Source of the DNA: Escherichia phage AidaStucki_Bas93
Sequence record: PQ850593.1
Strand: one strand, 5' to 3'
Length of the DNA: 64,000 bases
In this document: one piece after another, positions 1 through 64,000 of the stretch
Position numbering within the stretch: position 1 is the stretch's first letter
Layout of the letters: every line of letters begins with the position of its first letter
The notes under the pieces: generated by a model
The model's database searches: none
Told to the model about the DNA's origin: nothing
What the model saw: the letters and a program-made list of their open reading frames with translations, nothing else
Translations under genes and position numbers: made by a program

Positions 1-1542
1 ATGTCATTAGATAAACAAATTTATGAAGCTCTAACTGGTAACAACCTTAGTGTAGACGAAAAGAAAGCACTATTGAATATGTTGAAAGAGCGTGACCAAT
101 GGAGGAAGTATAATAAGATTTTGTCTTTCAAGGCGTATGACTTCCAAAAGAAATTTTATGCAGCAGGATTGAATCATCGCTTCAGATTCTTGTGTGCAGC
201 GAACCGTGTTGGTAAATCTTATAGCGAGGCATACGAGTTTGCTTGTCATGTCACAGGTCGCTACCCAACTTGGTGGACAGGGTATAAATTTAAAAGACCT
301 ATCTTAGCATGGGCAGTTGGTATTACAGGGGATTCAACAAGGAAGGTATTGCAAAAGGAGTTGTTTGGTACACCTATCGGAAAGGATACAAATTTATTAG
401 GGACAGGTGTCATTCCTCGTGATGCTATCGTCATTGATACGATAGAACGAGATGGTAACAAACTTCAAATCGTACAAATCAAACATCAAAATGAGAGAGG
501 AGAATTTGACGGTTTAAGTACATTAGAATTCCGTTCAACCCAACAGGGTGAACACACATTGATGGGTGCAACAGTTGACTACATTTGGTTAGACGAGGAA
601 GATCCATACGAGTCTATGGCTATATTCGCACAGTGCGTCACACGTACACTCACAACTAAAGGTCTAGTTACAATTACAGCTACACCAGAGAATGGTTTAA
701 CTGAACTGGTAGATAAATTTATGAAAGGTGAAGGAGATGAGAACACAGGTTCTCTATATTTCCAGAATGCTTCTTGGTGGGATGCTCATGTAGACCTAGG
801 TGGACACATCACTGACCAAGATATAAAAGATATGACTGAAGGTATTCCAGCGTGGCAGTTAGAGATGCGTTCAAAAGGTATGCCATTGTTAGGAAGTGGT
901 TTGATTTATGATATATCGGATGACATAATTAAATGTGAACCATTCGAAATTCCTGATACGTGGAAACGTGTCTGTGCAATTGATATTGGTATTGATCACC
1001 CAACTGCTGCTGTTTGGACAGCTTACGACGCAAACACGGATACTATCTATGTCTACGACTCATATAAAGAAGGTGGCTTTACTCCAGTGTATCATGCTCC
1101 AGCTATTAATGGTCGTGGTCAGTGGATTCCTGTCATCCTGCCGCATGATGCGGACAATATTGAGAAAGGTAGTGGTTCATCTGTTGCTCAATTCTATAAG
1201 AATGCAGGGGTTAATGTACAGAGTGAGACCTTCTACAACAAAATTGGAATGGATGGTAAAAAGAACTTCTTTGTAGAACCGGGAATCACAGATATCCGAG
1301 AAAGAATGATGAGTGGACGCTTTAAAATCTTTAACACAGCCGCTAACGCTAAGCTATTCGAAGAGAAAGCTAGATATCACCGTAAGGTTGGTAAGATTAT
1401 TAAAGAACACGATGACTTAATGGATGCAATGCGCTATTCAGCGTGTTCCGTTACACATCGTGGTCGCTCTAAGCATGATGCTAGCTACGGAAGCGCTTCT
1501 TTGTATGAGGCAAACGTAAGCAGATGGAATCAGAGCTACTAA
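1..1542 (+). CDS. terL: terminase large subunit
   Basis: 513 aa. Walker A-like AANRVGKS and Walker B-like IWLDEED, with a C-terminal nuclease-like half. First gene of the head module, directly upstream of the portal. The ORF begins at window base 1, so the true start could lie upstream. Confidence 0.88.
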   Translation: MSLDKQIYEALTGNNLSVDEKKALLNMLKERDQWRKYNKILSFKAYDFQKKFYAAGLNHRFRFLCAANRVGKSYSEAYEFACHVTGRYPTWWTGYKFKRPILAWAVGITGDSTRKVLQKELFGTPIGKDTNLLGTGVIPRDAIVIDTIERDGNKLQIVQIKHQNERGEFDGLSTLEFRSTQQGEHTLMGATVDYIWLDEEDPYESMAIFAQCVTRTLTTKGLVTITATPENGLTELVDKFMKGEGDENTGSLYFQNASWWDAHVDLGGHITDQDIKDMTEGIPAWQLEMRSKGMPLLGSGLIYDISDDIIKCEPFEIPDTWKRVCAIDIGIDHPTAAVWTAYDANTDTIYVYDSYKEGGFTPVYHAPAINGRGQWIPVILPHDADNIEKGSGSSVAQFYKNAGVNVQSETFYNKIGMDGKKNFFVEPGITDIRERMMSGRFKIFNTAANAKLFEEKARYHRKVGKIIKEHDDLMDAMRYSACSVTHRGRSKHDASYGSASLYEANVSRWNQSY

Positions 1543-1546
1543 AGTA

Positions 1547-1576
1547 AGGGGAGGTTTGTCCTCCCTTCTTTTATTT
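1547..1576 (+). terminator. putative Rho-independent terminator or attenuator after terL
   Basis: 8-bp GC-rich stem (aaggggagg/cctccctt), 5-nt loop, then cttttattt. Confidence 0.45.
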
Positions 1577-1602
1577 AAGCTATCAACCGAGGGAGAGAAT
1601 AG

Positions 1603-3846
1603 ATGGCTAAGCAAAAATATAGTGAAGAGGTGTTGGACGAGTTACGTGTTGACCTTCAACGTCGTTTTAATTACGCTCAAGGTTACGTTGACATGGCTGT
1701 TAAGGGCTATGCTCGTGAAGCTTGGGAATATTTCTATGGTAACTTACCTGCACCAGTAACTGCTGGCAGCTCTAGTTGGGTAGATCGTACTGTTTGGGAG
1801 TCTGTTAACGGTACGCTGCAAGATATTATTAACGTATTCTGTTCTGGTGATGAAGCAGTTATTTTCGTAGCTGATAACCAACAGGATTCTGATGCTGCTG
1901 ACGTAGCAACTAAATTAGTTAATCAAATTCTTCTGCGTGATAATCCGGGATACAACATTATCTCTTCTGCTGCACAAGAATGTCTGGTTACTCGTAACTC
2001 TTTTATCAAATATTATTGGGATGAGCACACTTCTACCCAAACCGAAGAAGCTGAAGGTGTACCACCGGAGGCATTGGCTGCATATGTTCAGGGATTAGAA
2101 GCTGGTGGACTCAAGAATCTGGAAATCTTCACTGAAGAAAACGAAGATGGTACAGTAGATGTTAAAGTTACTTATGAACAAACTGTTAAACGTGTGAAAG
2201 TTGAATATGTTCCTTCAGAGCAAATCTTTGTTGACGAACATGCTACCTCTTTTGCAGATGCACAATATTTCTGTCATCGTGTACGTCGTTCTAAAGAAGA
2301 TCTGGTTGCTATGGGCTTCCCTAAAGACGAGATTGAAGCATTCAACGACTGGACAGATACGATGGATACCACTCAATCTACAGTTGCTTGGTCTCGTACT
2401 GACTGGCGTCAGGACATTGATGCTGACATTGGTACAGATACCGAAGATATCGCTTCTATGGTTTGGGTTTATGAGCACTACATCCGTACTGGTGTTCTAG
2501 ATAAGAATAAAGAGTCTAAACTCTATCAGGTTATTCAAGCTGGTGAGCATATCCTTCACACTGAAGAAGTAACTCATATTCCGTTTGTAACCTTCTGCCC
2601 ATATCCGATTCCGGGTTCCTTCTATGGTCAGTCAGTCTATGACATTACGAAAGATATTCAGGATTTACGTACCGCGTTAGTTCGTGGTTATATTGATAAC
2701 GTCAACAATGCTAACTATGGTCGATACAAAGCACTCGTTGGTGCATACGATCGTCGCTCTCTGCTTGATAATCGTCCCGGTGGAGTGGTTGAAATGGAAC
2801 GTCAGGACGCTATTGACCTGTTCCCATACCATAACCTACCTCAAGGTATTGACGGCCTATTAGGTATGTCTGAGGAGCTTAAAGAGACACGTACTGGTGT
2901 AACTAAACTTGGCATGGGTATCAACCCTGACGTGTTTAAGAATGATAACGCTTATGCAACTGTAGGCTTGATGATGAATGCTGCACAGAACCGTCTCCGT
3001 ATGGTATGTCGTAATATTGCTCACAACGGCATGGTTGAATTGATGCGTGGTATTTACAACCTTGTCAGAGAAAACGGTGAAGTTCCTATTGAGGTACAAA
3101 CCCCTCGTGGTATGGTTCAGGTAAATCCGAAACAATTACCAGCTCGTCACAATCTTCAAGTTGTGGTAGCTATTTCTCCTAATGAGAAAGCAGAACGTGC
3201 ACAGAAATTAATTAGCTTGAAACAGCTGATTGCAGCAGATGCACAGTTAGCACCTCTCTTTGGTTTGGAGCAAGACCGTTACATGACTGCACAGATCTTT
3301 GAGTTGATGGGTATTAAGGACACTCATAAGTACTTACTGCCTCTGGAACAGTATCAGCCTCCTGAGCCGTCTCCGATGGAAATCCTCCAGCTCGAGATGA
3401 CTAAAGCACAGGTTGAGAACGTACAGGCTTCCTCTCAGAAAATGATTGCTGATGCATTCGACCAACGTGAACGTACTACATTCGAACAGCAGAAAGCTGC
3501 GGATGAGTTAAGTCTGCGTCAGGAAGAGTTGCAGTTCAAGCAAGAAAATGCAGCAGATGCTATGACTCTGGAAAACCGTAAAGAAGATAACAATGCAACT
3601 CTGGAACAAGCAAAGCACAAGTTAGCTCTTATGCAACAGCAGGTCCGTCAGTATGAGTCTGTACTGAAAGAATTGCAGATGGTTATGGAGCATCAGGTAG
3701 ACCAAGAGAAGATTGTTCAGCAATTTCGTGTTCAGGATAAAACTTTGGAACTCCAAAAGAAAGAAGCTAATGTAACTAAGAAAGAGCAACAAGCCTCTCT
3801 CAAAGATTCACGGATTCCAGGCAAACGTCTTGGAAGTAAAAAGTAA
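1603..3846 (+). CDS. portal protein
   Basis: 747 aa. Lies immediately after terL, has portal-typical size, and ends in a long Q/E/K-rich helical tail. SD gagggagag lies upstream. Confidence 0.85.
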   Translation: MAKQKYSEEVLDELRVDLQRRFNYAQGYVDMAVKGYAREAWEYFYGNLPAPVTAGSSSWVDRTVWESVNGTLQDIINVFCSGDEAVIFVADNQQDSDAADVATKLVNQILLRDNPGYNIISSAAQECLVTRNSFIKYYWDEHTSTQTEEAEGVPPEALAAYVQGLEAGGLKNLEIFTEENEDGTVDVKVTYEQTVKRVKVEYVPSEQIFVDEHATSFADAQYFCHRVRRSKEDLVAMGFPKDEIEAFNDWTDTMDTTQSTVAWSRTDWRQDIDADIGTDTEDIASMVWVYEHYIRTGVLDKNKESKLYQVIQAGEHILHTEEVTHIPFVTFCPYPIPGSFYGQSVYDITKDIQDLRTALVRGYIDNVNNANYGRYKALVGAYDRRSLLDNRPGGVVEMERQDAIDLFPYHNLPQGIDGLLGMSEELKETRTGVTKLGMGINPDVFKNDNAYATVGLMMNAAQNRLRMVCRNIAHNGMVELMRGIYNLVRENGEVPIEVQTPRGMVQVNPKQLPARHNLQVVVAISPNEKAERAQKLISLKQLIAADAQLAPLFGLEQDRYMTAQIFELMGIKDTHKYLLPLEQYQPPEPSPMEILQLEMTKAQVENVQASSQKMIADAFDQRERTTFEQQKAADELSLRQEELQFKQENAADAMTLENRKEDNNATLEQAKHKLALMQQQVRQYESVLKELQMVMEHQVDQEKIVQQFRVQDKTLELQKKEANVTKKEQQASLKDSRIPGKRLGSKK

Positions 3847-3855
3847 GGACGTCGA

Positions 3856-4092
3856 ATGAACATTAGGCATCAATTCAATAAAGAGCACGCCGCCGCTTTG
3901 GCGGCTCTCAACCTTAACGGCAGTCTTGACGCAGCATTAGAGGCATTGAAAGAGAGACTCATGACAGAAATAGTTCAAACTGAACCTCATGAGAATAAGA
4001 AACGCGAAGATTGTTATCAAAAGTATAAAATGGTGGGTAGCTTAAAAGAGGTCATAAAAGCTGCTATCAATAGTGCAGGAGATGTTTCATAA
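3856..4092 (+). CDS. hypothetical head-module protein
   Basis: 78 aa. Lies between portal and scaffold; its stop overlaps the next start (ATAATG). Confidence 0.5.
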   Translation: MNIRHQFNKEHAAALAALNLNGSLDAALEALKERLMTEIVQTEPHENKKREDCYQKYKMVGSLKEVIKAAINSAGDVS

Positions 4093-5177
4093 TGCCACAA
4101 GATAATTATATTGACCCGAACGATTTTAAATCTTTCCTCCAACTGGATGACCTGAAGGGTTCTTTCAAAGAAGAACTTGGTCGATTAGAATCTGAACAAG
4201 AACCAGAAGTGGACATTGACGATGAGTTCCCGGAAAAAGATGGTGACGATTTCGACTTTGATACCGACCTTCTCGGTGAAAGCGATGAGCTTAAGTTCGA
4301 AGATGAAGATGGTTGGGAAGATCGTGATGAGGAAGGCGAAGTCGAAGAAGATGGGGACAACTCTGACGAAGGTGATGAAAACGCTGAAGTAGAAGAGGAA
4401 GACTCAAGCGATGCAGGATATGGAGATGATTCTGCTGACGGTGAAGGTGAAGTCTTTGATGTAGACTATGAAACCGTTATCACCCTTCCTGATGGACGTG
4501 AGATGACTATTGAAGAACTCTCCAATGGCTATCTTACTGGTGCTGATATGGCTGAACGTGAGACTACTCTTCAGCGTCACATGGAAGCATTTGAGGAACG
4601 TGTAGTAGGTTTGAAGGATGTATTAGAATTAGCGTCTTTAGAAGCAGACCGAGTAATTGAGGATTACAACGGTTTTGATTGGGACAAGCTTGCAGTAGAA
4701 GATCCTCAAGCATATGTTGAAAACAAACGTTTCCTAGAGAAGTATACAGCTCGTCGTAACCAGCTTGAACAGGCTCAGATCCGTATTAAGCAGGAAGCAG
4801 CAGCTAAAGAGCAGGAAGCTTTCCAAGCCAAGAGCATTGAATGTGTTAATATTCTGAAACGTGAGATTCCAAATTGGGATGAAAACTTATATCAAAACTT
4901 AATGCAATACGCAATTGACTTAGGTGCTACTGAAGAAGAAGTATTGAAGGAAAACCGTCCGTCTATTTTCCTAGCCCTTCACAAAGCATACCAATTTGAT
5001 AAAGGTAAGCAGCAGGTGATGGCTAAGATTAAACGTCCCGGTGCTCCACGCAAGGTTGTGAAGTCTGATGCTGCAAAGTCTCGCACTTCCAATAAGCCAG
5101 ACAACGCTAAGGTTGCCAAGGCATTCGCAGAGGGTCGCGTTAGTCACGAAGACGCATTCAAATTCCTCGTAGATTAA
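4092..5177 (+). CDS. scaffolding protein (putative)
   Basis: 361 aa. Very acidic D/E-rich N-terminal third followed by a helical, coiled-coil-like region. Lies directly upstream of the major capsid gene. Confidence 0.6.
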   Translation: MPQDNYIDPNDFKSFLQLDDLKGSFKEELGRLESEQEPEVDIDDEFPEKDGDDFDFDTDLLGESDELKFEDEDGWEDRDEEGEVEEDGDNSDEGDENAEVEEEDSSDAGYGDDSADGEGEVFDVDYETVITLPDGREMTIEELSNGYLTGADMAERETTLQRHMEAFEERVVGLKDVLELASLEADRVIEDYNGFDWDKLAVEDPQAYVENKRFLEKYTARRNQLEQAQIRIKQEAAAKEQEAFQAKSIECVNILKREIPNWDENLYQNLMQYAIDLGATEEEVLKENRPSIFLALHKAYQFDKGKQQVMAKIKRPGAPRKVVKSDAAKSRTSNKPDNAKVAKAFAEGRVSHEDAFKFLVD

Positions 5178-5218
5178 TCGACAAATTAATTATTTAATAG
5201 TATAGGAGCTAACATAAC

Positions 5219-6280
5219 ATGGCTAATCCAACTTTATTTGTATCGTATGACCAGAATGGTAAAAAACTTTCTTTTGCTAACTGGATTTCTGTTCTGTCCC
5301 CTCAGGATACCCCGTTCGTATCTATGACCGGTAAAGAGTCTATCAACCAGACTATCTTTAGCTGGCAGACCGATGCACTGGCAAGCGTTGACGGTAATAA
5401 CGCACACGTCGAAGGCTCTCGTGCTGAAGACGGCGAAATGAAACCGACTGTTATCAAATCTAACGTTACTCAGATTCTGCGTAAGGTTGTTCGTGTTTCT
5501 GATACTGCTAACACCACCGCTAACTACGGTCGTGGTCGTGAACTGATGTATCAGCTGGAGAAGAAAGGTAAAGAGATCAAGCGTGACCTCGAGAAAATCC
5601 TTCTGTCCGGTCAGGCTCGTACCGATGTTCTGGCTGACCAATACCTGACTAACTCCGCAACTGATCCTGCAGCTGTTGGTCTGAACGACACCCACGCAGC
5701 TCGTAAGACTGGTGCTTTCCAGTTCCTGTGTGCACACAACGGTGTTTCTGCTGGTGTTGTTAAGAAAGAAAATGGCCCTGCTGATCCGGATACTGGTGCA
5801 GTAACTGTTAAAGTTGCACAGAATGCTTCTAACCCGACCACTAACGTTGGTTTTGATGAAGCTGATATCTTTGATATGACTCTGCAACTGTACACTGCTG
5901 GTTCTGAAGCAGATATCATCATGATCAACCCTGCTCATGCTAAGATCTTCGCTGGTCTGCAAGAAAACACTCAGGGTTCACGTAAGCGTATCTTTGAGAA
6001 CACCAAGCAGTTCATCTACGAAGTTAACAGCATCACTGACCCGCTGGGCCAGAACTACAAAATCATCGTTAACCGTTGGATGCCTACCGATGCAGTTTAC
6101 TTCTTCCGTAGCGCTGACTGGACTCAGATGGTCCTGCGTGCTCCGAAACGTACTGAACTGGCAAAAGATGGTTCTTATGAGAAGTGGATGATTGAAATGG
6201 AAGTTGGTCTGCGTCACCGCAACCCTTATGCTTCCGGAGTTCTGTTCACTGCTGCGGGAAAGTTGGATCCGCAACAGTAG
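5219..6280 (+). CDS. major capsid protein (SU10/phiEco32-type, HK97 fold)
   Basis: 353 aa. N-terminal ISVLSPQDTPF motif as I recall for this capsid family. Highly biased codon usage, strong SD (taggag), and position after the scaffold gene. Confidence 0.85.
   Translation: MANPTLFVSYDQNGKKLSFANWISVLSPQDTPFVSMTGKESINQTIFSWQTDALASVDGNNAHVEGSRAEDGEMKPTVIKSNVTQILRKVVRVSDTANTTANYGRGRELMYQLEKKGKEIKRDLEKILLSGQARTDVLADQYLTNSATDPAAVGLNDTHAARKTGAFQFLCAHNGVSAGVVKKENGPADPDTGAVTVKVAQNASNPTTNVGFDEADIFDMTLQLYTAGSEADIIMINPAHAKIFAGLQENTQGSRKRIFENTKQFIYEVNSITDPLGQNYKIIVNRWMPTDAVYFFRSADWTQMVLRAPKRTELAKDGSYEKWMIEMEVGLRHRNPYASGVLFTAAGKLDPQQ
6256..6262 (+). promoter_or_regulatory. candidate -1 programmed ribosomal frameshift heptamer G GGA AAG
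   Basis: X XXY YYZ heptamer in the capsid zero frame, 16 nt before the capsid stop. The -1 frame is open from 6196 and runs into the Ig-like ORF. Confidence 0.5.
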
Positions 6281-6285
6281 ACAGT

Positions 6286-6798
6286 GTGACTGTTAGCCCT
6301 GCGTCTGTAGAAAGTCTAGAGACAGGGGCTACTCAGCAGTTTACTGCAAGCGCTGAGAAGAGTGACGGCTCTACCGAAACAACTGGCTTTACTTGGTCAG
6401 TAACAGGAGGCGGTTCTATCACTCAGTCTGGTTTGTATACTGCTCCGAGTGCGGCTCAATCCACTGATGTATCCATTACTGCGACTTTAGAGGGTGTTTC
6501 TGGTACAGCAACCATTTCTGAAATTGTTGATCCTGCCCCTACTATTGTAGCTAAGGGTCCAATTACAGGTAAAACTGGTGGTTCTTCCACTAACTTCACT
6601 ACCATGTTTACTGTAACTAATTCTACTGCTGCGGATTACACGTTTGTTGTAACCCCTGCAGAAGCTGGTACAGTAAGCGCTGCTGGTGCGTTAACCTTAG
6701 ATGATGCTGCAAGTGGCGAAGTTACTGTTCAAGCAAGTTTGACAGCTGACCCGTCCATCAATGCAACATGCACTTTTACTGGTGTAACACCTGCTTAA
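6286..6798 (+). CDS. tandem Ig-like (Big_2-type) domain ORF, probably a C-terminal extension of the capsid protein
   Basis: 170 aa starting VTVSPASVESLETGATQQFTA (Big_2 signature). Its only start is a GTG with no SD, 6 nt after the capsid stop. The domain signature (ATVDSVTVSP) continues upstream of that GTG in the same frame. Confidence 0.7.
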   Translation: MTVSPASVESLETGATQQFTASAEKSDGSTETTGFTWSVTGGGSITQSGLYTAPSAAQSTDVSITATLEGVSGTATISEIVDPAPTIVAKGPITGKTGGSSTNFTTMFTVTNSTAADYTFVVTPAEAGTVSAAGALTLDDAASGEVTVQASLTADPSINATCTFTGVTPA

Positions 6799-6805
6799 AA
6801 CTAGA

Positions 6806-6829
6806 CCCTGCCTTCGGGCGGGGTTTTTT
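6806..6829 (+). terminator. Rho-independent terminator
   Basis: ccctgcc-ttcg-ggcgggg stem (UUCG loop) followed by tttttt. Confidence 0.7.
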
Positions 6830-6857
6830 CGTTTTAAGACCTATACAAGCCAGCGTG

Positions 6858-6866
6858 TAATGTATA
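6858..6866 (+). promoter_or_regulatory. TAATGTATA element (phage-sigma-type middle/late promoter)
   Basis: Exact TAATGTATA 34 nt upstream of the 6900 start and just after a terminator. It matches the consensus I recall for phiEco32 gp36 holoenzyme promoters. Confidence 0.6.
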
Positions 6867-6899
6867 TTCTTTGTCTACATATAACAAGGAGGACAACCT

Positions 6900-7652
6900 A
6901 TGGCAATGCCAGATGTTCAATACCCCATCAATACCTATGGGTGGCTAAAGAAGGCCGTGGCCCTCTGGGCAGATAGGGACGATGACGAATTTGTTAATCA
7001 AATTCCAAACTTTATTAACTTTGCAGAGAAAGAGATTTATCGTAACTTACGTATCCCTCCTCTGGAAAAAGAAGTGTACTTAGATATTAAAGATGGAGTA
7101 GCTTACATTCCTCCTGATTACTTAGAAGCTCAATGGATGATGAGAGCCAAAGATGGTACAATCTTCCAAGTAACATCTCCTGAAGAGATTAGCTATCGTA
7201 GACAGCATGGAACAATTAACCCATCTCATTGGAATAACCAACCTGTTAACTTTGCTCGTTTCGGTAGTCGTTTCATTTTCTACCCTAGCATCGAAGCAGA
7301 CACTCCGTACTATCCTGATGATGGAAGTCCTTTGATTCCAGCAGAAAACTCAGTAATTCTTAGTTATTATGCAGACCCACCGGAATTTCATGAAGATACA
7401 GATACCAGTGCTATCCTTACTATTGCACCAGAACTTCTTCTGTATTTCACTCTACGTCATGCTTGCTTGTTTGTTCAAGATGATAATGGAGTTCAGAAAT
7501 GGTCAGCATTAGGGAAAGCTATCCTTGATGAAATGGTAGAACAGAATAAGAAACAAGAGTACTCAGGTTCACCTATCGCAATTCCGAATAACATGACTCG
7601 ACTTCAGAGCAGCTTGCCTGATATTTATGGTATTCGTACTTCTCGTGTATAA
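6900..7652 (+). CDS. virion structural protein (possible head-tail adaptor)
   Basis: 250 aa. First gene after the capsid operon terminator and promoter. N-terminal region resembles head-tail connector/adaptor families. The function call is weak. Confidence 0.4.
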   Translation: MAMPDVQYPINTYGWLKKAVALWADRDDDEFVNQIPNFINFAEKEIYRNLRIPPLEKEVYLDIKDGVAYIPPDYLEAQWMMRAKDGTIFQVTSPEEISYRRQHGTINPSHWNNQPVNFARFGSRFIFYPSIEADTPYYPDDGSPLIPAENSVILSYYADPPEFHEDTDTSAILTIAPELLLYFTLRHACLFVQDDNGVQKWSALGKAILDEMVEQNKKQEYSGSPIAIPNNMTRLQSSLPDIYGIRTSRV

Positions 7653-7661
7653 GGAGATAAT

Positions 7662-10220
7662 ATGATCGTTTATAATAACCAAGCACCTGATGCAGTGAAT
7701 AACGTTGGGCAGTTTGGTGCTACTGAAGGCTCTATCGGAGCTTACAAGCAAGCGGCAGAATATGCAGCTGATTCTAAGTATTGGTCACTGTTGGCAGAGG
7801 CTAAGTTTGGTACAGTTGATGACTTGATTGCTCAGGTTGAGATTCTATACAAACAAGGTGTTCTATTAAGAGAAGATATTGAAGACTTAAAACAAGACTT
7901 CATTGCACAAGATGCTCGTTTGATGAACCTCATTGCTCAAACTAACGCAGCTGTAGCTGATGCAAATAATGCAGTTGCTCTGATTAATCAGAAACTTGTA
8001 GAAGTTCAGAATCAACTCGACGTTCTGTTGGGAATGTCTGTTGACGTAACTACACTTCCTCCGGGAACTCCGGCTACTGGCTCTTTTAATCCGAACACTG
8101 GTGTAATCTCTCTGGGTATCCCAGAAGGTGATCCCGGAAAGGATGGTTCTGTTACTGACCTATCTGCTGCTCCTACCGGTACACCGGAGCTGGGGGACAT
8201 CGGTTTCTATGTTGACAAAGATGATAACATTGTTCACAAAACAACTCTCGAAGATATTGCAAACCTGATCCCATCTGTTCGTTCTGTTTCAGTTAACGAT
8301 GGCCCTGCGCTTGATGGTGAAGTTGCTCTTACACTCAACAAAGAGACGGTAGGTCTTGGGAACGTTTTGAACGTGGCTCAGTACAGCCGCCAAGAGATTA
8401 ATGATAAGTTTGACAAAACAACTAAAACCTACCAATCGAAAGCCGAAGCTGATGCGGATGCTCAATACCGACAGGTAGGAGAAAAGGTTTTGGTGTGGGA
8501 CTCAACGAAGTATGAATTCTATACTGTTGCAGCGAATAAAACCCTTACTCCGGTTAAAACAGAAGGTCGTATCCTAACTGTTAACTCCCGTGCTCCTGAT
8601 TCAACTGGTAACATCGATATCGTAATCCCAACAGGAAACCCATCTTTGTATTTAGGGGAGATGGTAATGTTCCCTTATGACCCAGCTAAAGCTGTCTCCT
8701 ATCCGGGCATTCTTCCTGCGGACGGTCGTTTGGTGTCAAAAGAATCTGCTTTGGATTTAGGCCCATCCCTTATCAGTGGACAACTCCCTGTTGTTTCTGA
8801 AACAGAGTGGCAAGCTGGTGCTAAGCAGTATTTCTCTTGGGGTAAATTAGCCGATGGCATCACTGATGCAGATTCTACTAACTATATCAATATCCGTCTT
8901 CCTGATTGGACAGGCGGTGAGGCTATTCGATCCCCTGATTCTGTAAAAGATAGTGCATATAAAGGTAATGTTCAAAGTCAGGTCCCTTATGTAGTCACTG
9001 TAAATAACCAAGCTCCTGATGAGATTACAGGTAACGTCAATATCTCCAGATCTATCTTAGGTGCTGCTGCTGCTGGTGCAAACTCTGATATAACATCTCT
9101 CGCAGGGCTTACAACAGCGCTTTCTGTCACTCAGGGTGGAACAGGTGCAAAGAATTCCAATGATGCTAAGGTAAATTTAGATTTAGACAGAATAGAGCAA
9201 GGTTCTGGAGAGACTAAGATCCTATCTCCAAATAAAGAAACCTACATGTTTGTTGATAATGACGGGTGGGGTTGTTACCGTACCACGGCTGGGTTGGTCG
9301 GTACTGTAGCTTTGTCAGTTGAGAGAGGGGGCACTGGAGCAACAGATGTTGCTAGTGCAAGAGATAATCTAGGACTTAAATCTCTTTCTACATTAGATAT
9401 TGTTCCAGTAACAAAAGGTGGTACAGGTGCTAGTGATGCTGCCGGTGCAAGGTTTAATTTGGGGTTGGGAAATGTTTCTACTCTGGACAACGTACCAATC
9501 GCTAGTGGTGGTACAGGTGCTAGTGATGCTGCCGGTGCCCGAAGCAACCTCGGAGCGCTGAGTAACACTCCAGCAAACACAGGTGCAGGTAATACTGGTG
9601 CGCGAGTCCAACATGCCACCGGAAGAGGTCTGTTTACTTTAGACATGTTTAACTGCTACTGGTATATGCAGCCAGAGGATACTAACTTCTGGGTTGCCCA
9701 CGGTGTGTCATATGCAGGGCCTAATGGCGAAGCCTCAGAGTATGGTCGTATATCTTACGCAATAAAGATTGCAGATGGAACAACAAAATATGTCCATTGT
9801 CTTACAAACAAAAACACCATCATTGATACAGGCGGATTTATCAAAGCGGCATCTCCGGTAGTTAACATTTATGCCAACGGTCGGTATGAAACGAACGATG
9901 AGTCTGAGGGGGTTAGTGTCATCCGGCAGGGTATTGGTGAATATCTGATTACCGGTTGCCTCGGTCTTAACTCTGATGCAAGATGGGGTGGGGTGGATGG
10001 GGGGTTTGAAATCCCAACAGATCGCAACAAGCAACCTAGGATTTGGCTGGACTATGAGGTTAAAGAAGATGGTTCTATTTTAGTTAAAACCTATCACAGA
10101 ACTCACCCAACCTCTCCAGTTTTTGCTAGAAACGAGATAGAAGGTTTTTCTGATGGGGACCCTATTGATATTCCAAGTGATGCTTTTATCTCAGTTCGTG
10201 TAGAGATGCCAGCTGAGTAA
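7662..10220 (+). CDS. tail fiber protein
   Basis: 852 aa. N-terminal coiled coil, then four tandem GGTGA(x)nAR(x)NLGL repeats (aa about 495-640) typical of phage fibers. Confidence 0.7.
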   Translation: MIVYNNQAPDAVNNVGQFGATEGSIGAYKQAAEYAADSKYWSLLAEAKFGTVDDLIAQVEILYKQGVLLREDIEDLKQDFIAQDARLMNLIAQTNAAVADANNAVALINQKLVEVQNQLDVLLGMSVDVTTLPPGTPATGSFNPNTGVISLGIPEGDPGKDGSVTDLSAAPTGTPELGDIGFYVDKDDNIVHKTTLEDIANLIPSVRSVSVNDGPALDGEVALTLNKETVGLGNVLNVAQYSRQEINDKFDKTTKTYQSKAEADADAQYRQVGEKVLVWDSTKYEFYTVAANKTLTPVKTEGRILTVNSRAPDSTGNIDIVIPTGNPSLYLGEMVMFPYDPAKAVSYPGILPADGRLVSKESALDLGPSLISGQLPVVSETEWQAGAKQYFSWGKLADGITDADSTNYINIRLPDWTGGEAIRSPDSVKDSAYKGNVQSQVPYVVTVNNQAPDEITGNVNISRSILGAAAAGANSDITSLAGLTTALSVTQGGTGAKNSNDAKVNLDLDRIEQGSGETKILSPNKETYMFVDNDGWGCYRTTAGLVGTVALSVERGGTGATDVASARDNLGLKSLSTLDIVPVTKGGTGASDAAGARFNLGLGNVSTLDNVPIASGGTGASDAAGARSNLGALSNTPANTGAGNTGARVQHATGRGLFTLDMFNCYWYMQPEDTNFWVAHGVSYAGPNGEASEYGRISYAIKIADGTTKYVHCLTNKNTIIDTGGFIKAASPVVNIYANGRYETNDESEGVSVIRQGIGEYLITGCLGLNSDARWGGVDGGFEIPTDRNKQPRIWLDYEVKEDGSILVKTYHRTHPTSPVFARNEIEGFSDGDPIDIPSDAFISVRVEMPAE
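9417..9538 (+). repeat. 32-bp perfect direct repeat inside the tail fiber gene (9417-9448 and 9507-9538, 90-bp period)
   Basis: ggtggtacaggtgctagtgatgctgccggtgc occurs twice and encodes the GGTGASDAAGA repeat units. Confidence 0.9.
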
Positions 10221-10229
10221 ATAAAACAT

Positions 10230-10249
10230 GCTCCCTTCGGGGAGCTTTA
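10230..10249 (+). terminator. putative terminator hairpin
   Basis: gctccc-ttcg-gggagc followed by tttat. Short U tract. Confidence 0.45.
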
Positions 10250-10262
10250 TGGAGGATTATAA

Positions 10263-12140
10263 ATGTCTAGAGAATTAATGCCCAAATCTGGGATAATGAT
10301 GCCTCATGTGGTAGTTACTAGAGATGCCGCAGTTGTGGGTGTGTCTACAGTTGATGGCGTGGCAGGTGCTGTTAATTTAACAGATAAATATCTACAAAAG
10401 TCTGATGCTGAAGCAACATATCAAACGAAAGCAGAAGGGGCTACTAAGCAATATGTAACCGATGCTATTAACCCTATTATGACAAATGCTCTGTTTAAAG
10501 ATGACCCTTTTGTCAATAATGATACACCTATCCGCTCTGGTGGCGGTAATGGTGTTGAATCAGTGGATATGATTAAAGTTACCCCCGAGAACTCTATCAA
10601 ACTAGGGAGTTATGCTTCTTCTGTTCAGGGGGTTGAGATTCACTCTGCTGGTCGTGTTCAGGTTGTTGATCAGAATGATGGTGGAGTAGAAACTAAGTAT
10701 CCTATCTATTCTAAAAGGTATCGTCCTGAGATTGAGGATTTGCCTTTCGCTGCAATTGGTTCTTATGTCAAGGATTCTCAAGGTCGTACTGTTGGTGTTA
10801 CTCGTACAGGGATTAACTCTGATATCAAACAGCTTACTCAGAAGGTGACTTTCACTCAACCAGTTACTGTTCCTGATGCAGTTGGAGATTATGATGCAGT
10901 TACTTTGAGACAGCTTCGTAACAGTGGTGGTGGCTCTGGCGGTCCTACCATGAGCGGTATTTCTAACTTTGGTATTGGTGATTTTCATTTACGTGACAGC
11001 CGTGCTTTCATTCCCGCTTTTGAAGTAACCTCTGATGGACAGCTTCTCAGTCGTTCAGAGTATCCAGACCTTTGGGCTTATGCTCAACTGTTGACACCTA
11101 TCTCGGATGCTGATTGGTTGGCTGATCCTCAGAAACGTGGTAAATACTCAACAGGTGATGGTTCTACTACTTTCCGTGTCCCTGACCGAAATGGTGTCCA
11201 ATCAGGTTCAATTAAAGAGTTGTTTGGGAGAGGGGACGGAGGATCTTCCTCTAACAATGGTACAATCTACGAAGCAGCAGCGCCAGACATTGGAGGGGCA
11301 GCAGCTGGCGTATCTCAAGGTACTTATGCGCAAATTTTTGGTACAGCATCAAGAGGTGCGTTTTTCGCAGATAACGGTTTATATCCACAAGGTCAAGGTG
11401 AAACTATTCCGGGCGGAGCTGGTGCTACAGAAGGTCGTCAGAATACTCTGAATTTCCTAGCAAGTAGATCTAATGCTACTTATGGGAGATACGGTGTTTC
11501 AGATAACATCCTCCCTCGTAACTTTATTGGTGTTTGGACTATCCGTGCGCATGGTGGTTTTACGGCAGCTAACACTTCTTGGTCTGTGATTAATAGTGGC
11601 ACTACTGTACCTCCACCTAACGCGGTTGTTTACGGCGGTCAAGTTTCCAGTGAGTACAGAGTCAACGGTGCACTACGTGTAGGCTCAAGCATCATGACGC
11701 GCTATACGGAAAATGGAGAAATTATCCCGATTGTTCGTGTTACTGATAACCGTACAGGTACGTCATCGTCTTATGACAGACCACTCCGTGATGCTTATCA
11801 GGTTACCAATACTGGAACAGGGGGTCGGTCACTTAACATCGTTAAAAACAATACTCGCGGTTGGCAAACTATATCGTGCCGTTTTCCTGTAACATGCCCT
11901 CCTAACTCAGCTACAAACTGGAACTGGAATTTTGTAAGCGAAGGAGCAACACCATTCGTCAACTATCCTGGGATATCGGCTAATGGGGAAAGTAGTAACT
12001 CTGCGGACTGGTTGGTTCAGGTGGAAGGTATTACAGGTAGTCAGTGTGCAGGCTTTATTCACAACAAATCATCAGCAACTTTGGTAGTATGGGTGATGTT
12101 AATCGCACACGGCATAATTGCCTCAACCTGGGAGGGATAA
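10263..12140 (+). CDS. tail fiber protein with phage tail-collar domain
   Basis: 625 aa. The segment LLSRSEYPDLWAYAQ...GDGSTTFRVPDRNG matches the tail-collar motif. Confidence 0.75.
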   Translation: MSRELMPKSGIMMPHVVVTRDAAVVGVSTVDGVAGAVNLTDKYLQKSDAEATYQTKAEGATKQYVTDAINPIMTNALFKDDPFVNNDTPIRSGGGNGVESVDMIKVTPENSIKLGSYASSVQGVEIHSAGRVQVVDQNDGGVETKYPIYSKRYRPEIEDLPFAAIGSYVKDSQGRTVGVTRTGINSDIKQLTQKVTFTQPVTVPDAVGDYDAVTLRQLRNSGGGSGGPTMSGISNFGIGDFHLRDSRAFIPAFEVTSDGQLLSRSEYPDLWAYAQLLTPISDADWLADPQKRGKYSTGDGSTTFRVPDRNGVQSGSIKELFGRGDGGSSSNNGTIYEAAAPDIGGAAAGVSQGTYAQIFGTASRGAFFADNGLYPQGQGETIPGGAGATEGRQNTLNFLASRSNATYGRYGVSDNILPRNFIGVWTIRAHGGFTAANTSWSVINSGTTVPPPNAVVYGGQVSSEYRVNGALRVGSSIMTRYTENGEIIPIVRVTDNRTGTSSSYDRPLRDAYQVTNTGTGGRSLNIVKNNTRGWQTISCRFPVTCPPNSATNWNWNFVSEGATPFVNYPGISANGESSNSADWLVQVEGITGSQCAGFIHNKSSATLVVWVMLIAHGIIASTWEG

Positions 12141-12141
12141 T

Positions 12142-12351
12142 ATGGTCACTACAAATGTTAATTACGCTAAGACGGCTGAAATGAGACTTGCAACATGTGT
12201 AACTAAAATACAGGAATGCACAGCAATGGCGAGTTTCGTTGATGAATATAAGGACAAACTGGTCGAGTGGCAGAACTACTACATTGCTGCAAAACCTTTG
12301 AGTGATGCAGGAAAGTTTGAAGAGCTTTTCAACATCCCACTTCCCGACTAG
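12142..12351 (+). CDS. hypothetical protein (possible fiber assembly factor)
   Basis: 69 aa from the internal ATG, which is preceded by gggaggg. Lies immediately after the fiber gene. Confidence 0.4.
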   Translation: MVTTNVNYAKTAEMRLATCVTKIQECTAMASFVDEYKDKLVEWQNYYIAAKPLSDAGKFEELFNIPLPD

Positions 12352-12407
12352 TCTGGCAAGTAATCTACAGTCCTGCTATGATGCTCTGATTAACGGAGGA
12401 TGAAATC

Positions 12408-12566
12408 ATGGCAGGACGTCAAGTTACCTACACAACCCGTAGCTTAGGCGAGATTGTGAATCGCCTTGATCCTAAACGTTTAACGGAACCCAAAATAGTT
12501 TATATTCTGGATAACAGGAAGAGGGTCAAGAAGATTCTAATCTTTCTGATCCACGACTTTCGCTGA
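12408..12566 (+). CDS. small hypothetical protein (52 aa, below the ORF-track cutoff)
   Basis: ATG preceded by ggagga. Translates to MAGRQVTYTTRSLGEIVNRLDPKRLTEPKIVYILDNRKRVKKILIFLIHDFR. Confidence 0.35.
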   Translation: MAGRQVTYTTRSLGEIVNRLDPKRLTEPKIVYILDNRKRVKKILIFLIHDFR

Positions 12567-12699
12567 ACAAAGGACTGGTGACCCCGGTTTAATCACAAAC
12601 TGGAGGTGGTTTTAATAAGGGACTTGAACACTAATGGAGGTGTTAATATTTTTGTTAAAATTGCATCATCTATAGCAGAACTTAAGTCTGATAAATAGT

Positions 12700-12727
12700 C
12701 TACTGCCCCTTCGGGGGCTTTAGTAGT
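12700..12727 (+). terminator. putative terminator hairpin
   Basis: ctactgcccc-ttcg-ggggc..tagtag stem followed by ttt. Confidence 0.45.
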
Positions 12728-12791
12728 AAGTATGTTCAAGAGGTAATGAAACTACTATATCACAAAAGGAATACACATAGGAGATACGAAG

Positions 12792-13010
12792 ATGAAAATG
12801 ATGAAACAAATCAGTTATGGGCTAGCTTGCGTTGCTACCGGTTTTGTTGTGTCAGTGGCTGTTCCTGTTAACGCAGTGCATCCTCTGATAACACAGCCTG
12901 CACCAGTTGAGAAGTTAAGTGCATCTTGTAAGCAGCGTACAATTCAGAATAATCTTGTGGTTATTTGTCCGGACTCTGATTCTAGTGCTCTGAGAAACAT
13001 GCTTCAGTAA
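12792..13010 (+). CDS. small membrane/secreted protein next to the endolysin (holin or lysis-regulator candidate)
   Basis: 72 aa. One N-terminal hydrophobic segment (ISYGLACVATGFVVSVAVPV). Lies directly upstream of the lysozyme gene. Confidence 0.45.
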   Translation: MKMMKQISYGLACVATGFVVSVAVPVNAVHPLITQPAPVEKLSASCKQRTIQNNLVVICPDSDSSALRNMLQ

Positions 13011-13039
13011 TTTAGAGCTAACTGGAAGGGAGGTGAAAA

Positions 13040-13531
13040 ATGGATAATGTCGCATTGCCACCGATACAGCTGAGCTTAAGCCCAGACGGGATGGAATTCA
13101 TCATGAAGCATGAAGGTATGAGAACTCGTGCTTACAAAGATTCCGCAGGTATCTGGACGATATGTGTTGGGGCTACGCGCGATATGAATGGGTATCCAGT
13201 TAGACAGGGATTAACGTATTCTATAGAGGATTGTCTAGCTCTGCTAGATAGAGACACACAAGACTCTGTTCGTGCCACTCAGAAAAATATTAGGGTTCCT
13301 TTGTTAACCCACGAGTTTGATGCTCTCACCTCTTTCAACTTCAACGTTGGTGGTGAGGCTTTATCAACTTCTAAACTTAGGAAAGTTATTAACGGAGATG
13401 TGAAGGGTGATGTTTATTCCGAATTTCTTCGTTGGGATAAAATAACGGTAAGGGGAGAGAAGCAGAGAAGTCAGGGTCTTCATAACAGAAGGGTTGCAGA
13501 AGCTGATCTTTACACCGAAGGTAAATATTAA
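13040..13531 (+). CDS. endolysin, GH24 (T4/lambda-type) lysozyme
   Basis: 163 aa. Catalytic-region motif HEGMRTRAYKDSAGIWTICVG. SD gggaggtg. Confidence 0.85.
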   Translation: MDNVALPPIQLSLSPDGMEFIMKHEGMRTRAYKDSAGIWTICVGATRDMNGYPVRQGLTYSIEDCLALLDRDTQDSVRATQKNIRVPLLTHEFDALTSFNFNVGGEALSTSKLRKVINGDVKGDVYSEFLRWDKITVRGEKQRSQGLHNRRVAEADLYTEGKY

Positions 13532-13543
13532 TGGAGGTGCCTT

Positions 13544-14347
13544 TTGGCTATCGAAACTAATGCGGTAGTTGTTACCGATTTAAACCCGCTCTATCCTAGA
13601 GACAGGGATTACATCTACGAAGGGGCGGCTCAAATCCGCCTCATTAAACAAACATTACAGAACACATTCCCAAATGTTACAGAGCCAGTTCAGTTGGACT
13701 CAGATTCTCTCAATATTCTGGCTAGCAAAGTTACCTTTACTGGTGACTCTATGGATGTTGGTGGGTTGATGATCAAGAATGCCACTCCGGGTACAGGTGA
13801 TAGCGATGTTGTCACTAAAGGCCAGATGGAAGCTTTCATGCAGAACTGGATGGCTAATAAGCTTTACAGGATTGGCTCTTACTATATCACTGAAGAAGAT
13901 ATTAACCCCGGTGATAGTTCTTCTCTTGGTTTTGGCTCTTGGACTAAAGTGACTGGTGTTATTATGGGTACTGGTGTAGTAAACCCTGATGGCTCTGTTC
14001 CTAATGCTCAGAGGGTTGAATTCCAAGCAGGTGGTACTGGTGGTCGTGTATTCAATACCATTCGTACAGAGAACGTACCTTTGATGACAGTTAATGGCTC
14101 CAGCTTCTCTTTATCCAGCAACACCCACAGTCACAACATGGTATTTGGTCGTGGAGATGCTAGTGGTCATAACAGCTCACCTAACTGGTATAGTCCGGGT
14201 GGTGGTTACAGTCAGAGAACTGATAATGACACTCACACTCATACAATCTCTGGTAGTGTAAGTCTTGGTCGTGATGATATCTCTCGTCAACCTATTAACA
14301 CTTTGCCACCATTCAGAGCGGCTCACATTTGGAGACGTATTAGTTAA
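13544..14347 (+). CDS. tail fiber/receptor-binding-like protein
   Basis: 267 aa with a TTG start after ggaggtg. Fiber-type N-terminus (IRLIKQTLQNTFPNV). C-terminal HxH repeats (HSHNM, HTHTISG) as in fiber metal sites. Confidence 0.55.
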   Translation: MAIETNAVVVTDLNPLYPRDRDYIYEGAAQIRLIKQTLQNTFPNVTEPVQLDSDSLNILASKVTFTGDSMDVGGLMIKNATPGTGDSDVVTKGQMEAFMQNWMANKLYRIGSYYITEEDINPGDSSSLGFGSWTKVTGVIMGTGVVNPDGSVPNAQRVEFQAGGTGGRVFNTIRTENVPLMTVNGSSFSLSSNTHSHNMVFGRGDASGHNSSPNWYSPGGGYSQRTDNDTHTHTISGSVSLGRDDISRQPINTLPPFRAAHIWRRIS

Positions 14348-14356
14348 GGAGGAATT

Positions 14357-17300
14357 ATGGCGCTGTATCCAATAAAGTCACTAGGTGCTGTAGGCGTTAT
14401 CGCTGATCAGGCTCCGACAGACTTAGCTCCTAATGCTTTCACTAATGCTATAAATGCTCGATTTGTTGAGCAGAGAGTGTTTAAGACGGGGGGCAATGCC
14501 CCTCTTTCTTATGTAGATGAAGATAAGGATTTAACCCCTCTGTCTTTCGTGTCTATGCCTTTCGATTATTATAGCGCAGGTAATAGCTTTCTTGTTGTAG
14601 GTACGAATAAGAAGTTATATAAACTGACAGATGAAAGCTTGACTGACATTAGCCGTAAGGTTGCTACAGTCACTAAGAAGGCTTCTGCCTCAATTAAGAT
14701 CTATCCAGTTGTTTCTCAAATCGTTCCTAAAGAATCAACTATTTCAATGAACTTCAATCAGACTAAGAATCTAGAAGTTTCTCTTCTTCCTGCTGATGCT
14801 AACAATACCGACCTTGTTTGGGAGGTTAGTAATTCAACCTATGGAAGTATTGCAGTAGACCCTAATGATTCTAAACTTGCTACTCTAACATCTTTTGAGA
14901 GAGAGGGGAATCTTGTAGTAACCATCTCTACTGCTGATGATTCTGTAGTGGCTCAGATTGCTGTGAACATTATAGATGGTGATTCGGGAATCTTCTTGAG
15001 TCAGGACACTGTTACTATCCGTAAAGGAGGGACTACCACTCTTACGGCTGTTACTGGTAAAACCCCTGTTACTTGGTCTAGCAGTAATGCTTCTATTGTA
15101 TCCGTAACCCCTAACGCTAATTCTCTAACTTCTGTTATTACTGCTAATGGTGAGGGCAACGTAACAATCACTGCCGATAATGGAACGAAGACTGCTTCTT
15201 GTGAGGTTGTTTCTATACCTCAGATTGATAGCATCTCTTTAAGCCAGTCGGATGTTATTGTAAGCAGAGGTTCTCAGTACATCTTAACTGCTACCCTTTC
15301 TCCTGCTGATGCCCCTAATCAAAACATTACTTGGACCTCTTCTAATCCAAATATTGCAACAGTATCAGGGACTAGTACACAAGGGACGATCAATGCCTTA
15401 CTTGCTGGATTTACTGAGATTACGGCTACCACTGAAGAAGGTAACAGAGTTGCTGTCTGTACTGTACGAGTAGATTTAGCTGGAAGGGCGATGAGAACAA
15501 GTGCTATGGCATTTGCTGCACCTGCATCAGAACCAATTGAATCACAAGAGGAAGAAGTAGTAACTTCTCCTGAAAGTGAAGAGACGGTTTATTTTGCTGA
15601 TCCTGTGTCTGGTATCGATACGTCAGGGATGTATGAAGGTAATAACTTCTACGACTACTCTAACGTGAACGACATTGAAGGTTTTGCAAGAGCTTCTTTA
15701 CTAGAAACCCCTTTGTCATCCGTAACCTTGGATGTTGTCAGTGCTTCTCTTGATGTTGGTGAGGAAATAGTTATTACAGCTACAGCTTCTCCAGAAGGTG
15801 AGTATTCCTATCAGTGGTCTGTCGATAAGACTGGTTATGTTTCTACAACTTCAGTTACTGGTAAATCTATCAAACTGGTTGCTCTTCGTAAAGGAGAGAT
15901 TAACGTAACATGTACTGTCAGTCAGATGACCCAGAAAGATTACGATGCTTTTGATGACTACCCTTGGTATCACGCTGTTATCTCTAACTGTGCAGTTGCT
16001 ACAACTCACTATGAAACTCCTCAGGTAAAAGAGTTCGAATCAGAATACTTTGTAGACCTTCCGGGGTGGGGTGAGCAAACAGTTGTTGATAGTGATGGAA
16101 ACCCTTCAGTCAAAAAGTTTAACTGGAAATGTGAGAGAGTAAGATCTTTTAACAACCGTCTTTTTGCTCTGAATATGAGAGAGGCTAATGCTTCTGGTGT
16201 TACCACTAACTACCCTCTTCGTCTTCGTTGGTCTAATTTTGCCAACGAGAACAAAGCTCCTACTTTATGGGATGACTTTGCCTATGATCGAGTTGTGTCT
16301 TCGGACTTGGCTTCTAACATCGTAGGACAGACTCAGGCTTTAGAAAATGGATATGCTGGTTACATCGACTTAGCTGACTCTAACGGCAGCTTGATTGATA
16401 TCCTACCTCTTAAAGATTACTTGTTCGTTTATACAGAGTTTGAAACGTACATTGGTTCTCCAACTAATAACACGTACCAACCTCTGATGTTCAAGAAACT
16501 CTTTAACGATTCCGGTATCCTTGCTCCTGAGTGTGTAGTAGAAGTTGAAGGTAGTCATTTCGTAGTTACTCAGAACGATGTAATCTTACACAATGGTGCA
16601 ACTAAGAAGTCAATCGCTTCTAACCGTGTTAAGAATATGCTAATTAATGAGATATGTCTGGTTAACCCTTTAGCTACTCGAGTACATTTGCATCAGGATA
16701 AGAAAGAAGTTTGGATTCTGTACGTAGGTCCGGGAGAACCAAAAGAAAGCTTCGCTTGTACTAAAGCTGCTGTATGGAACTACGAGTTTGATACTTGGTC
16801 CTTCCGTACTATTCCTTATGCTCAGTGTATCGGTCTAGTTGACCCTCCTGTTTTAGAGAGAGGTCCAATCTGGTCTGACTTCCAAGAGATCACTTGGGAT
16901 GACCAATCTATCAAAGAACTCGTTTGGAGAAAGGATGCAACAAACTTTAGACAGAGGGTTACGATAGTAGGTTCGTTCTTGAGGGGGTTCTATCAAGTGG
17001 ATGTAGGTGCTCTTGATTATTTCTATGATAGGCTTAATGATAAGATTATAGAAAAACCACTGGAGATGAGGTTAGAGAGAACTGGCATTGATTTTGATAA
17101 CATCACTAATGAGTGGAATCAAAAGCATATCAATAGGTTCAGACCTCAGACGACAGGTTCTGGTACGTATACTTTTGAGGCGGGTGGTAGTCAATTCTCT
17201 AACGAGTATGGTCATCCACATACATCCAAGACGTATACGATTGGTGTTGATAGGCATGTCTCGGTGAGACTGAACCATCCATACCTTTTCTATAATGTTA

Positions 17301-17374
17301 TAGATAATGATGTTAACAGCAATGCTGCTATCAATGGATTAACGATAGAGTTTGCTGTTGGCGGGCGGAGATAA
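14357..17374 (+). CDS. large tail structural protein with several Big_2 Ig-like domains
   Basis: 1005 aa. At least three Big_2-like repeats (for example ITWTSSNPNIATVSGTSTQGTINALLAGFTEITATT). Confidence 0.7.
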   Translation: MALYPIKSLGAVGVIADQAPTDLAPNAFTNAINARFVEQRVFKTGGNAPLSYVDEDKDLTPLSFVSMPFDYYSAGNSFLVVGTNKKLYKLTDESLTDISRKVATVTKKASASIKIYPVVSQIVPKESTISMNFNQTKNLEVSLLPADANNTDLVWEVSNSTYGSIAVDPNDSKLATLTSFEREGNLVVTISTADDSVVAQIAVNIIDGDSGIFLSQDTVTIRKGGTTTLTAVTGKTPVTWSSSNASIVSVTPNANSLTSVITANGEGNVTITADNGTKTASCEVVSIPQIDSISLSQSDVIVSRGSQYILTATLSPADAPNQNITWTSSNPNIATVSGTSTQGTINALLAGFTEITATTEEGNRVAVCTVRVDLAGRAMRTSAMAFAAPASEPIESQEEEVVTSPESEETVYFADPVSGIDTSGMYEGNNFYDYSNVNDIEGFARASLLETPLSSVTLDVVSASLDVGEEIVITATASPEGEYSYQWSVDKTGYVSTTSVTGKSIKLVALRKGEINVTCTVSQMTQKDYDAFDDYPWYHAVISNCAVATTHYETPQVKEFESEYFVDLPGWGEQTVVDSDGNPSVKKFNWKCERVRSFNNRLFALNMREANASGVTTNYPLRLRWSNFANENKAPTLWDDFAYDRVVSSDLASNIVGQTQALENGYAGYIDLADSNGSLIDILPLKDYLFVYTEFETYIGSPTNNTYQPLMFKKLFNDSGILAPECVVEVEGSHFVVTQNDVILHNGATKKSIASNRVKNMLINEICLVNPLATRVHLHQDKKEVWILYVGPGEPKESFACTKAAVWNYEFDTWSFRTIPYAQCIGLVDPPVLERGPIWSDFQEITWDDQSIKELVWRKDATNFRQRVTIVGSFLRGFYQVDVGALDYFYDRLNDKIIEKPLEMRLERTGIDFDNITNEWNQKHINRFRPQTTGSGTYTFEAGGSQFSNEYGHPHTSKTYTIGVDRHVSVRLNHPYLFYNVIDNDVNSNAAINGLTIEFAVGGRR

Positions 17375-17378
17375 CAAC

Positions 17379-17405
17379 AAGGGGCTTCGTGCCCCTTTTA
17401 TTGTT
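17379..17405 (+). terminator. Rho-independent terminator
   Basis: aaggggc-ttcgt-gcccctt followed by ttattgttttt. Confidence 0.65.
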
Positions 17406-17418
17406 TTTGGAGGAACTT

Positions 17419-18387
17419 ATGGGTGCAGGTGGTTTTCGTAAGAACACTGGTCGCAATAACACCACACTCCCGTACAACGTTGGGTTTCTCAATAATGTAC
17501 AGGACACAGAAACTTATAACGTAGCCGTTTATGATGAACTACAGAAAGTCAGCACAGCTACTAACCAAATGTTCCAAGCTATAGATGAAATTCACGAAGA
17601 GATTGATGTTCGTATCAAAGCTCTTCATGCGATGAATCTACAATTTGATGAGCTTGAGAATAGAATTACTACAGAGATAGAAACAGCTATTGCAGACATT
17701 CAAACACAGATGGGGAACCTCTCCACTGATGATATTTGGGATAACTCTGTTCAACCTCCGGTAAAGCTAGAAAGCACAGTATCTGGCTTTAAGACAAGTA
17801 TTGAAGGTAACACAACTAAAATACAGACTGTCGAAGGTATTGTTAATGATCAAGGTCAAGAGATTGCTTTAGTTCAGACAGAGATTCAAAACATTAATGG
17901 AAGCCTCTCTCAGTATATGAAGCTCTCTGAGTATGAAGCTACGTGGGGTGTTAACTCTACAGTCAACGGAAGATATGCTGGGGTCAAGTTAACTAACAAC
18001 GGAACAAACAGCCAATTCCAAGTAACAGCTAACAAATTTATTGTTGGTGATGGCAACTCTGGTAACACTCCCTTCGTGTTTGAAGGTGGGCGAGCTAGGA
18101 TGGAATTCGCTGACATAAAGAACGTCAATATCACAACAGCTCAGATTGCTAATGCTAGGATTCAGTGGGCACAGATTGATAACGTATCCATCTCCAACGC
18201 CCAAATTCAGAACTTGTCAGCGGATAAAATCACTGCTGGTTCTATGTGGGGTTCTAACTGGAGACTTACTGTTGGGGGTGACTTTGTTATGGGCGGCACA
18301 GGTGGGGCACAATTGTGGATGAATGGGAACAGGATAGACTTCTATGATGGAAGTGGTGCTCTGAGAATTAGGATAGGGAGTTGGTGA
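17419..18387 (+). CDS. tail-associated protein
   Basis: 322 aa from the ATG after ggagg. Coiled coil plus IANARIQWAQIDNVSISNAQIQNLSADKITAG repeats, which are common in tail tip/fiber proteins. Confidence 0.5.
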   Translation: MGAGGFRKNTGRNNTTLPYNVGFLNNVQDTETYNVAVYDELQKVSTATNQMFQAIDEIHEEIDVRIKALHAMNLQFDELENRITTEIETAIADIQTQMGNLSTDDIWDNSVQPPVKLESTVSGFKTSIEGNTTKIQTVEGIVNDQGQEIALVQTEIQNINGSLSQYMKLSEYEATWGVNSTVNGRYAGVKLTNNGTNSQFQVTANKFIVGDGNSGNTPFVFEGGRARMEFADIKNVNITTAQIANARIQWAQIDNVSISNAQIQNLSADKITAGSMWGSNWRLTVGGDFVMGGTGGAQLWMNGNRIDFYDGSGALRIRIGSW

Positions 18388-18388
18388 T

Positions 18389-19408
18389 ATGGCATATGGA
18401 ATATGGTGTCAACCGGTAGGTCCGGGGCCAGCCGCCCCTGCCTCTCTTTTTATAGATAGTAATTTAACATTTCCACAATATCTAGGAGCATACAATATAT
18501 CTCCTTCGTGGAGTGCTAGAAATGCTTCTTTTAACGTAGGCTCTTTTGATGGTCAAGGTGAGTTATTAATTGTCCCGACTAGTAGACTTATTCAAGATTA
18601 TTATGTAGGGACAGATTTAATGCCCAGTTTTAGTTATGTAACAGGTATAGGGACTTCTGGACAAACAGTAAATATTAACATAGAGCCTGCTGGAGCTAGT
18701 GGTAACAATAACAGAAACTTCCCAATGTCTTTCCAAGCATATAAACTCTGGCCTAGAGGTAATAGAAGCTACGGAATAACTTTCTCAAACTCAGCAGATT
18801 TCTTTTCTATCTCTGATAGTGGGGTTGTTGGTCAGTGTGTTTGGGCGTACAGAGGGGCTGTAGGAGACGGTTTTACTGTCCCTAATGCTGGCCCCAACGC
18901 TCTAGTATTTGCCAACTGGAATCAGGGTGGGGTGTGTGCTTCTTACAACGCAAGCAACGGTCAAATGATCATAACCCACGATAGATCAAACCAGTCTGGC
19001 AGTAACAGAGGTGCAGTAATATATGATATGAGAATTGCTGTTTTTGCTAGTGGTGTGGGTGTACCAGAACATAATGGAGGTCTGAATATATACTCTCCCG
19101 GAACTACAACTTGTGTATTCTCTACTTACAGGACTCCGTTTGCTATCAGCAGGTTCTTCCCATCTAGTGGGGGTTATACAGGTCTAGGCATTCCTATGAT
19201 GTGTATGAATGTCACTAATGGAGCCATAACAGCGCAAGGTGGTGGATGGATGTGGGTTCATGAAAGATCTCATACAATGAGTGGTACGTCAGTAGGAACA
19301 GGCTTTGGCCCACTCGTGGCTAACTGGACTGACCGATACCCAATCAACGTTAACATAAACCTAGGATTCAATTACCCAATGTTGGAAGGTTCTTTAATTT
19401 ATGCATAA
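18389..19408 (+). CDS. hypothetical virion protein
   Basis: 339 aa. Translationally coupled to the neighbouring tail genes. No motif recognised. Confidence 0.4.
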   Translation: MAYGIWCQPVGPGPAAPASLFIDSNLTFPQYLGAYNISPSWSARNASFNVGSFDGQGELLIVPTSRLIQDYYVGTDLMPSFSYVTGIGTSGQTVNINIEPAGASGNNNRNFPMSFQAYKLWPRGNRSYGITFSNSADFFSISDSGVVGQCVWAYRGAVGDGFTVPNAGPNALVFANWNQGGVCASYNASNGQMIITHDRSNQSGSNRGAVIYDMRIAVFASGVGVPEHNGGLNIYSPGTTTCVFSTYRTPFAISRFFPSSGGYTGLGIPMMCMNVTNGAITAQGGGWMWVHERSHTMSGTSVGTGFGPLVANWTDRYPINVNINLGFNYPMLEGSLIYA

Positions 19409-19417
19409 GGAGATATT

Positions 19418-20200
19418 ATGGCAATTAGAATGGGTATCGAAGAACTAGACCCAATGGTGCAACAGGCTTCAAAGAAGTATGGAATACCAGCTGCTTTGAT
19501 TCATGCTGTAATCCAAAGGGAGTCTAGTGGTCGTCCTACGGTGGCCTCTGGAACTGGTCCTGTAGGTTTAATGCAGATCAGTAAAGGAGTAGCCAAAGAT
19601 TATGGTTACAAACTAGAAGATAGACTTGACCCGGCAAAGAACATTGATATGGGTGCTCGTTACATCAGAGACAATCTGAAAGCTTTTAATGGTGATGTTA
19701 AGAAAGCGATGGTTGGTTATTCAGAAGGTATTAGTGGTGCTAAGCAGATGTTCGCTGGTAAAAGAGGTTTTACTTCTCAGGCTCTTGACTCAATGAATAA
19801 CAAACACTTTCTCCCTTTCTATGGTGACGCATCTTCTCAGATTGCTAACCCTATTGGAGCTTTACAAGCTGTTCAGCCCGTCAACCAGTTCAGTTCGGGC
19901 TATTTAGATAGAGAGAAGGCTGCACAAGCTCCAACCCAGGCAGAGATTGCTGCTTCTAAGACAGGTGCTTTAGGCGGTAATCCTGTAGGGTTTTACTCTG
20001 ATGAAGTGCAGGAAGGTGAAGACCAGAAGCCCCAACAGAACTTTGGTAATGCAGTATTAGGGTTGGCTGCTATGCTTGCTGGTAAACCTCCTACCTCTCA
20101 AACAGTTCAGAGGGCAAGTGCACCTCATGCAGCAGGTTCTCAGTACAGCCCACAAACACAAGCAGTGCTTAGACGTCTGGCTAGCATTGGTGTTAAGTAA
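19418..20200 (+). CDS. internal virion protein with lytic transglycosylase (SLT) domain
   Basis: 260 aa. Carries VIQRESSGRP...GLMQIS, the SLT catalytic Glu-Ser motif and GLMQ box. Confidence 0.8.
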   Translation: MAIRMGIEELDPMVQQASKKYGIPAALIHAVIQRESSGRPTVASGTGPVGLMQISKGVAKDYGYKLEDRLDPAKNIDMGARYIRDNLKAFNGDVKKAMVGYSEGISGAKQMFAGKRGFTSQALDSMNNKHFLPFYGDASSQIANPIGALQAVQPVNQFSSGYLDREKAAQAPTQAEIAASKTGALGGNPVGFYSDEVQEGEDQKPQQNFGNAVLGLAAMLAGKPPTSQTVQRASAPHAAGSQYSPQTQAVLRRLASIGVK

Positions 20201-20219
20201 TAATCGTTAAGGAGGACTT

Positions 20220-21272
20220 ATGTCTTTATTTGGAAAATCAGCTTCTAGCAAAACCACAGTGGCTCCTTCCTCTCAGGTTGATGCCCTGCTGAAGCAGATT
20301 GTTGCTAATGCTCAGAATATGCAGAACAACGATCAGGGATTCATTTCCCAACAGCTGGCTGGGTTTAATGGCAACCAACAAGGTGCTCTGAACAACTTGG
20401 CAGCTTCTACTACTCAAAAGCAATTGGCTGATATGTACACACCTCGTACACAGCAAGGGCTAGACCAACTGAATTCTCTTGCCCAGCAGTATCAGAATAT
20501 TGTTAATGGTGGTGGCCTGACTGCTGACGGTGTTAATAACTTTAGTAGAGGTTTAAACAACTCAGCTCTTGCTCAAGCTACCAGTAAAGCAGCTTCCAAT
20601 GTATCTCTTGGAAATGGTTCTGACTCAGGATCTCTTCGTAGAGCTGCTGCTCAGGGTGCTGCTCTTAATGGTGCTAATACAAATCTCTCTCGTACCATCA
20701 ATGGTAAGAACATGGGAATTAGTGCTCTTCAACAAGATCAAAACTTCCAGAGAGGTTTGCTTGGTGCTCAGTCTGGTTTAGCTGGACAGAACCTCAATCT
20801 CGGTGCACAAGGTGTTCAGGCAACTCAGCAAGCTATCCAGAATCAACTCATGGCTGGTAATTTACAACAGCAACAAGCTCAAGATCAAGCAGATATCAAT
20901 TGGCAGAATACTATTGGTTCTCGGCAGTATGGGTGGAATCAGCTTAATAATCAGCTTAATGTATTAAACAGTGTAAGCCCGATGGCTGGATATACGATTA
21001 AGAATGCTGCTCCGGGTATCAATACAGGACAACAGCTCCTAGGTGCTGGTATTACTGGTTTAGGTATTGCAGGTCGTTTGGGTGCTTTCTCTCCTGACCA
21101 ACAGACTCAGAATGCTTGGAGTTCCTATAACAATTCAGGCGGGCAATCTGGAATGGCTGGTCCTATGATTGGGGGTTCTAATCTTTCTCAACAGAAAGGT
21201 CAGTCTAACTGGTTATCCACAATGGGTAATAATATCTTAGGTGGTGTCTTAGGGGCATTCGGAGCAAACTAA
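20220..21272 (+). CDS. Q/N/G-rich internal virion protein, paralog A
   Basis: 350 aa. The N-terminus MSLFGKSASSKTT and GFNGNQQGALNNLA are shared with the next gene. Confidence 0.5.
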   Translation: MSLFGKSASSKTTVAPSSQVDALLKQIVANAQNMQNNDQGFISQQLAGFNGNQQGALNNLAASTTQKQLADMYTPRTQQGLDQLNSLAQQYQNIVNGGGLTADGVNNFSRGLNNSALAQATSKAASNVSLGNGSDSGSLRRAAAQGAALNGANTNLSRTINGKNMGISALQQDQNFQRGLLGAQSGLAGQNLNLGAQGVQATQQAIQNQLMAGNLQQQQAQDQADINWQNTIGSRQYGWNQLNNQLNVLNSVSPMAGYTIKNAAPGINTGQQLLGAGITGLGIAGRLGAFSPDQQTQNAWSSYNNSGGQSGMAGPMIGGSNLSQQKGQSNWLSTMGNNILGGVLGAFGAN

Positions 21273-21284
21273 AGGAGATTTGAT

Positions 21285-22253
21285 ATGGCTTTATTTGGAG
21301 GAGGGAATAGTAAAACTACTTCCCAAATGATTCGCCCTGAATACATTCAACAGTATATTGACCAGCTTAACCAACTGATTGGTAATACTAGTTCAGGGGA
21401 TTATGTTTATCGTGACAATGTAGGGTTTAATAATAACCAGACAGAAGCTCTTAACAACTTAGCACAATCTGGTGCTCTAGGGACTCTCTCGCAGCAATAT
21501 ATGGATGCAGCAGGTCAAGGGTTAGGTTATCTGGATAATGCCTATAAAGGTTATCAGAGCCTTTCTGGACAAGGCGGAGTTACTGGAGAACAGATTGGTG
21601 CTCTTGCTGGTCAACTATATGATGACGATGCTGTGCAAGCAGCTATTACAGCTAATAATGAACAAGTTCAACAAAACCTAGCACGTAATGCTCTTCCTCA
21701 GCTAGCTCAACAATATGCTGGTCAGCAGGGTTCAGGTGCTCGTATGGCTAAATCTTTTGCTCAAGGCGATGCTCTGAATCAGATGCAAGGACAAGCAACA
21801 GATATTACCAACAGTGCCTATAATTCGGCTATCAGTCAAGCTGAAAGCATTCTCTCTGGTAATAGACAGAATCAGGCAGCTGCTCTCTCAGGTCTTTCCA
21901 ATATTGGTTCTAACCTTTCTAACTTAGGTCAGCAAGGTGCTAATTTGTCTCAACAGCAAATGTTGAATCAATGGAATGCAGGGTTGCAGCAACAACAGCA
22001 ACAACAGAATGAATATGATAATGCCTACCAGAATGCCCAGAATGCAGCTAACTGGGGATGGCAGGATATCAATAACCAACTCGGTGCAGCAGGTGTACTT
22101 AACGGTGCTCTTGGACAAACTACAACTACCAAAACATCTGGTGGTGGCGGTGGCTTCTTAGGTGGAGCTATGAGTGGTGCAGCGGCAGGTTCTTCCTTTG
22201 GACCTTGGGGTGCATTGGCAGGGGGCGTAATCGGTGGGTTGGCTAGTAATTAA
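21285..22253 (+). CDS. Q/N/G-rich internal virion protein, paralog B
   Basis: 322 aa. Carries MALFGGGNSKTT and GFNNNQTEALNNLA. The C-terminus is a glycine-zipper hydrophobic tail (GGGGFLGGAMSGAAAG...GGVIGGLA). Confidence 0.5.
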   Translation: MALFGGGNSKTTSQMIRPEYIQQYIDQLNQLIGNTSSGDYVYRDNVGFNNNQTEALNNLAQSGALGTLSQQYMDAAGQGLGYLDNAYKGYQSLSGQGGVTGEQIGALAGQLYDDDAVQAAITANNEQVQQNLARNALPQLAQQYAGQQGSGARMAKSFAQGDALNQMQGQATDITNSAYNSAISQAESILSGNRQNQAAALSGLSNIGSNLSNLGQQGANLSQQQMLNQWNAGLQQQQQQQNEYDNAYQNAQNAANWGWQDINNQLGAAGVLNGALGQTTTTKTSGGGGGFLGGAMSGAAAGSSFGPWGALAGGVIGGLASN

Positions 22254-22266
22254 TTAGGAGACAAAT

Positions 22267-23922
22267 ATGCAACAGACAACTTACGCTCAGGTCAGAAGTC
22301 GTGACCCGAGAAATACTTTCTATGGTGTTAATCCGGGAGCGGCTTCGGCCTCTCCTTATATGGCTAGACCTATTCAGACAGCAGATGTTTCTATGTACCG
22401 ACGTCCTTCTGTACCTCCATCTCTCGCAGGTCTTATCTCTCAGGCAGAAGAAGATCAGAATGCTATGGTGAATCCGGGATTCCAGCAACGTCTTATGGAA
22501 CAACAGAATCGAGGAACCCCAACAAGTCTTCAGGGTATTGATATTGGAGCACCAGCCCCTGTAGCAGCTAATCCTAATTTATCCACTGATCAGGGTTTAC
22601 AAGATGCTGGACTTATGCCTAGCGACCCTCTTCCGGTAACGCCTCCTACTAAACCGCTAGAAGATGGCCCTATGGAGTTTACTCCTTCTCAAGTGGAACA
22701 GGCACAAGGTGTTGTTACTACTCTTGCTCAAGGTCAGGACACTGGAGACGGAATGGCTGGGGCTACTCGTATTAAAGATCAGGAACGTGTTAATAATGAT
22801 ATCATGCAAATTGCTAAAGCTAAAGACCCTTCCGAAGCTTGGAATAAACTACAGAAAGAACCTTTCTATCAGAATTCCAGTTTCTATACAGGTTTGATGG
22901 GTGTAGGTCTTTCTATCATGTCAGGTAAATCTCCTATCGAAGCATTCCAAATTGGTCAGGGAATGGCTAATCAAGATGAGACTAAGAAGCAACTAGAAGC
23001 TAACCGTGATGCTCTGATTGAACAAGGTTTCTCTCAAGATTCAATTGCAGCTGCTATTGCTAACGGAGATCCATCTCTTCTGAAGATGAAAGCTGTAGAC
23101 CCTGCTCAGAAAGAAGCGTTGTATGCTGCTCGTGAAGAACGACAGAATGCTGAATGGGACAGACGTCAACAGATTCAAGAGCAGACTATGCGTGAGCGTG
23201 CTGAGGAAACTCGTCGTGCCGCTGAAGAAAGGGCTAATATGAACTTTGAACGTCAGAAAGAGTTGATTGGATATCGTGATCAAGTTAAGGCTGAACGTGC
23301 CGAACAAGCTGCTCAGAGTTTTAACTTTAACCCGAAAGAAGTTCGTCTTGCTCAGAATACAGCTGAAGGTACGGTTGCTAAGCAGTGGGCAGAGAAAGGT
23401 GGCCTGTTTAACCAGTCTAACAAAGACTTGGATTTGGCTGACAAAGCAGTTAAAGATAAAGATTATCAGACAGCTCGTTCTGCTTACATGCAGGCTATTA
23501 TGAACTCCGCAAGGGCTGAAATCGGTGCTACTCGTTCTCTTACCGAAGAAGACTTGGGGCACTTTGCAGAAGACCCATCAATCTTCATTCGTGTTGGCAA
23601 CAAGTTTGCACTGAAATCTGGATGGCGTCCTACTGATTCTGCTCTTGCTTATGCTCGTAAGCAAGCTAACGTTGGTCACACCTCTGCAATGAAAGGTGTT
23701 GCTGATGCTAAGAGAGCTACGATTGAAGCTTACATCGGTTCTGGTATGGATAAGAAGAGAGCTACTGCATTGGTTAACCGTGCAATCCCTTCTGGCGGTT
23801 TCTATGATCCTCTCGGTGTTTTCTCTGAGGAAGCAGAAGAGGCAGTTGGTGGTGCAGCAACCAATCCTAAACTGAATGGTGCTTTATCAGCTGTTGAAGA
23901 CACTAGCTGGTTCACTGAGTAA
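22267..23922 (+). CDS. internal virion/ejection protein (putative)
   Basis: 551 aa. Assigned by position within the internal-protein block. Charged helical middle region. Confidence 0.4.
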   Translation: MQQTTYAQVRSRDPRNTFYGVNPGAASASPYMARPIQTADVSMYRRPSVPPSLAGLISQAEEDQNAMVNPGFQQRLMEQQNRGTPTSLQGIDIGAPAPVAANPNLSTDQGLQDAGLMPSDPLPVTPPTKPLEDGPMEFTPSQVEQAQGVVTTLAQGQDTGDGMAGATRIKDQERVNNDIMQIAKAKDPSEAWNKLQKEPFYQNSSFYTGLMGVGLSIMSGKSPIEAFQIGQGMANQDETKKQLEANRDALIEQGFSQDSIAAAIANGDPSLLKMKAVDPAQKEALYAAREERQNAEWDRRQQIQEQTMRERAEETRRAAEERANMNFERQKELIGYRDQVKAERAEQAAQSFNFNPKEVRLAQNTAEGTVAKQWAEKGGLFNQSNKDLDLADKAVKDKDYQTARSAYMQAIMNSARAEIGATRSLTEEDLGHFAEDPSIFIRVGNKFALKSGWRPTDSALAYARKQANVGHTSAMKGVADAKRATIEAYIGSGMDKKRATALVNRAIPSGGFYDPLGVFSEEAEEAVGGAATNPKLNGALSAVEDTSWFTE

Positions 23923-23942
23923 GACCTAAGTCCTGCCTTCCA

Positions 23943-23951
23943 TAATGTATA
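23943..23951 (+). promoter_or_regulatory. TAATGTATA element (phage-sigma-type promoter)
   Basis: Exact match 39 nt upstream of the ATG at 23990. Confidence 0.6.
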
Positions 23952-23989
23952 TAGGAGGTAGGACATTTTTATTTATAAAAGGAGACGTT

Positions 23990-26900
23990 ATGGCTAACAT
24001 TAAACCGTGGGAAGAAGCTTCCAAAGCTCCTGCGTATCTGAATGCCTCTCCGGAGCAACAGGCTCAAATGAGAGAACAATATAAGGCAGCAGGTGGCTTT
24101 ATTCCTGAGGAACAACCAGTAGCACAACCACAACAAGAAGAACGTGGTGTTATAGGTGAGTTTGCTCAAGGTGTGTCAAATGCTCTTCAATCTGGTGGTG
24201 CAAACATTGCAGCTAGTGCTGCTAAAGGTATTGGTGGTTTAGTTGAGATTGGTGAAGACCTAATTGGAGCACAAACTAGTTATGGTAAGCGTATCCAAGA
24301 GAACTCTCAGAACCTTCTGAAAGAACGTATGGATAAGATTGAGGATGGGATTGGTAAAACTGCTGGGCAATATGCTGGGGTTGTTGGTGATATTGGTTTG
24401 ACAGTTACTAATCCGTTAGCTGCCGCTGCTATCATCGCAGGTCGTGAGACAGGTCGTGCATATGCGGATCAAACCCCTGAAGAGGGAGAAGACAAGTCTG
24501 TTCTGGATGCAGCCTTAGTTGGTGGTGCTAACTATGCAGCTCAGAGAATTCTTCCGGGTGCTGTTGGTACAGCTGAATCTACACTTGGTCGTATCGGTCA
24601 GAACGTTGTTACTAACGCAGTGGCTGGTGCTAAAGGCGGTGCTCTTGTAGGTGCTGCTGAAGCTCAGAACAAATATGGTGATGACACAACCTTTGCTAAT
24701 GTCTTAGAAGGCGCTATTGAAGAAGGTGCTATTGGTGCTGCATTCGGTGGTGCAGTGGGTGGTGTTCACGGTTTGATCAGCCGTCCAGATTCTGCTGTCT
24801 TCAAGAATACTCCAGAATATGCAAAGACTGACATTGCTGCTGACGATGAGCTGATTCGTAGTGCTAAGACTGTTGATGAACTGAAAGAAGCCTACTCTAA
24901 AGCTGAAACTGCTAACGCCGCTTCCGCTCTTAATCTTCTGGATGAGAATGGATTCCGTATTACTGATGCTGTTGCTGTAGATTCTCCTGCTGCTCAGCGT
25001 ATTCTTAATACAGACCAAGCTCGTGCTGAGAAAGCTGCTTCTGTTCAGAAAGAACATTCTAATATTCCGGGCCTTAATCCTTTGGCTTCTCCTGCTAAGA
25101 CTCGTGGTAAAGCATTCGCTGATAATGAGCACAACCAGAAGCAAGCTGTTGCTATGAAAGATGCAATGGCTGACTACACCAAGGATAACACGAAAGCTCT
25201 TACAGATGTTCTAGATAACCTAGACCGTGAATTAACTGCTTACCGAGCTGCTGATGATTTTACTGGCAATCCACTTGATGTCAAGAATCGCACACAAGCT
25301 GACCGTGACTTCGTTGATGCTTATAAGACTTTCTATAATGAAGCAAATCGATTCAAAGCTCGTGATGGTGAAGACTTTAACAACTTTGTAGAGAAAGCTA
25401 CTGAGCTACGGAAGATGGCTGATAACGTTTCTCCAGAGATGAAGAAAGCTATTAGTGGGTTGAAGAAACTGAAAGGTATGCCTGAAGGTTTTAACCCTAT
25501 TCAAGATGCTTATACTCTGAACAATGCAGCTAAGTTCATGAGCAACCAAGACCGTGGTTGGACTTCCCTGACCGATGATGGATTCCGTGAGGCTTCTTCT
25601 CCTAGTCTGGTTATGAACACACTCGGTGCTGCTAAGTATGCTCTGAATCGCTTCTCTTCTCAGCGTGCTCGCTCTCAACGTGTTAAGCAACAAGAAGCTA
25701 ACAGCGAAGCTATCCGCTCTCTGGCTCGTGGTGATTTGGAAGTTGCTCGTGCTAAATCTACTGCTGATGAAGCTCGTGCTAAAATGGAAGAAGAACCAGT
25801 TGTTGATGACATTAAATTTAAGACGCAAAATGACGTGGAAACCGAACCGGTTCGGGAGCCTTCTTCTAGTACTGTGACGGAAGAAAATCTTCCTTCTTCC
25901 ACTCCTCAAGAAGCCCCTCTTACAGCTCGCGATTTAGTTGCTCAAAGACGTGCAGTTAAGCAGGCAGAACAGCGTCGTGCTCAAGAAGAGGCCGCACAGG
26001 CTCCAGAACCCACTGTAGAGGAACCAACAGTCAAAGCCGAGCCATTACCTGCCCGTGCTCCTAAAGCTCCTAAGGAGTCTATACAGGACGTTAAACCGGC
26101 AAGTGGTGTAGAACGTTTAGCTGCCATGTCTAGTGCTGCTCGTCAGGCTACTATAGATCGTGCAGAACGTTTTGCTCGTTCTCTGTACTCTCAGACTGCT
26201 AAGGCTAAGGCCACTGCTGAAAACTTCTTGGCTTACAAGGGAAGTTATAGGGAGTTGATGCGTCGGATTCGTCAGGAAGATAATGCTATCAACACTGAGC
26301 GTCATGAAGAGATGGCTCGTAATCAGCTAGCTTCTCAGCAAGGTATTGCTACTGCTAAGAACAACACTGTACGAACTAACTTTGCTGAATGGGTTAAGGA
26401 ACGTGGTCTGCCAGAAGACATTGCTACTAAGGCATTACGTGCTGAAGAGAAGGGTTTAGGTGGGAACGTGACTAACTTAGATAGTCTGAAACGTCGTGCT
26501 GAAAGGTTGTATCAGAAGCAGCGTGAGGATGAGTTTGATAGACTGTATCAACAGGCTCTGGAAGAGAATAAAGCTTTTGATAAGAAGAATGCTCCTAAAC
26601 TGGCTGACCAGAAGAAAGAGCTTCAATCTGAGATTGACACTTTGATTGATTCAGAACCTTTACGTCCTGCTCAGAAAGATGCTGTGCGTAAACTGATGAA
26701 TGACTTTGTAGATGAGAAGTTTAAATCTTCAGAGAAGGCTGGTAGGGAAGAAGCTTTGGAAGTAGGTCAGATGAAGGATATTTGGGATGGGTTTATTAAC
26801 ACCTATAACAGAGAAGTGAATGCCTTCAACAAAGCTAACAAGAACTCTCAGTATGAGGCTGCTGCTAAACACTTGCAGGCTCGTGAGGAGCGTCTTATCT

Positions 26901-28297
26901 CTTTACGTAACAGAGCAGAAGCTCGTGCTCAAGCGAAAGCTACAGCAGAAGCTGAACGTCAGTTACTCGAAGCTATTGCTGGTCAGAAGACTGAGATAGA
27001 GAAGATGTTTGATGAGTTACCTAAACCTGTCCGCGAGGCTCAGGAAAGCCGTACTCTGAAACAGCTTGCAGCTCACCATGATAAGAACTCCCCTGTTCCT
27101 CCAGAACGTTTCCGTAGTATTATCGAACGTATCCACAACGCCGAGTCAGATTACCTTGATCGTCAGCGTCGTTTAACTGATGCAGAAGAAGATGCTCGTC
27201 AGGCTAAGTGGAACAAAATGTATGAGCAAGCGGAAGAGATGGACCGTAAGTTTGAGATAGACAAAAGGGTTAAGCGCAGTGAAGAGCTTAAAGCGGCTCA
27301 GAAGCGTGAGAATGACCTTATGGCGGTACAACGTCAACGTGACGACATCCATCGTCGCCTGATGCATACTTTGGAGGATAGGGGCATATCTAAAGAGGAT
27401 GCTGAAGCATTTGCTGGTTCCTACATGGATAACCGTTATGCACTTCTTGATAAGCCTATGACTCCTACTGAACATCAGAATGCTCGTTCTCGTATTGAGG
27501 CTGATGTTGAGAAGTTTGCTAAGAAGTACGAATCAATGACTCCTATTGAGAAAGAGATTGTTAAGGTTACTGGAGATACTGAAGGTAAGCTTGATAACTT
27601 GGATGCGGATACTAGGAAGGCTATTGAGGAGGCTCAGAAGGTGGACTCTGATATTAAGAAACTGCAAGAGGAAGAGATGGAGATGGAGAAGATTCGTTCT
27701 GCTCTGCCTGATGATGAAAGATCTCAAGCAAATTCTGATATCTTGGAAAGCATTAAACAGCAGGAAGAAGCCTTTGCTGATAAAGCAGAGAAAGCTTTCT
27801 TGAATGGGAAGAGCTTGGATGAGTTGGCTAGTGTGGCTGAAGTTTTAGACAGGGTTCATGGTGCAGACAAGGCTGGTAACAACCGTCGCTTTGTACGTGC
27901 ATTGCAGACTGCTGCTGAAAACAAGAAGAAGTATGGTGATAATCCGGTAGCTTGGTTTAGTGCTGATGATTATTCTGCTATTGCTAAACTTGGTGCTTCT
28001 TCCGCAGGTGGTAACAAATCTAGAGCACTGGAGAAAATCTTTGGTTCTACAGCTGAACAAGCTAAGAGTAAGTTGCTTGGCAGGGATGATGTAGCGAAGA
28101 TGAGACGTGTAATTGAAGAGAACCCTGATATTAAGATTCCTTCTTACAAGACAACGAATCGTACTGAGTACTTGCAGTTCTTGGAGAAGTTTAATGACGA
28201 AGGGAAGCCGAAGATTAAACGTGGCTCATTGTCAGAGAAGCTTGAACGCAGTAAGCGTCAATCGAGACTCCGTGTAAGAGTTCGATCTAAGGAGTGA
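23990..28297 (+). CDS. giant internal virion protein (1435 aa)
   Basis: Start chosen at the ATG after aaggag. Gly/Ala-rich N-terminus, then about 1100 aa of highly charged helical sequence. Last gene of the late module. Confidence 0.55.
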   Translation: MANIKPWEEASKAPAYLNASPEQQAQMREQYKAAGGFIPEEQPVAQPQQEERGVIGEFAQGVSNALQSGGANIAASAAKGIGGLVEIGEDLIGAQTSYGKRIQENSQNLLKERMDKIEDGIGKTAGQYAGVVGDIGLTVTNPLAAAAIIAGRETGRAYADQTPEEGEDKSVLDAALVGGANYAAQRILPGAVGTAESTLGRIGQNVVTNAVAGAKGGALVGAAEAQNKYGDDTTFANVLEGAIEEGAIGAAFGGAVGGVHGLISRPDSAVFKNTPEYAKTDIAADDELIRSAKTVDELKEAYSKAETANAASALNLLDENGFRITDAVAVDSPAAQRILNTDQARAEKAASVQKEHSNIPGLNPLASPAKTRGKAFADNEHNQKQAVAMKDAMADYTKDNTKALTDVLDNLDRELTAYRAADDFTGNPLDVKNRTQADRDFVDAYKTFYNEANRFKARDGEDFNNFVEKATELRKMADNVSPEMKKAISGLKKLKGMPEGFNPIQDAYTLNNAAKFMSNQDRGWTSLTDDGFREASSPSLVMNTLGAAKYALNRFSSQRARSQRVKQQEANSEAIRSLARGDLEVARAKSTADEARAKMEEEPVVDDIKFKTQNDVETEPVREPSSSTVTEENLPSSTPQEAPLTARDLVAQRRAVKQAEQRRAQEEAAQAPEPTVEEPTVKAEPLPARAPKAPKESIQDVKPASGVERLAAMSSAARQATIDRAERFARSLYSQTAKAKATAENFLAYKGSYRELMRRIRQEDNAINTERHEEMARNQLASQQGIATAKNNTVRTNFAEWVKERGLPEDIATKALRAEEKGLGGNVTNLDSLKRRAERLYQKQREDEFDRLYQQALEENKAFDKKNAPKLADQKKELQSEIDTLIDSEPLRPAQKDAVRKLMNDFVDEKFKSSEKAGREEALEVGQMKDIWDGFINTYNREVNAFNKANKNSQYEAAAKHLQAREERLISLRNRAEARAQAKATAEAERQLLEAIAGQKTEIEKMFDELPKPVREAQESRTLKQLAAHHDKNSPVPPERFRSIIERIHNAESDYLDRQRRLTDAEEDARQAKWNKMYEQAEEMDRKFEIDKRVKRSEELKAAQKRENDLMAVQRQRDDIHRRLMHTLEDRGISKEDAEAFAGSYMDNRYALLDKPMTPTEHQNARSRIEADVEKFAKKYESMTPIEKEIVKVTGDTEGKLDNLDADTRKAIEEAQKVDSDIKKLQEEEMEMEKIRSALPDDERSQANSDILESIKQQEEAFADKAEKAFLNGKSLDELASVAEVLDRVHGADKAGNNRRFVRALQTAAENKKKYGDNPVAWFSADDYSAIAKLGASSAGGNKSRALEKIFGSTAEQAKSKLLGRDDVAKMRRVIEENPDIKIPSYKTTNRTEYLQFLEKFNDEGKPKIKRGSLSEKLERSKRQSRLRVRVRSKE

Positions 28298-28306
28298 TAA
28301 AAGAAA

Positions 28307-28337
28307 AGCCCTCAAGGAGAAAATCTCTTTGAGGGCT
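28307..28337. terminator. bidirectional terminator between the convergent modules
   Basis: About 14-bp hairpin (agccctcaaggaga-aaa-tctctttgagggct), flanked by an A-rich tract on the left and ttatttgttttt on the right. Confidence 0.75.
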
Positions 28338-28347
28338 TTATTTGTTT

Positions 28348-28602
28348 TTAGATTAAATCATAATACTGAATAATGTCAGAGAGTTTGAACTCTCGAATCT
28401 CATCTTTCTCTATATCTATCGCTGTCATAATCCAACAAGGTTTGCCACCGTTATGAAAACGGGAGCTAGCAACGGAGGTTCGGAGTGGAATAACGGACCG
28501 GTCAGCAACCTCGCCTCTCCAATTGCGATAGCGAAAGCGAAGCACTTGTTGCGTAGATTTTTGATCATCATTCATTTCCTTTCTTGAATTGTTTTCTTGC
28601 AT
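28348..28602 (-). CDS. small protein with WYL-like pattern
   Basis: 84 aa. The pattern RFRYRNWRGEVADRSVIPL...CWIMTAIDIEKDEIREFKLSDI resembles WYL/SH3-barrel domains. The start is uncertain (28602 or 28575). Confidence 0.35.
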   Translation of the reverse strand: MQENNSRKEMNDDQKSTQQVLRFRYRNWRGEVADRSVIPLRTSVASSRFHNGGKPCWIMTAIDIEKDEIREFKLSDIIQYYDLI

Positions 28603-28969
28603 CGTTTTCCATCTTTGTTTTTAGTTTATGACAAGGGTCTTTACACAGAACCTGAAAACCTTCTTTCTCACACAGAGCACGAGAGATGATTTCATCCCAA
28701 GTTGCTTCATGGTCAAGAGGTACTATAGGCTCTATGTGGTCAATAGCCATATCCTTTACAGGGTGGTCAGAACCACACATGGCACACCTAAAGTGCATTG
28801 CCAGTCTACCTGTCTTTGGATTAATCTTCTGCTCTGTCTTGGCTTCTGCTAGTGCATCGAACATGGGCTTCCACTTTCTAGTCAGAGAACGAATCCCTGA
28901 CTTAATGAAAGAGTTGTAACGAGCTTCAGTCCAAGTTCCACTACAGCGTGTCTTCTCAGACTTCGCCAT
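28568..28969 (-). CDS. HNH endonuclease
   Basis: 133 aa. Carries CAMCGS...AIDHIEPIV...CKDCHKLKT (Cys pairs plus the His-Asn-His core). Confidence 0.75.
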   Translation of the reverse strand: MAKSEKTRCSGTWTEARYNSFIKSGIRSLTRKWKPMFDALAEAKTEQKINPKTGRLAMHFRCAMCGSDHPVKDMAIDHIEPIVPLDHEATWDEIISRALCEKEGFQVLCKDPCHKLKTKMENDARKQFKKGNE

Positions 28970-29135
28970 AATCAGCTTCTTCCCAAACTCGTTTGTTTAC
29001 ACGATGACTCACTTTGCCCTCACGAGGAATACGACCTGTCCTCTGATCAAACAGTTGATGTTTAATCTTTTGATCTTTACGAGATTCACGATTGGAGGAG
29101 TTTTCATCATATGAACGATAATCAAATTTACCCAT
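28956..29135 (-). CDS. small hypothetical protein (59 aa)
   Basis: ATG after aagga. Begins MGKFDYRSYDENSSNRESRKDQK. Overlaps the HNH start by 14 nt. Confidence 0.4.
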   Translation of the reverse strand: MGKFDYRSYDENSSNRESRKDQKIKHQLFDQRTGRIPREGKVSHRVNKRVWEEADYGEV

Positions 29136-29148
29136 TATAATATCCTTA

Positions 29149-29967
29149 TTACCAAGATTTATCTAACCATGTCCAGTCGAACAGGTCTTCCGGAGCCTGA
29201 CCAACAAAGAGAAGCCGAGCATTCTCAAGCATTTTCTCTTCATCTTCAGTATCGAACTTCTTATAATATTCCATTCGTACTATATGATACATGGTCCACT
29301 TATCTGTAACCCCAGCCAACAACTTAGCTGCTGCTTTCTTCCCTATCCCTTGACGTCGAAGCTGGAGCTTACCGCCCCACATCACTTCTTTACGTTCACC
29401 ACATCCGGGAATATTATCTGTTCCATCTCCAATCAGCATCTGATAGAAGAAATTTTGCCATGAAACTAAATCAGATACGTAGTGAGGAGGAACCTCTTTT
29501 TGTCTTTCTCCACAAGCCCAACGGTAATGCCATCCGGGAGTTATTAACAAATCTTTGTCTCTAGTACAGATGATAGTGTTCTTATCTCTACGTTGCCTTT
29601 CAGCTAGTGCATCATCAGCCTCTCTCCCAAATACATCTATGTATTCATACTTACCTTTAATATAATCACCGACATTTTGCCAGTGAAAAGGTCTTTCTCC
29701 GGGAGGTCTGTTTGCTTTGTAGTCTTGCTGCTTAGCAACATCGAAACGGAAGTTACCGCCTTCGCTGAAGTAGAACACAACCTTACTGCAACCTGAGCGA
29801 GCAATGATAGTATCTATCTTGTACTGAAGTCGTTCAATCATGAAATTATAATCAACTGGAACACGTCCTGTGTCAAGAAAGGGATGCTCCTGAGTAAGGG
29901 CACCCACTTCATATCGAAGAACATCTCCGTCCACAATCGCTACTTCTGGATAAGATATATCACTCAT
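29149..29967 (-). CDS. 5'-3' exonuclease / flap endonuclease (FEN, RNase H-like)
   Basis: 272 aa from the ATG after ggagg. PIN-like N-terminus (VAIVDGDVLRY) and H3TH motif (GIGKKAAAKLL). Confidence 0.8.
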   Translation of the reverse strand: MSDISYPEVAIVDGDVLRYEVGALTQEHPFLDTGRVPVDYNFMIERLQYKIDTIIARSGCSKVVFYFSEGGNFRFDVAKQQDYKANRPPGERPFHWQNVGDYIKGKYEYIDVFGREADDALAERQRRDKNTIICTRDKDLLITPGWHYRWACGERQKEVPPHYVSDLVSWQNFFYQMLIGDGTDNIPGCGERKEVMWGGKLQLRRQGIGKKAAAKLLAGVTDKWTMYHIVRMEYYKKFDTEDEEKMLENARLLFVGQAPEDLFDWTWLDKSW

Positions 29968-30403
29968 GATTTCCTCCATGGTGTCGGATAAGGTGACAAT
30001 TAGCACAGAGCATGACACATTTATCTAACTCTGCCTTAAGTTTAGGCCAGTACCGATAGTATGAAGGGTTTTCGTCTTTTGTTTGTTCATCCAGATGATG
30101 GAACTGCATAACACAAGGTGGGTATTCTTTTTTACAATCTAAGCAAACACCTCCCATGTATTCTATTGCTTTTATCTTAAGATCTCTATTTGCCTTATTA
30201 GCAACCTCTTGCCGTCTTTTTCTATTGGCAGCATACCAAGCTCTTTTCTTTTCTGCGGTACAAATCCTACAAGTTCCAGTAACACCCTTAGTACACATCT
30301 TATTGGGGTGATATTCTGTTATGGCTTTTTCAACCCCACAAACGTTACACACCTTAGTATCAGCATCCACTATAGCTACTTCAGGGAGCTTAACGTCTTC
30401 CAT
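29960..30403 (-). CDS. HNH endonuclease whose first 15 aa copy the FEN N-terminus
   Basis: 147 aa. Multiple CxxC pairs and CANCHLIRHH. The N-terminus MEDVKLPEVAIVDAD parallels the FEN MSDISYPEVAIVDGD. Confidence 0.75.
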   Translation of the reverse strand: MEDVKLPEVAIVDADTKVCNVCGVEKAITEYHPNKMCTKGVTGTCRICTAEKKRAWYAANRKRRQEVANKANRDLKIKAIEYMGGVCLDCKKEYPPCVMQFHHLDEQTKDENPSYYRYWPKLKAELDKCVMLCANCHLIRHHGGNHE

Positions 30404-30404
30404 A

Positions 30405-30928
30405 TTATTCTCCTAATAACTTACGAATTTCAATACGGAAATTATCATACTCTTCAGGGTATTCAAACCCACATTCAAGAAGAGCATAGTGAACAACCTT
30501 CAGCAAATCCTGAACCTTATTCTTATCTTTGTGTCGATAAGCATATTTGATCATGTTGGTTTGTTGAAAGTTCAACTGAGGGTTTGCATGATAAAACTCG
30601 ATAGGTTGAATCTTCTTGCTATCAGGGTTATAGTGGGAACCTCCCACCATAGAAACTAATGCTGGGTTACCTTGAGATGCCATTTCTAACTTCTCCGTGT
30701 GGTCATGTGAGTAGTCTACTGGAGAGGTTTTGTTACCAGTAATTTTAGGTAAAATCGCTCTAACTGTTTCTATGTACTTACCGCCATCAACATTAATTTG
30801 AAACTCCACAAGTTCATCCTGTAGTTCATACCCTGATAAGCTTGATAGTTCCTCTAGCTCGTCTCTGAGGAAGTTTGTGTGCTTTCTTTGGGTTGCAAGC
30901 GCTTTCTTTAAAAGAACTATTTCTTCAC

Positions 30929-30932
<4 letters not shown>
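30405..30932 (-). CDS. DUF3310-like protein
   Basis: 175 aa. The C-terminal half (GGSHY...IQPIEF...NMIKYAYRHKDKNKVQDLLKVVHYALL) fits the DUF3310 pattern as I recall it. Confidence 0.55.
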
Positions 30933-32222
<1,290 letters not shown>

Positions 32223-32470
32223 AATGCATCTCTTTATAAATAGTTTCCGTGTTCTTCTTCCAGTTAGATAAACCGGTAAGAACCCTCTGAGCAACTTCAT
32301 CAGCTGCCTTACTTCTTTCAATCTCTAACTCTTGTTGATGCTTTTCTTTATCCAGATTGTTACTATCTGTTCTGTACTCATTAAACTTCATTCCGCCAAA
32401 GAACACCAGAGCAGAGAAGATAACAAATCCTAGATTATCACTTAAAGTGCTTTGCATATTGACCCCAACG

Positions 32471-32493
32471 AAAAAAGCCACCCGAAGGTGGCT
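32471..32493 (-). terminator. Rho-independent terminator after the SSB gene
   Basis: On the - strand: agccacc-ttcg-ggtggct followed by tttttt. Confidence 0.7.
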
Positions 32494-32514
32494 AAGCTAT
32501 AACAAGGAGAGTTA

Positions 32515-33261
32515 TCAGAAAGGCGAATCGTTATCGTCTTCATAAGTAGAAGCAGGTTCTTTATCAATCGTAGGGATCGAAGGGGTAGCTTCTTTCTGTT
32601 CTGTTTCAGAAGCACGAGTAATTTCACGACCAGCCAGAGGTATGTTCTTAGCGTCATTAGCTTGAGTAAGCAGGTTGCGCTGGAACGGGAACATCAGTTG
32701 ATAAGATGCTACGTTCTCATCGGTTTCAGCATACGGTTCGAAGAATACCAGAGGACTACGAGCTTCACCAACTGCTGCACGATATTTGGTTGGGATTGGA
32801 GAAATGGTTTTGATGGAGTTTTTAACTTCACCAGCTTTGTTAGTGTAGGAGTTAACCAGAATGTTAACAGGCTGACCTAACAGCACATCCTTAAACCAAG
32901 ACAGATCACCTTTCAGTGCTTGAATGCTTGGGTCAATCATCTTGCAAAGATCAAGGATACCAGAGTTCTTAGCTCGTGGGTTTACATCATAACTCTTGAA
33001 CTGGCAAGCAGGACGTGGTTCTAATGCCTTACCATCGGAATCTTTACCCGTAGCATCAACACCAATCAGCTCGAAAGCCAAATCCATACGGAAAGCTGGA
33101 TTCTTAGGAGTTACTGCTTTGGTCTTCGGGTCAATCCAAGGGTCGCGATTGTGAACACCCAAACCTACTACACGAACAATACGTGCTTCGTATTCACCAT
33201 CAGGGATTACATCGTAGTTAGATTTACGGGAAGAAGTTGCGATAGTTGGAATCATGCTCAT
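32515..33261 (-). CDS. single-stranded DNA-binding protein (T7 gp2.5-like)
   Basis: 248 aa. Acidic C-terminal tip YEDDNDSPF, which is typical of SSB tails. Placed behind a strong promoter and leader. Confidence 0.65.
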   Translation of the reverse strand: MSMIPTIATSSRKSNYDVIPDGEYEARIVRVVGLGVHNRDPWIDPKTKAVTPKNPAFRMDLAFELIGVDATGKDSDGKALEPRPACQFKSYDVNPRAKNSGILDLCKMIDPSIQALKGDLSWFKDVLLGQPVNILVNSYTNKAGEVKNSIKTISPIPTKYRAAVGEARSPLVFFEPYAETDENVASYQLMFPFQRNLLTQANDAKNIPLAGREITRASETEQKEATPSIPTIDKEPASTYEDDNDSPF

Positions 33262-33319
33262 TGTTAATTTCCTTATTTAATTTGAAAGATTGTTGCTCTC
33301 TTTGAGCGGTTATGTATAA

Positions 33320-33328
33320 TATACATTA
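33320..33328 (-). promoter_or_regulatory. TAATGTATA element (phage-sigma-type promoter) driving the SSB operon
   Basis: Exact match on the - strand, about 60 nt upstream of the SSB ATG. Confidence 0.6.
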
Positions 33329-33391
33329 CGCTTATACCGATAAGAGTACTATATAATATAAGTATCTTTGGTAGTAGATATAACACACTAG

Positions 33392-33400
33392 TAATGTATA
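33392..33400 (+). promoter_or_regulatory. TAATGTATA element on the + strand, divergent from 33320-33328
   Basis: Exact match. There is no + strand ORF, and no ATG at all, for about 280 nt downstream. Confidence 0.45.
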
Positions 33401-33407
33401 TATTGTA

Positions 33408-33566
33408 TAGCTGATAAAGTTATTGCAGGCTTGTACATTGGGCAATTCATAGAATCCCTTGCAAGTACCGAAGGGCAGGAGCCACCTGCGAGATAAAAAT
33501 AGAGAATTAAGGAATCCTTGATTTAGGTTGTAGGGACTCCTAGGGACTTTGATTCTCTATTTAAAA
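33408..33566 (+). ncRNA. candidate structured non-coding RNA
   Basis: Lies downstream of the + strand promoter element. Has a long-range 7-bp stem (33423-29 with 33485-91) and an 11-bp stem (33497-33507 with 33552-33562) enclosing a tagggact direct repeat. Contains no ATG. Confidence 0.25.
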
Positions 33567-33681
33567 GAATAAATAATTACTATATCTAATACTAAACAGA
33601 CTGAAACAAAGATAAGAAACTTCTTATAAATACTCATTACTTATCATCTAAATAGTTAACTAATCTCTGATATAAAGAAGT

Positions 33682-33870
33682 TTAAATCAAGCATCCATCA
33701 CAAACATAGTCTCCACTAAGAGACTCTTGTAACAAACGATTTTGTTCCTCTGAATATAGAGAATTTACTAATTCTTTTAACTCTGAAAGAGTGATGAAAT
33801 CAATAGTATTTCCATTATCTAAAATAGAAGAGTTAAGTAAATATTCATTGTCTTTAATTTTATTAATCAT
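33682..33870 (-). CDS. hypothetical protein
   Basis: 62 aa. ATGA-coupled to the upstream small ORF. Confidence 0.45.
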   Translation of the reverse strand: MINKIKDNEYLLNSSILDNGNTIDFITLSELKELVNSLYSEEQNRLLQESLSGDYVCDGCLI

Positions 33871-34007
33871 TCTTCATTTCCTTTTACTTCAGCGTAGACT
33901 TTGATAATGCCCTTAAGAACTTCCTTAGAAGCAATAGCACTTTCTTCAGAGGTGTGAATAGTAGAAAACTCTTTCTTTCCAATCTTGTAAGTGTGAACCC
34001 AAATCAT
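33867..34007 (-). CDS. small hypothetical protein (46 aa)
   Basis: Begins MIWVHTYKIGKKEF. Both start and stop are coupled to neighbouring genes. Confidence 0.35.
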   Translation of the reverse strand: MIWVHTYKIGKKEFSTIHTSEESAIASKEVLKGIIKVYAEVKGNEE

Positions 34008-34009
34008 AC

Positions 34010-34171
34010 TTATTCCTCGTATTCCCAATTTCTTTCATAATATCCAGAGTTATAATTTAGAGCGCATCTCTCAGCCTCCTCTATGTCATCAGTGTTTAGG
34101 ATATTTACCCACCCACCAACTTCATCAAAACCTTCTTCTACTTCATTAAACCATACGCTATACTTTTTCAT
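34010..34171 (-). CDS. small hypothetical protein (53 aa)
   Basis: Begins MKKYSVWFNEVEEGFDEVGGW. ATGA overlap with the upstream gene. Confidence 0.35.
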   Translation of the reverse strand: MKKYSVWFNEVEEGFDEVGGWVNILNTDDIEEAERCALNYNSGYYERNWEYEE

Positions 34172-34560
34172 CGAATCACCAAAGGCTCTTCAGAGTACAC
34201 AGGAGCGGCTATTTCTACAGGAGGTGCTGCCCTAAGGTCATTAAGTCTTACGCCCTTCAGCATTCCATCTAGGTGGTCCTTTTTGGGTATTCCAACAGGG
34301 AAGTCGTCAATCCAGATATCTACAAAGAAACCTAACTGGCGACATACGTCATCTTTCTGAACACCATTGCAAAAGATGATAGGAATCTGCAAACGCTCTG
34401 CATCAATCTTAATGTCGTGATTATCATACCCATTAGGCTCTGCAAAGCGGTAAGTTACAAAACGTACATCATAACCTTTGGCTTGCATTAATGCCACCAC
34501 AGATCGCCACAGCTCTTTATCTGAGGTGTAAGTATCATCGTAATCTAAACCAATATTCAT
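34168..34560 (-). CDS. HAD-like phosphatase / nucleotidase (putative)
   Basis: 130 aa. N-terminal IGLDYDDT resembles HAD motif I (DxD). SD aaagga. Confidence 0.4.
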   Translation of the reverse strand: MNIGLDYDDTYTSDKELWRSVVALMQAKGYDVRFVTYRFAEPNGYDNHDIKIDAERLQIPIIFCNGVQKDDVCRQLGFFVDIWIDDFPVGIPKKDHLDGMLKGVRLNDLRAAPPVEIAAPVYSEEPLVIR

Positions 34561-34574
34561 GTTGAATCCTTTTA

Positions 34575-34602
34575 GACAAGAAAAGCCGCCCTAAGGCAGC
34601 TT
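34575..34602 (-). terminator. Rho-independent terminator
   Basis: On the - strand: aagctgcc-ttag-ggcggctt followed by ttcttgtc. The wobble pair forms only on the - strand. Confidence 0.55.
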
Positions 34603-34607
34603 CTTAT

Positions 34608-34784
34608 TTAACTATTCACTTTAGCTTCAAGTGTTTCATTTTCAATACTCAAGTCAATCACTACGCCAGTAAGCTCAACGACTGCTTGGCGAAGGGCGTC
34701 TTTACCCATAGAATGTACTTGAGATAAGAAGAAAGCTTTACCTTCTTCCGTGGATAGGGTTTCTTTTAATTCAGAAGCAGTCAT
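34608..34784 (-). CDS. small hypothetical protein (58 aa)
   Basis: Begins MTASELKETLSTEEGKAFFLSQ. Fills the gap between the flanking genes. Confidence 0.35.
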   Translation of the reverse strand: MTASELKETLSTEEGKAFFLSQVHSMGKDALRQAVVELTGVVIDLSIENETLEAKVNS

Positions 34785-34798
34785 TGATATTCCTTATT

Positions 34799-34966
34799 TT
34801 ACATTGTATAAATTCGCATGATTGTACCACCATCAGCTTCAATAGTAGAAACAACTTCATCTCGTTCTTCATCCGTGTACACTAGTACACTTTTAAACGA
34901 GCCAGTCACATCTGTGTACAAAATGTTGTACTTGGGAGGTGGTTTACGGTAAATACCTTCCATCAT
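34799..34966 (-). CDS. hypothetical protein
   Basis: 55 aa from the ATG that overlaps the upstream stop (ATGATG). Confidence 0.4.
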   Translation of the reverse strand: MMEGIYRKPPPKYNILYTDVTGSFKSVLVYTDEERDEVVSTIEADGGTIMRIYTM

Positions 34967-35082
34967 TCTTTCTCCTCTCGTTCTTTCCACAGTTCAGCAA
35001 GCTCTAGGTAGAACTCAGCTTCATCAGGACGTCCTTGTTCATTACAGATGGCGCTTTGACGATAACACCAATCCGATGGCAT
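34963..35082 (-). CDS. small hypothetical protein (39 aa)
   Basis: Begins MPSDWCYRQSAICNEQGRPDEAEFYLEL. Weak call. Confidence 0.25.
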   Translation of the reverse strand: MPSDWCYRQSAICNEQGRPDEAEFYLELAELWKEREEKE

Positions 35083-35160
35083 CTCTTCCACTTCAATCTC
35101 CTTGTTATGAACTAATCAATAAGACTAGTTCATTTGTATTTCAATCTTTCAGTTCTGAAT

Positions 35161-35654
35161 TTAGTGTGTATGCATCCAATTTAACCCAATCTGACAATCA
35201 GAAGCCAGAGGACATTCCATGTTCAAGTACTCACCAGCCTTCTTAACACAAAGCTCGGTGTACTCTTTGAGTTTCTGTACATCATTACGGTTCACTGAGA
35301 ACTGGCCCTCATCGTGCATATCAATTACCTTAGCACAACGAACTCCATCTTTCTCAATCCACTTGTTAAGGAACATCATAGCATATTTCATAACAACAGC
35401 ACCAGCACATTGCAGGAGTGTGTTAAGGGCTTTATGAACCATAACCTTACCAGTGGCATCCCGTCTCATTGTAATCTTACGACCATCAACGCCAATCAAA
35501 TACCCTTGAGCAGCTTTCTCTGTCATACGATCAATGAGGATTGCAATACATGGGTTCTCTGCCAAGAAGCGTGCTCGCATCACTGAACCTTCGTCAGCTC
35601 CACCACCTACGATTGAACCAAGTTTAGCATCACCAGCACCATAGTTAAACGCAT
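35161..35654 (-). CDS. DNA polymerase (family A, T7 gp5-like), exon 2
   Basis: Encodes (Y)AFNYGAGDAKLG (second half of motif B) and VIDMHDEGQF (motif C). There is no in-frame ATG before the motif, and an in-frame TGA lies 3 codons upstream of FNYGAG. Confidence 0.8.
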
Positions 35655-36360
35655 CTCATATATTCGACAAGAGCCGCAACACTCTCGCCCGTTCTCTTAT
35701 GAACTGCTACATGTCGCCATGTAGGATAGACTATATCATCACCCTCTATCGAGGGGTTGGGCGCTTCCACCGGCATTAGCTTCCGGCGTACTCCTTTCGG
35801 ATAGTCGTTGCACCTTCAAGTATTCTATAGCTGTTTCTAATCGGCTAACATCATCTTTCAATAGCCCTAAAGCTCTGTTGCAGTTGTGACACAACAGACC
35901 GCGTATTACTCCGGATTCATGGCAATGATCAACCACAAGTTTAATTCTGTGATGTGTTGCCATTACAAACCCTTCGCCCTTACAGATAGCACACTTCCCA
36001 TCCTGATCAGCGTACATCTTTTCGTAATCGCTGGCTGTGATTCCATAAATTCGTTTGAAGTAGGAATTTCTCCAGCCCCTATCTTTGCATTCATCAGAGC
36101 AATAATGTTCAGATGGTGCATTTGGTTGAAAATCTTTTGAGCAATTACGACAAGGTTTTGGATTGAACCGACCTTGAGGGTATTTACTTGCCTCAGCAGT
36201 CTGTTCTTCTTTAGTTTTAGTTACAGTTGTATATTCCATAAGCACCTCCATGTTGAGTTGCTATAGAATACTTGCTTGGCTCAGGATTGTCTACTAGAGA
36301 GTTTCCCTGAGTTCACCCAATTTAATCGACGAGATTACTCTCGAAGTATCCATTTACGTC
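35655..36360 (-). mobile_element. putative group I intron (706 nt) carrying an HNH homing endonuclease
   Basis: The 5' splice site follows a U and the intron ends in G. P1 can form (exon UAUCU with intron GGAUA, U-G wobble at the splice site). GNRA-capped hairpins are present (cgaga-GTAA-tctcg; ctacatg-GCGA-catgtag). Joining the exons restores TFIYAFNYGAGD. Confidence 0.7.
35739..36239 (-). CDS. HNH endonuclease (Endonuclease VII-type), intron-encoded
   Basis: 166 aa from the ATG after ggaggtg. Carries CAICKGEG...LVVDHCHESGVIRGLLCHNCNRALG. Confidence 0.8.
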   Translation of the reverse strand: MEYTTVTKTKEEQTAEASKYPQGRFNPKPCRNCSKDFQPNAPSEHYCSDECKDRGWRNSYFKRIYGITASDYEKMYADQDGKCAICKGEGFVMATHHRIKLVVDHCHESGVIRGLLCHNCNRALGLLKDDVSRLETAIEYLKVQRLSERSTPEANAGGSAQPLDRG

Positions 36361-37711
36361 AGATAAACGTTTTAGCGTTGTCACGAGTAGGAAGACCAGC
36401 AAGTTTCTGGTTGTGGGAGTGGATATCACCTTCAAGAAGGATATCACGATACATAATAGCAGAAGCTAAACCACGTTCTGCCAGAGCTTTCTTAGCTGGA
36501 TTATTCTCTTCGATTGCTTCAGCAAGCATATCCCTACACTCTTTAATGAGGTAGTGAGCGAGCATACGAAGTTCAAGTCCAGAACCATCATACCCTAAGA
36601 ATACTTCTTTACCAGCGGGTATGTAATATTTGTAAGCACCTACAGGCTTATCTTTCTTCCCCGGCTTACCTTTCTCGTAAATTACGTTAGTACCTTTTCG
36701 TATATAACAACCATCAGGAACAACGTTAGTAATAACGAAAGGACGAGAGTGATCACTGTCTGAATTATAGTCAGACTCAAACAAACTGCGACACTCATGA
36801 CCAAACAAACCACGAGAGGGAATATTAACCACGATACGATGTTTGAATCGAAAAGTTGGCGTAGCGCAGCTGTTAGCTTCTGCCGAAAGTTTACCATCTT
36901 CGCGTTCCTTTGCTATGAGTCCACTGATAAGACCTAGCCTGTGAGCCGCTACAACGCGCCTCTTAAGCAAACTTCCAACACTCCCTAGCTCGCCCCCTAA
37001 CCCTTCTTCAAGAGTCTCCTCGAGGTTTGTAGGAGCTGTAGGCCACTTGTTTGAGGTAGCTAGTGCTATCTTAATCTCATCAAACGTGATAGGTCTACGT
37101 CGGTTAGGGTTTAAACCTAAACCAAACACATAAGCCTTCATATAGTTCTTAGTCTTAAACCTAAAATGCTTCTCTAAGAACCTCCTAATATCTGCGTCAA
37201 CCATCTCGGCTGTCTGCTTCTGTTTAGCATTACCTCGCATCCAAGCTGAATACCACGCTTGGTATGTTCCATACTTTCGTATATCTTTCTTGATTTCAAA
37301 AGTATTCCAAGGTTTCTTTGATACGTTAAACTCTGGAGGAAGAAAACCCTCATCCATAAGGGCTTCTTTAACTCGTGCATCTTTCGATGGGTCAAAGTCC
37401 ACGTATTCAACACAGGTGAATGCTCCACCAATGTCTTCTCTCTTAAGGCCAACTCTATCACAATAGGCTTGAGGCCACTTCTGTAAAGCTCCAGACTTCT
37501 TAAATGGCTTCATATAAGTAGAGCCATCTAATCTCATCTTAGGTAAGAGAGGGATCAGTTCTTTGTCGATATTAACAATAATCTCTTTAAGGAGGTGAAC
37601 ATACCACCGAGCATTTCTTCGGTTGAAACTCACTCCGTGCTTCGCTTGCTTAGAGATTATATCAGCGACAGTCATCTCTGTCAAAAATGGGAGAGCGTCC
37701 GGGTTGCTCAC
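36361..37711 (-). CDS. DNA polymerase (family A, T7 gp5-like), exon 1
   Basis: GTG start after aaggag. Ends ...LAGLPTRDNAKTFI, the first half of the O-helix/motif B, followed immediately by TGA. Confidence 0.85.
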
Positions 37712-37727
37712 TTTATACTCCTTTAAA

Positions 37728-38150
37728 TTATTGGTAAAGTAAATCTGTAAATGCTTGGTTGTCTTCTACTACATCTAACAAGGTTGCTTCGTTACTATAA
37801 GACCTAACCGTCCCGTTGACAACTGTCCGAGTAGGAGAGGGAGGTGGTGTATGGTTAGCCCTAGCTTCGCGAGGTTGCTCTCGTACTAAATGAGCCATAG
37901 CCATTTGGTTAGCGACTTCTTCTCTTTCTCGAATAGCTCTCTGAATATAAGCTAGCTTCATGCCCCAAGCTTCTTCAAATTCTTGAGGATGTTTGTCACT
38001 GATAACCACATATTGACGTTCAGGGATACCAGAGCGAATCTCTGATAAGAGTTCACAGAACAAATCCAGTTCGTGTTCAGTGAGATTCATTTCGATATCA
38101 TCCCACTTGAGAACTAGGAAACGGTTTTGATATCTAGTCGGTAATGACAT
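37728..38150 (-). CDS. hypothetical protein
   Basis: 140 aa. Compact spacing with the neighbouring genes. Confidence 0.5.
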   Translation of the reverse strand: MSLPTRYQNRFLVLKWDDIEMNLTEHELDLFCELLSEIRSGIPERQYVVISDKHPQEFEEAWGMKLAYIQRAIREREEVANQMAMAHLVREQPREARANHTPPPSPTRTVVNGTVRSYSNEATLLDVVEDNQAFTDLLYQ

Positions 38151-38153
38151 AGC

Positions 38154-38408
38154 TTAACCTTTAGGGAATGGGATGAGGTTTTCTACTGCAACACGGAATT
38201 CTTTCTCTACATCTTTATTCTTATAAGAAATGAATTTCCCATCAGTACCACGGAGGATTACGTTAGTGCGAGCTGTTTTTGGGTTATGACTGATTTGGTT
38301 TGCAATGAGACTAATGTTGAGTTTAGTGTTGTGGTTATTGGTGAATTTCCACTTAGCCAGACGATTAGTCATTACATCAATGATAGTTACAGTTTTTACA
38401 ATAGACAT
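38154..38408 (-). CDS. hypothetical protein
   Basis: 84 aa. First gene after the terminator at 38443-38471. Confidence 0.5.
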   Translation of the reverse strand: MSIVKTVTIIDVMTNRLAKWKFTNNHNTKLNISLIANQISHNPKTARTNVILRGTDGKFISYKNKDVEKEFRVAVENLIPFPKG

Positions 38409-38442
38409 AGTTATTACCTAAGAAGTTTAGTTTGGTTTATAT

Positions 38443-38471
38443 AAAAGAAAAGGCCACCCATTTGGGTAGCC
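38443..38471 (-). terminator. Rho-independent terminator
   Basis: On the - strand: ggctaccc-aaat-gggtggcc followed by ttttctttt. Near-identical to the terminator at 60350-60382. Confidence 0.7.
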
Positions 38472-38476
38472 TCATA

Positions 38477-38794
38477 TTACGATGAGCTTAAAGCTCCTTT
38501 GCGTGCTCCAGCTGCCTTCCCAGTTCGATCTCCACTTTTGCCGCCAGCTGAACGATTTCCGCTGACTGTTTCAACACGTAAGTTGCTTGACGCATTAGAG
38601 CCTCCTGACTTGATAGCTCGTTTGTGTCCAACGTCTTTACCTCTGACAGCAGCTTTTCCATCGCGCTTTTCAACGATGCGACGTGCACGGTGGCGCTGAG
38701 CATCTCCGCTCTTGCTACCAATTCCCGTTTCACCCCTTGCGATGGCGGTACGTCTTTCTTGTGCATAATCTCTCTTTCCTACATGGTCTGCCAT
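38477..38794 (-). CDS. basic Gly/Arg/Lys-rich protein with a degenerate HNH-like H..N..N motif
   Basis: 105 aa. Carries KDVGHKRAIKSGGSNASSNLRVETVSGN. The locus is visibly GC-richer than its flanks and is bracketed by its own promoter element and terminator. Confidence 0.45.
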   Translation of the reverse strand: MADHVGKRDYAQERRTAIARGETGIGSKSGDAQRHRARRIVEKRDGKAAVRGKDVGHKRAIKSGGSNASSNLRVETVSGNRSAGGKSGDRTGKAAGARKGALSSS

Positions 38795-38830
38795 TTAGAA
38801 CTCCTTAATATATCAGTGTACACTAAGGAG

Positions 38831-38839
38831 TATACATTA
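38831..38839 (-). promoter_or_regulatory. TAATGTATA element (phage-sigma-type promoter)
   Basis: Exact match on the - strand, 37 nt upstream of the ATG at 38794. Confidence 0.6.
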
Positions 38840-38848
38840 TGAATGATG

Positions 38849-39037
38849 TTAAAACTCTGCTAAGTATTTAATATCAGAGGCATATACCTCATCAAAGGAA
38901 ATAACTTCTCCATTGTAAAGAAGTTCTATCTTCAATATACCAGAGCATTTGGTGTCTTTAGAATCAACCCTGATAGAGAGCTTATCAACTATCTGAGCTT
39001 TAATCTCTTCTATCATTAACTCTTGAGTGTTATTCAC
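38849..39037 (-). CDS. hypothetical protein
   Basis: 62 aa if the GTG after ggaggg is used. The start is uncertain. Confidence 0.35.
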   Translation of the reverse strand: MNNTQELMIEEIKAQIVDKLSIRVDSKDTKCSGILKIELLYNGEVISFDEVYASDIKYLAEF

Positions 39038-39215
39038 TCCACCCTCCCGGTGGTACAAAATCATCAGGAACGTCAATGATAGTAGGTTCTCCATTATTCA
39101 TGCAGGTGTCTTCATTGAACTCTTCACACTCAAAGCATGCTCGTTCGATATTTTTGTAGAAGTCGATGGTTGCTGAACCATCACCACAATCTCGGATAAC
39201 TAGAGCTACTTTCAT
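39030..39215 (-). CDS. hypothetical acidic Cys-rich protein
   Basis: 61 aa. ATGA-type coupling to phoH. Confidence 0.45.
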   Translation of the reverse strand: MKVALVIRDCGDGSATIDFYKNIERACFECEEFNEDTCMNNGEPTIIDVPDDFVPPGGWSE

Positions 39216-39955
39216 TTCTCTTGTCCTTTTTCCATTGCTTTAACAATAGCTTTACAGAAACCAGAACGAACAATGTCATCTGATTCACCATCTACAATCT
39301 CAGCGAACTCATACAGATCATGTTCATCAATAAAGTTAGTAGCCCAAGTAAGACCACTCTCACGACCACGCATGTCATGCTGGTTAGTATCACCCATGCA
39401 GAACAGTTGAGAGGTTTCTCCCAATCGAGTCATGATTGAGAAGGCTTCATCTTTAGTGGTGTTCTGGAATTCATCAACAATAACAACAGCATCATTGAAA
39501 GAACGACCACGGAGATATTCCAGAGGTACGAACTCAATATTACTGTTACCAAGCTGGCATTCATAGAACCCCTTACCATATCGCTGAGTAATAACATCGA
39601 TGATAGGCATCAGGTATGGTTCAAACTTCTCACGCATCCCTCCCGGAAGTAACCCAAGAGAGTTGCCCATACCAACTGAAGGACGGCTAAGAATGATCTT
39701 CTGAATCTTACCACTCTTCAGAGCATCGATAACTGTAGAAGTGATTACATAGGTCTTACCACAGCCCGCAGGAGCGTCTGTGAACACCACTTGTTTAGTC
39801 TTGATAGCATTGAGTAGCTCAGATTGAAACTGATTCTGAGGAACCACTGGCTTCGCTAAAACAACCTCTTCATACTCACGCTTACCTTTCTTAGTGACCA
39901 AGGCTTCACGACGTAAATCTTTACGAGATTCTCTACGGGACTGTCTACGGCTCAT
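39212..39955 (-). CDS. phoH: PhoH-like ATPase
   Basis: 247 aa. Walker A (APAGCGKT) plus LSRPSVGMGNSLGLLPGGMREKFEPYLMP, the PhoH signature region. Confidence 0.85.
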   Translation of the reverse strand: MSRRQSRRESRKDLRREALVTKKGKREYEEVVLAKPVVPQNQFQSELLNAIKTKQVVFTDAPAGCGKTYVITSTVIDALKSGKIQKIILSRPSVGMGNSLGLLPGGMREKFEPYLMPIIDVITQRYGKGFYECQLGNSNIEFVPLEYLRGRSFNDAVVIVDEFQNTTKDEAFSIMTRLGETSQLFCMGDTNQHDMRGRESGLTWATNFIDEHDLYEFAEIVDGESDDIVRSGFCKAIVKAMEKGQEK

Positions 39956-40137
39956 TTGCGCTCTCCTAGCTCTTCGTAATTAAATACAGAGGTTCGACAA
40001 TCTTTACATGTTGTTGTATAGACTCGAACATTAATGTACTTCTTGTTCTTCCCTTTGGTTGGAGAGCCTTTAGCAAGCTCTCTGATAACCTTGTTACTTG
40101 AGTGAAGGTTTGTGCCTTCGCATTTAGAGCACTTCAC
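39952..40137 (-). CDS. zinc-ribbon protein
   Basis: 61 aa. CSKC...CKDC pairs. GTG start overlapping the upstream stop. Confidence 0.45.
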   Translation of the reverse strand: MKCSKCEGTNLHSSNKVIRELAKGSPTKGKNKKYINVRVYTTTCKDCRTSVFNYEELGERK

Positions 40138-40304
40138 TCAGGCTCACCAACAGTAACTTCCCATACAACTTGAGAGATGATATTGTTGATCTGTTTGATT
40201 TGCTCGTAAGTCAGTTGCATACCTTTCATCTTCCGAGAGGCATTGCTTCGTGCTCTTCGCTGACGGTAGAAGTTATTCTTTTTAGTAGAGTGTAATCTAC
40301 TCAT
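40134..40304 (-). CDS. small basic hypothetical protein (56 aa)
   Basis: Begins MSRLHSTKKNNFYRQRRARSNASRKMKG. ATGA coupling to the upstream gene. Confidence 0.35.
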   Translation of the reverse strand: MSRLHSTKKNNFYRQRRARSNASRKMKGMQLTYEQIKQINNIISQVVWEVTVGEPE

Positions 40305-40358
40305 TTCACAAGCTCCACTTCTTCAATACTGTACCCTTCAAAATACTCACCATCTTGA

Positions 40359-40715
40359 TCATACTGGTTGATTGCTCTTGTTAGTACCCACACTTTCATT
40401 ATTCTTCTCTTTATGAAGTCTATAAACAGCTGTCGCCATGCAAGCAACAGCTTCATTGTGTGGGAGATGCATCCCTGTAGAACCATCCCAATCTTTGAAC
40501 TCATTGTCAAAGACTCCGGTAGGCTCTGGATACAGAGCTTGCAGCTCAACCAAATCATTAGCAACTTGTTGCCATTTATCATCAGACCAGATAGGGTCAT
40601 CCAACCAGTAATACAAATAGGAATGGATGATTAATTGCCTTCTGTGCCGATTAATTACTTCAGCGGGACTTATCTCACTTCCATTTGAAGTCCTAAATGT
40701 ATTACTGTCAATCAT
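40359..40715 (-). CDS. protein resembling domain Ia of NAD-dependent DNA ligase
   Basis: 118 aa. LIIHSYLYYWLDDPIWSDDKWQQVANDLVELQALYPE parallels the LigA N-terminal pattern HH.YLY...D.P.I.D.EYD.L...L..LE...PE. Confidence 0.4.
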   Translation of the reverse strand: MIDSNTFRTSNGSEISPAEVINRHRRQLIIHSYLYYWLDDPIWSDDKWQQVANDLVELQALYPEPTGVFDNEFKDWDGSTGMHLPHNEAVACMATAVYRLHKEKNNESVGTNKSNQPV

Positions 40716-40717
40716 GA

Positions 40718-41374
40718 TTAATTATTCCAAGTAGTTGATAAGGCTTTCCAAGAGATAGGATAAAGTTTCTTCATTTCTTCATCAATAGTTTGTGCAAACA
40801 GTCGGACCTCATACTGAGCGTGCTCTGACAGACGTTGACGGCACACATCTGACCAGCCATATAGAGAGCCAGTCCACACCCACTCAGTGATCATCCCCTG
40901 AGGAAGAACAAATCGAGCTTGCTCTGGTGCAACAAATTCAATCAACTTATCATATGCTGCTAGAGAGGATTCATATGCATCGTTAATCAGCATTAATGCT
41001 TCAGCTCGTTCTCCATCGATGAGTTGAATCCCTGAACCTGCATGGAGGTCCGAAGGTCTCGCAAAAATCTCTTTAGGGATGAAGACTTCAACTGCTCCAT
41101 CTTTATACCGACGGGACATTTCGTTCCACGAGAATCCAACCTGATGCTTGCCCAGCTGTCTCGCAATTGCGATAGGTGCTTTGCATCGGAAACTGACTTG
41201 TGGGTGTCGGAATGGAGTAACATGCTTTTCTCTTGCGAGGAAGTTGATGAGACGTTCATCACGTTCATTTAAATCACCTTCACGGGTTACGCCAAAGGAA
41301 ACTCGAGCTGCGTTTACTACGCTACGATCACTTCCCATAGCTTCGATTAATGTTGCTTGTAGTTGTTCATTCAT
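40718..41374 (-). CDS. thyX: flavin-dependent thymidylate synthase ThyX
   Basis: 218 aa. Has the ThyX motif context (RHPQVSF, EMSRRY = the RHRxxS-type serine region) and ThyX-like length and architecture. Confidence 0.8.
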   Translation of the reverse strand: MNEQLQATLIEAMGSDRSVVNAARVSFGVTREGDLNERDERLINFLAREKHVTPFRHPQVSFRCKAPIAIARQLGKHQVGFSWNEMSRRYKDGAVEVFIPKEIFARPSDLHAGSGIQLIDGERAEALMLINDAYESSLAAYDKLIEFVAPEQARFVLPQGMITEWVWTGSLYGWSDVCRQRLSEHAQYEVRLFAQTIDEEMKKLYPISWKALSTTWNN

Positions 41375-41389
41375 CCGTGAATATCCTTA

Positions 41390-41665
41390 TTATTTATTGC
41401 TCAGTGCTGTGTCCAAAAATGCTTTCAGGTTTGCTTCAGTCTGCATACCAGAGAGGCTGTAATGTGCGCCACTATTCCGGTCAGGCACAACGAAAGCAGG
41501 AATGCTTCGTACACCATACTTAACAGCTTGTTCACGACCGTCACCCTCAAGGATATTAATCTCTTCCACTTCTACATCGAACTCCTTAACAACCTTCTCA
41601 AAGATAGGAGCCATTGCTTTACATGGAGCACACTGATCACTATAAAACTTAATTACTTTAGACAT
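41390..41665 (-). CDS. thioredoxin
   Basis: 91 aa. CAPC active site in the context FYSDQCAPCKAMAP. Confidence 0.8.
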   Translation of the reverse strand: MSKVIKFYSDQCAPCKAMAPIFEKVVKEFDVEVEEINILEGDGREQAVKYGVRSIPAFVVPDRNSGAHYSLSGMQTEANLKAFLDTALSNK

Positions 41666-41673
41666 GTAAATCC

Positions 41674-41853
41674 TTATGCAGTCAGGAGGTGAAGCAGGAA
41701 TGGGATAACAACAGCTACGACAACCATGATAGTTGATGCTGTTTGAATCTCACCTTTCTTGTCAGGGGTTTCTTCGATAAGCTTACCAGAAGCCCAATAG
41801 ATACCACCACCAATAAAGATAGCCCAAATACCCCATACGATAGCTGATAACAT
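41674..41853 (-). CDS. small two-TM membrane protein (59 aa, below the ORF-track cutoff)
   Basis: MLSAIVWGIWAIFIGGGIYWASGKLIEETPDKKGEIQTASTIMVVVAVVIPFLLHLLTA. SD aagga. Its stop overlaps the thioredoxin SD. Confidence 0.5.
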   Translation of the reverse strand: MLSAIVWGIWAIFIGGGIYWASGKLIEETPDKKGEIQTASTIMVVVAVVIPFLLHLLTA

Positions 41854-41870
41854 ATATCTATATCCTTATA

Positions 41871-41901
41871 AAGAGAAAACCCCGTCTATTCCTAGACAGG
41901 G
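41871..41901 (-). terminator. Rho-independent terminator after the Dps-like gene
   Basis: On the - strand: ccctgtcta-ggaa-tagacgggg followed by ttttctcttt. Confidence 0.7.
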
Positions 41902-41911
41902 CTTGAGTTTT

Positions 41912-42475
41912 TTAGTAAGACACATCACCACTTGAGTGGGACATGTTGCTCTTGACAAAGTAGCAATACTTGCCAAGACCTTCATTAATTTCTTGAAGCA
42001 TACTTTGATCGACTGGATAAGTGGCTAAATCGCCATCAAACTCATCCATCTTCTCAATAATACACAACAAGGTCATGCACATATCAGAGAGCATACCGTC
42101 CATGTCTAGATCAGCGTTACCCTCTGAGAACCAAGCATGAGAGAGGTAGTTAGCTGCTGTAGCATCCACTTTAACACAGTGGTAACGCATACGTTCAGCA
42201 ATACGATCTCCTACTTGTCGTGCGTAATCTTCCAGCTCGTCAAACATACCATGAACACCCTGAAATCCTGCACCAGAGACGTTCCAGTGGTAGTTTTTAG
42301 CTTTGATGTGCAAGAGTTCCATATTAGCTTGTAAGCAGCTCAGGATGTGTTCTAGGCTGTTTCCGCTAATCATGCCTTGCATTGTTTCAAGGCGAGAGAT
42401 TGAAAGCTCAGACCGGTCTAACATGCTGTAGCTGTCACGACCAATCTCAGGTAAATCAAAGACATTCTTATGCAT
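41912..42475 (-). CDS. Dps/ferritin-like protein
   Basis: 187 aa from the ATG after ggag. Carries the Dps ferroxidase signature YHWNVSGAGFQGVHGMFDELEDYARQVGDRIAER. Confidence 0.7.
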   Translation of the reverse strand: MHKNVFDLPEIGRDSYSMLDRSELSISRLETMQGMISGNSLEHILSCLQANMELLHIKAKNYHWNVSGAGFQGVHGMFDELEDYARQVGDRIAERMRYHCVKVDATAANYLSHAWFSEGNADLDMDGMLSDMCMTLLCIIEKMDEFDGDLATYPVDQSMLQEINEGLGKYCYFVKSNMSHSSGDVSY

Positions 42476-42797
42476 TTGGGTTTTCTCCATCAAGTTCAAC
42501 TGAGTTAGCAACGTTACGTGCAATATTGTCCATTACCTGCTGGGTAATTACGATGCAGTTCTGTGGGTCTACTGACTTAGAACGCCCCATTTCTGGGTCA
42601 TACACCTTAACACGCTTAGCAGTTGAACCTGTAACCTGAAGAACCTTCAACAGATATCCCTGATTACCGATAGACCAAGCAACAACATCACGATTCTTGA
42701 TAAAGCGACCAAGCATATCACGATGATAAAACTGTTGCATCACCTTGGATTTTGTAATCTCTTCAGTGGGCGGGGCCACTTTACTCAAATCTAACAT
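42468..42797 (-). CDS. hypothetical protein
   Basis: 109 aa. First gene downstream of the promoter element at 42837-42845. Confidence 0.5.
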   Translation of the reverse strand: MLDLSKVAPPTEEITKSKVMQQFYHRDMLGRFIKNRDVVAWSIGNQGYLLKVLQVTGSTAKRVKVYDPEMGRSKSVDPQNCIVITQQVMDNIARNVANSVELDGENPNA

Positions 42798-42836
42798 AAC
42801 TCTCTCCTGTAAAATACAAACTCTTATTGTACTCTA

Positions 42837-42845
42837 TATACATTT
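42837..42845 (-). promoter_or_regulatory. AAATGTATA element (one-mismatch variant of the phage-sigma-type promoter)
   Basis: - strand, about 40 nt upstream of the ATG at 42797. Confidence 0.5.
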
Positions 42846-42869
42846 GAGAGTTACCATATCTACTACCAA

Positions 42870-43079
42870 TCAGTAGTGAACTTTTCCGCTAATATAAACA
42901 CGACCAGAGGAATACTCTTTGGCCTTATGGATACTGATACTCTTAGTTAAATCTGTATTGAACATAGACTTTTTAAAATCTCGAGCCTGTTGACGAGTAG
43001 GAAGTGCAGTCATGGTCATACCACCTGATGCCCACTTAATCTTTGCTAACCAAAACTGTCTCATAATGATTGGCCTCAT
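42870..43079 (-). CDS. hypothetical protein
   Basis: 69 aa. Abuts the dcd stop. Confidence 0.4.
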   Translation of the reverse strand: MRPIIMRQFWLAKIKWASGGMTMTALPTRQQARDFKKSMFNTDLTKSISIHKAKEYSSGRVYISGKVHY

Positions 43080-43613
43080 TTACACACCTTTAGATGCAAC
43101 TACACCTTCAGAGTTATTATAACGACCCTTCACTGCATAGGAATGCTCCCCTGCATGAGAGTGCTCAAACATGACCATCTGACCAACACGCATACCAGCA
43201 CGAACTCGTAAGCTGTGGTGCTTTGTTACGTTATGAAATTCAAATGTCAGCTTACTGCTATTAAATCCAGCGTCTGCCCACCCAGCGTGGAGGTGGTTCA
43301 AACCACAACGAGCCATAGATGAACGCAGGACAAACAGGCTTGAAATGTTATCTGGAAGGTTAAACTCCTCCATAGAGTGAGCCAAGAAGAACTGACCCGG
43401 AGTGATAACCAAACCCTCTTCAGGAATTTTTACTTCCTTCCACTGAAGATTCTCTTTCGCATCAATATCAACGATGCCATCAGCCTGTTCTTCAACAAGG
43501 ATAGTATCACCAATACGGATATCCACACTAGCAGCGTTAACATACTTATGCTCCGCATCCAGATAGCCATTGTCAATTACATCATGCAGTTCAATACTTC
43601 CTAGTAAACTCAT
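43080..43613 (-). CDS. dcd: dCTP deaminase family protein
   Basis: 177 aa. Pattern AASVDIRIG...SSMARCGL...AGWADAGFNSSKLTFEFHN...GQMVMF is typical of the Dcd/dUTPase-fold family. Confidence 0.7.
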   Translation of the reverse strand: MSLLGSIELHDVIDNGYLDAEHKYVNAASVDIRIGDTILVEEQADGIVDIDAKENLQWKEVKIPEEGLVITPGQFFLAHSMEEFNLPDNISSLFVLRSSMARCGLNHLHAGWADAGFNSSKLTFEFHNVTKHHSLRVRAGMRVGQMVMFEHSHAGEHSYAVKGRYNNSEGVVASKGV

Positions 43614-43622
43614 TCTTATTCC

Positions 43623-53831: not shown

Positions 53832-54638
53832 TTATGCTACCTGAAGGCGTTTAATCTGCTGGTCCGCTTCTTTAACGTTATTACCGTTAATGATTTCATG
53901 AAGCTTCTCAATCGGAAGGCGAGAGTGCAATGCCATCAGAGTGGACATGTCACACTGCTGAACAACCTTGTCAACCTGATCATAAACAAACTTACGGTTT
54001 TCACGATCACTAATCCAGAAGTTAGACAGGGAACGATATTCAATACCATAGTCCTTGTAGCGGATTGCAGATGCTTTACCGTAGAGTTCTTTACGGCGAG
54101 TGTCTTTATCCATAATAACTGCTGGGAGGGATAGGAAGTAGTCACACAGCACACCCAGCATCATCTGAGTTTGCAGGGTGATATCCAAAGCACCAACTAC
54201 GCCAAGATGTACGTGACCACCGGCAGTACGAAGCCCCTTATTTTGAGAAGTCGGGGATGGGTTCTTCTGACCAGTGAAAGCGTTGAAATCAGGAGTACAT
54301 CCAAAGATGAACGCTGATTCATTGAAAGTCTTCATCTCTTCTTCAGTGAAGATGTGAGAGCTAACACCCGGAGCTGTTTCCATGTCCAGTTTGTTCAGGA
54401 CATTATTGGTGAGATCGATACCACGTTGCATGTTGTCATTAAACGCTTCAAAACCACTCTGTGGGTCAATATCAAACTCAGCCAGTACGTTGTCCTCTTG
54501 AAGACGAACATCCTTAGCCAGAGCGATCTTATCGTCCTTAGAACAACCTAACAGACCAGCTACAGAAGTGATGATTCCTTTGCTGGTACGAACGAACATT
54601 TCCGGATCCGATCCTATTAAGAATTTGCGCTTAGTCAT
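53832..54638 (-). CDS. phiEco32-type COOH-NH2 ligase (type 2)
   Basis: 268 aa. N-terminal FLIGSDPEMFV and GGHVHLG resemble the family named after phiEco32. Confidence 0.55.
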   Translation of the reverse strand: MTKRKFLIGSDPEMFVRTSKGIITSVAGLLGCSKDDKIALAKDVRLQEDNVLAEFDIDPQSGFEAFNDNMQRGIDLTNNVLNKLDMETAPGVSSHIFTEEEMKTFNESAFIFGCTPDFNAFTGQKNPSPTSQNKGLRTAGGHVHLGVVGALDITLQTQMMLGVLCDYFLSLPAVIMDKDTRRKELYGKASAIRYKDYGIEYRSLSNFWISDRENRKFVYDQVDKVVQQCDMSTLMALHSRLPIEKLHEIINGNNVKEADQQIKRLQVA

Positions 54639-55602
54639 TGTAATACTCCACTAGTTCAGAAAAGAGAGATGAGATTGTGTTACCGATTTCTTCAGGATTA
54701 AGACCAGAATCTATTCCAGTACGCTGAATTATTCGTGCTGTAAAGTTTTGTACTGTAATGTTTTCCAACTTATTATCTATTGCTTCACGTTTGTGACCAT
54801 AACAGTTGGACCAGAGTTTTAACCACTCTGACATTGTTTCATACTCATCTGGATCTTGATCTTTAGCACGAGCAAATCTTCGTAAGACATCTGTGTTGTG
54901 GTTACGAACATAACCATTCTCGTTGTCACCAACACCGAAGGGGTTTTGAACCCATACTTGCTTCGTGTATTCATCAGAGTCAACAACCAAAGGAAGGAAT
55001 GCTGCTGCTGACATATTGTTGTCAATAACAACAGACGTGCTTTCACTACTCCCATTGGAAGCTCCTCGTTGAGACCACCTACCAAAGAAGTCACGACCCA
55101 ACCCAGCTAACAACAGAGCGATGCCAATGCGTTTACGCTTCAGCCACTCTTCCCTGTCTTCAATTCCTTCTGCTAGGAAATCCATTCCACGATACTGCCC
55201 TTCCAAAATGCTACGGAAGAGCATAAGTCCTGTGAAGATTTGATCTGCTGGATGCTCACGGAGGTTGACAGCTACGCTATTCGCTGAAGTGATTGTGAAT
55301 ACATCGCGATAGCAAGACATGGAGTTCATAATATCTGCTGTTTCAACCAAGTTCTTTTCAATATAAGATGCATCATGACCGTGAAAAGAGTGAGTCCAGT
55401 AATTCAGCATCTCCAGTTGCAAGTTGATATCACGGTTGAAGCGTCTATAACGCCCCTCTTCCATGATAACTTCGCCATTAATATCGCTTACACATTGGCC
55501 TTGCATGTAGTTGTGAATACCGAAGCACCCACGACCTAAGAACTTCTGTTCCCCTAAATCTTGTTGAAGATTCAGAGGTACGATCGTTGTGGAGATTGAC
55601 AT
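54631..55602 (-). CDS. hypothetical protein of the amidoligase cluster
   Basis: 323 aa. 8-nt overlap with the downstream gene. Confidence 0.5.
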   Translation of the reverse strand: MSISTTIVPLNLQQDLGEQKFLGRGCFGIHNYMQGQCVSDINGEVIMEEGRYRRFNRDINLQLEMLNYWTHSFHGHDASYIEKNLVETADIMNSMSCYRDVFTITSANSVAVNLREHPADQIFTGLMLFRSILEGQYRGMDFLAEGIEDREEWLKRKRIGIALLLAGLGRDFFGRWSQRGASNGSSESTSVVIDNNMSAAAFLPLVVDSDEYTKQVWVQNPFGVGDNENGYVRNHNTDVLRRFARAKDQDPDEYETMSEWLKLWSNCYGHKREAIDNKLENITVQNFTARIIQRTGIDSGLNPEEIGNTISSLFSELVEYYND

Positions 55603-55612
55603 AACTAACCTT

Positions 55613-56809
55613 TTATTTTCCTAAAAATAATCCGCTCATAATACCATCCCACTCAGAGGATGGAATCACTGAATACTCCGAACTTTGGTCCAGAGTTCCA
55701 CTACTAAATCTCTGAACAATGTTATAGATGTTGAACAGGTCTTTAGCCTCAGTACGGATACCGTAGACTAATTTATCAGATGTTCTTTCATCTTTAGATA
55801 CCCGACGAGCAAAATTAACCAGAAGGTTGTCACATTTAAGCGTTTCTGACCCACTCTCTACCAAATCAGGGTGCATCACAGGCAAGAACATCGAGTTATT
55901 GACTCGCAACTCTGCTGTTTCGTCATTCTCATAATGAATCCACTTAAAGTCTTCATCACGGAAGTGACCACAACCGTCTCTGTACGACTGCTGACGCCAA
56001 GGCACTTTAAATGCTTTAGCATACTTATCAGCCATGCCAACTGTAAACAACGACGCTGGGAAGATGCAAGCATCCCAATCATTACCGACCAGAGTTGCTT
56101 TCGTTTCACCCAAGAGGTTAGTATAAGTGCTAATCATTCGGGAATAAATATAAGCCTGAAGGATTGTCCAACCTTCAATCAACCATTTATGAAGGAAGGT
56201 TTCAACTTGACTCTCTTCGTCTTCGCAATAGAAGGTTCGGTCTAGCATTAAATAGAACAGACAACGATCAGCAGGGATGTTCTCAGTTGCTACACCCATA
56301 AAACCTTTCTCGTGCCAGCGTAAACAGGAGGGACGATCTTTGTCCACAAATGCTTCCATAGCTTCCAGTACAGCACGAGGTGAGGTTTGGTATTCAGGGT
56401 TTTTACTATTCCAACGATCAATGTTGTTCTTAGGAGGTGTGTCTTCATCTTCATACGAACACCAACTTAAAGCTTCAGATACGTGCTTTTCATCACACCA
56501 ATGCCTAAAACCTAACATCTTCATGTGAGTTCCGGAGTTCCAGATATGCTTGATTTTACACATATCCATCTCTCGGCTTAACAGGAACTCTTCCCCATCA
56601 GCGCTACGAACGTTAGCTTCTTCATTCCACACTCGAACGTGCATATTCCACCCATAAGTTGCCTCATACGTGTTAGGGTCGAAGTATTCATATTCGTCAT
56701 CATCTTCATCAACGCCACCGTTATAGTTGCGGAGCTGAAGGAATCCATAGCAAGGAGGATAGACCGTTAAAACTCTACCTTCAATATCTTCTAATGTTAC
56801 TGGAAACAT
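55613..56809 (-). CDS. hypothetical protein of the amidoligase cluster
   Basis: 398 aa. Cys/Trp-rich. No motif recognised. Confidence 0.5.
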   Translation of the reverse strand: MFPVTLEDIEGRVLTVYPPCYGFLQLRNYNGGVDEDDDEYEYFDPNTYEATYGWNMHVRVWNEEANVRSADGEEFLLSREMDMCKIKHIWNSGTHMKMLGFRHWCDEKHVSEALSWCSYEDEDTPPKNNIDRWNSKNPEYQTSPRAVLEAMEAFVDKDRPSCLRWHEKGFMGVATENIPADRCLFYLMLDRTFYCEDEESQVETFLHKWLIEGWTILQAYIYSRMISTYTNLLGETKATLVGNDWDACIFPASLFTVGMADKYAKAFKVPWRQQSYRDGCGHFRDEDFKWIHYENDETAELRVNNSMFLPVMHPDLVESGSETLKCDNLLVNFARRVSKDERTSDKLVYGIRTEAKDLFNIYNIVQRFSSGTLDQSSEYSVIPSSEWDGIMSGLFLGK

Positions 56810-56820
56810 TATACCAACCT

Positions 56821-57183
56821 CTATTGGTTTTTAATCAACTCAATAGACTTACGGATATAAAGAATATCTCGGAAGTTTCTGTAGTTGTTCATAAATTGAT
56901 GCTTCTGGAACTCAGCTTCTTCCAGAGCTTTCTTTGCGTCTGCATAGCCCTTACGAGCAAGATATACAACACGCTCTGGTAACATGTTTGCACGATGGAT
57001 TAGATACTTGTGAGCTTTCATGTTGCTTTGCTCACGAGCAATCTTACCTTTAGCAACTTTGATACCATTTGCAATCCAAGCAAGTTCTTGCTCAAGCTCA
57101 TCGTTGGACATTCCACCGAGGTTTGATGCAACCTTGTTCAGAGTTTCAATATTAACGTTGCCCTTGATGGGACGTGTATTCAT
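56821..57183 (-). CDS. hypothetical helical protein
   Basis: 120 aa. Confidence 0.45.
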   Translation of the reverse strand: MNTRPIKGNVNIETLNKVASNLGGMSNDELEQELAWIANGIKVAKGKIAREQSNMKAHKYLIHRANMLPERVVYLARKGYADAKKALEEAEFQKHQFMNNYRNFRDILYIRKSIELIKNQ

Positions 57184-57185
57184 AC

Positions 57186-57338
57186 TTACTCCTGTTGTTT
57201 ACACTCGTCAATAACCCACTGATAAGTGGATTGCCCAGAAAAGAAACACTGAATAAATCCAGACGTTCTCTGCGTTACCAGTGCTAGTGCACAAATCACT
57301 ACCGCTGCTGCTAGCAGTTTTAAATCTAATTTAGACAT
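57186..57338 (-). CDS. small membrane protein (50 aa)
   Basis: From the ATG after agagagga. Begins MSKLDLKLLAAAVVICALALV, a single TM or signal segment. Confidence 0.45.
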   Translation of the reverse strand: MSKLDLKLLAAAVVICALALVTQRTSGFIQCFFSGQSTYQWVIDECKQQE

Positions 57339-57357
57339 ATTTCCTCTCTTTGAATTT

Positions 57358-57382
57358 AAAAAAGGACTCTCCGAAAAGAGCC
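57358..57382 (-). terminator. Rho-independent terminator
   Basis: On the - strand: ggctct-tttcgg-agag(t)cc followed by ttttttaaa. Confidence 0.6.
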
Positions 57383-57446
57383 AAGCTTTAAATCCAAAAA
57401 AGATATTACCCAATATCTGTGGATAACCTGCTCTTAAAATATCTAT

Positions 57447-57486
57447 CCGACGGATGTTTGAGGAACACTCCTCGCCCTAGCATCGG
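57447..57486 (-). ncRNA. conserved structured RNA core, copy 1 (stem-CUAGGG-hairpin-AACAUC-stem)
   Basis: - strand: CCGATG|CTAGGG|cGAGGAgtgtTCCTCa|AACATC|CGTCGG. Homologous to 60722-60755, with compensatory changes in both stems. Confidence 0.35.
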
Positions 57487-57568
57487 CCCCATACGGGAAA
57501 TAAATTAAGATTAGGTTAGTTGAGTCAGAATAACTCACATAGCCTTCTCCGGAAGAAGGCTATAGATG

Positions 57569-57802
57569 TTACTCGCCTTTCTTAGCACGATCTTTGGCAG
57601 TTTTGCCAGTGCGGATGCGGTGTGAAACGTTAACCAGAGTGCCGCCATCAACTACGGTAACGCTCTTGTTTTTAGCCAGATCAAACACAGCCTTCTCTGT
57701 GCCACCCAAGCGAATTTGCTTAGGCTCACTGAAGGTTTGGGTTGATTTGGATTGGAACTGGAACGGTTGACGGATTGCATCAATTGCACTTACTTTAGAC
57801 AT
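57569..57802 (-). CDS. hypothetical early protein
   Basis: 77 aa. SD aagga. Confidence 0.5.
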   Translation of the reverse strand: MSKVSAIDAIRQPFQFQSKSTQTFSEPKQIRLGGTEKAVFDLAKNKSVTVVDGGTLVNVSHRIRTGKTAKDRAKKGE

Positions 57803-57908
57803 AGGGGAAATTCCTTAAAAAGTCATGGCTGCGTAGAGGGAATTCCCTACGCAAATTGGGCCGCCTAAAAAGAGGCGTCATAGTACTAAAAGGAGGAGAG
57901 AAGAGGGC

Positions 57909-58025
57909 TTATTTAGCTACCTTTTTCTGACCATTTACGAACCAGATAATTGTGCCATCAGGCTGCCGTTGACCGAAGCCTTTAATAGTTAGCATGTCTT
58001 CCGAAAACTCTTTAAAAGTAATCAT
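57909..58025 (-). CDS. small hypothetical protein (38 aa)
   Basis: Begins MITFKEFSEDMLTIKGFGQRQPDGTIIWFVNGQKKVAK. SD aagga 8 nt upstream. Confidence 0.3.
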   Translation of the reverse strand: MITFKEFSEDMLTIKGFGQRQPDGTIIWFVNGQKKVAK

Positions 58026-58102
58026 TTACTTATCCTTACATTAGAGTTAATATGATCTCTGCTTTGGCAAACTTCTCACCAACTTCGAGAGTATCAGCAA
58101 TC

Positions 58103-58348
58103 CTACTCCTGAACCACAGACATACGAATCATTTCCACCGGAGTGTCACCCTTCATAACACCCAGCACACCAGACATAAGGTTAACTGTGGTAATCCAGT
58201 CTTTTTCTACAGAGATTTTGCTGGACACATTGGCAACACGCATATAATACTGAGGTGATGCTGAACCTCGCTGGACTACGAAAGGATTTCCGGGGATGAT
58301 AGTATCCAGCGGATGTGTGTTATCTTTAATCTTAGGGATAATTTTCAT
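58103..58348 (-). CDS. hypothetical early protein
   Basis: 81 aa. Confidence 0.45.
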   Translation of the reverse strand: MKIIPKIKDNTHPLDTIIPGNPFVVQRGSASPQYYMRVANVSSKISVEKDWITTVNLMSGVLGVMKGDTPVEMIRMSVVQE

Positions 58349-58356
58349 CTTGATTC

Positions 58357-58668
58357 CTATTTAAGTTTGAGGCTGATATTAAGGTGCATACACGCCCTGT
58401 TCTGTACAGCGGCATAACTTCTGCCGAGCATGTCTGCCATTCTCTGAATAGGCATGAACCCAGCATTACGAATAACAAACTGATCTTCTTCTTCCGTCCA
58501 CTTGACACGAAGAGTAGCTCTGGAAATTTTGAACTTGGTACAGGCTGTGTTAACAGCATTCTCTGTAACATTCATAATCTGAGCAACCTCTTGAACCGAG
58601 TACTCTTTGATCAGTCTCCGAAGATTTTCAATCTGCATCGGAGTCCATATAGTTCTTCGTGCTTTCAT
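58357..58668 (-). CDS. DNA-binding protein with two Myb/SANT-like HTH repeats
   Basis: 103 aa. Two repeats: WTPMQIENLRRLIKEYSVQEVAQIMNVTENAV and WTEEEDQFVIRNAGFMPIQRMADMLGRSYAAVQNRA. Confidence 0.55.
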   Translation of the reverse strand: MKARRTIWTPMQIENLRRLIKEYSVQEVAQIMNVTENAVNTACTKFKISRATLRVKWTEEEDQFVIRNAGFMPIQRMADMLGRSYAAVQNRACMHLNISLKLK

Positions 58669-58688
58669 ATACCCTCCAATTAAACATT

Positions 58689-58718
58689 TATATAAGACTT
58701 GCTTAGATAAAGATTCAA
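58689..58718 (-). promoter_or_regulatory. candidate host sigma-70 early promoter
   Basis: On the - strand: TTGAAT-N18-TATATA, about 20 nt upstream of the ggaggg SD of the Myb-like gene. Confidence 0.35.
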
Positions 58719-58963
58719 TAAAATAGGGGGAGGGGACGAATCCTCCCTTATCCTATTAATTAGTATTGCATGTAAGATCTAACAATCGGTTTCCTTTGTA
58801 GGAATAAGCGTTATGCTCATCCAGCACTAAACTCCCGCCCCCTTAGTGGGCTGGGTTATTAAAGGGTAACGCCCTTATGGGCTAGTTACGTGAATGTTAG
58901 TTTGATAGGAGATCTGAAGTCCTATCTCAAAGGACTCTCGTAAGAATCCTTCACGATAAGCTC

Positions 58964-59161
58964 TTAATATACTAATCCGTGTAAGAGAAACACTCTCTTA
59001 GTTAACTCTGCTTTAGCTCTGTAATAAGCCGTAGAACCTAACAGGCGGCTCTTAACAAAGAACTTGATGTCATTGCTTACGTCTTGTATTAAACGCTCCT
59101 GTACAGCTTCTGAGGAGCTATTAATTGAATCAATTAACACCTTTGTAGATGTGTAATTCAC
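58964..59161 (-). CDS. hypothetical protein
   Basis: 65 aa from the GTG after ggag. The longer track ORF overlaps the lipoprotein gene. Confidence 0.4.
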   Translation of the reverse strand: MNYTSTKVLIDSINSSSEAVQERLIQDVSNDIKFFVKSRLLGSTAYYRAKAELTKRVFLLHGLVY

Positions 59162-59162
59162 A

Positions 59163-59444
59163 TCACCACTCCTTACCGGTTGTAGTTGTAGAGCCACCAC
59201 ACCACTGTGCATTAGATAAGGTTTTAGTCTCCTCATCCATTGCTGCACCATTCATGCATGAGATACCATTGTAACGCATATCAATTTCGCCAGAAGGAAC
59301 CTTCTCACCTTTATGCCAGCGAGATACACAAATACCTTCCACTGCTACTGCACACCATCCATCAGGACGGCTCTGTACACAGCCTGTAAGGGCCACACAG
59401 ACAAGGAAGATACAGATTAAGGATATTACACCACCCCAACTCAT
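59163..59444 (-). CDS. small lipoprotein
   Basis: 93 aa from the ATG after ggaggtg. Signal peptide plus lipobox (MSWGGVISLICIFLVCVALTGC). The mature part is Cys-rich. Confidence 0.6.
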   Translation of the reverse strand: MSWGGVISLICIFLVCVALTGCVQSRPDGWCAVAVEGICVSRWHKGEKVPSGEIDMRYNGISCMNGAAMDEETKTLSNAQWCGGSTTTTGKEW

Positions 59445-59455
59445 AACACACCTCC

Positions 59456-59559
59456 AAGAGCTTCTAGCGAGGATGACAGGGTTCGAACCTGCATACTCCA
59501 ATTACTTCTTTAACGACCGCTTAGAAGGCGGGGAAGATACATCCTCGCTAGAAGCTCTT
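59456..59559. repeat. 20-bp perfect inverted repeat flanking the tRNA-like element
   Basis: aagagcttctagcgaggatg (59456-59475) is the exact reverse complement of 59540-59559. Confidence 0.95.
59468..59546 (-). tRNA. tRNA-like element, possibly a non-canonical tRNA-Arg(UCU)
   Basis: 7-bp acceptor stem (GAGGATG/CATCCTC). Canonical T arm (GCAGG-TTCGAAC-CCTGT). A hairpin CCGC-CUUCUAA-GCGG with U33 and anticodon UCU. I could not draw a D arm, 23 nt lie between the anticodon arm and the T arm, and no CCA is encoded. Confidence 0.45.
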
Positions 59560-60064
59560 ATTTATTATTGAAACCCTTGCTCCAGTAATACTTACCATTG
59601 CAAGACCTACTACAAAAATGATTTTGGTTTTCTTTGTGGACCTTGTTACTCCTTCTCTCAAAAGATGTGCCACAATTACTGCAAACCAAAGTTATGACCA
59701 CACCCTTAGGTCTGTTCTCTAAGGTCTTCTTTAAGTGATCATTTGTGCTTAGAATCTGAAGGTTAGATATCTCATCATTGGTTGGATTTTGATCAACATG
59801 ATCTACCTCTTCCTCTGTAGTGAGATATCTTCCTATGTGGCAGGACATTAAGTACCTAGCATAAGAAACAGTAGACCTGTCTTTATCAGAGTTGTAAAGA
59901 TCTACAACCCTTCTCCCCTCTCGATTTTGACGAAGATATCCCCACCTCCAGTCATTGCAGTAGGGATAATCTAATTGTATTTTCAAATTACCTCCTGCTC
60001 TATCCATTGAGCTAAGAGCGCTTAATTTATTTAGATCATATCTCGCTTGGTGATAGGACCACAC
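59558..60064 (-). CDS. HNH homing-type endonuclease
   Basis: 168 aa. Carries EVDHVDQNPTNDEISNLQILSTNDHLKK (HNH_3-like) and a C-terminal Zn ribbon (CSNC...CSRSC). The start is uncertain (GTG 60064 lacks an SD). Confidence 0.65.
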   Translation of the reverse strand: MWSYHQARYDLNKLSALSSMDRAGGNLKIQLDYPYCNDWRWGYLRQNREGRRVVDLYNSDKDRSTVSYARYLMSCHIGRYLTTEEEVDHVDQNPTNDEISNLQILSTNDHLKKTLENRPKGVVITLVCSNCGTSFERRSNKVHKENQNHFCSRSCNGKYYWSKGFNNK

Positions 60065-60084
60065 ACTTTACATTCATACCAACC

Positions 60085-60336
60085 TTAAGCACATGCAGGG
60101 AGTGTGATGATTTCAGGTTTACCTTCGAACTCTTCAAACAAACCCAAGAATGTAGGGCTATACGTACCAGTACAAACAAACTCATCAAAGAGTTCATTGT
60201 ATGAGGGCTTAATCTTCCAAGCCCACACATAGCCCATCTTATCAATTGCAATGTAACGAGTGTTTAGAGGAACAGTCATCATCACACCATCAACTTCGAC
60301 CACTTTAGTGATTGGTGCAGCTTGGAAGTTTTTCAT
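60085..60336 (-). CDS. hypothetical early protein
   Basis: 83 aa. Confidence 0.45.
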   Translation of the reverse strand: MKNFQAAPITKVVEVDGVMMTVPLNTRYIAIDKMGYVWAWKIKPSYNELFDEFVCTGTYSPTFLGLFEEFEGKPEIITLPACA

Positions 60337-60349
60337 ACTTTACCCTTAA

Positions 60350-60382
60350 TTAAAACAACAAAGGCCACCCGATTGGGCAGCC
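60350..60382 (-). terminator. Rho-independent terminator
   Basis: On the - strand: ggctgccc-aatc-gggtggcc followed by tttgttgtttt. Confidence 0.65.
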
Positions 60383-60393
60383 TTTTTTATTTG

Positions 60394-60534
60394 TTAACTG
60401 TTATAGATCCAATTACCTTGCTTGTTACGGATAGTGGACATTGCATGAACCCAGAAGCCTTCCAGTTTCAGAGCACCATTAGTTACTGCATCCATACGTT
60501 CAGGGCGGTTCATACGTTTGGTTGATACTTTCAT
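60394..60534 (-). CDS. small basic protein (46 aa)
   Basis: Begins MKVSTKRMNRPERMDAVTNGALKLEGFWVHAMSTIRNKQGNWIYNS. Followed directly by a terminator. Confidence 0.35.
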   Translation of the reverse strand: MKVSTKRMNRPERMDAVTNGALKLEGFWVHAMSTIRNKQGNWIYNS

Positions 60535-60721
60535 ACCTATCTCTCTCTTTGTTAGTGGAGGCATTATTGCCAGTTGATATAGCAGATAACCCTATTAAAA
60601 GGACTACCGACTATCTAAACTGGTGAAGACTCCCTACCCCTAGAGAGTCTCCTGAATCCCAAACCAATATGTACCCCTACATATCGGAAAGTCTACCGAA
60701 AATTAACAGGTTTTAGTCTAA

Positions 60722-60755
60722 CACCGGATGTTCGAGCAAGCTCTCCCTAGCGGTG
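60722..60755 (-). ncRNA. conserved structured RNA core, copy 2
   Basis: - strand: CACCG|CTAGGG|aGAGcttgCTCg|AACATC|CGGTG. Same architecture as 57447-57486. Confidence 0.35.
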
Positions 60756-60835
60756 TGGCATATGCCTGATTTAATAAGTTAATGAGGAACACCCTCACAT
60801 AGCCCTCTGATAAGCACAAGGGCTATAAGTCGGTG

Positions 60836-61132
60836 TTACTTGTCGGCTTCAATCTCTTGATGCTTAGCTATAGCTACTCTCAAGTCCTCATTAGCACGAG
60901 TAAGGCGTAATACTTCATGGTTGAGATTCTGAAGACGCTTGTTTCTATCTTCAACTTGCGTAATAAGATCATTAAGAGTTTCTTTAACTTTCTCACTATA
61001 CATCTCATCCACTCGGACTAGAGATTTGTACATTCTCTCCCAGCTTGCTGCTTTGTTCCTAAGGATAATAAATCCTATAACGCTGATAGTTAAACAGCTT
61101 ACAAAAAGGAATTTATATATCTCTAAAGTCAT
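60836..61132 (-). CDS. membrane-anchored coiled-coil protein
   Basis: 98 aa. N-terminal TM (FLFVSCLTISVIGFIIL) followed by a heptad-rich helix. Confidence 0.5.
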   Translation of the reverse strand: MTLEIYKFLFVSCLTISVIGFIILRNKAASWERMYKSLVRVDEMYSEKVKETLNDLITQVEDRNKRLQNLNHEVLRLTRANEDLRVAIAKHQEIEADK

Positions 61133-61331
61133 ATTATTTACCCTTTATCAGAGATTAAAAGTAATATTATTTAAGTAAGTTATATTTAGTAAACTTATTT
61201 TCTAAGAAATTTTCAAAGGGTCTATATACAGAGCATTACCCATAGTCCCAGAACACTACCATCTTTTTCAATAAATTTACTAAGTGGTTGGTTTATAAAG
61301 GAATTTAGTTTGTCAAATCTGGCACTAGAGA

Positions 61332-61721
61332 TTATTCCCTAGAGCTATTATCGAACACTAAATCACCACAATACATAGGATTGGCATACCATTTTGGCAC
61401 CCCTTCGCTCTTACTCTGAAAGTAAGTCCCACTATACAGCGGAACATAATTCTTCTTAAGGGCACGTTTAGCAAGTCGCTCGCTTTCTCCAATGGCTTGC
61501 TTAGTCATCGGATTTTTATCACGAATCAGCTTTACATAACGTTTATAAGGTTTCTCCTGTTTTAATAGTACCGGAATCCACTCAAACTGGTTCTTTTGTC
61601 TTATCACCTGTTCAGCGGTCAGTTTTCGTTGGGCCATTCTATTTATCACGGTATCCGCAACTAAAGCCTTACATGCGGTTGGCTGATTCCCTGCCTCATA
61701 ATAAATAGTCAATGTCAACAT
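61332..61721 (-). CDS. SleB-like cell wall hydrolase (Hydrolase_2 family)
   Basis: 129 aa. IYYEAGNQP...LVADTVINRM...QKNQFEW fits the family pattern. The ATG has no nearby SD; an AGGAGGT lies 25 nt upstream, so the start is uncertain. Confidence 0.55.
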   Translation of the reverse strand: MLTLTIYYEAGNQPTACKALVADTVINRMAQRKLTAEQVIRQKNQFEWIPVLLKQEKPYKRYVKLIRDKNPMTKQAIGESERLAKRALKKNYVPLYSGTYFQSKSEGVPKWYANPMYCGDLVFDNSSRE

Positions 61722-61770
61722 TAGCTGGGCCGTTGTTATCAGAACTTGCTACCTCCTGTTTTACGGGCAT

Positions 61771-61796
61771 AAAAAAGCCCCAGCCGTAGCCGGGGC
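61771..61796 (-). terminator. Rho-independent terminator
   Basis: On the - strand: gccccggc-tacg-gctggggc followed by tttttt. Confidence 0.75.
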
Positions 61797-61857
61797 AAAC
61801 CTGAAAGCAACGCATGACCATTGCTATAAATACACTCGCAAATGCACTTACAGCAAC

Positions 61858-61881
61858 GCAAAAAGCCGCTCAAAGGCGGCT
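61858..61881 (-). terminator. Rho-independent terminator (upstream member of a tandem pair)
   Basis: On the - strand: agccgc-ctttga-gcggct followed by ttttg. Confidence 0.55.
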
Positions 61882-61961
61882 ATGTGGAAGCTTCAAATGG
61901 GGAGAGGGCACGACGCGGCAGAAAGAGCGTCATAGTACTAAAAGAGGGGGCTGCATTCCTA

Positions 61962-62405
61962 CTACTTAACCCTTGCTTCTTTGATGGGGTCAATGTATTT
62001 TTCAACTCCCCACTTGCGTTTACTGTCAGCGTAGAAAACATCAGGTGCACACTGGCTTGTCTTAGGAAATGCTTGCGGGTCTTTCGTGCTACCTTTAAAC
62101 TTCTGTTTACCACGGGTGCGACCATTACAGAAGATCTCTAACTTCTTCTCTTCTTCTGTTTTAGCTCCACCGCTCCGTAATAAAGAGCGTTTATGATCGG
62201 CTAACAATAACGCATCAGCACGATGGACACGATGACCTAAACGTTTTGCCACACTGGAAGGAATAGGAGATTCAGCTTCAGCCTTTGCAGCACGACGTTT
62301 TAAACTACGCTTGCTAATGTGATTAGTTGCCTTTGGTTTCTCTTTCTCCAATTCAGAAATAGAAAAACAACGCCCGCCCTTCATGCTGATTTTAGATTTA
62401 GCCAT
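61962..62405 (-). CDS. basic hypothetical protein
   Basis: 147 aa. Lys/Arg-rich. Confidence 0.45.
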   Translation of the reverse strand: MAKSKISMKGGRCFSISELEKEKPKATNHISKRSLKRRAAKAEAESPIPSSVAKRLGHRVHRADALLLADHKRSLLRSGGAKTEEEKKLEIFCNGRTRGKQKFKGSTKDPQAFPKTSQCAPDVFYADSKRKWGVEKYIDPIKEARVK

Positions 62406-62474
62406 TATCTTATTCCTTTCAGTGATAAGTTATATCGGGCAAGCCCATCAAGGCGATAGGCTTGAACAAATAAC

Positions 62475-62684
62475 TCAACCAAGTAAACCAAATGATTTCC
62501 AACTACGCAGTAAGATCGTACCATCATCCATAGTTACGCATAATTTTAGTAGTCGCTTACTGGTACTGCTCACCGTTGTGATTCGTCCGGTTGTGCATTT
62601 ACCTTTATTGCTATAAAGATATATAACACGATGGCCTAACAAGCGGGAAGGAGCTTTCTTAAATTCTGAGATGTTAGTGATCAT
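62475..62684 (-). CDS. hypothetical protein
   Basis: 69 aa. Confidence 0.4.
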   Translation of the reverse strand: MITNISEFKKAPSRLLGHRVIYLYSNKGKCTTGRITTVSSTSKRLLKLCVTMDDGTILLRSWKSFGLLG

Positions 62685-62902
62685 TATCCATATACCTTAA
62701 CATGATTGATTCGACGTGAATGATGATAAGAAGACTCAACAGCCATTGCCTTTAATTCTTCTTTTCGTTGGTTAGTGTGTACAATATCCCAATGATTATG
62801 ATCGTGTTGGCGCTGTAATATCTTACTACATTTGCGATGGTTTCCCGTGCTGCGACGTTTCTCACAAATAGGACACTTGCCAAAATTATTACTGAATATC
62901 AT
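62684..62902 (-). CDS. small Zn-binding-like protein
   Basis: 72 aa. CPIC plus a His-rich region (HRKC, HDHNH). Confidence 0.4.
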   Translation of the reverse strand: MIFSNNFGKCPICEKRRSTGNHRKCSKILQRQHDHNHWDIVHTNQRKEELKAMAVESSYHHSRRINHVKVYG

Positions 62903-63117
62903 TTTCTCAATCCTAACTTTCTTAAGACACGGCCTAACGTTGTTTCTTGGGTGATAGTATACCTGACCGCTTCACGTTCCAACGTTTCAATCTTCATTGG
63001 CGACGGATACCATTCACCGGTAAGCATACACCTATACTCAACGCCATACTTTTTAGATAGGCGGTAATGTTGACCGTTGACAAGATTCCTATAAATCGTG
63101 GTATGCGTCGTTAACAT
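62899..63117 (-). CDS. hypothetical protein
   Basis: 72 aa from the ATG after aaggtg. Confidence 0.4.
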   Translation of the reverse strand: MLTTHTTIYRNLVNGQHYRLSKKYGVEYRCMLTGEWYPSPMKIETLEREAVRYTITQETTLGRVLRKLGLRK

Positions 63118-63171
63118 AATCGTCACCTTTGATTAGATTCTTTGATTAGTACACTGAATCAATGCACTGAT

Positions 63172-63207
63172 AAAAGAAAAGGCGCTACCCGTTAAAGATA
63201 GCGCCTT
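63172..63207 (-). terminator. Rho-independent terminator
   Basis: On the - strand: aaggcgcta-(11-nt loop)-tagcgcctt followed by ttcttttatc. Confidence 0.7.
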
Positions 63208-63229
63208 ATGTTTATTTAGATTGTCTTAC

Positions 63230-64000
63230 TTATGCCGCCTGACGTGCCGCCATAATTTCAGCCGCTTTGCGCAATACTTCTTCTTCTTCTGCTTTCGCCG
63301 CTTGTTCGGTACGGGTAGCAACCGTTGAAGAGATACGACCGCGCAGATTATCTAACTTCTCTTGCATAGCTGCGATGGTCTTTTCCATTTCATCAGCGTA
63401 TGAGTCCAGTGATTCTAGTTCCTTGCTCGATGCGTTCATCAGATAATCATCCGAGATCGCTACCGTCGAGGCCGTGACTTTCTTGATCAGTGAGTCAAAG
63501 GATTTTTTAACCTTCCCTACTTCTTCACTTAAGGCAATAGTGTTATCACTGGTAGCGCCGTTGCGCTCGTCAGCCAGCAATTTAGCTTCAATACGGATTG
63601 CATTCAAGCGGTCAACTAAAGCGTAAATATCCTGATTAAAATCTTCCTTGTTTTTCGCCGGGATTTGCAGGTGTGCCGCCACGTTGTCATTGCAACCTTT
63701 ATAGAAGTTAGGATTATCTACTTCAATTGCACGACCTAACGCAAAGTTTTCGAAAGCATTTGACCAGCGAGCGCGGTTTTGTTCCATTTTGGCCTTAATT
63801 TGCGCTTCTTTCGCATCTTCTTTCGCTTTCGCTTCACCTTCCAGATTAATCCATTTTTTACGACCGTTTGCCGCACCAGTATTAAACTTGATTGGAGTTA
63901 AGAAAGTAATTGCAGTGGCAATAACATCCATATCGCGGAAACGTTCAGTTAACAGAAAATCGACCGCCGCTTGCAATACATCTAACTTTTTACCGTTGCT
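63230..64000 (-). CDS. coiled-coil hypothetical protein, 5' end outside the window
   Basis: The frame stays open to base 64000 (SNGKKLDVLQAAVDF...). The track start at 63976 is a TTG. Ala/Glu/Lys-rich helical C-terminus. Confidence 0.5.
   Translation of the reverse strand, partial: SNGKKLDVLQAAVDFLLTERFRDMDVIATAITFLTPIKFNTGAANGRKKWINLEGEAKAKEDAKEAQIKAKMEQNRARWSNAFENFALGRAIEVDNPNFYKGCNDNVAAHLQIPAKNKEDFNQDIYALVDRLNAIRIEAKLLADERNGATSDNTIALSEEVGKVKKSFDSLIKKVTASTVAISDDYLMNASSKELESLDSYADEMEKTIAAMQEKLDNLRGRISSTVATRTEQAAKAEEEEVLRKAAEIMAARQAA

Follow-up and report, generated by a model that had tools for sequence, protein, structure and literature searches.

A capsid protein lengthened by immunoglobulin-like (Ig-like) domains through a -1 ribosomal frameshift has been described in this group of phages since 2008. 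Frameshifting at a GGGAAAG heptamer in the capsid gene has been published for SU10 (PMC4281155), Privateer (PMC7881722) and YF01 (PMC9965538). All three papers credit an earlier description in phiEco32; two of them cite Savalia et al. (2008) for it (PMC4281155, PMC9965538), and the Privateer paper, in its citation of phiEco32, refers to two capsid proteins with a common N-terminus (PMC7881722). The original prediction for the DNA analysed here, which left open whether such a fusion was already documented, is answered by this literature: what it observed is correct, its frameshift reading is supported, and neither is new. For Privateer, two bands and detection by mass spectrometry were reported (PMC7881722), and the frameshift product is annotated in the sequence record as verified in virions by mass spectrometry. 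For SU10, coverage of 50.3% was given for the 9+10 product and of 275 residues for gp9 alone (Table 2, PMC4281155). By our own arithmetic on that table the former amounts to about 265 residues, and because this does not exceed the coverage of gp9, the mass-spectrometry support for the SU10 frameshift product is weak. The cryo-EM map of the SU10 head has no extra density (PMC9509320), and in the deposited SU10 sequence a 1-nt insertion closes the -1 frame 13 codons past the heptamer.

We analysed a stretch of 64,000 nucleotides (hereafter the window) of Escherichia phage AidaStucki_Bas93 (PQ850593.1), a phiEco32/Kuravirus-like coliphage of the LAMP/Bas92 type; all features given below lie on the plus strand. 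The major capsid protein gene (5219-6280) starts at ATG 5219, 10 nt downstream of the Shine-Dalgarno sequence AGGAG (5204-5208), ends at TAG 6278-6280 and encodes 353 aa (39.0 kDa). Its zero-frame product belongs to the Pfam family SU10_MCP (PF17236, E 1.6e-77) and to PHROG 1328, major head protein, and is 98.9% identical to the capsid protein of phage LAMP. The order of open reading frames in the window, portal, scaffold, capsid, Ig ORF and adaptor, is the one annotated in ShigP1, SU10, Bas92 and LAMP. An intrinsic terminator with a 10-bp stem and a T tract follows the Ig ORF (6803-6836), and none was found between the capsid stop and the extension.

The zero-frame codons at 6254-6265 read GCG GGA AAG TTG, so that the heptamer G GGA AAG (6256-6262), the predicted -1 shift site, stands in the X XXY YYZ register, as had been claimed. 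In the -1 frame, the nearest stop on the 5' side is at 6193-6195, and from 6196 the frame stays open through the Ig ORF to the stop at 6796-6798, also in agreement with the original prediction; both frames are open over 27-28 codons (6196-6280), and the open stretch of the -1 frame measures 180 codons when counted from the heptamer's first base. A scan of the 353 codons of the capsid gene found in G GGA AAG the only in-frame X XXY YYZ heptamer, and it also holds the only in-frame A_AAG. GGGAAAG occurs three times in the window against seven expected, and the other two copies lie outside the slippery register, as computed from ORF and motif positions. By a rough estimate, the chance of meeting such a heptamer in the 27-codon overlap is about 0.1, which alone is not significant; what makes it significant is that relatives conserve it and keep the -1 frame open.

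From the sequence and its comparison with relatives, we consider it probable, at roughly 85%, that this conserved slip site yields a minor, longer capsid protein with two Ig-like domains through -1 frameshifting. A small share of the ribosomes translating the capsid gene would slip back one base at G GGA AAG, with the tRNAs on GGA and AAG re-pairing with GGG and AAA; they would then bypass TAG 6278 and read the -1 frame to 6798, and the unslipped majority would make the 353-aa capsid protein. The predicted product, ...LFTAAGK-VGSATVDSVTVSPASVESLETGATQQFTA..., joins 348 capsid residues to the 178 codons of the -1 extension (6262-6798, stop at 6796-6798), giving 526 aa and 55.7 kDa, in line with the roughly 526 aa first proposed, and would carry at its C-terminus a short linker and two tandem Ig-like domains. 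The 892-aa frameshift product of YF01, deposited at NCBI as its major capsid protein (P0001), matches 99% of this fusion at 84% identity. The junction AAGK|VGSATV... stands as originally drawn, and it fails as a tryptic peptide: the junction-spanning sequence ...FTAAGKVGSATVD contains a trypsin site at K348, and therefore the diagnostic tryptic peptide is VGSATVDSVTVSPASVESLETGATQQFTASAEK, which begins 5' of the annotated GTG and is unique to the shifted product. The long form would be expected to co-assemble into the prolate head by its normal capsid fold with the Ig-like domains outside, and may thus decorate the head. We infer both the efficiency of the shift and the biological role of the domains: with the figures quoted for lambda G/GT (about 3.5%) and T7/T3 (about 10%) (PMC9965538), the 715 capsid subunits of SU10 would correspond to roughly 25-70 long copies per head.

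The extension was modelled by AlphaFold2 as two Ig domains with a pLDDT of 96.6 and strands from residue 6 onwards. Domain 1, Big_2-like (6277-6516, extension residues 6-85), begins its first strand (residues 6-12) over the capsid stop codon, 5' of the annotated GTG at residue 9; this bears out the claim that the Ig signature starts upstream of the GTG and spans the capsid stop. Domain 2 (6541-6789, residues 94-176) is likewise placed by the model. The best Foldseek match of the model is the tandem Big_2 structure of LigA (8gyr, E 2.5e-11), and the extension profile matches Lig proteins in the PDB (E 2.8e-14) and PHROG 13745, 'Ig domain containing protein' (E 2e-81). It also matches residues 324-418 of a PDB chain named 'Major capsid protein' (E 3.8e-10), which we take to be phi29 gp8. 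In Pfam, the extension alone reaches 18.6 bits against Big_2 (PF02368; E 0.0019, residues 6-82), below the cut-off of 22.8; the whole 526-aa fusion gives SU10_MCP only, with no Big_2 at E 0.1 or better, and domain 2 has no Pfam assignment. Because Big_2 is sub-threshold or absent in Pfam, the Ig assignment rests on structure, so that the two Ig-like domains of the original prediction hold as a structural prediction and the label 'Big_2-like' stays below the Pfam threshold. Precomputed PF02368 matches are present in several homologues of the extension, and alignments to distant Big_2 proteins start at the VTVSP strand. A counterpart of domain 2 (62% identity, E 8e-29) occupies residues 312-398 of P0020, in frame on a capsid paralogue; by BLASTP of the extension against P0068, the Big_2 repeats of P0068 have no significant similarity to domain 1.

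All 19 kuravirus-like junctions, which were taken from IMG/VR, GenBank and metagenomes, retain the heptamer, and it is also present in L119, L122, L123, Privateer and CsaP_009. Across the 19 junctions, the zero-frame tail after the heptamer varies (GKLDPQQ*, GKVAA*, GKAVAA*, GKAGA*, GKAAA*) and the extension is 174 to 540 codons long. Three independent isolates share an identical junction, and the extension is well conserved among its homologues. All eight intermediate relatives, with capsids 67-88% identical, have the downstream Ig gene in the -1 frame, which runs without interruption past the capsid stop; their slip motifs are G GGA AAG, C CCA AAG, ACA AAG, TCA AAG and GTA AAG; SU10 apart, the -1 frame is open in all the other close and intermediate relatives examined. 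An in-frame A_AAG or A_AAA stands 0-15 nt 5' of the capsid stop in every one of the 21 tabulated frameshift-type junctions, which reach down to about 42% capsid identity. Of some 55 distant relatives (29-34% identity), every one except three has a -1 frame that ends no more than 40 codons from the stop. A pattern scan of metagenomes returned 21 hits, of which six unrelated chance matches were dropped (L098, L104, L106, L114, L116, L117). Capsid and Ig parts also occur as in-frame single genes, in 7-11 gp009 (585 aa) and P0020 (501 aa), and P0068, P0061 and P0108 combine Pfam Big_2 and SU10_MCP in one protein.

At the canonical spacing of 5-9 nt, folding against shuffles revealed no RNA structure in the window that would make a convincing stimulator. 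A candidate proximal hairpin directly 3' of the heptamer (6263-6302) has 93% of cells paired across 11 relatives, without two-sided covariation; it is weak in this lineage, where 4 of 14 pairs are broken and 6263-6300 folds no more stably than its shuffles (z = 0.0). A candidate distal hairpin (6286-6344, core 6294-6331), which begins 24 nt 3' of the heptamer, is conserved with some covariation: three compensatory pairs appear in the RNAalifold consensus, sliding the partners lowers the share of paired cells from 97% to 29-51%, and the fold of 6263-6340 has z = -2.3. For SU10, a hairpin enclosing the slip site was proposed (PMC4281155), and one of that kind also forms here (6242-6284, z = -1.0); we do not accept it as a stimulator because it is necessarily melted when a ribosome stands on the site. 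The GGAG at 6236-6239, 16 nt 5' of the heptamer, was considered as a conserved Shine-Dalgarno-like stimulator and rejected, being GGC or GGT in relatives. Rfam searches of 6000-7000 gave only chance-level sRNA matches near the terminator, and the junction had no match. Other routes into the extension were also set aside: stop-codon readthrough and a +1 shift are ruled out by an extension that lies in the -1 frame, with the +1 frame closing 5 codons past the stop, and an A run of just three bases makes transcriptional slippage unlikely.

It is very improbable, in our judgement, that the Ig ORF is a separate gene read from GTG 6286-6288 as a free 170-aa protein (16.7 kDa) with a decorating or other role. 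This is how GenBank annotates LAMP and Bas92, both this lineage and the phiEco32 type have the GTG, and the SU10 structure paper considers that gp10 may be a minor capsid protein that binds weakly (PMC9509320). Against it stands the codon itself: the 20 nt before it contain no match to a Shine-Dalgarno sequence, whereas each of five neighbouring starts that were tested has AGGAG or GGAGG; the original remark that this GTG lacks such a sequence is borne out. In eight relatives (L004, L005, L006, L099, L100, L101, L108, L110) the codon is GTA or ATA, with Val kept or replaced by Ile, and the first possible start (NTG) comes only 51-144 nt past the heptamer, deep inside the domain. The GTG falls within the modelled first strand, so that a protein starting there would be expected to lose half of beta-strand A, and it is base-paired within the conserved distal hairpin. 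Gene-caller starts for the Ig ORF scatter over about 60 residues, and hence there is no consistent start. In the relatives examined, the Ig ORF is always in the -1 frame and, SU10 apart, open back into the capsid gene. GTG 6286 is more likely an internal valine codon than a start. Coupling of termination and reinitiation is known in bacteria, and the gap of just 5 nt between the capsid stop TAG 6278 and the GTG leaves room for some restarting there even without a Shine-Dalgarno sequence, which would yield a free Ig protein in fixed ratio to the capsid. We give this very little credence: the distance from stop to GTG differs in the phiEco32 type, so the arrangement is not conserved, relatives with no start nearby retain the heptamer and the open -1 frame, the truncated strand A predicted by the model is a problem here too, and the invariant heptamer and family-wide A_AAG would be left unexplained.

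A different doubt comes from SU10, for which it has been argued that frameshifting is negligible and the extension no functional component of the virion; the head without extra density (PMC9509320), the closed -1 frame and a gel with no long-isoform band (PMC9965538) all speak for a relic site. That the same applies in the present phage seems to us highly unlikely, given an intact -1 frame over the whole extension, a junction shared unchanged by the three isolates, a conserved extension modelled with high confidence, and relatives among which only SU10 has lost the open frame. Frameshifting is supported over a stand-alone start, as first proposed, by the heptamer in 19 of 19 junctions, the loss of the GTG in eight relatives, its position inside a modelled strand, the in-frame fusions and the published cases. 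Analysis of the sequence itself gives the slip site, the two reading frames, the modelled fold of the extension, its conservation and that of the site, and the lack of any credible start of its own; the presence of two capsid species in virions would follow by analogy with the literature on relatives.

A broader reading in three parts can be offered tentatively, and as a whole we hold it to be rather doubtful. The frameshift might be an ancient trait of the SU10_MCP family, extending beyond Kuravirus; its conserved core would be the slippage of a single tRNA on A_AAG within the final six codons, and G GGA AAG and C CCA AAG would be reinforced versions of that core. It might have been exchanged in evolution with tandem short-plus-long capsid genes separated by a terminator, and the hairpin at 6286-6344, which buries the spurious GTG, might tune the ratio of long to short capsid protein. 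The family-wide A_AAG core, the tandem-gene alternative and the conserved downstream hairpin are minor additions to what has been published.

The addition of Ig-like domains to structural proteins by programmed frameshifting is well-established biology, and the present locus opens no long-standing question. What lags is the GenBank annotation of this lineage, and the practical value is mostly one of annotation: LAMP, Bas92, Bas94 and most other kuraviruses are listed with two genes, one for the capsid and one for an 'Ig domain containing protein', and the evidence says that the latter protein forms the C-terminal portion of a minor capsid protein made by frameshifting. Re-annotation bears on virion proteomics, on the interpretation of cryo-EM maps and on phage engineering or display, with the C-terminus of the long isoform as a natural surface-display site.

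Among known systems, the nearest are phiEco32 (gp11/gp12), SU10 (gp9/gp10) and YF01 (gp8 long isoform), whose capsid proteins are of the same SU10_MCP family and 95-97% identical to that of the window, with GGGAAAG 16-22 nt 5' of the capsid stop and a -1 extension that opens with the same TVDSVTVSP Ig domain. The LAMP/Bas92 type differs from them in its zero-frame tail (GKLDPQQ* against GKVAA*), in its -1 linker (GKVGSA against GKGGGV) and in a weaker hairpin right after the heptamer; the YF01 type has many more Ig repeats than the window fusion, and the deposited SU10 differs in its closed -1 frame. In the Proteus phage Privateer (Grimontviridae), which has major and minor capsid proteins, GGGAAAG likewise ends an SU10_MCP-family capsid gene. 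The -1 extension after it is 168 codons long, and the record gives the frameshift as a joined CDS; the Privateer capsid, however, is 57.5% identical, its heptamer directly adjoins a TAA stop and its extension domains are of another Ig type. Salmonella phage 7-11 (gp008/gp009), GAP52 and the metagenomic L118 also have short and long Ig-bearing forms of the same capsid family, but make them from two tandem paralogous genes (312-315 and 501-585 aa) with an intrinsic terminator between them and no frameshift.

Outside this capsid family, the lambda G/GT site has the identical G GGA AAG heptamer and -1 shift, works at low efficiency and has no strong requirement for a stimulator, but it lies in a tail assembly chaperone gene rather than a capsid gene and its products are assembly factors absent from virions; the likeness is one of shared mechanism, not homology. 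The prolate podovirus phi29 has a capsid protein, gp8, with a C-terminal Big_2-type Ig domain, although in phi29 every subunit carries the BIG2 domain in frame, and its capsid lineage has no relationship in sequence to the present one. In T7/T3 10A/10B, as would be the case here, a -1 shift late in the major capsid gene gives a minor, longer capsid protein that co-assembles with the major one, through another slip site, in another capsid lineage and with a much shorter extension in T7 of about 53 aa.

The capsid gene occupies positions 5219–6280 and encodes a 353-aa protein that matches the Pfam family SU10_MCP (E = 1.6e-77). The stretch from 5219 to 6798 is 98.6% identical to the corresponding region of Escherichia phages JacquesWildberger_Bas92 and LAMP, and 95–96% identical to that of numerous prolate-headed podophages of the Kuravirus-like (Gordonclarkvirinae) type, phiEco32 and SU10 among them. 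The zero frame of the gene ends in GCG GGA AAG TTG GAT CCG CAA CAG TAG; because it reads GCG GGA AAG TTG, the heptamer G GGA AAG (6256–6262) lies in the X XXY YYZ register of a slippery site. It is the sole in-frame slippery heptamer of the gene and also its sole in-frame A_AAG. The window contains three copies of GGGAAAG, where seven would be expected, and the other two, as calculated from their positions, are out of register. The -1 frame runs without a stop from 6196 to the stop codon at 6796–6798, so that a -1 slip is predicted to join capsid residues 1–348 to a 178-residue extension, giving a product of 526 aa and 55.7 kDa. The original prediction held that this site fuses the capsid to two Ig-like domains; its coordinates for the heptamer, the frames and the fusion all proved correct on the sequence, and its interpretation is supported. 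We consider it very probable (roughly 0.85) that -1 frameshifting yields a 526-aa capsid-Ig fusion as a minor product; how efficiently ribosomes slip and what the Ig domains do we infer only. In the lineage of the window, the linker carries a BamHI site (GGATCC, 6266–6271) in place of the GCGGCG of phiEco32-type phages; this is not an engineering scar, because LAMP and Bas92, both natural isolates, have identical bases there.

The two Ig-like domains are borne out by an AlphaFold2 model of the extension built on 30 homologues (mean pLDDT 96.6), which folds into two beta-sandwiches at residues 6–85 and 94–176. Structurally it lies closest to the tandem Big_2 portion of LigA from Leptospira (E = 2.5e-11), with tandem Ig-like modules making up the remaining top matches. 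The extension sequence scores below the Pfam Big_2 threshold; a profile search with it picked up Lig proteins as well as the C-terminal region of a capsid protein chain of 448 aa, which we take to be phi29 gp8. In the records of LAMP and Bas92, the same domains are annotated as a separate 170-aa protein starting at the GTG at 6286. As had been claimed, this GTG has no Shine-Dalgarno match, and all five neighbouring starts tested carry AGGAG or GGAGG. The codon is GTA or ATA in eight relatives (L004, L005, L006, L099, L100, L101, L108 and L110), with Val kept or changed to Ile and the start codon lost, and the nearest NTG in such relatives lies 51, 105 or 144 nt past the heptamer. Consistent with this loss, the N-termini that automatic gene callers assign to homologous “Ig proteins” spread over about 60 residues. 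In the model, strand A comprises extension residues 6–12 and the GTG encodes residue 9, so that translation from the GTG alone would begin mid-strand.

Junctions of relatives were gathered from IMG/VR, GenBank and a metagenome scan, the last not biased towards the heptamer because its query was the capsid motif upstream of the site. GGGAAAG is retained in all 19 kuravirus-like junctions, and the -1 frame stays open for 174–540 codons in each of them except the deposited SU10 sequence. The zero-frame tails after the heptamer drift (GKLDPQQ, GKVAA, GKAVAA, GKAGA or GKAAA before the stop), and the -1 readings converge on TVDSVTVSP past a short Gly/Ser linker. Extension length varies from 174 to 540 codons even between close relatives (metagenomic kuravirus-like contigs L099, L100, L101, L108 and L123, and the YF01 long capsid protein, P0001) by gain or loss of Ig-like repeats, with the capsid part and slip site constant; the Ig decoration is modular.

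Eight capsid variants of intermediate divergence (67–88% identity) were followed to their contigs, and all eight have a downstream Ig gene in the -1 frame, open back over the capsid stop, with G GGA AAG, C CCA AAG, ACA AAG, TCA AAG or GTA AAG as slip motif. An in-frame A_AAG (A_AAA in PJNS034) lies 0–15 nt upstream of the capsid stop in 21/21 junctions, a set that also takes in the Aeromonas-phage type, Privateer, CsaP_009, PJNS034 and L013. Among some 55 remote relatives (29–34% identity), the -1 frame shuts within 40 codons past the stop in all but three. The Aeromonas-phage-type contigs L008 (4412–4445), L009 and L010 lack a full heptamer: their capsid genes end in GTA AAG GCG TAA, and a hairpin (GCGCCC-CUAC-GGGCGU) follows after 6 nt, then a 167–169-codon Ig-bearing -1 extension. 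This weaker site with a G+C-rich hairpin, GTA AAG standing in for the heptamer in L008 and L009, looks like an unannotated frameshift combining a weak site with a strong stimulator. The distant Escherichia phage PJNS034 (~3380–3789; capsid 42% identical) closes its capsid gene with C CCA AAA TCC TAA. Downstream lie a strong hairpin (z -3.7) and an Ig-like -1 extension of 130 codons, for which its record annotates no frameshift. In contigs L013 and L034 (~4418–4555), the gene ends in GTA AAA AAG GCG TAA, containing the dnaX-type heptamer A AAA AAG; the -1 extension has just 40 Pro- and Lys-rich codons without an Ig domain, and may be decayed or of a different kind.

No Rfam family matched the junction, and no conserved Shine-Dalgarno-like element was found upstream. 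The sequence allows two hairpins, which overlap. The proximal candidate (6263–6302) is 93% paired across relatives, without covariation, and is weakened in the window lineage. The distal one (6286–6344, core 6294–6331) is 97% paired, against 29–51% in slid controls, and has three pairs changed on both sides (e.g., U-A, G-C and A-U at one position); this conservation with compensatory changes across 11 related sequences is suggestive only. It starts 24 nt past the heptamer, too far off for a classical stimulator, occludes the annotated GTG and lies inside Ig-domain coding sequence. A strong terminator follows the extension at 6803–6836, and none was found between the two reading frames.

A capsid frameshift that adds Ig domains is already known. 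GGGAAAG in the SU10 capsid gene was reported to fuse the Ig-like CDS10, “as in phage phiEco32” (Mirzaei et al., 2014; PMC4281155). For Proteus phage Privateer, GGGAAAG, two capsid bands and a minor capsid protein detected by mass spectrometry were described, and that paper states that the product of the shift had been seen in phiEco32 and SU10 (PMC7881722). YF01 and other group members have two capsid forms through slippage on GGGAAAG, with extended isoforms of ~500–550 aa in most members (PMC9965538). In view of these papers, our finding is correct and not new; what lags is annotation, since most records, those of LAMP and Bas92 included, still give the capsid and the Ig protein as two genes. 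The Privateer record carries a joined CDS, and the 892-aa YF01 product in NCBI spans 99% of the fusion predicted here.

The deposited SU10 sequence (KM044272, ~2541–2600) has ACACTGTCTACTG where phiEco32 has ACAGTGTGACTG, a 1-nt insertion plus substitutions 30–40 nt past the heptamer, and the insertion shuts the -1 frame 13 codons past that site. The YF01 authors likewise remarked on it (PMC9965538); either a sequencing error or a genuine loss could account for it. A cryo-EM study of SU10 found no density for the Ig protein (PMC9509320). The proteomics table gives coverages of 78.1% for gp9 and 50.3% for “9+10” (PMC4281155), which by our arithmetic correspond to ~275 and ~265 residues. Since no more residues are covered in “9+10” than in gp9 alone, the table does not establish peptides of the extension, and the long SU10 isoform is not in fact demonstrated. 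Direct evidence in the group thus comes mainly from phiEco32, as cited by the later papers, and from Privateer.

Elsewhere in the family, the predicted architecture occurs as an ordinary gene, since in-frame capsid-Ig genes are found in relatives. In Salmonella phage 7-11, a terminator separates a capsid gene of 312 aa from the following one of 585 aa, whose product is extended in frame at its C-terminus. Metagenomic contig L118 is organised in the same way, a 12-bp terminator dividing genes for 315 and 501 aa. Over its residues 312–398, the longer protein shares 62% identity with domain 2 of the extension in the window; other capsid proteins encoded by one ORF combine Pfam Big_2 with SU10_MCP. 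Tandem paralogues of this kind, one short and one long and divided by an intrinsic terminator, were seen in 7-11 (1482–4258), L118 (996–3506) and GAP52 (2492–4629). Tandem genes with a terminator are an alternative route to a low long-to-short ratio: 7-11, L118 and GAP52 obtain both capsid forms from tandem genes, whereas the window is predicted to do so by frameshifting instead.

Follow-up and report, generated by a model that had tools for sequence, protein, structure and literature searches.

An HNH endonuclease gene within a Kuravirus FEN gene: a probable mobile cassette that takes the resident start and brings a re-coded one

Results

Organization of the locus

The window, that is, the whole stretch of 64,000 nucleotides analysed here, comes from Escherichia phage AidaStucki_Bas93 (PQ850593.1), a phiEco32-like Kuravirus. 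It contains an HNH endonuclease gene followed by a FEN gene, and both of these, like the neighbouring genes, lie on the (-) strand. The parts of the locus, named according to the interpretation developed below, are the following:

30405..30938, (-): upstream resident gene, DUF3310 (Pfam), phrog_26149, outside the cassette
30410..30413, (-): resident FEN ribosome-binding site GGAG, now apparently used by the HNH ORF
30403..29960, (-): complete HNH endonuclease ORF, 147 aa, starting MEDVKLPEVAIVDAD; residues 1-15 are a FEN-derived leader and residues 16-147 a zinc-finger and HNH core
30359..30403, (-): copy 1, resident FEN codons 1-15 (MEDVKLPEVAIVDAD), in-frame leader of the HNH ORF
29923..30358, (-): putative mobile cassette, 436 nt, carrying the HNH body with its internal ribosome-binding site, followed by a replacement for FEN codons 1-15
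29973..29977, (-): GGAGG, predicted ribosome-binding site for the FEN restart, within the C-terminal Gly-Gly codons of HNH
29967..29149, (-): FEN (5'-3' exonuclease) ORF, 272 aa, starting MSDISYPEVAIVDGD
29923..29967, (-): copy 2, the replacement for FEN codons 1-15 carried by the cassette (MSDISYPEVAIVDGD)

The HNH stop codon (29960-29962) falls on FEN codons 2-3, within ATGAGTGA. An earlier interpretation made from the letters of the window (hereafter, the sequence-only reading) had described an overlap with both the FEN ATG and the FEN ribosome-binding site; the latter is not overlapped by the stop codon and lies inside the HNH ORF, 5 nt upstream of the FEN ATG. The other loci of the window's type have an equal arrangement of the ribosome-binding site at the HNH/FEN junction. 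The GGAG-side sequence that precedes the HNH ORF also precedes FEN in phage 172-1, which lacks HNH. The FEN gene itself is a chimera, with codons 1-15 derived from the cassette and resident Kuravirus sequence from codon 17 onward. Its 272 codons are uninterrupted and its length equals that of the FEN of HNH-less relatives, in agreement with the earlier suggestion that FEN had been left intact. The upstream DUF3310 gene, annotated in relatives as a dNMP or nucleotide kinase, shares 88-92% nucleotide identity with 172-1 and Paul; phage ECBP2 has a non-homologous gene at the same position. Promoter-like sites were no commoner in the region than in shuffled sequences, and a terminator scan returned five terminator-like sites that are uninformative on the HNH/FEN junction.

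Similarity of the two FEN starts

The two 45-nt starts are identical at 27 of 45 nt and at 10 of 15 amino acids. In their PEVAIVDxD core the identity is 21 of 27 nt, close to the approximately 22 of 30 that had been claimed, and the differences are mainly found in third codon positions. A degenerate pattern of this 27-nt core occurs exactly twice in the window and in none of 100 shuffles. Among the N-termini of the other ORFs in the window (9453 pairs), the top match is of 6 residues out of 14, versus 9 out of 14 for the HNH/FEN pair. The resemblance from which the sequence-only reading started is thus clearly above chance.

The HNH protein and its leader

The HNH ORF matches phrog_2255 ('HNH endonuclease') with an E of 1e-39 and, more weakly, several endonuclease VII-type families. 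In an alignment of 40 homologues, the F101-H102-H103 stretch, N135, H137 and H141 are invariant or nearly so, and the same is true of the CxxC pairs C19/C22, C45/C48, C87/C90 and C133/C136. No HNH model reached the cut-off in a Pfam scan of the protein, and a search of its profile against the PDB sequences gave nothing significant. The AlphaFold2 model has a mean pLDDT of 90.4, with residues 1-10 of the leader modelled as coil (mean pLDDT 70). All the matches of this model in a Foldseek search of the PDB are weak (E >= 0.1, best E 0.11); the first two and many of the best are HNH-type nucleases (among them the Cas9 HNH domain, the Gme HNH nickase, T4 endonuclease VII, Hpy99I and McrA), the others being unrelated. 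The free-standing HNH relatives begin 1-3 residues ahead of the first Cys. As far as these alignments and the predicted structure indicate, the leader lies outside the HNH core and is not part of it.

The FEN protein and the insertion site

The FEN ORF, of the PIN-like 5' nuclease type, matches phrog_107 (E 3e-64) and presumably resembles T7 gene 6. As a single sequence it stays below the Pfam cut-off (26.6 bits versus 34.3) and finds nothing in the PDB; a profile of 14 family members matches the 5' nuclease of Taq polymerase (1bgx, 1taq) with an E of 1e-10, D13 being aligned with Taq D18. Residues D13, D15, E116, D118 and D119 are invariant in the family and D137, D139, D181 and D184 nearly so. 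The insertion lies between codons 15 and 16, two codons past the one aligned with the catalytic Asp18 of the Taq 5' nuclease.

Origin of the two copies

Approximately 100 phiEco32-like phages match the flanks of the locus, and the best of them cover 85% of the query, the HNH segment being the part that is missing. Within the phage collection, the window's HNH was found only in ECBP2, a phage of another genus. Metagenomic Kuravirus contigs carry either the window's cassette or a second one at the same codon. The contigs carrying P0001 place the window's cassette in other Kuraviruses; its entry into this genus may not be recent, and the window may have inherited it.

The HNH-less phages 172-1, Paul and phiEco32 have a single FEN start, MEDVKLPEVAIVDAD, joined straight to VLRYEVG. 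The FEN 5' region of HNH-less Kuraviruses (172-1 / phiEco32 type) reads GTGGATGCTGACGTTCTTCGATAT, and the junction of copy 2 in the window reads GTGGACGGAGATGTTCTTCGATAT. Copy 1 and the FEN start of 172-1 agree at 44/44 nt, and copy 1 of ECBP2 differs from the window's at 13 of 45 nt. Copy 2 is identical to that of ECBP2 (45/45 nt) and shares only 26 of 45 nt with the resident-type allele of 172-1, to which blastn found no match. The HNH body is 98.5% identical to that of ECBP2, while the FEN body has 95-97% identity to 172-1 and 76-81% to ECBP2. The points where this mosaic switches lie within a few nucleotides of codon 15 on both sides. The ECBP2 cassette likewise sits between the native FEN 5' end and the FEN body of its own phage: copy 1 of ECBP2 is identical at 44 of 45 nt to the FEN start of the HNH-less Suseptimavirus IME267, and its copy 2 is that of the cassette.

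This comparison bears out much of what had been proposed from the window, namely that an HNH gene was inserted some 15 codons into FEN (the boundary is precise), that it took over the resident translation start, and that HNH-less relatives possess one PEVAIVDGD-type site. The second copy had been described as either brought in or regenerated; its identity with the ECBP2 cassette and the lack of a blastn match with the resident allele show that it was brought in. The idea that the HNH gene captured a duplicate has to be reversed, as HNH has been joined to the resident 5' end, and it is the incoming cassette that contains the duplicate. Nor is the locus a fossil, since the HNH ORF is intact, with all its family-invariant residues, and the cassette is nearly identical in two phage genera.

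Recurrence of the architecture

A second cassette occupies the same codon in other Kuraviruses. Its HNH protein has 61% identity to the window's in P0006 (contigs L096/L097) and 59% in L011. At these loci, copy 1 equals that of the window in L096 and has 93% identity to it in L011, and copy 2 differs (MSNETPAPPEIAIIDSD). The architecture also recurs in distant phages, at no fewer than 10 diverged loci (PKM.Hi.22.6, BUCT695, L012, L032, L091, L093, L094, L095, L101, L177 and L178). Every locus of the window's type examined (at least 10 diverged loci) has its leader fused to HNH in frame and without stop codons, and each leader resembles the FEN start of its own locus, not those of other loci (permutation test, 0/20000). 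BUCT695 has a degenerate HNH remnant of 75 aa.

The HNH family comprises 229 proteins at E 1e-10 or better. Its members are mostly found in the Logan and ENA assemblies; a survey of the IMG/VR and JGI metagenomes with a marine-type HNH alignment provided few close relatives. HNH adjoins FEN in every close homologue among the contigs read. True split FENs accompany more distant members of the family in L048 and L061. Pseudomonas phage TC6, where two annotations fell under one hit, was considered as another interrupted FEN and rejected: its FEN is continuous and has an ordinary overlap with a neighbouring gene.

Discussion

A probable homing cassette

The comparisons establish the anatomy of the locus, the presence/absence polymorphism, the mosaic boundaries, the transfer of the cassette between two genera and the recurrence of the architecture. 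Two traits expected from a mobile element are also observed, sporadic presence at one locus among close relatives and transfer with sharp boundaries against diverged flanks. It seems highly probable that the locus harbors a mobile HNH homing-endonuclease cassette inside FEN, which takes the resident start for itself and restarts FEN from its own. An intron- or intein-borne endonuclease is ruled out: an Rfam scan of positions 28900-30700 at E up to 1 found no intron, only two sub-threshold and irrelevant matches, Pfam found no intein or Hint domain, the HNH ORF is closed by a stop codon of its own, and FEN has a separate ribosome-binding site and ATG.

In the proposed mechanism, the cassette would carry an HNH core devoid of start signals. 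Once it has inserted, the ribosome-binding site, ATG and first 15 codons of the resident FEN would become the translation start and leader of HNH, and the GGAGG, ATG and re-coded codons 1-15 of the cassette would restart a full-length FEN, whose translation may be coupled to that of HNH. The endonuclease would cut HNH-less FEN alleles near the D-x-D|V-L codons, and repair of the break would copy the cassette into them. Since the cassette has FEN sequence on either side, it could be copied into every related FEN allele that lacks HNH, whatever the upstream gene. The re-coded copy 2 would both protect the carrier and hinder deletion by recombination between repeats. Such self-immunity through a diverged copy 2 is plausible from the sequences: the middle D-x-D codon differs between the copies in every B-type locus where both reach it (6 loci), and in L094 it is a serine codon that has been switched from AGC to TCG. 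Copy 2 still adjoins an intact D|VLRY junction, so self-immunity would have to rest on 3-4 substitutions.

Other explanations

Several other scenarios may be considered for the pair of starts. As the segments are short (15 codons), they might be alike by chance or composition, but this is vanishingly improbable when shuffling never reproduces the core pattern, the best background match of N-termini stops at 6 of 14 residues instead of 9, and the comparative data account for the origin of each copy. The copies are also direct repeats that encode nearly the same peptide, as would be expected if the FEN 5' end had been duplicated in tandem within this lineage and the copies had diverged in place, with HNH landing independently between them. 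This scenario is already contradicted by the sequence comparisons and appears extremely unlikely: copy 1 matches what HNH-less relatives have at their resident FEN start (44/44 nt), copy 2 matches a cassette from another genus (45/45 nt, versus 26/45 to the resident allele), and HNH plus copy 2 form a unit found in two different genomic backgrounds.

Copy 1 could otherwise be an untranslated relic, accidentally in frame with an HNH that starts internally. The leader is predicted to be unstructured and, judging from the free-standing relatives, the HNH core does not need it; yet there is no ATG before residue 36, which follows the first CxxC, and the only nearby GTG (codon 18) lacks a properly spaced ribosome-binding site. 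Since the leader is in frame and stop-free at no fewer than 10 diverged loci, an accidental frame is improbable, and we regard this option as very unlikely. Finally, HNH might not be selfish but a domesticated partner of FEN, their common N-terminus reflecting a shared function such as co-regulation or an interaction motif. Their tight pairing, conserved across distant phages, and the translational overlap of the genes would fit this idea. Nevertheless, HNH is present in only one of the approximately 100 close relatives in the phage collection, the cassette moves horizontally with sharp boundaries, BUCT695 has kept a degenerate remnant, and the peptide common to both proteins maps to the first strand of the nuclease fold, beside the aligned catalytic Asp, and is no surface motif; domestication is accordingly given little probability, and a mobile cassette remains the preferred explanation.

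Comparison with known systems

The ORFs of organellar group I introns can be fused in frame to the upstream exon, so that, as proposed for the window, the endonuclease is translated from the start of the host gene and carries upstream residues. Unlike them, the window has no detected intron, and its host gene would be restored by re-initiation on a duplicated start rather than by splicing.

Fungal mitochondrial mORFs create gene hybrids in atp6 of Allomyces macrogynus and in atp6, atp9, cox2 and nad3 of Glomus (PMC3630166). By analogy, a mORF with the replacement 3' end of a gene appears to be the closest known counterpart of the window, which would be its 5'-end mirror image in a phage. In both, the mobile endonuclease ORF is accompanied by a diverged copy, of foreign origin, of one end of the invaded gene, which stays intact, and the displaced native end matches close relatives while the inserted copy does not; in the window, copy 2 is foreign and copy 1 native. 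The mORFs concern 3' ends in mitochondria and LAGLIDADG or GIY-YIG enzymes, whereas the window concerns a 5' end in a bacteriophage and an HNH enzyme. In addition, the displaced native end of the window is not a dead remnant but would give the endonuclease its ribosome-binding site, start codon and leader, and the host gene would be restarted by a bacterial-type ribosome-binding site inside the endonuclease ORF. Because the described cases (PMC3630166) are mitochondrial 3' ends, the window is better seen as a mirrored variant than as a member by descent.

Among phage systems, T4 MobA and the 50-nt bypass cassette of gene 60 (PMC5009743; bioRxiv 10.1101/2022.08.31.505936) also involve an HNH-type homing endonuclease inserted at the metal-binding site of an essential gene of DNA metabolism, in a single cassette whose extra sequence preserves the function of the gene and shields the carrier from its own enzyme, a protection that in the window is presumed. 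In contrast, the window's FEN is unsplit and has no coding gap of the bypass type (candidate gaps occur in distant relatives only), its solution being a duplicated, re-coded start. MobE, which splits nrdA in Aeromonas phage Aeh1 (PMC10448857; bioRxiv 10.1101/2022.08.31.505936), is likewise a free-standing HNH homing endonuclease gene inside a coding sequence without intron or intein. The window's FEN, however, is not divided into two functional peptides: HNH takes over the stub of 15 codons, and FEN is restored at full length. The free-standing Seg and Mob endonucleases of T4 are capable of intronless homing (PMC2988022). They share with the window the lack of intron or intein and a spread presumed to occur through double-strand-break repair in mixed infection, with co-conversion of the flanks, but their genes lie between other genes and have their own starts, whereas the window's HNH is embedded in its target ORF, is joined in frame to the 5' end of that ORF and brings a replacement 5' end.

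If the proposed mechanism is correct, homing endonuclease genes would have, besides the known intron, intein and gene splitting, a fourth mode of residing inside an essential gene, by reusing the start of the host gene and delivering a re-coded spare start. Because both homology arms would lie in the conserved FEN, the upstream gene would be irrelevant and the family could cross phage families. Annotation is also affected, as HNH ORFs may carry a host-derived leader and FEN 5' ends may be foreign, so that phylogenies and gene calls can be misled. The native target would lie within a short segment about the D-x-D|V-L codons, and the specificity of the enzyme thereby becomes directly testable. 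The wider HNH family may moreover offer natural and tractable short translational bypass sites, one of them in a cultured phage.

Short insertions in distant relatives

It is conceivable, though we would put this at somewhat less than even, that the D-x-D codons of phage FEN genes are the special target of the large HNH family to which the window's cassette would belong, and that this family has evolved alternative ways of keeping FEN while spoiling its own target: a re-coded start, splitting (L048, L061) or inserts of 4-8 nt. Insertions of the latter size are observed at the same site of FEN, 0-3 codons past D-x-D, in distant HNH relatives, and most of them contain or begin with a stop codon. 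This short-insertion type comprises 17 distinct interrupted contigs, with examples such as GAT TAG AT ATC (L095, L101, L236, L240), CTG TGA CTA (T2S1, L013) and CTT TGA CTT (L179). Any FEN still produced by these phages would require ribosomes to hop across the insert or to change frame there. The relatives with mini-insertions showed no conserved alternative start codon from which the FEN body could be translated, and TGA reassignment was ruled out as an explanation of the frameshifting inserts. The explanation tried for the mini-insertions does not fit TAGC (L178, L180), TCAC (L177) or an 8-nt insert (L014), and it fits TAGTC, TAGCT and TAGGT, which have G-N-Y as landing codon, imperfectly. 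Bypass of these inserts, if real, would parallel that of the T4 mobA/gene 60 cassette over a shorter gap, and might provide the first in-frame stop-hops of natural origin. The cultured Vibrio phage Phriendly has CTT TGAC CTA at this position, and its HNH-less relatives BA6 and KIT05 are without the 7 nt; in the Phriendly FEN, a 7-nt hop would give DCDILRYELG and a +1 frameshift would give DCDILDLRYELG.

Overlapping HNH and FEN genes

All the relevant genes of the window are encoded on the minus strand, including two consecutive ORFs:

30403..29960, minus strand: HNH ORF (147 aa), starting MEDVKLPEVAIVDAD-TKVCNVCG
29967..29149, minus strand: 5'-3' exonuclease (flap endonuclease, FEN) ORF (272 aa), starting MSDISYPEVAIVDGD-VLRYEVG

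The two ORFs share 8 nt (ATGAGTGA). Gly-Gly codons close to the 3' end of the HNH ORF contain a GGAGG, 5 nt ahead of the FEN ATG. The first ORF is predicted to be an HNH endonuclease: it matches phrog_2255 (E = 1e-39), its four CxxC pairs and FHH...N...H motif are invariant or nearly so in 40 homologues, and its AlphaFold2 model is confident (mean pLDDT 90.4); the best Foldseek matches of this model, all weak (best E = 0.11), include HNH-type nucleases. The second ORF is predicted to be a FEN-type 5'-3' exonuclease from its match to phrog_107 (E = 3e-64) and from a profile of 14 family members that retrieves the Taq polymerase 5' nuclease (E = 1e-10) and aligns the window D13 to Taq D18, a metal-binding residue of the Taq enzyme.

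The sequence-only reading had proposed that the HNH gene captured a duplicate of the FEN 5' end, and the resemblance between the first 15 codons of the HNH ORF (copy 1) and those of FEN (copy 2) is well above background: they have 27 of 45 nt and 10 of 15 residues in common, with a longest exact run of 8 nt. In the PEVAIVDxD core, 21 of 27 nt are the same and five of the six differences fall at third codon positions. A degenerate pattern of this core has exactly two occurrences in the window, against none in 100 shuffles, and the best match between other ORF N-termini of the window is 6/14.

A cassette with its own replacement start

The window belongs to a phiEco32-like Kuravirus, and about 100 phages match its flanks. 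The HNH segment is absent from the best flank matches (PH444, Paul and 172-1; 92-94% identity). As expected from the earlier reading, the phages without HNH have a single FEN start (MEDVKLPEVAIVDAD followed by VLRYEVG), directly after an upstream kinase-like gene and identical to the start of the window HNH ORF. The window DNA that runs from the upstream gene's 3' end to HNH codon 15, inclusive, is identical to the FEN junction of many of these phages (44/44 nt between copy 1 and the 172-1 FEN start); copy 1 is thus the resident FEN 5' end. In the phage collection, the same HNH is found only in ECBP2 (genus Suseptimavirus).

Identity of window segments to ECBP2 and to 172-1
Upstream gene: ECBP2, no homologue; 172-1, 88%
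Copy 1: ECBP2, 89% over 27 nt; 172-1, 100%
HNH body: ECBP2, 98.5%; 172-1, absent
Copy 2: ECBP2, 100%; 172-1, no match
FEN body: ECBP2, 76-81%; 172-1, 95-97%

Segment by segment, these identities draw a clean mosaic. In the alignment, the window is of resident type through copy 1 codon 14, switches to the ECBP2 type at the first HNH-specific codon, keeps it through copy 2 codon 15, and is again of resident type from FEN codon 17; these switch points delimit an inserted unit of 436 nt (29923-30358). The ECBP2 copy 1 (MPDVIYPEVAIVDAD) is identical at 44 of 45 nt to the FEN start of the HNH-less Suseptimavirus IME267, and its copy 2 is that of the cassette. One cassette is thus found in two genera, flanked each time by the native FEN start on one side and the native FEN body on the other, which strongly suggests the horizontal movement of a defined unit carrying its own replacement start. 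The earlier interpretation is supported overall, and a second diverged start does keep FEN intact, with two refinements: this duplicate arrived with the cassette, and the element is an active-looking, recently mobile one rather than a fossil. We regard this structural and evolutionary account as very probable.

Two observations concern related sequences. ECBP2 has a Tyr at HNH residue 129, where every one of the 40 aligned homologues has Cys (K-C-V-M-L-C), as does the window; the ECBP2 HNH may be a damaged copy. The FEN start of the HNH-less phage SU7 (L230, 1201-1245) is copy-1-like/Suseptimavirus-native for 36 nt and then reads GACGGAGAT exactly as copy 2, suggestive of a resistant allele or of a scar of cassette loss through recombination between both copies.

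Recurrence in the HNH family

A search with the HNH protein retrieved 229 homologues (E of 1e-10 or better). Many open with M-x-x-L-I-D-(A/G/S)-x, ahead of the TK-x-C where the HNH core begins; others begin at the first Cys itself. In the readable contigs, FEN lies downstream of HNH and the HNH leader resembles the FEN start of the same locus.

HNH leaders and FEN starts of the same loci
P0002 contig: MEDITLPTLAMIDAD; MSDITLPKIATIDGD
P0004 contig: ...YDYTLALIDAD; MEMYDYTVALLDAD
P0008 contig: MGLRALIDSD; MKALIDSD
Contig L012: MKALIDAD; MKALIDSD
Salmonella phage PKM.Hi.22.6: MRILID; MRILLDAD
Aeromonas phage BUCT695 (degenerate 75-aa HNH): VKALIDA; ...RALLDAD
Contig L032: KGKVLVDGS; RGKILVDGD

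In a permutation test restricted to the variable positions that precede the conserved core, each of 20000 shufflings of partners gave a poorer leader-FEN match than the true pairing. Other Kuraviruses carry a second cassette at the same codon, with HNH proteins 61% (P0006) and 59% (L011) identical to that of the window; its copy 1 matches that of the window fully in L096 and at 93% in L011, and its copy 2 differs (MSNETPAPPEIAIIDSD). The HNH remnant of BUCT695 (L004, 2429-2656) lacks the whole middle but keeps the FEN-like leader and the FEN overlap; this cassette seems to be decaying.

Translation of the leader, and a dependence of HNH on the FEN start, are supported by several facts: leader and HNH are fused in frame, with no stop, at all these loci, the free-standing relatives (T2S1, L013, L014, L015, L017, L022) have no leader, the leader is a predicted coil in the AlphaFold2 model, and the window HNH has no usable internal start, its next ATG being codon 36.

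Proposed mechanism and known systems

To the observed anatomy, polymorphism, mosaic boundaries and recurrence of the cassette can be added an enzymology that we infer. The HNH protein would cut HNH-less FEN alleles near the codon 15/16 boundary, as both recombination junctions align within a few nt of it, the positions that synthesis-dependent repair from a break there would produce. For homology arms, the element would use the donor copy 1 upstream and the FEN body downstream; with both arms within FEN, the element would be independent of the upstream gene, which differs among Kuravirus, Suseptimavirus, Grimontviridae and T7-like marine contigs. FEN would be re-initiated from the GGAGG-N5-ATG inside the HNH 3' end, which is kept at the HNH/FEN junction of the other loci. 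Finally, the re-coded copy 2 might protect the carrier and limit cassette loss. The middle codon of D-x-D differs between both copies in every such locus where both reach it (copy 1 to copy 2: Ala to Gly, Ala to Ser, GCT to GCC, and a serine switch from AGC to TCG in locus L094).

The literature searches returned no phage example of this arrangement. The closest analogues are the fungal mitochondrial mobile ORFs (Allomyces atp6; Glomus atp6, atp9, cox2 and nad3), which insert with a foreign 3' end of the invaded gene and displace the native one (PMC3630166). The window is their 5'-end mirror image, but its displaced native end is reused as the translation start of the endonuclease. T4 MobA and Aeh1 MobE likewise lie inside genes without intron or intein but, contrary to the window cassette, they split the invaded gene; MobA brings a 50-nt bypass element that shields the carrier against cleavage (PMC5009743; bioRxiv 10.1101/2022.08.31.505936). 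An intron- or intein-borne HNH was not supported by the Rfam scan of 28900-30700 or by Pfam.

Interrupted and split FEN genes

In 17 distinct contigs with more distant members of the HNH family, the neighboring FEN is interrupted by inserts of 4-8 nt, 0-3 codons after D-x-D and usually opening with a stop codon.

FEN inserts and their sites
TAGAT, TAGGT, TAGTC, TAGCT, after GAT: L095 (~2931-2965), L101 (~2937-2970), L239 (2630-2663), L240 (5499-5532), L241 (9707-9740); L235, L236, L237 (about 10-20 nt past the HNH stop)
TGACTA, TGACTT, in frame after a Leu codon: phage T2S1 (L007, ~2405-2450), L013/L102 (~2928-2965), L179 (~583-620)
7 nt: Vibrio phage Phriendly (L008, ~2400-2460)
8 nt: L014 (~2910-2960)
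TAGC, after CGA: L178 (~1908-1950), L180 (~1736-1790)
TCAC: L177 (~1931-1970)
CCCGC, between CGA and the CGC landing codon: L238 (~1938-1990)

Without the insert, the canonical D-x-D-(I/V)-L-x-Y-E is recovered in every case, and the FEN body frame is open as far as read or aligned, except in L180, where a further change, a 1-nt deletion 21 nt downstream, is compensating. It is possible that these are recently broken, dispensable genes. Alternatively, matched codons flank the stop in several inserts (GAT-TAG-GAT, CTG-TGA-CTA, CTT-TGA-CTT, CTT-TGAC-CTA), the signature of a candidate ribosomal hop; CGA-CCCGC-TAT also fits a matched-codon hop (Arg codons CGA and CGC), but CGA-TAGC-TAY, GAT-TCAC-GTC and the 8-nt insert do not fit a simple one. 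The interruptions are possibly more novel than the cassette itself.

In the T7-like metagenomic contigs with 5-nt inserts, removal (e.g. from GAT-TAGAT-ATC) restores D-x-D-I-L-L-Y-E, and the FEN body is in the HNH reading frame with one TGA between. The in-frame Leu-TGA-Leu after D-A-D-(I/V)-L (CTG TGA CTA twice, CTT TGA CTT once) is a candidate natural stop-hop: a hop across the TGA, from one Leu codon to the next, would produce canonical spacing, and readthrough two additional residues. A 2016 review knew of no natural in-frame stop-hop (PMC5009743).

The cultured Phriendly carries HNH and a 7-nt FEN insertion, GACAT[TCTTTGA]CCTACG, whereas its relatives BA6 (L232) and KIT05 (L233) have no HNH and an uninterrupted FEN (GAC TGT GAC ATC CTA CGT; 85% protein identity). 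GenBank annotates the Phriendly HNH and FEN as fragments only. The Phriendly site reads CTT TGA C, which is also the prfB-type +1 frameshift motif.

In contigs L048 (2068-3218) and L061 (2065-3194), FEN is split into two ORFs (about 120 aa and 126-145 aa) with an HNH between them. This HNH is a more distant member of the broad family and lies immediately ahead of the V-S-L-D-K-D-L motif; the arrangement is of the genes-in-pieces type, with no duplication.

Endonuclease genes and indels make the neighborhood of FEN a hotspot. The window has a second, unrelated small HNH gene (phrog_3106; 28568-28969, minus strand) two genes downstream of FEN, also present in those of the compared relatives that annotate this gene; phiEco32 (L002, 2845-3685) has two HNH genes downstream of FEN and a longer upstream kinase gene. 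A small ORF (28348-28602, minus strand) that runs over the 3' end of the phrog_3106 gene gives a borderline WYL-domain match (21.2 bits; cut-off 21.8 bits).

Follow-up and report, generated by a model that had tools for sequence, protein, structure and literature searches.

The non-coding gap upstream of the gene 40 homologue of this phiEco32-like phage carries, besides the known promoter of that gene, a rightward copy of the phage-sigma promoter motif which, judged by its exact -10 element, its P68-identical -35 region and its conservation among relatives, is very likely a genuine gp36 promoter, apparently unreported and the seventh of the set. This promoter, here called P(+), points against every neighbouring gene and faces a conserved region that is non-coding, and a phage-sigma-dependent non-coding RNA, as put forward in the original prediction, is the best reading of the arrangement. 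That a functional non-coding RNA is made from P(+) appears to us somewhat better than an even bet, an estimate in which we infer both transcription from P(+) and the end point of the RNA from sequence. The overall explanation, in which P(+) would make a non-coding RNA acting as an OOP-type cis-antisense RNA, has slightly less than an even chance, and the cis-antisense mechanism specifically, which we infer, is a good deal more tentative.

The window (the whole 64-kb stretch of DNA that was analysed) comes from a Kuravirus coliphage of the phiEco32/LAMP-like kind. Positions 33100-33900 are 98.8% identical to Escherichia phages LAMP, Bas92 and Bas94, and positions 33100-33585 are 96.7% identical to phiEco32, whose homology ends at about 33585. 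Homology assigns the minus strand ORF at 32515-33261 to phiEco32 gene 40. Rightward of 33682 lie counterparts of phiEco32 genes 41-57 or genes inserted among them; in the published scheme, gene 40 and the genes from 41 on belong to the middle cluster (PMC4281155, PMC8948821). The genes from 33682 onward had been taken to be early, and by homology to the 41-57 block they are middle genes instead. The gene 40 product had been named SSB, a name that agrees with the annotation as a single-stranded DNA-binding protein in two GenBank records only; it has no Pfam or PDB match, and its PHROGs label is 'unknown function'. The 420-nt gap at 33262-33681, which is 70% AT, is the largest ORF-free stretch of the window, adjoins gene 40 and lies a few kb from the DNA polymerase gene. 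That gene is annotated in LAMP as two joined pieces across ~36.3-38.6 kb, and in the same region of the window we noticed a promoter that matches the sigma-70 consensus at 12/12 positions and has an extended -10 TG (37656-37684, minus strand), which may be the mark of an inserted element splitting the polymerase gene.

phiEco32 is a model system for the reprogramming of E. coli RNA polymerase by gp36 and its co-factor gp79. The -10 consensus of gp36 is tAATGTAtA, with AATGTA at -14 to -9 (PMC8948821, PMC12276001), and in the 2025 cryo-EM structure of the gp36/gp79 open complex on P68 the motif is numbered -14A, -13A, -12T, -11G (PMC12276001). The C-terminal domain of gp36 reads -37G and the T opposite -34A, and mutating these abolishes transcription (PMC12276001). 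The sequence TAATGTATA has five exact copies in the window against 0.66 expected, a number reached in none of 100 shuffles. Four of them are published gp36 promoters, namely P13 and P26 on the plus strand and P40 and P58 on the minus strand, while the homologue of P68 is a one-mismatch site (AAATGTATA, 42837-42845, minus strand) that matches the SU10 P68 sequence (Table S2, PMC4281155). P40 is on the published promoter lists for phiEco32 and relatives (PMC4281155, PMC4331800). The remaining copy, at 33392-33400 on the plus strand, is absent from the list of six gp36 promoters given in the accessible literature. Each of the six listed promoters stands in front of genes in sense orientation (PMC8948821, PMC4281155, PMC4331800), and one published promoter search took in the gene-sense strand of intergenic regions only (PMC4331800).

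P(+) is of the same sub-class as the middle promoter P68. Its -35 14-mer, TTGGTAGTAGATAT, is identical to that of the P68-like site (42856-42869, minus strand), and so is the spacing: at both sites exactly 10 bases, unrelated between the two, separate TTGGTAGTAGATAT from (T/A)AATGTATATA. An A at -34 is common to all five exact sites of the window, while a G at -37 is found in P68 and P(+) only. At its predicted +1 position P(+) has an A that is conserved. The two late gp36 promoters of the window, P13-like (6835-6843) and P26-like (23920-23928), both on the plus strand, share a different box, TAAGACCTA, at -38 to -30, which suggests a late-class -35 region distinct from that of the P68/P(+) class. 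This 9-mer is also found in the DNA-polymerase region at 36928 (plus), 37798 (plus) and 39758 (minus), there with no AATGTA downstream, making five copies in the window against a roughly estimated 0.5 expected. The coordinates of all features are collected in Table 1.

Table 1. Coordinates of the promoter elements, the candidate RNA and the surrounding features in the window.
Feature	Position	Strand	Details
P40, known middle promoter of gene 40 (32515-33261)	33313-33328	-	-10 TAATGTATA at 33320-33328; predicted start ~33313
P(+) -35 region TTGGTAGTAGATAT	33368-33381	+	G33370 = -37, A33373 = -34
P(+) spacer, 10 nt	33382-33391	+	length fixed, sequence free
P(+) -10 element TAATGTATA(TA)	33392-33402	+	exact match to the gp36 consensus tAATGTAtA
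P(+) predicted start A33407 and 5' hairpin	33407-33423	+	start from the numbering of PMC12276001
Middle domain, possible closing helix UUGCAGG/CCUGCGA around a variable arm	33423-33491	+	ttgcagg 33423-29, cctgcga 33485-91
Near-invariant 99-nt core	33468-33566	.	diversity 0.029
T-run TTTTTAT (ATAAAAA on plus) after the long hairpin	33491-33497	-	invariant in all aligned relatives
Long hairpin, 11-bp perfect inverted repeat enclosing 44 conserved nt	33497-33562	.	arms 33497-33507 and 33552-33562
Direct repeat TAGGGACT-CC-TAGGGACT	33531-33548	.	copies at 33531 and 33541, spacing 10
AT-rich (78%) non-coding spacer	33567-33681	.	not conserved in phiEco32-type relatives
P68-like middle promoter, class reference	42837-42869	-	TTGGTAGTAGATAT-N10-AAATGTATA

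Conservation of P(+) was assessed in 22 related phage genomes plus metagenome and virome contigs, which together give 29 distinct sequences with the window included; nucleotide diversities refer to a 23-genome alignment. The TGGTAGTA box of the -35 region is invariant in all 29 sequences and the length of the spacer is the same in all 29, and the -10 element TAATGTATA is intact in 28, the exception being a metagenome contig (L077) that has TAATATATA. Nucleotide diversity is 0.000 in the -10 element, 0.53 in the spacer, the highest value of the region, and 0.33 between the divergent promoters. Even a 117-nt insertion that takes the place of the DNA on their left (loci L003, L025 and L026, of the ES17/myPSH2311 type) leaves the boxes in place. 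Fixed boxes at a fixed distance, with free sequence between them, are the footprint of a bipartite promoter read on the plus strand, and the conservation in relatives on which the original prediction had staked this motif is thus borne out. That the motif is instead a functionless chance 9-mer next to P40 is very improbable: the region is AT-rich and P40 itself lies in a palindrome, but chance would have to account for a P68-identical -35 14-mer at the P68 spacing and for a -10 element of zero diversity beside a spacer of 0.53, across 29 genomes. The P40 palindrome is near-perfect, spans 33309-33329 (GTTATGTATA / TATACATTAC) and yields a one-mismatch plus strand copy of the motif, TTATGTATA, at 33310-33318; it is lost in the Suseptimavirus-type relatives (GGTTTGTATACTATATACATTA).

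The exceptional contig (ERZ1034915 NODE-75, 68 kb; variant at locus positions ~8930-8945) carries a G to A change that removes -11G, a gp36 contact, but has a perfect sigma-70 TATAAT, the rest of the element being intact; a perfect sigma-70 TATAAT is also present in TATAATGTATA of its ES17-type relatives. Since the core is intact where this contact is lost, P(+) may be dispensable. The 117-nt insertion between the divergent promoters was found in 12 phage records (ES17, myPSH2311, myPSH1131, SDYTW1, EcK-vB and others; loci L003, L025, L026, L077, L086, L090 and L100), which have the type B middle arm described below. A CUACC-GGAA-GGUAG hairpin within the insertion resembles the CTACCGGAAGG with which the type B core starts. 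Three distant virome contigs, which came from a locus search based on gp40 and have gp40 homologues of 68-70% protein identity, have neither the element nor the AATGTA motif. The equivalent place in these contigs, ~60-115 nt ahead of the gp40 homologue, is taken by an invariant ~57-nt stretch of unrelated sequence (GGAAGCATCTAGCAAAGCTAGCATATCAAAGCTAAGCTAAGCTATATGCTTTATCC) that the three share and that has hairpins inside it. The 7-11-like Salmonella phage SeKF_80 has a gap of 100 nt only, with a single sense promoter of its own type, and scans of viral and metagenome contigs for divergent copies returned only copies at least 88% identical plus chance matches of 15-19 nt. Among the sequences compared, only the E. 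coli phiEco32 subgroup has the element.

Downstream of P(+) the plus strand has no ATG from 33401 to 33793 (the first is at 33794), an even longer stretch than the ~280 nt originally noticed, and no ORF in any frame. The helices and repeats that had been described there are all present, including the ttgcagg/cctgcga pair, the 11-bp stem, the tagggact repeat and the minus strand T-run, as are both promoter copies. A hairpin, AUAGCU-GAUAA-AGUUAU, begins at the predicted +1/+2 of P(+), and among relatives its stem occurs in compensatory variants, namely AGCU/AGCU, AGAU/UUCU, AGUU/AACU and GAGUUA/UAACUC. Two of its pairs show changes on both sides (one as CG, AU and UA, the other as UA and GC). 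Another alternates between G-C and G-U, with G-U in 5 of 16 sequences, and since G-U pairs become A-C mismatches on the opposite strand, these fit the plus strand only. Altogether 97.5% of cells in the alignment are paired; sliding the partner brings this down to 23-59%, and the covariation score was reached by none of 500 shuffles. A small 5' hairpin, ACAA-UAAGAGU-UUGU, can also be read at the start of the P68-like transcript (start region 42820-42836, minus strand), and 5'-terminal hairpins may, to judge from these two sequences, be a general feature of gp36 transcripts.

The middle of the candidate RNA is an arm that exists in two unrelated forms between identical conserved flanks. The window has type A, in which substitutions fall within the predicted loop of a small hairpin; type B, a different 64-nt insert, is found in ECBP2, MN05, ES17-like phages and others, and shows one U-A to C-G exchange that preserves a helix. 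The closing helix proposed around the arm had no informative substitutions among the relatives, and it competes with a local hairpin, GCAGG-AGCCA-CCUGC (33477-33491), in whose loop the sole variable base of that stretch (C/A at 33481) is located.

The 99-nt core that follows varies less than even the second codon positions of the neighbouring gene 40: its diversity is 0.029, against 0.051 at the second positions of that gene and 0.266 at its third. Being almost invariant, the core shows no covariation by which a fold could be supported or refuted. The few changes that occur suit pairing on the plus strand (an insertion into the loop of AAGG-AAU-CCUU, and in XT32 an A replaced by G, giving a G-U pair), but the minus strand is the better one for an inner 8-bp helix that includes a G-U pair. 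Both TAGGGACT copies are shortened together to AGGACT, at a spacing of 9, in ECBP2, Paul, XT32, Bas87, EK010, TH34, Bas88 and L101; these eight genomes also share a right-flank type, so that they may represent one haplotype spread by recombination. The long and short repeat forms have a mosaic distribution among lineages, and synteny is broken on both sides of the core. Taken alone, two 8-bp repeats are within chance. The fold energy has a z of -2.07 on the plus and -2.28 on the minus strand, with 5 of 200 shuffles as good on each. The region had been called highly structured, and this holds insofar as folding is modestly above chance (z ~-2) and the 5' hairpin covaries, but the excess is equal on both strands and the invariant core is uninformative. 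The GC skew of 33407-33566 is +0.19, within the top 1.3% of windows in the region of minus strand genes, and such a G-rich skew fits a plus strand product.

The 11-bp inverted repeat of the long hairpin is extended by a repeat search to 14 nt at 93% complementarity, and its stem can be lengthened to 16 bp via two G-U pairs on the plus strand only. On this strand the hairpin is followed by TTT and then AAAA, with only TT in 8 of the 29 sequences, so that it is at best a weak stop for a plus strand RNA; no good plus strand terminator was found within 9 kb downstream of it. Given both the weak T-run and the lack of a later terminator over that distance, a discrete 160-nt RNA is not assured. On the minus strand the T-run is present and invariant, and in the relatives with the gene annotated the hairpin lies ~10 to 115 nt past the stop codon of the preceding minus strand gene, whichever gene that is: the stop codon of gene 41 is ~10 nt away in phiEco32, and in the window there is a gap of 115 nt to the CDS and no overlap with it. 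From these features the upstream middle operon (phiEco32 genes 57-41) probably ends at the hairpin with its minus strand T-run. The stem had indeed been proposed to terminate the upstream operon, which is plausible from hairpin and T-run, although the operon in question is middle and not early. As a terminator the hairpin is unusual in its A-U rich stem and 44-nt interior; it was not called by a consensus terminator scan, for which its loop is too long, and it is not included in the SU10 terminator list made with FindTerm (PMC4281155).

The same observations raise the question whether the core is mainly an element of the minus strand or of the DNA itself, that is, a terminator, 3'-end stabiliser, RNase III site and/or protein-binding recombination linker, with P(+) acting by transcriptional interference or insulation and its RNA having no function of its own. 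The minus strand T-run is invariant while the plus strand run decays, the hairpin always follows a stop codon, the inner 8-bp helix favours the minus strand, the breaks of synteny and the mosaic of repeat forms flank or involve the core, and the L077 promoter variant retains the core intact. We nevertheless regard this explanation as unlikely, if the least so of the alternatives. A terminator has no need of 44 invariant interior bases, the A-U rich stem escapes both the consensus scan and FindTerm in SU10, and a covarying hairpin placed exactly at +1/+2 of P(+), with G-U pairs that fit only the plus strand, is left unexplained.

Slightly less probable still, though a serious rival, is a transcription-activated replication origin. 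On this reading a non-coding transcript made in the gap from the gp36 promoter would act as primer or form an R-loop, proteins would be loaded at the core and the TAGGGACT repeats, and unwinding would take place in the AT-rich DNA to the right. The gap is the longest ORF-free DNA of the window and the one large non-coding gap that the replication-gene cluster has, next to a gene annotated in two records as coding for a single-stranded DNA-binding protein and a few kb from the polymerase gene; the promoter is of the middle class, active when the replication genes are expressed; primary sequence is conserved to an extreme degree, with two direct repeats one helical turn apart that change in concert; and the RNA strand is G-rich. 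But the AT-rich DNA at 33567-33681 is not conserved: relatives have gene 41 or other DNA there instead, and the hairpin of phiEco32 directly adjoins a coding gene. The 8-bp repeats number no more than two, which is within chance, and a rightward fork would run head-on into the transcription of all middle and early genes. From its covariation, the 5' hairpin suggests an RNA whose structure matters. Cumulative GC skew has no switch at 33.4 kb, its only switch being at ~28.5 kb, but as skew in this genome follows gene orientation this is a weak, largely uninformative test of an origin.

An RNA that acts in trans, with an invariant 3' domain whose partner would be a distant mRNA or a protein of phage or host and not the overlapping transcripts, would agree with core loops as invariant as the stems, with the modular middle arm, and with a 5' hairpin typical of stable RNAs. 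We consider it improbable, and more so than an origin, since the searches for partners returned little. Complementarity to either strand of the window consists of chance-level 10-11-mers only. Among 129 start regions examined with RNAduplex a single one stood out, with -40 kcal/mol where shuffles gave -32 +/- 2.4, and this target was rejected as a 9-bp match padded with G-U pairs at a doubtful start codon. The region has no similarity in 5,426 E. coli genomes, a database of a size at which short seed pairings are invisible, and no Rfam 15 family matches within 33262-33681 on either strand (search of 32500-34500 at E up to 10). The Rfam result also argues against a CRISPR-repeat mimic and a 6S-like RNA. 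The only hit of the same search lay outside the gap, a weak CRISPR-DR50 match at 34021-34063 on the minus strand that is most likely chance (20.9 bits and E = 5, where the gathering score is 47). ARAGORN found no tRNA or tmRNA in the region, and a CsrA-type sponge was dropped on account of four GGA motifs in 160 nt, counted by eye, being near the expectation from composition. A related idea, that the region represents a new clade-restricted family of ~160-nt structured RNAs under a P68-class promoter, with a near-invariant 3' domain that does more than pair as antisense, by binding a phage or host protein or by priming replication, is doubtful though by no means far-fetched.

The mechanism that we favour is an RNA from P(+) that acts on the opposing transcripts in cis, in the manner of lambda OOP. 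Transcription by the gp36 holoenzyme would start at about A33407 from middle times of infection, and the RNA would consist of three parts, namely the 5' hairpin, the exchangeable middle arm and a near-invariant 3' domain ending in the 33497-33562 hairpin, for a length of ~155-160 nt if it does end there. The 5'-terminal hairpin would probably protect it from 5'-end-dependent decay. The hairpin at 33497-33562, read on the minus strand with its T-run, would most likely end the upstream middle operon (genes 57-41). The RNA would be perfectly complementary to the 3' end or the read-through part of any minus strand message that ends in the core or crosses it, and, depending on where those messages end, it could pair with the transcripts that cross the 41/40 junction, leading either to double-strand-specific cleavage or to a block of read-through into the gene 40-36 operon, which holds the sigma gene. 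The particular form of antisense control originally envisaged, a switching-off of early genes at the middle stage, does not fit, because genes 41-57 are middle genes transcribed from P58/P68 by the very same gp36 holoenzyme. With target and antisense RNA made by one holoenzyme at one stage, the regulatory logic is not obvious.

P40 and the motif itself were already known, while the antisense promoter, the -35 class shared with P68 and the conserved RNA candidate are undescribed in the accessible literature; full-text searches on phiEco32 antisense transcription, replication origin and Kuravirus RNA-seq found nothing relevant. If the interpretation is right, the -35 region with G-37 and A-34 seen in the cryo-EM structure would define a conserved promoter sub-class, a non-coding product would be added to the middle programme of the phage, and the region would become a candidate for control of the sigma-gene operon or for the still unmapped replication origin.

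Among systems already described, the closest to P(+) is the P68 promoter of phiEco32 (PMC12276001), with which it has in common TTGGTAGTAGATAT, the 10-nt spacer, the -10 AATGTATATA and a predicted start at an A 7 nt after the motif. It differs in opposing the gene cluster, in having no ORF downstream and in being absent from the list of six, and the unrelated spacer and transcribed sequences of the two show that they are not the result of a recent duplication.

Antisense and other small RNAs made from phage-specific promoters are a known kind of phage product, and the nearest parallel for the candidate RNA is OOP of phage lambda. OOP RNA, 77 nt long, has a promoter of the sigma-70 type and a strong terminator, and it overlaps the end of the cII coding sequence; historically, it has also been discussed as a replication primer. 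Like OOP, the predicted RNA would be short, would have its own promoter within an opposed operon by replication genes and would be complementary to the end of the upstream message, but here the promoter would be of the phage-sigma type, the RNA would be about 160 nt with a weak plus strand terminator, only non-coding DNA would be overlapped in this window, and the case is sequence-based. The primary origin of T7 and oriF and oriG of T4 combine a phage-specific or middle-mode promoter, a possibly non-coding transcript and AT-rich DNA downstream. The window resembles them in its phage-sigma middle promoter, in the AT-rich DNA downstream and in its place in a replication-gene region, and departs from them in that the AT-rich part is not conserved among relatives and has no skew signal. 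Finally, bidirectional intrinsic terminators share with the core the order of A-run, hairpin and T-run at a point where rightward and leftward units meet, yet the hairpin described here has an A-U rich stem, a 44-nt invariant interior and a good T-run on one strand only.

Follow-up and report, generated by a model that had tools for sequence, protein, structure and literature searches.

A putative mobile IA2 group I intron in the motif-B tyrosine codon of a Kuravirus DNA polymerase gene

Introduction

[quoted passage not shown] The polymerase intron of the T7-like phages PhiI and W31, with I-TslI, is credited to Bonocora and Shub (2004, 2009), who are said to have found in 2009 that I-TslI is homologous to T3 gp5.3. 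The LUZ24 intron (669 nt) splices in vivo (Putzeys et al. 2024, PMC10914365). For the phages Berlin and YpP-G, the enzymes encoded by the introns are listed as homing endonucleases, and the DHHRN / Endo VII motif is defined as CX2C...DHxH...R...CX2C-N (Fang et al. 2018, PMC6083498). The PhiI/W31 intron, reported at 'site 881' (motif C) of a podophage family A polymerase, is a self-splicing IA2 intron with its ORF in P6a; subgroup IA2 is recognised by P7.1 and P7.2 linked by G-U-A (PMC3428280).

Here, a window of 64,000 nt (the whole stretch of DNA analysed) was examined, in which the DNA polymerase gene is interrupted by 706 nt. The interruption is most probably (probability about 0.93) a mobile IA2 group I intron in the motif-B tyrosine codon of a Bas94-like Kuravirus, for which splicing, endonuclease activity and homing are predicted.

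Results

Exons and intron boundaries

With Escherichia phage ManiMatter_Bas94 (Kuravirus, PQ850617.1), a plaque-forming isolate (PMC11990801), the window shared about 99.6% identity, and the two introns differed at 3 positions. In the Bas94 GenBank record, the polymerase CDS is joined from two pieces, between which an 'endonuclease VII' CDS is annotated that is the same as the ORF found here; the record bears no group I intron label, and the accompanying paper does not mention an intron (PMC11990801). All features are listed in Table 1.

Table 1. Positions of exons, intron, ORF and ribozyme elements in the window.
Feature	Position	Strand	Remarks
DNA polymerase exon 1	36361..37711	(-)	1351 nt; 450 codons and first base of Tyr codon
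Group I intron, subgroup IA2	35655..36360	(-)	706 nt; first base G36360, omega G = G35655
P1	36347..36365	(-)	exon UAUCU (36365..36361) with internal guide GGAUA (36351..36347)
P2 hairpin	36330..36343	(-)	CGAGA-GUAA-UCUCG; compensatory changes in 5/5 pairs among relatives
Core, 5' half	36260..36320	(-)	P3 5' strand, P4, P5, P6 5' strand, P6a 5' strand
P3	36320..36314 (5' strand), 35763..35757 (3' strand)	(-)	
P4	36310..36305 with 36286..36281	(-)	
P5	36300..36298 with 36292..36290	(-)	
P6	36280..36278 (5' strand), 35814..35812 (3' strand)	(-)	
P6a	36274..36260 (5' strand), 35831..35817 (3' strand)	(-)	
Homing endonuclease ORF	35739..36239	(-)	166 aa and stop; Endo VII / DHHRN type
Core, 3' half	35729..35831	(-)	P6a 3' strand to P7 3' strand
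P7	35806..35802 (5' strand), 35733..35729 (3' strand)	(-)	GACUA with UAGUC; with J8/7
P7.1	35801..35792	(-)	UCC-GAAA-GGA
P7.2	35788..35768	(-)	CGCCGG...CCGGUG; joined to P7.1 by GUA linker
P8	35755..35742	(-)	GAUA loop
Peripheral 3' domain	35655..35724	(-)	P9, P9.1, P9.2, 3' tail to omega G35655
P9	35724..35707	(-)	GCGA loop
P9.1	35704..35691	(-)	
P9.2	35688..35667	(-)	
DNA polymerase exon 2	35161..35654	(-)	494 nt including stop; AU at start completes Tyr codon

A preliminary description of this DNA had placed a 706-nt gap in the O-helix tyrosine codon of the polymerase, with an exon 1 ending in ...PTRDNAKTFI-TGA, an exon 2 preceded by TGA and devoid of a usable start, a U before the 5' splice site and a G as last intron base. 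It had further stated that joining base 36361 to 35654 restores a 1845-nt frame, and had called for comparison with relatives that lack the intron. Each of these statements was borne out to the base. The polymerase begins at GTG 37711 behind a Shine-Dalgarno sequence (SD, AAGGAG, 37723..37718), at the start used in the GenBank CDS of Bas94 and of the intron-less phage Bas92. The exon 1 protein ends in ...PTRDNAKTFI and is followed by T/GA across the 5' splice site (a slash marks splice or insertion points), with T36361 as last exon base; in unspliced RNA the frame stops directly at the U/GA formed there. From A35654, exon 2 reads (T)AT GCG TTT AAC TAT GGT (YAFNYGAG); three codons 5' of the Phe codon, this frame contains a TGA. 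Motif C (IDMHDEG) is located in this exon (PF00476 match, E=1.6e-16). The tyrosine codon completed by its AU corresponds to Y526 of T7 gp5 in the O-helix (motif B).

Together, the exons give 1351 + 494 = 1845 nt, a length divisible by three that encodes a family A polymerase of 614 codons, with the predicted ligated junction ...ACGTTTATCT/ATGCGTTTAAC.... Compared with the uninterrupted gene of Bas92, which is equally long, the joined sequence differed at 12 nt and 1 aa. An uninterrupted gene of 1845 nt is likewise carried by about 100 other Kuraviruses. This match of the spliced sequence to the Bas92 polymerase is far beyond chance. Positions 36360..35655 were missing in the intron-less sister phages as a nucleotide-exact gap, and against Bas92 the boundaries could not be moved by even one base. 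Since a second polymerase gene was absent from the 64,000-nt window, it can soundly be inferred that the polymerase is produced only after splicing.

Ribozyme fold

The P1 pairing of UAUCU with GGAUA, with a U-G pair at the junction, had already been suggested, as had several GNRA-capped hairpins flanking the ORF. Both were recovered: P1 comprised 5 bp only, with the wobble U36361.G36351 at the 5' splice site (U.G retained in 9 of 12 aligned relatives), P10 was weak, and GNRA loops were found in P2 (GUAA), P7.1 (GAAA), P8 (GAUA) and P9 (GCGA). The proposed structure of 81 pairs was assessed in 12 homologues. Of all cells, 93.4% were paired, as opposed to 35-42% with partners slid, and double (compensatory) changes occurred in 54 of the 81 pairs versus 14-17 in slid controls; none of 500 shuffles reached the observed pairing and covariation values. 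P7.1, P7.2 and P8 covaried (9/9 pairs for P7.1 and P7.2 together), and P7 (GACUA/UAGUC) was unchanged in 12/12 sequences. Unconstrained minimum free energy folding of the ORF-deleted intron recovered 11 of 14 helices (z = -5.6). The P3-P8 core with its P, Q, R and S elements and the P3/P7 pseudoknot were backed by covariation and constitute a group I core. As in subgroup IA2, P7.1 and P7.2 lie between P7 and the 3' strand of P3 and are joined by GUA, and P9.1 and P9.2 are present. The last intron base was G in all homologues, here omega G35655. A tertiary pairing of the P9.2 loop (GUUGC) with J6/7 (GCAAC) was considered and dropped because complementarity was not maintained in the alignment of relatives, in which the loop varied and J6/7 was constant.

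A scan with the Rfam group I model, which had been proposed as a check, was supportive below the gathering threshold. In a permissive scan of 35600-36420, RF00028 matched end to end over model positions 1-253 (35.8 bits, E=2.3e-7), the P6 loop being enlarged by 434 nt; the curated gathering score for RF00028 is 50. At gathering threshold, no group I match was obtained in the whole window, which was not taken as refutation because of the permissive local match and the calibration with LUZ24, whose experimentally spliced intron scored 40.8 bits. The intron of the same-site sequence L131 scored 46.2 bits, and the ORF-less introns of MQM1 (same site) and LAMP reached 75.1 and 100.8. A score below gathering is not diagnostic here. 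Elsewhere in the window, a marginal Rfam match to a tRNA was rejected, as ARAGORN gave no support.

Intron-encoded ORF

As the preliminary description had it, a 166-aa ORF of Endo VII type lies in a frame of its own behind the SD GGAGGTG (36249..36243); no two of exon 1, ORF and exon 2 share a reading frame. The ORF begins in the P6a loop and shares its last 93 nt with the ribozyme core (P6a 3' strand through P8); the protein has a 23-aa tail read through from the core. It was matched by Pfam family PF02945 (Endonuclease_7) with 83 bits (E=1.4e-23; cut-off 23.6). The best PDB matches were Hpy99I and T4 Endo VII, aligned over C..C/DHxH/R/C..CN, and the catalytic and Zn residues were all kept (C83, C86, D104, H105, H107, R113, C117, C120, N121). 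The Berlin enzyme was 60% identical to it, and LUZ24 gp35 was 56% identical.

Introns at the same site

Same-site members were collected by a scan for the 18-nt P9.1 element, which was found in more than 120 viral contigs, and by protein search. The T/AT site held homologous introns in at least 9 distinct sequences plus LUZ24, all with an identical KTFI-Y junction (this DNA, MQM1, and sequences L012, L076, L090, L108, L131, L132 and L137). A search of viral contigs for the pattern TTTATCT-N(5-11)-GGATACTT returned chance matches only. The mapped LUZ24 boundaries (19143-19811) give KTFI-Y(T/AT)-AFIYGAG and obey the same boundary rule.

Discussion

The preliminary reading as a group I intron is now carried by five lines of evidence, namely the intron-less sister phages, the RF00028 match, the covariation of an IA2 fold, the same-site homologues including LUZ24, and the intact endonuclease. 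Counting against it are the 5-bp P1, the weak P10, the Rfam score below gathering, the rarity of the intron in related records and the absence of a co-conversion tract. In the proposed mechanism, the pre-mRNA would fold into the P1-P9.2 ribozyme, and an exogenous guanosine bound in P7 would attack the phosphodiester after U36361, a base positioned by the U.G wobble in P1. Once G35655, the last intron base, has taken over the G site, the 3'-OH released on exon 1 would attack behind this G. Exon ligation would restore ...KTFI-Y-AFNYGAG... and the 614-codon polymerase; unspliced RNA would yield a 450-aa fragment without motif C and the second half of motif B. Within the P6a loop, the endonuclease has an SD of its own, from which it would be translated; in co-infections, it would nick or cleave polymerase alleles that lack the intron, close to the site of insertion, whereupon recombinational repair would copy the intron in. 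One intron-plus-ORF unit at one site in divergent polymerases is the pattern that would be expected of active horizontal homing.

The Kuravirus polymerase harbours three different group I introns at three sites in different isolates: besides the intron at the Y526-equivalent codon with its Endo VII-type enzyme (this DNA and Bas94), LAMP carries an ORF-less intron at the Y530-equivalent codon, 12 nt away, and PE006 and pEC-N1203-2Af.1 carry one at motif C (H/D) with an HNH_3 enzyme. The gene might be an arena of competing selfish elements in which the endonuclease serves chiefly as an inter-phage weapon, although the odds are against this. The enzyme would then cut the essential polymerase gene of co-infecting Kuraviruses without the intron (Bas92, from the same river, being one), and carriers of the intron would gain an edge over their competitors, an effect demonstrated for PhiPA3 gp210. 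The LAMP intron might disrupt the recognition site of the endonuclease and thereby confer immunity.

Rather improbable is an intron that splices and is an immobile passenger, its endonuclease being inactive, drifted in specificity, or mainly damaging to the polymerase gene of intron-less co-infecting Kuraviruses (interference competition) instead of spreading the intron. An intron endonuclease used in competition has a precedent in PhiPA3 (PMC11620839); competition and homing, however, can coexist. Of 110 related phage records, a single one had the intron, and the 23-aa tail of the ORF is nothing but read-through of the ribozyme core. Around the insertion, no foreign co-conversion tract was found, and a recent homing event with a divergent donor thus cannot be seen. 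Near differences from Bas92 were confined to +2 and +32, and the tyrosine codon is polymorphic (TAT/TAC) among intron-less Kuraviruses, so that the site offers no usable homing footprint. Against immobility stand the intact ORF with its full set of conserved catalytic and Zn residues and the 831 homologues of the enzyme, many of them located in this intron at the identical position of varied polymerases.

It is very improbable that the insertion does not splice, and that the gene is dead or yields two polypeptides, the 450-aa fragment and a C-terminal piece from the GTG/ATG near 35583. A 140-aa ORF does start at GTG 35583, and databases list separate 'DNA polymerase' CDSs in similar cases (PE006, LUZ24). 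A restart there, however, would lose YAFNYGAGDAKLGSIVGGGADEGS, including both motif-B tyrosines, and a full ribozyme core kept by compensatory mutations would be unexplained in such an insertion; the LUZ24 homologue splices at the same site, the window contains no other polymerase, and the near-identical phage is viable. An intein, group II intron or IS element is scarcely conceivable and effectively refuted by the reading frames: insertion into a conserved catalytic motif, which inteins favour too, is all that speaks for it, whereas the frame of exon 1 meets UGA at the junction and three frames are used, Hint, reverse transcriptase and transposase domains were all lacking, the Rfam match was to group I only, and terminal repeats and target duplication were absent, since the gap against Bas92 is exact.

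For the mobile IA2 intron favoured here, the practical value lies chiefly in annotation. Automated gene calling breaks such polymerases up into entries named 'DNA polymerase', 'endonuclease VII' and 'DNA polymerase-like' (LUZ24, PE006, pEC-N1203-2Af.1, RCIP0053), and the Rfam gathering threshold misses introns that bear ORFs. Kuravirus, a coliphage genus, is added to the hosts of the LUZ24-type intron, and related introns are seen to enter polymerase motif B at three separate positions within 17 nt. Homing, or phage competition mediated by the intron, could conveniently be measured with Bas94 (with intron) and Bas92 (without), because they are 99.4% identical in the polymerase gene, came from the same river and both grow on E. 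coli K-12 expressing O16 antigen.

The preliminary description had cited introns of T7-like polymerases as precedent. Among these, the introns in motif B (Yersinia phages Berlin and YpP-G, Salmonella phage Vi06, Klebsiella phage RCIP0053) have a homologous IA2 core and a homologous enzyme with the Endo VII motif; they are inserted 5 nt upstream (TT/T of the Phe codon), have the guide GGGCGUCU and are without P2. The PhiI/W31 intron appears to be a different element (motif C, HNH_3). Identity with the I-TslI intron of PhiI/W31 was rejected because both site (motif B here, motif C there; PMC3428280) and nuclease family differ. T3 gp5.3 is an HNH_3 protein of another Pfam family without similarity to the 166-aa ORF (E=4.1), and the Kuravirus counterpart of the PhiI/W31 intron is presumably the H/D insertion in PE006 and pEC-N1203-2Af.1.

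More distantly, the polymerase introns of SPO1, SP82, Bastille and Pf-WMP3 (I-HmuI, I-HmuII, I-BasI, I-PfoP3I) and of T4 td, nrdB and sunY are of the same class, phage IA2 introns with P7.1/P7.2 and a looped-out ORF, likewise inserted at the catalytic site of a gene of nucleotide metabolism. They occupy other sites ('site 674/676', PMC3428280) and encode classical HNH or GIY-YIG enzymes, and their ORFs showed no detectable sequence relationship to the 166-aa ORF. With F-CphI of the DHHRN family, the enzyme shares a complete C-terminal Endo VII motif; F-CphI is free-standing beside an intron (PMC6083498), whereas the 166-aa enzyme, with its putative activity, is intron-encoded.

The closest characterised relative is the LUZ24 intron and not that of PhiI/W31. 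The insertion points are identical, both introns separating bases 1 and 2 of the first tyrosine codon in motif B (KTFI-Y-AF.YGAG), the GGAU guide core and IA2 architecture are held in common, and core segments are 76-88% identical by blastn. LUZ24 gp35 occupies the same loop and matches the 166-aa enzyme with E=6e-51. The LUZ24 intron is shorter (669 versus 706 nt); its 138-aa enzyme ends at J6/7, whereas the enzyme described here continues for 23 codons through the ribozyme core. LUZ24 is a Bruynoghevirus of Pseudomonas, and the present intron resides in a Kuravirus of E. coli. By site, core and P6a ORF, the intron would be classed as a LUZ24-type polymerase motif-B intron; it is an element of an already known kind that would not surprise a specialist.

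Polymerase gene and insertion site

The exon-1 ORF ends in ...PTRDNAKTFI followed by UGA (36361..36359, minus strand), and 706 nt further downstream the same strand reads AU GCG UUU AAC UAU GGU, that is (Y)AFNYG, beginning at 35654. Joining of T36361 to A35654 (1351 + 494 = 1845 nt) yields a continuous 614-codon family A polymerase that contains the motif RDNAKTFIYAFNYGAGD; the C-terminal exon on its own matched Pfam DNA_pol_A (E=1.6e-16). Coordinates and arithmetic of this join had been given correctly in the preliminary description. Its U at the 5' splice site, terminal intron G, upstream in-frame UGA and separate-frame 166-aa ORF with GGAGGTG were likewise located in the sequence. The UAUCU/GGAUA pairing and GNRA hairpins noted there correspond to P1 and to the GUAA, GAUA, GCGA and GAAA loops of the fold (Table).

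Table. Polymerase exons, intron helices and intron-encoded ORF in the window
Feature	Position	Strand	Details
DNA polymerase gene, exon-1 ORF	GTG start 37711	minus	SD AAGGAG six bases upstream
Exon 1	37711..36361	minus	
Intron	36360..35655	minus	
Exon 2	35654..35161	minus	
166-aa endonuclease ORF	36239..35739	minus	Pfam Endonuclease_7, 83 bits, E=1.4e-23
P1			exon UAUCU + intron GGAUA
P2			GUAA loop
P3, P4, P5, P6			located in IA2 structure
P6a			perfect 15-bp stem, loops out ORF
P7			GACUA/UAGUC
P7.1			GAAA loop; followed by GUA linker and P7.2
P8			GAUA loop
P9			GCGA loop
P9.1 and P9.2			followed by terminal G

Across the polymerase locus, the window was ~99.6% identical to ManiMatter_Bas94 (PQ850617.1), an Escherichia podophage of the Kuravirus group from the BASEL collection and the only one of 110 related phage records with the 706 nt. 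Nearly all other records aligned in two pieces with a span of exactly 1845 nt. Compared with Bas92 (PQ850610.1), the intron-less phage closest to it, the spliced window sequence had 12 differences in 1845 nt and one amino-acid change. Because the flanking bases differ, the exon junction could not be shifted by one base either way in this comparison, so that comparative data by themselves fix the insertion to the nucleotide. The window and Bas94 introns differed at three positions, two of which preserve structure (G.U to A-U in P7.2; GAUA to GACA in the P8 loop). Intron-plus Bas94 and intron-less Bas92, both from the Birsig river, have 99.4% identical polymerase genes and offer themselves as a natural pair in which to study homing or competition.

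Ribozyme structure

No group I intron was reported by the whole-window Rfam scan at gathering threshold. A permissive scan limited to 35600-36420 matched RF00028 with 35.8 bits (E=2.3e-7) over model positions 1-253; the match has 434 nt inserted in the P6 loop. Scores were 40.8 for the experimentally spliced LUZ24 intron and 46.2 for a metagenomic sister, both ORF-bearing, and 75.1 (MQM1) and 100.8 (LAMP) for ORF-less relatives; sub-threshold scores characterize the members that carry an ORF. Elsewhere, a marginal Rfam tRNA match (59468-59546, minus strand; 29.7 bits, gathering score 29) with a 20-nt variable-region insertion was recorded, and ARAGORN, run on the whole window, detected no tRNA.

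A full IA2 secondary structure was laid out from P1 to the terminal G. Covariation was analyzed in 12 aligned homologous introns (81 pairs), using 3' partners slid by 1-3 columns as controls. Standard pairs made up 93.4% of pair cells (35-42% in slid controls), 54/81 pairs had changed on both sides (controls, 14-17), and the observed pairing values were reached by 0/500 column shuffles. Compensatory changes were plentiful in P2, P3, P7.1, P7.2, P8, P9 and P9.2; P7, which holds the guanosine site, was invariant. When an ORF-deleted 306-nt mini-intron was folded without constraints (MFE), 11 of 14 helices were recovered, all but P1, the 3-bp P6 and the P7 pseudoknot, and the fold was 5.6 sd more stable than dinucleotide shuffles. 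The preliminary interpretation as a group I intron in the polymerase gene is thus supported by covariation and by orthology to the spliced LUZ24 intron, both of which, like the anatomy, are shown here.

The 18-nt P9.1 element CAGUUCAUAAGAGAACGG (35691-35707) had exact copies in >120 IMG/VR viral contigs among the matches listed; introns of this IA2 lineage are thus very widespread in metagenomic phage sequences. The P9.2 loop UGUUGCGG (35674-35681) is complementary over 5 nt to GCAAC of J6/7 (35811-35807). Pairing of the two was rejected, as the loops of relatives change (AGUAACGA, CUAGCGAG and others) without matching change in J6/7. A U-W-R-C-G core was common to all P9.2 loops compared.

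Intron-encoded endonuclease

The best solved relatives of the ORF product were restriction enzyme Hpy99I and T4 endonuclease VII, and 831 database homologues were found. CX2C, DHxH, R and CX2C-N are kept in the alignment (C83, C86, D104, H105, H107, R113, C117, C120, N121). By these residues Fang et al. 2018 (PMC6083498) delimit the 'DHHRN' family of homing endonucleases with an Endo VII motif, a family explicitly taking in the intron-encoded enzymes of Pseudomonas phage LUZ24 and of two Yersinia phages, Berlin and YpP-G. The ORF product shares 60% identity with the enzyme of Berlin and 56% with LUZ24 gp35. The ORF starts inside the P6a loop, and its final 93 nt double as P6a', P6', J6/7, P7, P7.1, P7.2, P3' and P8. 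Whereas the Berlin and RCIP0053 ORFs end at UAA in J6/7 (GUGUAAC), the window has GUGCAAC, so translation continues for 23 codons to a UGA directly after P8. The simplest explanation of this tail is that translation reads through the ribozyme.

Proposed splicing and mobility, and alternatives

We infer catalysis and mobility in the window phage, where the intron would follow the textbook group I splicing pathway and then spread by endonuclease-driven homing. Since no second polymerase was found within the window and Bas94 forms plaques (PMC11990801), splicing must proceed efficiently enough to provide the replicase. No homing footprint was found around the window intron when flanking exons were compared with Bas92 and intron-less relatives; these exons are virtually identical to Bas92, and a +2 T/C difference is polymorphic among intron-less relatives.

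The endonuclease may still be an active homing enzyme, may act as a competition weapon, as in the precedent of PhiPA3 gp210 (PMC11620839), or may be inert. A split polymerase gene that does not splice is very improbable, as it would lose both motif-B tyrosines and leave a conserved, compensated ribozyme without explanation. An intein, group II intron or IS element was ruled out by reading frames, domain content and the exact gap.

Comparison with known introns

In Kuravirus phage LAMP (L003, MG673519.1), a 304-nt group I intron with no ORF (1864-2167, 100.8 bits) interrupts motif B at its second Tyr codon; the window's site is 12 nt further upstream. Eight of the 15 differences between LAMP and the spliced window gene lie within ~20 nt either side of the window junction, 12 nt from LAMP's own intron; this cluster looks like a co-conversion (homing) footprint. 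The Berlin, Vi06 and RCIP0053 introns lie 5 nt upstream of the window's site, at TT/T of a Phe codon (solidus, insertion point). In Klebsiella phage RCIP0053 (L006), three group I matches occur in one polymerase region (2281-2533, 2821-3495, 3850-4496), with every ORF labelled 'hypothetical'; in the middle intron, the Endo VII-type ORF appears as two overlapping ORFs (2922-3152, 3091-3357), possibly split by a frameshift. Pseudoalteromonas phage HP1 (L009) has two unannotated group I introns (2446-2716, 75.5 bits; 3220-3501, 57.9 bits) with a 3' domain similar to the window intron family.

A third Kuravirus polymerase intron was located in PE006 (L004, PQ812250.1; about 2193-2799, 607 nt, RF00028 28.7 bits), inserted precisely at the boundary of the motif-C codons for His and Asp and carrying a 131-aa HNH_3 endonuclease. 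It also occurs in pEC-N1203-2Af.1 and, judged by span length, in phages 1-6af, 1-6bf and FH3. In PE006-type records the exons appear as two distinct genes, annotated 'DNA polymerase' and 'DNA polymerase-like protein'. 'Site 881' of the PhiI/W31 introns (Kong et al. 2012, PMC3428280) is this motif-C position. The PE006-type intron is probably of the PhiI/W31 I-TslI type. T3 gp5.3 was reportedly described by Bonocora and Shub in 2009 as a homologue of I-TslI that stands free of an intron; it belongs to the HNH_3 proteins and is not related to the window ORF. Assignment of the window intron to the classic T7-like PhiI/W31 type was therefore rejected, the PhiI/W31 intron apparently being a different element.

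Among the polymerase loci compared, nine distinct introns lie exactly at the window's site (...UUYAUHU / ... G / AUGSN...), with motif B reading TRDNAKTFIY/AFNYGAG, TRKSAKTFIY/AFLYGAG, TRDQAKTFIY/ATMYGGG and others. Among them is the first of the introns of Aeromonas phage MQM1, which has no ORF (L007; 2495-2783, T/AT site, 75.1 bits). A second MQM1 intron (about 3112-3743, 61 bits) lies at the motif-C H/D site with an HNH_3 ORF; introns were merely suspected by the MQM1 authors (PMC10410586). The LUZ24 intron, with boundaries 19143-19811 by cDNA and in vivo splicing shown (Ceyssens 2008; PMC10914365), interrupts the same T/AT (...AAGACCTTCATCT / intron / ATGCGTTC...).

In the GenBank record of Bas94 the polymerase is joined from two pieces, with an 'endonuclease VII' CDS inside, and the LAMP record likewise joins two pieces across LAMP's own intron. 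Since the Bas94 join is annotated and experiments have established the orthologous LUZ24 intron at the identical nucleotide, the window intron is a known element, not a new one. The literature searched held no mention of Kuravirus introns, so what is added here is descriptive detail, not a discovery: the IA2 fold, the occurrence of introns at three sites within a single genus, and the connection with LUZ24.

Follow-up and report, generated by a model that had tools for sequence, protein, structure and literature searches.

A duplicated structured RNA element with covarying helices and a fixed internal loop in the early operons of phiEco32-like phages

Phages of the phiEco32 group, which are used therapeutically, serve as a model for the takeover of host transcription, with the sigma factor gp36 and the sigma70 inhibitor gp79 as its agents. 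In phage T7, RNase III sites of about two helical turns of duplex lie between early genes, and in T4-type phages the PeSL, an early promoter combined with a simple stem-loop, forms the boundary of shuffled early genes. Phage HK022 carries putL and putR, two paralogous structured RNAs of ~70 nt that are located in the early operons and act on RNA polymerase (PMC9378689), and the mobile element Tn916 carries canT, a cis-acting RNA antiterminator (PMC11658703). In phages SU10 and phiEco32, the genes of the genome part considered here are early genes transcribed by the host sigma70 RNA polymerase, and promoters far upstream have been credited for early genes 69-120 (PMC4281155). These early operons of 15-20 kb have so far been treated as strings of small open reading frames.

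The DNA analysed here (the window) is a stretch of 64,000 nt from Escherichia phage AidaStucki_Bas93 (PQ850593.1), a phiEco32-like coliphage (Kuravirus) whose early genes are encoded by the - strand. An earlier note on this sequence had proposed that two intergenic regions of that strand, 57339-57568 (copy 1) and 60535-60835 (copy 2), are homologous and contain a conserved structured RNA specific to the early region. For region 57000-61200, identity is 99.9% with Escherichia phage JacquesWildberger_Bas92 and 90-97% with ~100 phiEco32-like phages (Kuravirus and sister genera), and the - strand carries all genes around both copies. By synteny, copy 1 is flanked by homologs of phiEco32 genes 91 and 90, and copy 2 by homologs of genes 113/116 and 112.

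Homology between the two regions is clear for their first ~130-145 nt (57421-57565 and 60700-60828), but not for the whole 230 and 300 nt; a plain MAFFT alignment of both full regions was poor, with the cores out of register, and was discarded. The GGTTATC...ATAT...AATA tail that had been seen at the end of both copies is indeed shared in this phage, but it is specific to it, as copy 2 of other Kuraviruses differs and has GGGCTATCC or GGGCTTCCC in its tail. Within the homologous part, the description given in the earlier note proved accurate. Both regions open a few bases past a TAA stop codon with a hairpin of ATAGCC...GGCTAT type (H1; 57539-57563 and 60799-60826), for which these are the sole matches in 64 kb against 0.02 expected. 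GTGAG follows H1, and a TGAGN/NCTCA hairpin (H2) comes next in both copies. The core strands are as described, with CTAGGG and AACATC identical in both copies; apart from 57453-57480 and 60727-60750, the window has no match to CTAGGG-N(6-30)-AACATC (0.21 expected), and two such matches are reached in 2 of 100 shuffles. Between the copies, outer-stem pairs change from T-G to C-G, from A-T to C-G and from G-C to A-T, as had been noticed.

In copy 1, H1 (57538-57564, - strand as for all features below) begins 6 nt past the TAA stop (57569-57571) of the upstream gene. Its base, UAUAGCC/GGCUAUG, is invariant in sequence and its top is variable, with upper pairs switching between U-A and A-U and between U-G, C-G and U-A. 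H2 (57521-57537, UGAGUUA uuc UGACUCA) is defined by covariation, its fifth pair being U-A, C-G or G-C depending on phage and copy. The two strands of a long-range helix, P3 (UAACCU..CUUAA, 57505-57518; UUAAG..AGGUUA, 57424-57437), were found by RNAalifold and by covariation; its part P3b shows A-U/U-A swaps in Salmonella phage 7-11, and P3a is invariant. Between these strands lie H3 (57488-57497, CCC guau GGG), a covarying hairpin with a conserved RUAU loop and C-G/G-C swaps at two positions, and the core (57447-57486). The latter is made up of the outer stem H4 (57481-57486 with 57447-57452), the loop strand CUAGGG-c (57474-57480), the inner hairpin H5 (57460-57473) and the loop strand a-AACAUC (57453-57459), giving the sequence CCGATG-CTAGGG-c-GAGGAgtgtTCCTC-a-AACATC-CGTCGG. 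In the modelled fold, P3 is predicted to enclose the junction of H3 and H4/loop/H5. Further 3' are a hairpin AGAUAUU-GGGU-AAUAUCU (57401-57418), which phage 7-11 lacks, and the intrinsic terminator T6 (57358-57391; stem 57365-57382, U tract 57358-57363); our terminator scan thus recovered the terminator that had been assigned to 57358-57382.

Copy 2 has the same succession of parts. H1 (60799-60826) lies 3' of the TAA stop at 60836-60838 and is followed by H2 (60783-60797, UGAGG guguu CCUCA), again defined by covariation. The H2 loop of this copy, GGUGUU, can pair instead with the 5' flank AACACC (60829-60834); phage ECBP2 has AACAUC/GAUGUU there, so that one C-G to U-A swap backs the alternative helix. 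Covariation also defines H3 (60757-60766, GGC auau GCC). The core (60721-60756) reads (A)CACCG-CTAGGG-a-GAGcttgCTC-g-AACATC-CGGTG(T) and consists of H4 (60751-60756 with 60721-60726), the loop strand CUAGGG-a (60744-60750), H5 (60734-60743, GAG cuug CUC) and the loop strand g-AACAUC (60727-60733). The tail comprises, in this order, two covarying hairpins with fixed UA-GGGG-UA tips, a variable insert and the ribosome-binding site of gp112. In the first of these hairpins (60664-60687), which has an invariant GUA-GGGG-UAC tip, pairs switch between U-A, C-G and U-G, and in the second (60625-60652), a 12-bp hairpin with an invariant CUA-GGGG-UAG tip, four pairs are changed on both sides. The first gene after copy 2 is a small basic ORF (60394-60534), a homolog of phi32_112 with 46 amino acids from the ATG at 60534. 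On the sense transcript, the module is therefore H1 and H2, then a junction of the RUAU-loop hairpin H3 and H4/7x7 internal loop/H5.

To relate the two copies, we used a covariance model (R1) built from 12 copy-1 orthologs and holding no copy-2 sequence. R1 matches copy 2 of the window over its full model length with 49.9 bits (E 6e-9), which excludes that the similarity is confined to short chance matches. The same model retrieves copy 2 throughout the related phages, with full-length matches at all loci of Kuravirus, Suseptimavirus and Nieuwekanaalvirus (E 1e-6 to 3e-10, 40-56 bits). Copy 1 is present in 103 phage records and copy 2 in 98. In the 64-kb window, R1 found no further copies, and the core-only model R2 (43 instances, 28 distinct) found none either, even degenerate ones. 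Copy 1 also occurs, with 69% nucleotide identity, in the Salmonella phages 7-11 and SE131, which belong to a different family (Grimontviridae); phage 7-11 has only ~27-32% of its ORFs in common with phiEco32 (PMC8948821). The outer stem of 7-11 is UUCGGUG/CGCCGAA versus CCGAUG/CGUCGG here, its inner hairpin GAGC-aacu-GCUC versus GAGGA-gugu-UCCUC and its H3 GCC/GGC versus CCC/GGG, and both loop strands are identical. A second copy was found neither in 61.7-79.9 kb of 7-11 nor, with filters off, in its right-hand 11 kb.

Exact-pattern scans of metagenome and genome collections returned additional variants of the Kuravirus and 7-11 types and, as a single distant case, the core in L165, an unrelated phage contig binned in a 'Flavobacterium' MAG. 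Its H1, H2 and H4 (AUAGCG/CGCUAU) are unrelated in sequence; retained are H3 (CCC-auau-GGG), H5 (GAGC...GCUC) and the two loop strands, and the tail holds a hairpin with a CAGGGGUG loop. L173, a relative of L165 through a shared 446-aa protein, is without the element. Patterns of 18 and 21 bases recovered the known phages; their further matches in L127/L135 and L167-L170 were rejected by R1 and R2 as chance matches in coding sequence, and a loose 15-base pattern was uninformative, returning more than 120 chance matches in IMG/VR. No Rfam family matches the element: a scan of 57000-61400 at E<=10 with Rfam 15 (4227 models, including self-cleaving ribozymes, 6S and tRNA-like RNAs) placed nothing on either copy, and a gathering-threshold scan of the window yielded weak tRNA only. 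Text searches of the literature found no description of the element, and the available genome papers mention the terminator only. The element is a new RNA family, which by its position and architecture stands among the known cis-acting structured RNAs of phage early operons.

RNAalifold, applied to 12 distinct copy-1 orthologs, recovered H1, H2, H3, H4, H5, P3 (UAACCU/AGGUUA and CUUAA/UUAAG) and the terminator, with ten compensatory pairs. In the copy-1 seed, 99.2% of the cells are paired and nine pairs show double changes, versus 0-2 in slid controls; none of 500 shuffles matches this. The joint alignment of both copies, which was fitted to the model and leans towards it, is 98.3% paired with 18 double-change pairs, versus 1-9 in slid controls. 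Compensatory substitutions are present in every helix, over two paralogs and three phage lineages, with P3a remaining invariant. Whole-region folding is more stable than that of shuffles (z = -4.4 for copy 1 and -3.7 for copy 2), and folding z-scores fail to separate the strands (sense -4.4, antisense -5.2). Most or all sequences, however, have U-G pairs in H1, H2 and H4, for which the opposite strand would offer C.A, and the fold is therefore assigned to the sense (-) transcript. Owing to a length difference of 2 nt, a short ORF starting with ATG/GTG-CTAGGG is in another frame past H5 in 7-11 than in the window, and its copy-2 version reaches a TAG after 4 codons. As the reading frame is not kept between phages, the element is non-coding, and the small ORFs annotated inside it, for instance in Bas92 and Paul, are probably spurious. 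Because the helices co-vary while the large internal loop stays fixed, the element is very probably a real functional RNA; the proposal of a conserved structured RNA of the early region is borne out by the RNAalifold fold, the covariation, ~100 phage records and phage 7-11.

A function at the level of the DNA, as a DnaA site (transcriptional roadblock or replication-related), as the operator of some phage regulator or as a linker for recombination that shuffles early cassettes, appears very improbable to us. It could draw on a perfect DnaA box, TTATCCACA (57418-57426), that overlaps the 3' strand of P3. This sequence matches the DnaA 9-mer consensus TTATNCACA and occurs once in each copy-1 ortholog, the 7-11 group included, without variation, and the overlapped P3a never varies on either strand. 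The 5' gene neighbours, too, differ among phages yet always end inside a conserved AGTRAC boundary. Recognition of a duplex cannot, however, account for compensatory substitutions and strand-specific G-U pairs, and the DnaA box is single, unclustered and absent from copy 2 and L165, with no change in GC skew. At most, judging from its sequence, the box may be a second, DNA-level constraint layered on copy 1. A replication origin was likewise rejected, there being neither a DnaA-box cluster nor a GC-skew switch.

Among the cores collected with R2, 98.1% of the cells are paired overall, and H4 shows double changes at four of its six pairs, with one position taking A-U, C-G or G-C and the outermost C-G, U-A, A-U or G-U. 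Position 4 of H5 is G-C, C-G or A-U. Helix lengths vary as well (H4, 5-7 bp; H5, 3-5 bp; H1, 9-11 bp). While the helices accept any sequence that pairs, the hexamers in the two loop strands, CUAGGG-N and N'-AACAUC, never change, a statement that for L165, L148 and L162 follows by construction from the loop-containing pattern that retrieved them and is unaffected in the loci derived by BLAST. The nucleotides N and N' that flank H5 are A/G in 15 of the 28 distinct cores, C/A in 11 and A/A in two, and never C/G; Kuravirus copy 1, the 7-11 group and copy 2 each contain both the A/G and the C/A state. This switch is covariation of a non-Watson-Crick pair. In an antiparallel arrangement, the loop could form a continuous non-canonical helix of C.C, U.U, A.A, G-C, G.A, G.A and N.N'. 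Continuous helices of this kind are recognised by proteins or by tertiary contacts. We infer that the fixed loop probably consists of consecutive non-canonical pairs (two G.A, one G-C and an N.N' pair, A.G or C.A) and offers a docking surface. A new riboswitch class or a new small ribozyme built on the CUAGGG/AACAUC loop may also be envisaged. Mimicry of ribosomal RNA was rejected, as CTAGGG is absent from the E. coli rrnH operon, which has no paired CUAGGG/AACAUC site.

The terminator scan placed T6 in a six-member series of sense-strand terminators, with its stem at 57365-57382. The others are T1 (63179-63207), T2 (61864-61881), T3 (61777-61796), T4 (60360-60385), which is the first terminator 3' of copy 2 and is conserved in phiEco32, and T5 (58728-58747); phiEco32 has the same T2-T6 series. 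H1 is not itself an intrinsic terminator, since GUGAG and not a U tract follows it and the scan did not list it. The next terminator stands 60 nt after copy 1 (T6), and for copy 2 it lies past gp112(-gp111) (T4), in an order of copy 2, gp112(-gp111) and T4 that is identical in the window and in phiEco32. The association of copy 1 with T6 is kept in Kuravirus, Suseptimavirus and 7-11, and the sequence of T6 is conserved from Kuravirus to 7-11. Downstream of it, the start codon of gp90 (57338) is only 19 nt from the U tract, and gp90-gp80 form a tightly packed cluster, so that these genes must be transcribed through T6. The sigma70 promoters of 7-11 validated by primer extension are two, both upstream of gene 151; no middle promoters were found in this phage, and its late promoters lie elsewhere (PMC8948821). 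The 7-11 element and terminator, at the boundary of genes 112 and 111, are accordingly inside one long early unit. A promoter within the element (CTGACT-18-TATATT) is found in phiEco32 only and, not being conserved, was dropped as a candidate; a search for a conserved antiterminator helix competing with T6 (RNAalifold, truncated alignments) returned only weak, lineage-specific pairings.

Given this setting, we tentatively propose a nut/put-like role for the element, which, as part of the nascent early transcript, might allow host RNA polymerase to read through the intrinsic terminators that come next. This possibility is ranked first because the arrangement resembles nutR-tR1 of lambda, put of HK022 and canT of Tn916. 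The module would act in cis on the transcribing host RNA polymerase, like lambda nut or HK022 put: the nascent element would bind the elongation complex during sigma70-driven early transcription, alone or with a phage or host factor, and the invariant CUAGGG/AACAUC loop would dock on RNA polymerase or on another factor. The bound complex would then resist the next intrinsic terminators, T6 for copy 1 and T4 for copy 2, and the genes past them, for whose own promoters there is no room, would be expressed as delayed-early genes. With the same reserve, the element is possibly a new class of transcription-elongation control RNA of virulent coliphages, with a fold unrelated to nut and put, that gates the switch from the immediate-early genes of host takeover to delayed-early genes of metabolism and regulation. 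Several observations weigh against antitermination. Neither put nor any Rfam family resembles the element, T1-T3 upstream of copy 2 and the T4-T5 unit lack one, no terminator lies close to the L165 homolog, 7-11 has a single copy, and the promoter positions of this phage are predicted ones. The model moreover needs a trans factor, as a constitutive RNA-only antiterminator would make the adjoining conserved terminator pointless. A shared protein encoded next to the element was considered as binding partner and rejected, no protein being common to all element-bearing loci.

The neighbouring genes bear on a further reading. Downstream of copy 1 are gp90 and an amidoligase cluster, with an endolysin standing first in 7-11; gp112 follows copy 2, and an unrelated 54-aa ORF follows the L165 element. 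L165 has no homologs of gp112, gp90 or gp91, to which PHROGs assigns no function, and the phi32_112 homolog of 7-11, gp135, is without an adjoining element. A riboswitch or a ligand- or protein-controlled attenuator, in which the P3/H3/H4-H5 junction would be the aptamer and T6 the expression platform for the amidoligase/glutamine-amidotransferase cluster, is improbable in our estimate. The junction does combine covarying helices with fixed loop nucleotides directly 5' of a conserved terminator, the same metabolic cluster lies downstream in Kuravirus and 7-11, and AAGAGC in the 3' strand of P3 can pair with GCUCUU in the 5' half of T6 (6 bp in Kuraviruses). This pairing, however, shrinks to 4-5 bp in 7-11 and SU7, and the terminator stands about 60 nt away from the junction, with a dispensable hairpin in between. 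In addition, small unrelated genes and no terminator follow copy 2 and the L165 element, so that no downstream gene class is consistent, and the element is intercistronic rather than a 5' leader.

That the element and its terminator are conserved as a unit from Kuravirus to 7-11 while the downstream genes differ could also point to an ncRNA gene, carried as the 3'UTR of abundant immediate-early mRNAs and acting in trans or as a protein sponge, which we consider somewhat unlikely. In its specific form, of equally limited probability, a released RNA of ~200 nt (longer from copy 2) would use the fixed loop and the repeated UAGGG/GGGG motifs to titrate or bind a protein of the host or the phage. 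Exposed motifs of the UAGGG type do recur, in the core loop, in the two UA-GGGG-UA tips of copy 2, in the GGGU loop of copy 1 and in the CAGGGGUG loop of L165, and the whole-region folds are far more stable than shuffles (z -4.4 and -3.7). To our knowledge, no bacterial protein recognises UAGGG. CsrA requires GGA, which the C variants of the loop do not contain. Nor is there a conserved promoter or a defined 5' end, the upstream genes varying by phage, and neither copy 2 nor L165 carries its own terminator.

In every context the element is intercistronic and starts directly 3' of a stop codon. This constancy, together with the 9-11 bp hairpins without U tract that open the element even in L165, where H1 is unrelated, would suit a processing or stability cassette in which RNase E or a phage endonuclease cuts the polycistronic early RNA in the A/U-rich stretch 3' of the core and the hairpins shield the upstream mRNA against 3' exonucleases, much as at the RNase III sites of the T7 early region. 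The sequence (U/A/G)AGA and an A/U-rich stretch are found 3' of H4 in all lineages. We nevertheless regard such a cassette as unlikely: an invariant internal loop of 14 nt and an isosteric pair that covaries would be needless for a protective hairpin or an RNase E site, H4 (5-7 bp) and H5 (3-5 bp) are too short for RNase III, and the A/U stretch of copy 1 is paired within P3.

Whatever its role, the element qualifies well as a candidate new RNA family, and a covarying RNA with a fixed 14-nt loop points to an unrecognised regulatory layer in these operons. If the proposed control of read-through at T6 holds, it would explain how the promoterless downstream genes are expressed past the boundary between immediate-early and delayed-early genes.

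Set beside the described systems, the element shares with the T7 RNase III sites (R0.3-R1.3) the occurrence of repeated homologous hairpins with an internal loop between sigma70-transcribed early genes. RNase III sites are, however, coaxial duplexes of ~20 bp with a small internal loop, and the stems here are short and the 7x7 loop is invariant. As with PeSL of T4-type phages, repeated hairpins separate early genes that are small and variable, and one and the same boundary can adjoin different genes; unlike PeSL, the element has no conserved promoter and its structure is far more elaborate. canT and the Bacillus EAR element resemble it, by description only, as orientation-specific RNAs before terminators in a long operon, in hosts unrelated to those of coliphages. 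With orphan riboswitch candidates and Rfam phage motifs it has in common a non-coding junction of covarying stems with a fixed loop, located 5' of a terminator; covarying helices and fixed junction and loop nucleotides, as in riboswitch aptamers, are both present.

Lambda nut offers an RNA site in an early operon that directly precedes a terminator (copy 1-T6 would correspond to nutR-tR1), and the gene for N follows nutL as that of the small basic gp112 follows copy 2. No homolog of N was found in PHROGs, where gp112 has no detectable family function, and unlike lambda nut and the rrn antiterminators the element has no boxB-type pentaloop hairpin. The linker CUCAUUAAC of copy 2 resembles the boxA consensus, GCUCUUUAAC. 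This likeness of CUCAUUAAC to boxA (CGCUCUUA-like) is only partial; the sequence lies in part within H2, and copy 1 shows the likeness less well.

HK022 put and the element have in common two paralogous copies per genome, placed in early sigma70 operons upstream of terminators, and a compact multi-helix RNA with non-canonical pairs and compensatory differences between the copies. R1, run with filters off on HK022 24000-32000 including the immunity region, gave a best score of 8 bits (E 0.49). Whereas the two stem-loops of put form a V with a triplex, the element is a junction with a 7x7 loop, and unlike put both of its copies have the same direction and lie kilobases from promoters, after coding genes. 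The function of put rests on non-canonical pairs and bulges (PMC9378689), and that of the element would do so too. The put RNAs suppress termination in cis, with no need of protein factors, through the beta' zinc-binding domain of RNA polymerase. Should the read-through model be correct, the element would represent, besides nut and put, a third structural solution for RNA-mediated antitermination in E. coli.

Copy 1 of the structured RNA element carries a DnaA box, TTATCCACA, at 57418-57426 on the minus strand, which matches the consensus perfectly and overlaps the 3' strand of the long-range helix P3. Exactly one such box is present in every copy-1 ortholog, including those of the Salmonella phage 7-11 group, and it is absent from copy 2 and from L165, the distant phage contig with the element core. 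The box at 57418-57426 is solitary, with no cluster around it.

The tail of copy 2 (60625-60687, minus strand) forms two hairpins whose stems covary and whose UA-GGGG-UA tips are identical, and an additional UAGGG motif lies near 60590-60596 on the same strand. Counting the core loop, the copy-2 region displays three to four UAGGG motifs within ~300 nt. Small hypothetical-protein CDSs have been annotated within copy 2 of Bas92 (L001 6683-6784) and within copy 1 of phage Paul (L139 8033-8128); both are probably spurious, because the sequence there folds as a structured RNA and its reading frame is not conserved.

Further candidate signals occupy other early intergenic regions of the minus strand. 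An 18-nt perfect direct repeat, CTTTTAGTACTATGACGC, is found in two of these (57875-57892 and 61927-61944), each time with a hairpin 3' of it; the repeat is kept at matching sites of other Kuraviruses and could serve as a promoter or as some other RNA signal. The 295-nt non-coding stretch at 58669-58963, 5' of the D5-like transcriptional regulator gene, contains several GC-rich hairpins and the intrinsic terminator T5 (58728-58747), after which a promoter-like TTGAAT-17-TTATAT follows, and there may be further structured RNA in it. The AT-rich, 199-nt spacer at 61133-61331, 5' of the gp116 homolog, holds one TTGACA and two TTGAAA hexamers, possibly extra early promoters ~300-500 nt upstream of copy 2.

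The L165 locus (3027-3250), with the element core, lies on contig JBOFGJ010000684.1, which was binned in a 'Flavobacterium sp.' MAG, and since the contig bears this core, that placement is probably a binning artefact. The contig is phage-like and rich in small ORFs; it has TTGACT-16-TATATT promoters in tandem and encodes an Srd-like sigma70 decoy.

In phage 7-11, an unannotated 712-nt stretch (82133-82845; L140 3134-3846) downstream of gp135, the phi32_112 homolog, holds the T-arm-like sequences GGTTCGAATCC and GGTTCGACTCC, which may belong to unannotated tRNA or tRNA-like genes. On the minus strand of the window, the locus at 59468-60040 includes a tRNA 5'-half-like sequence, GCGCTCTTAGCTCAATGGATAGAGC (about 60010-60036), followed by an HNH-endonuclease-like ORF (59558-60064) and then by an atypical tRNA-Arg(UCU)-like gene (59468-59546) that scores 29.7 bits with Rfam and that ARAGORN does not call as a tRNA. 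The tRNA seems to have been disrupted or displaced by the HNH gene, since related phages carry an ordinary tRNA-Arg at the same locus.
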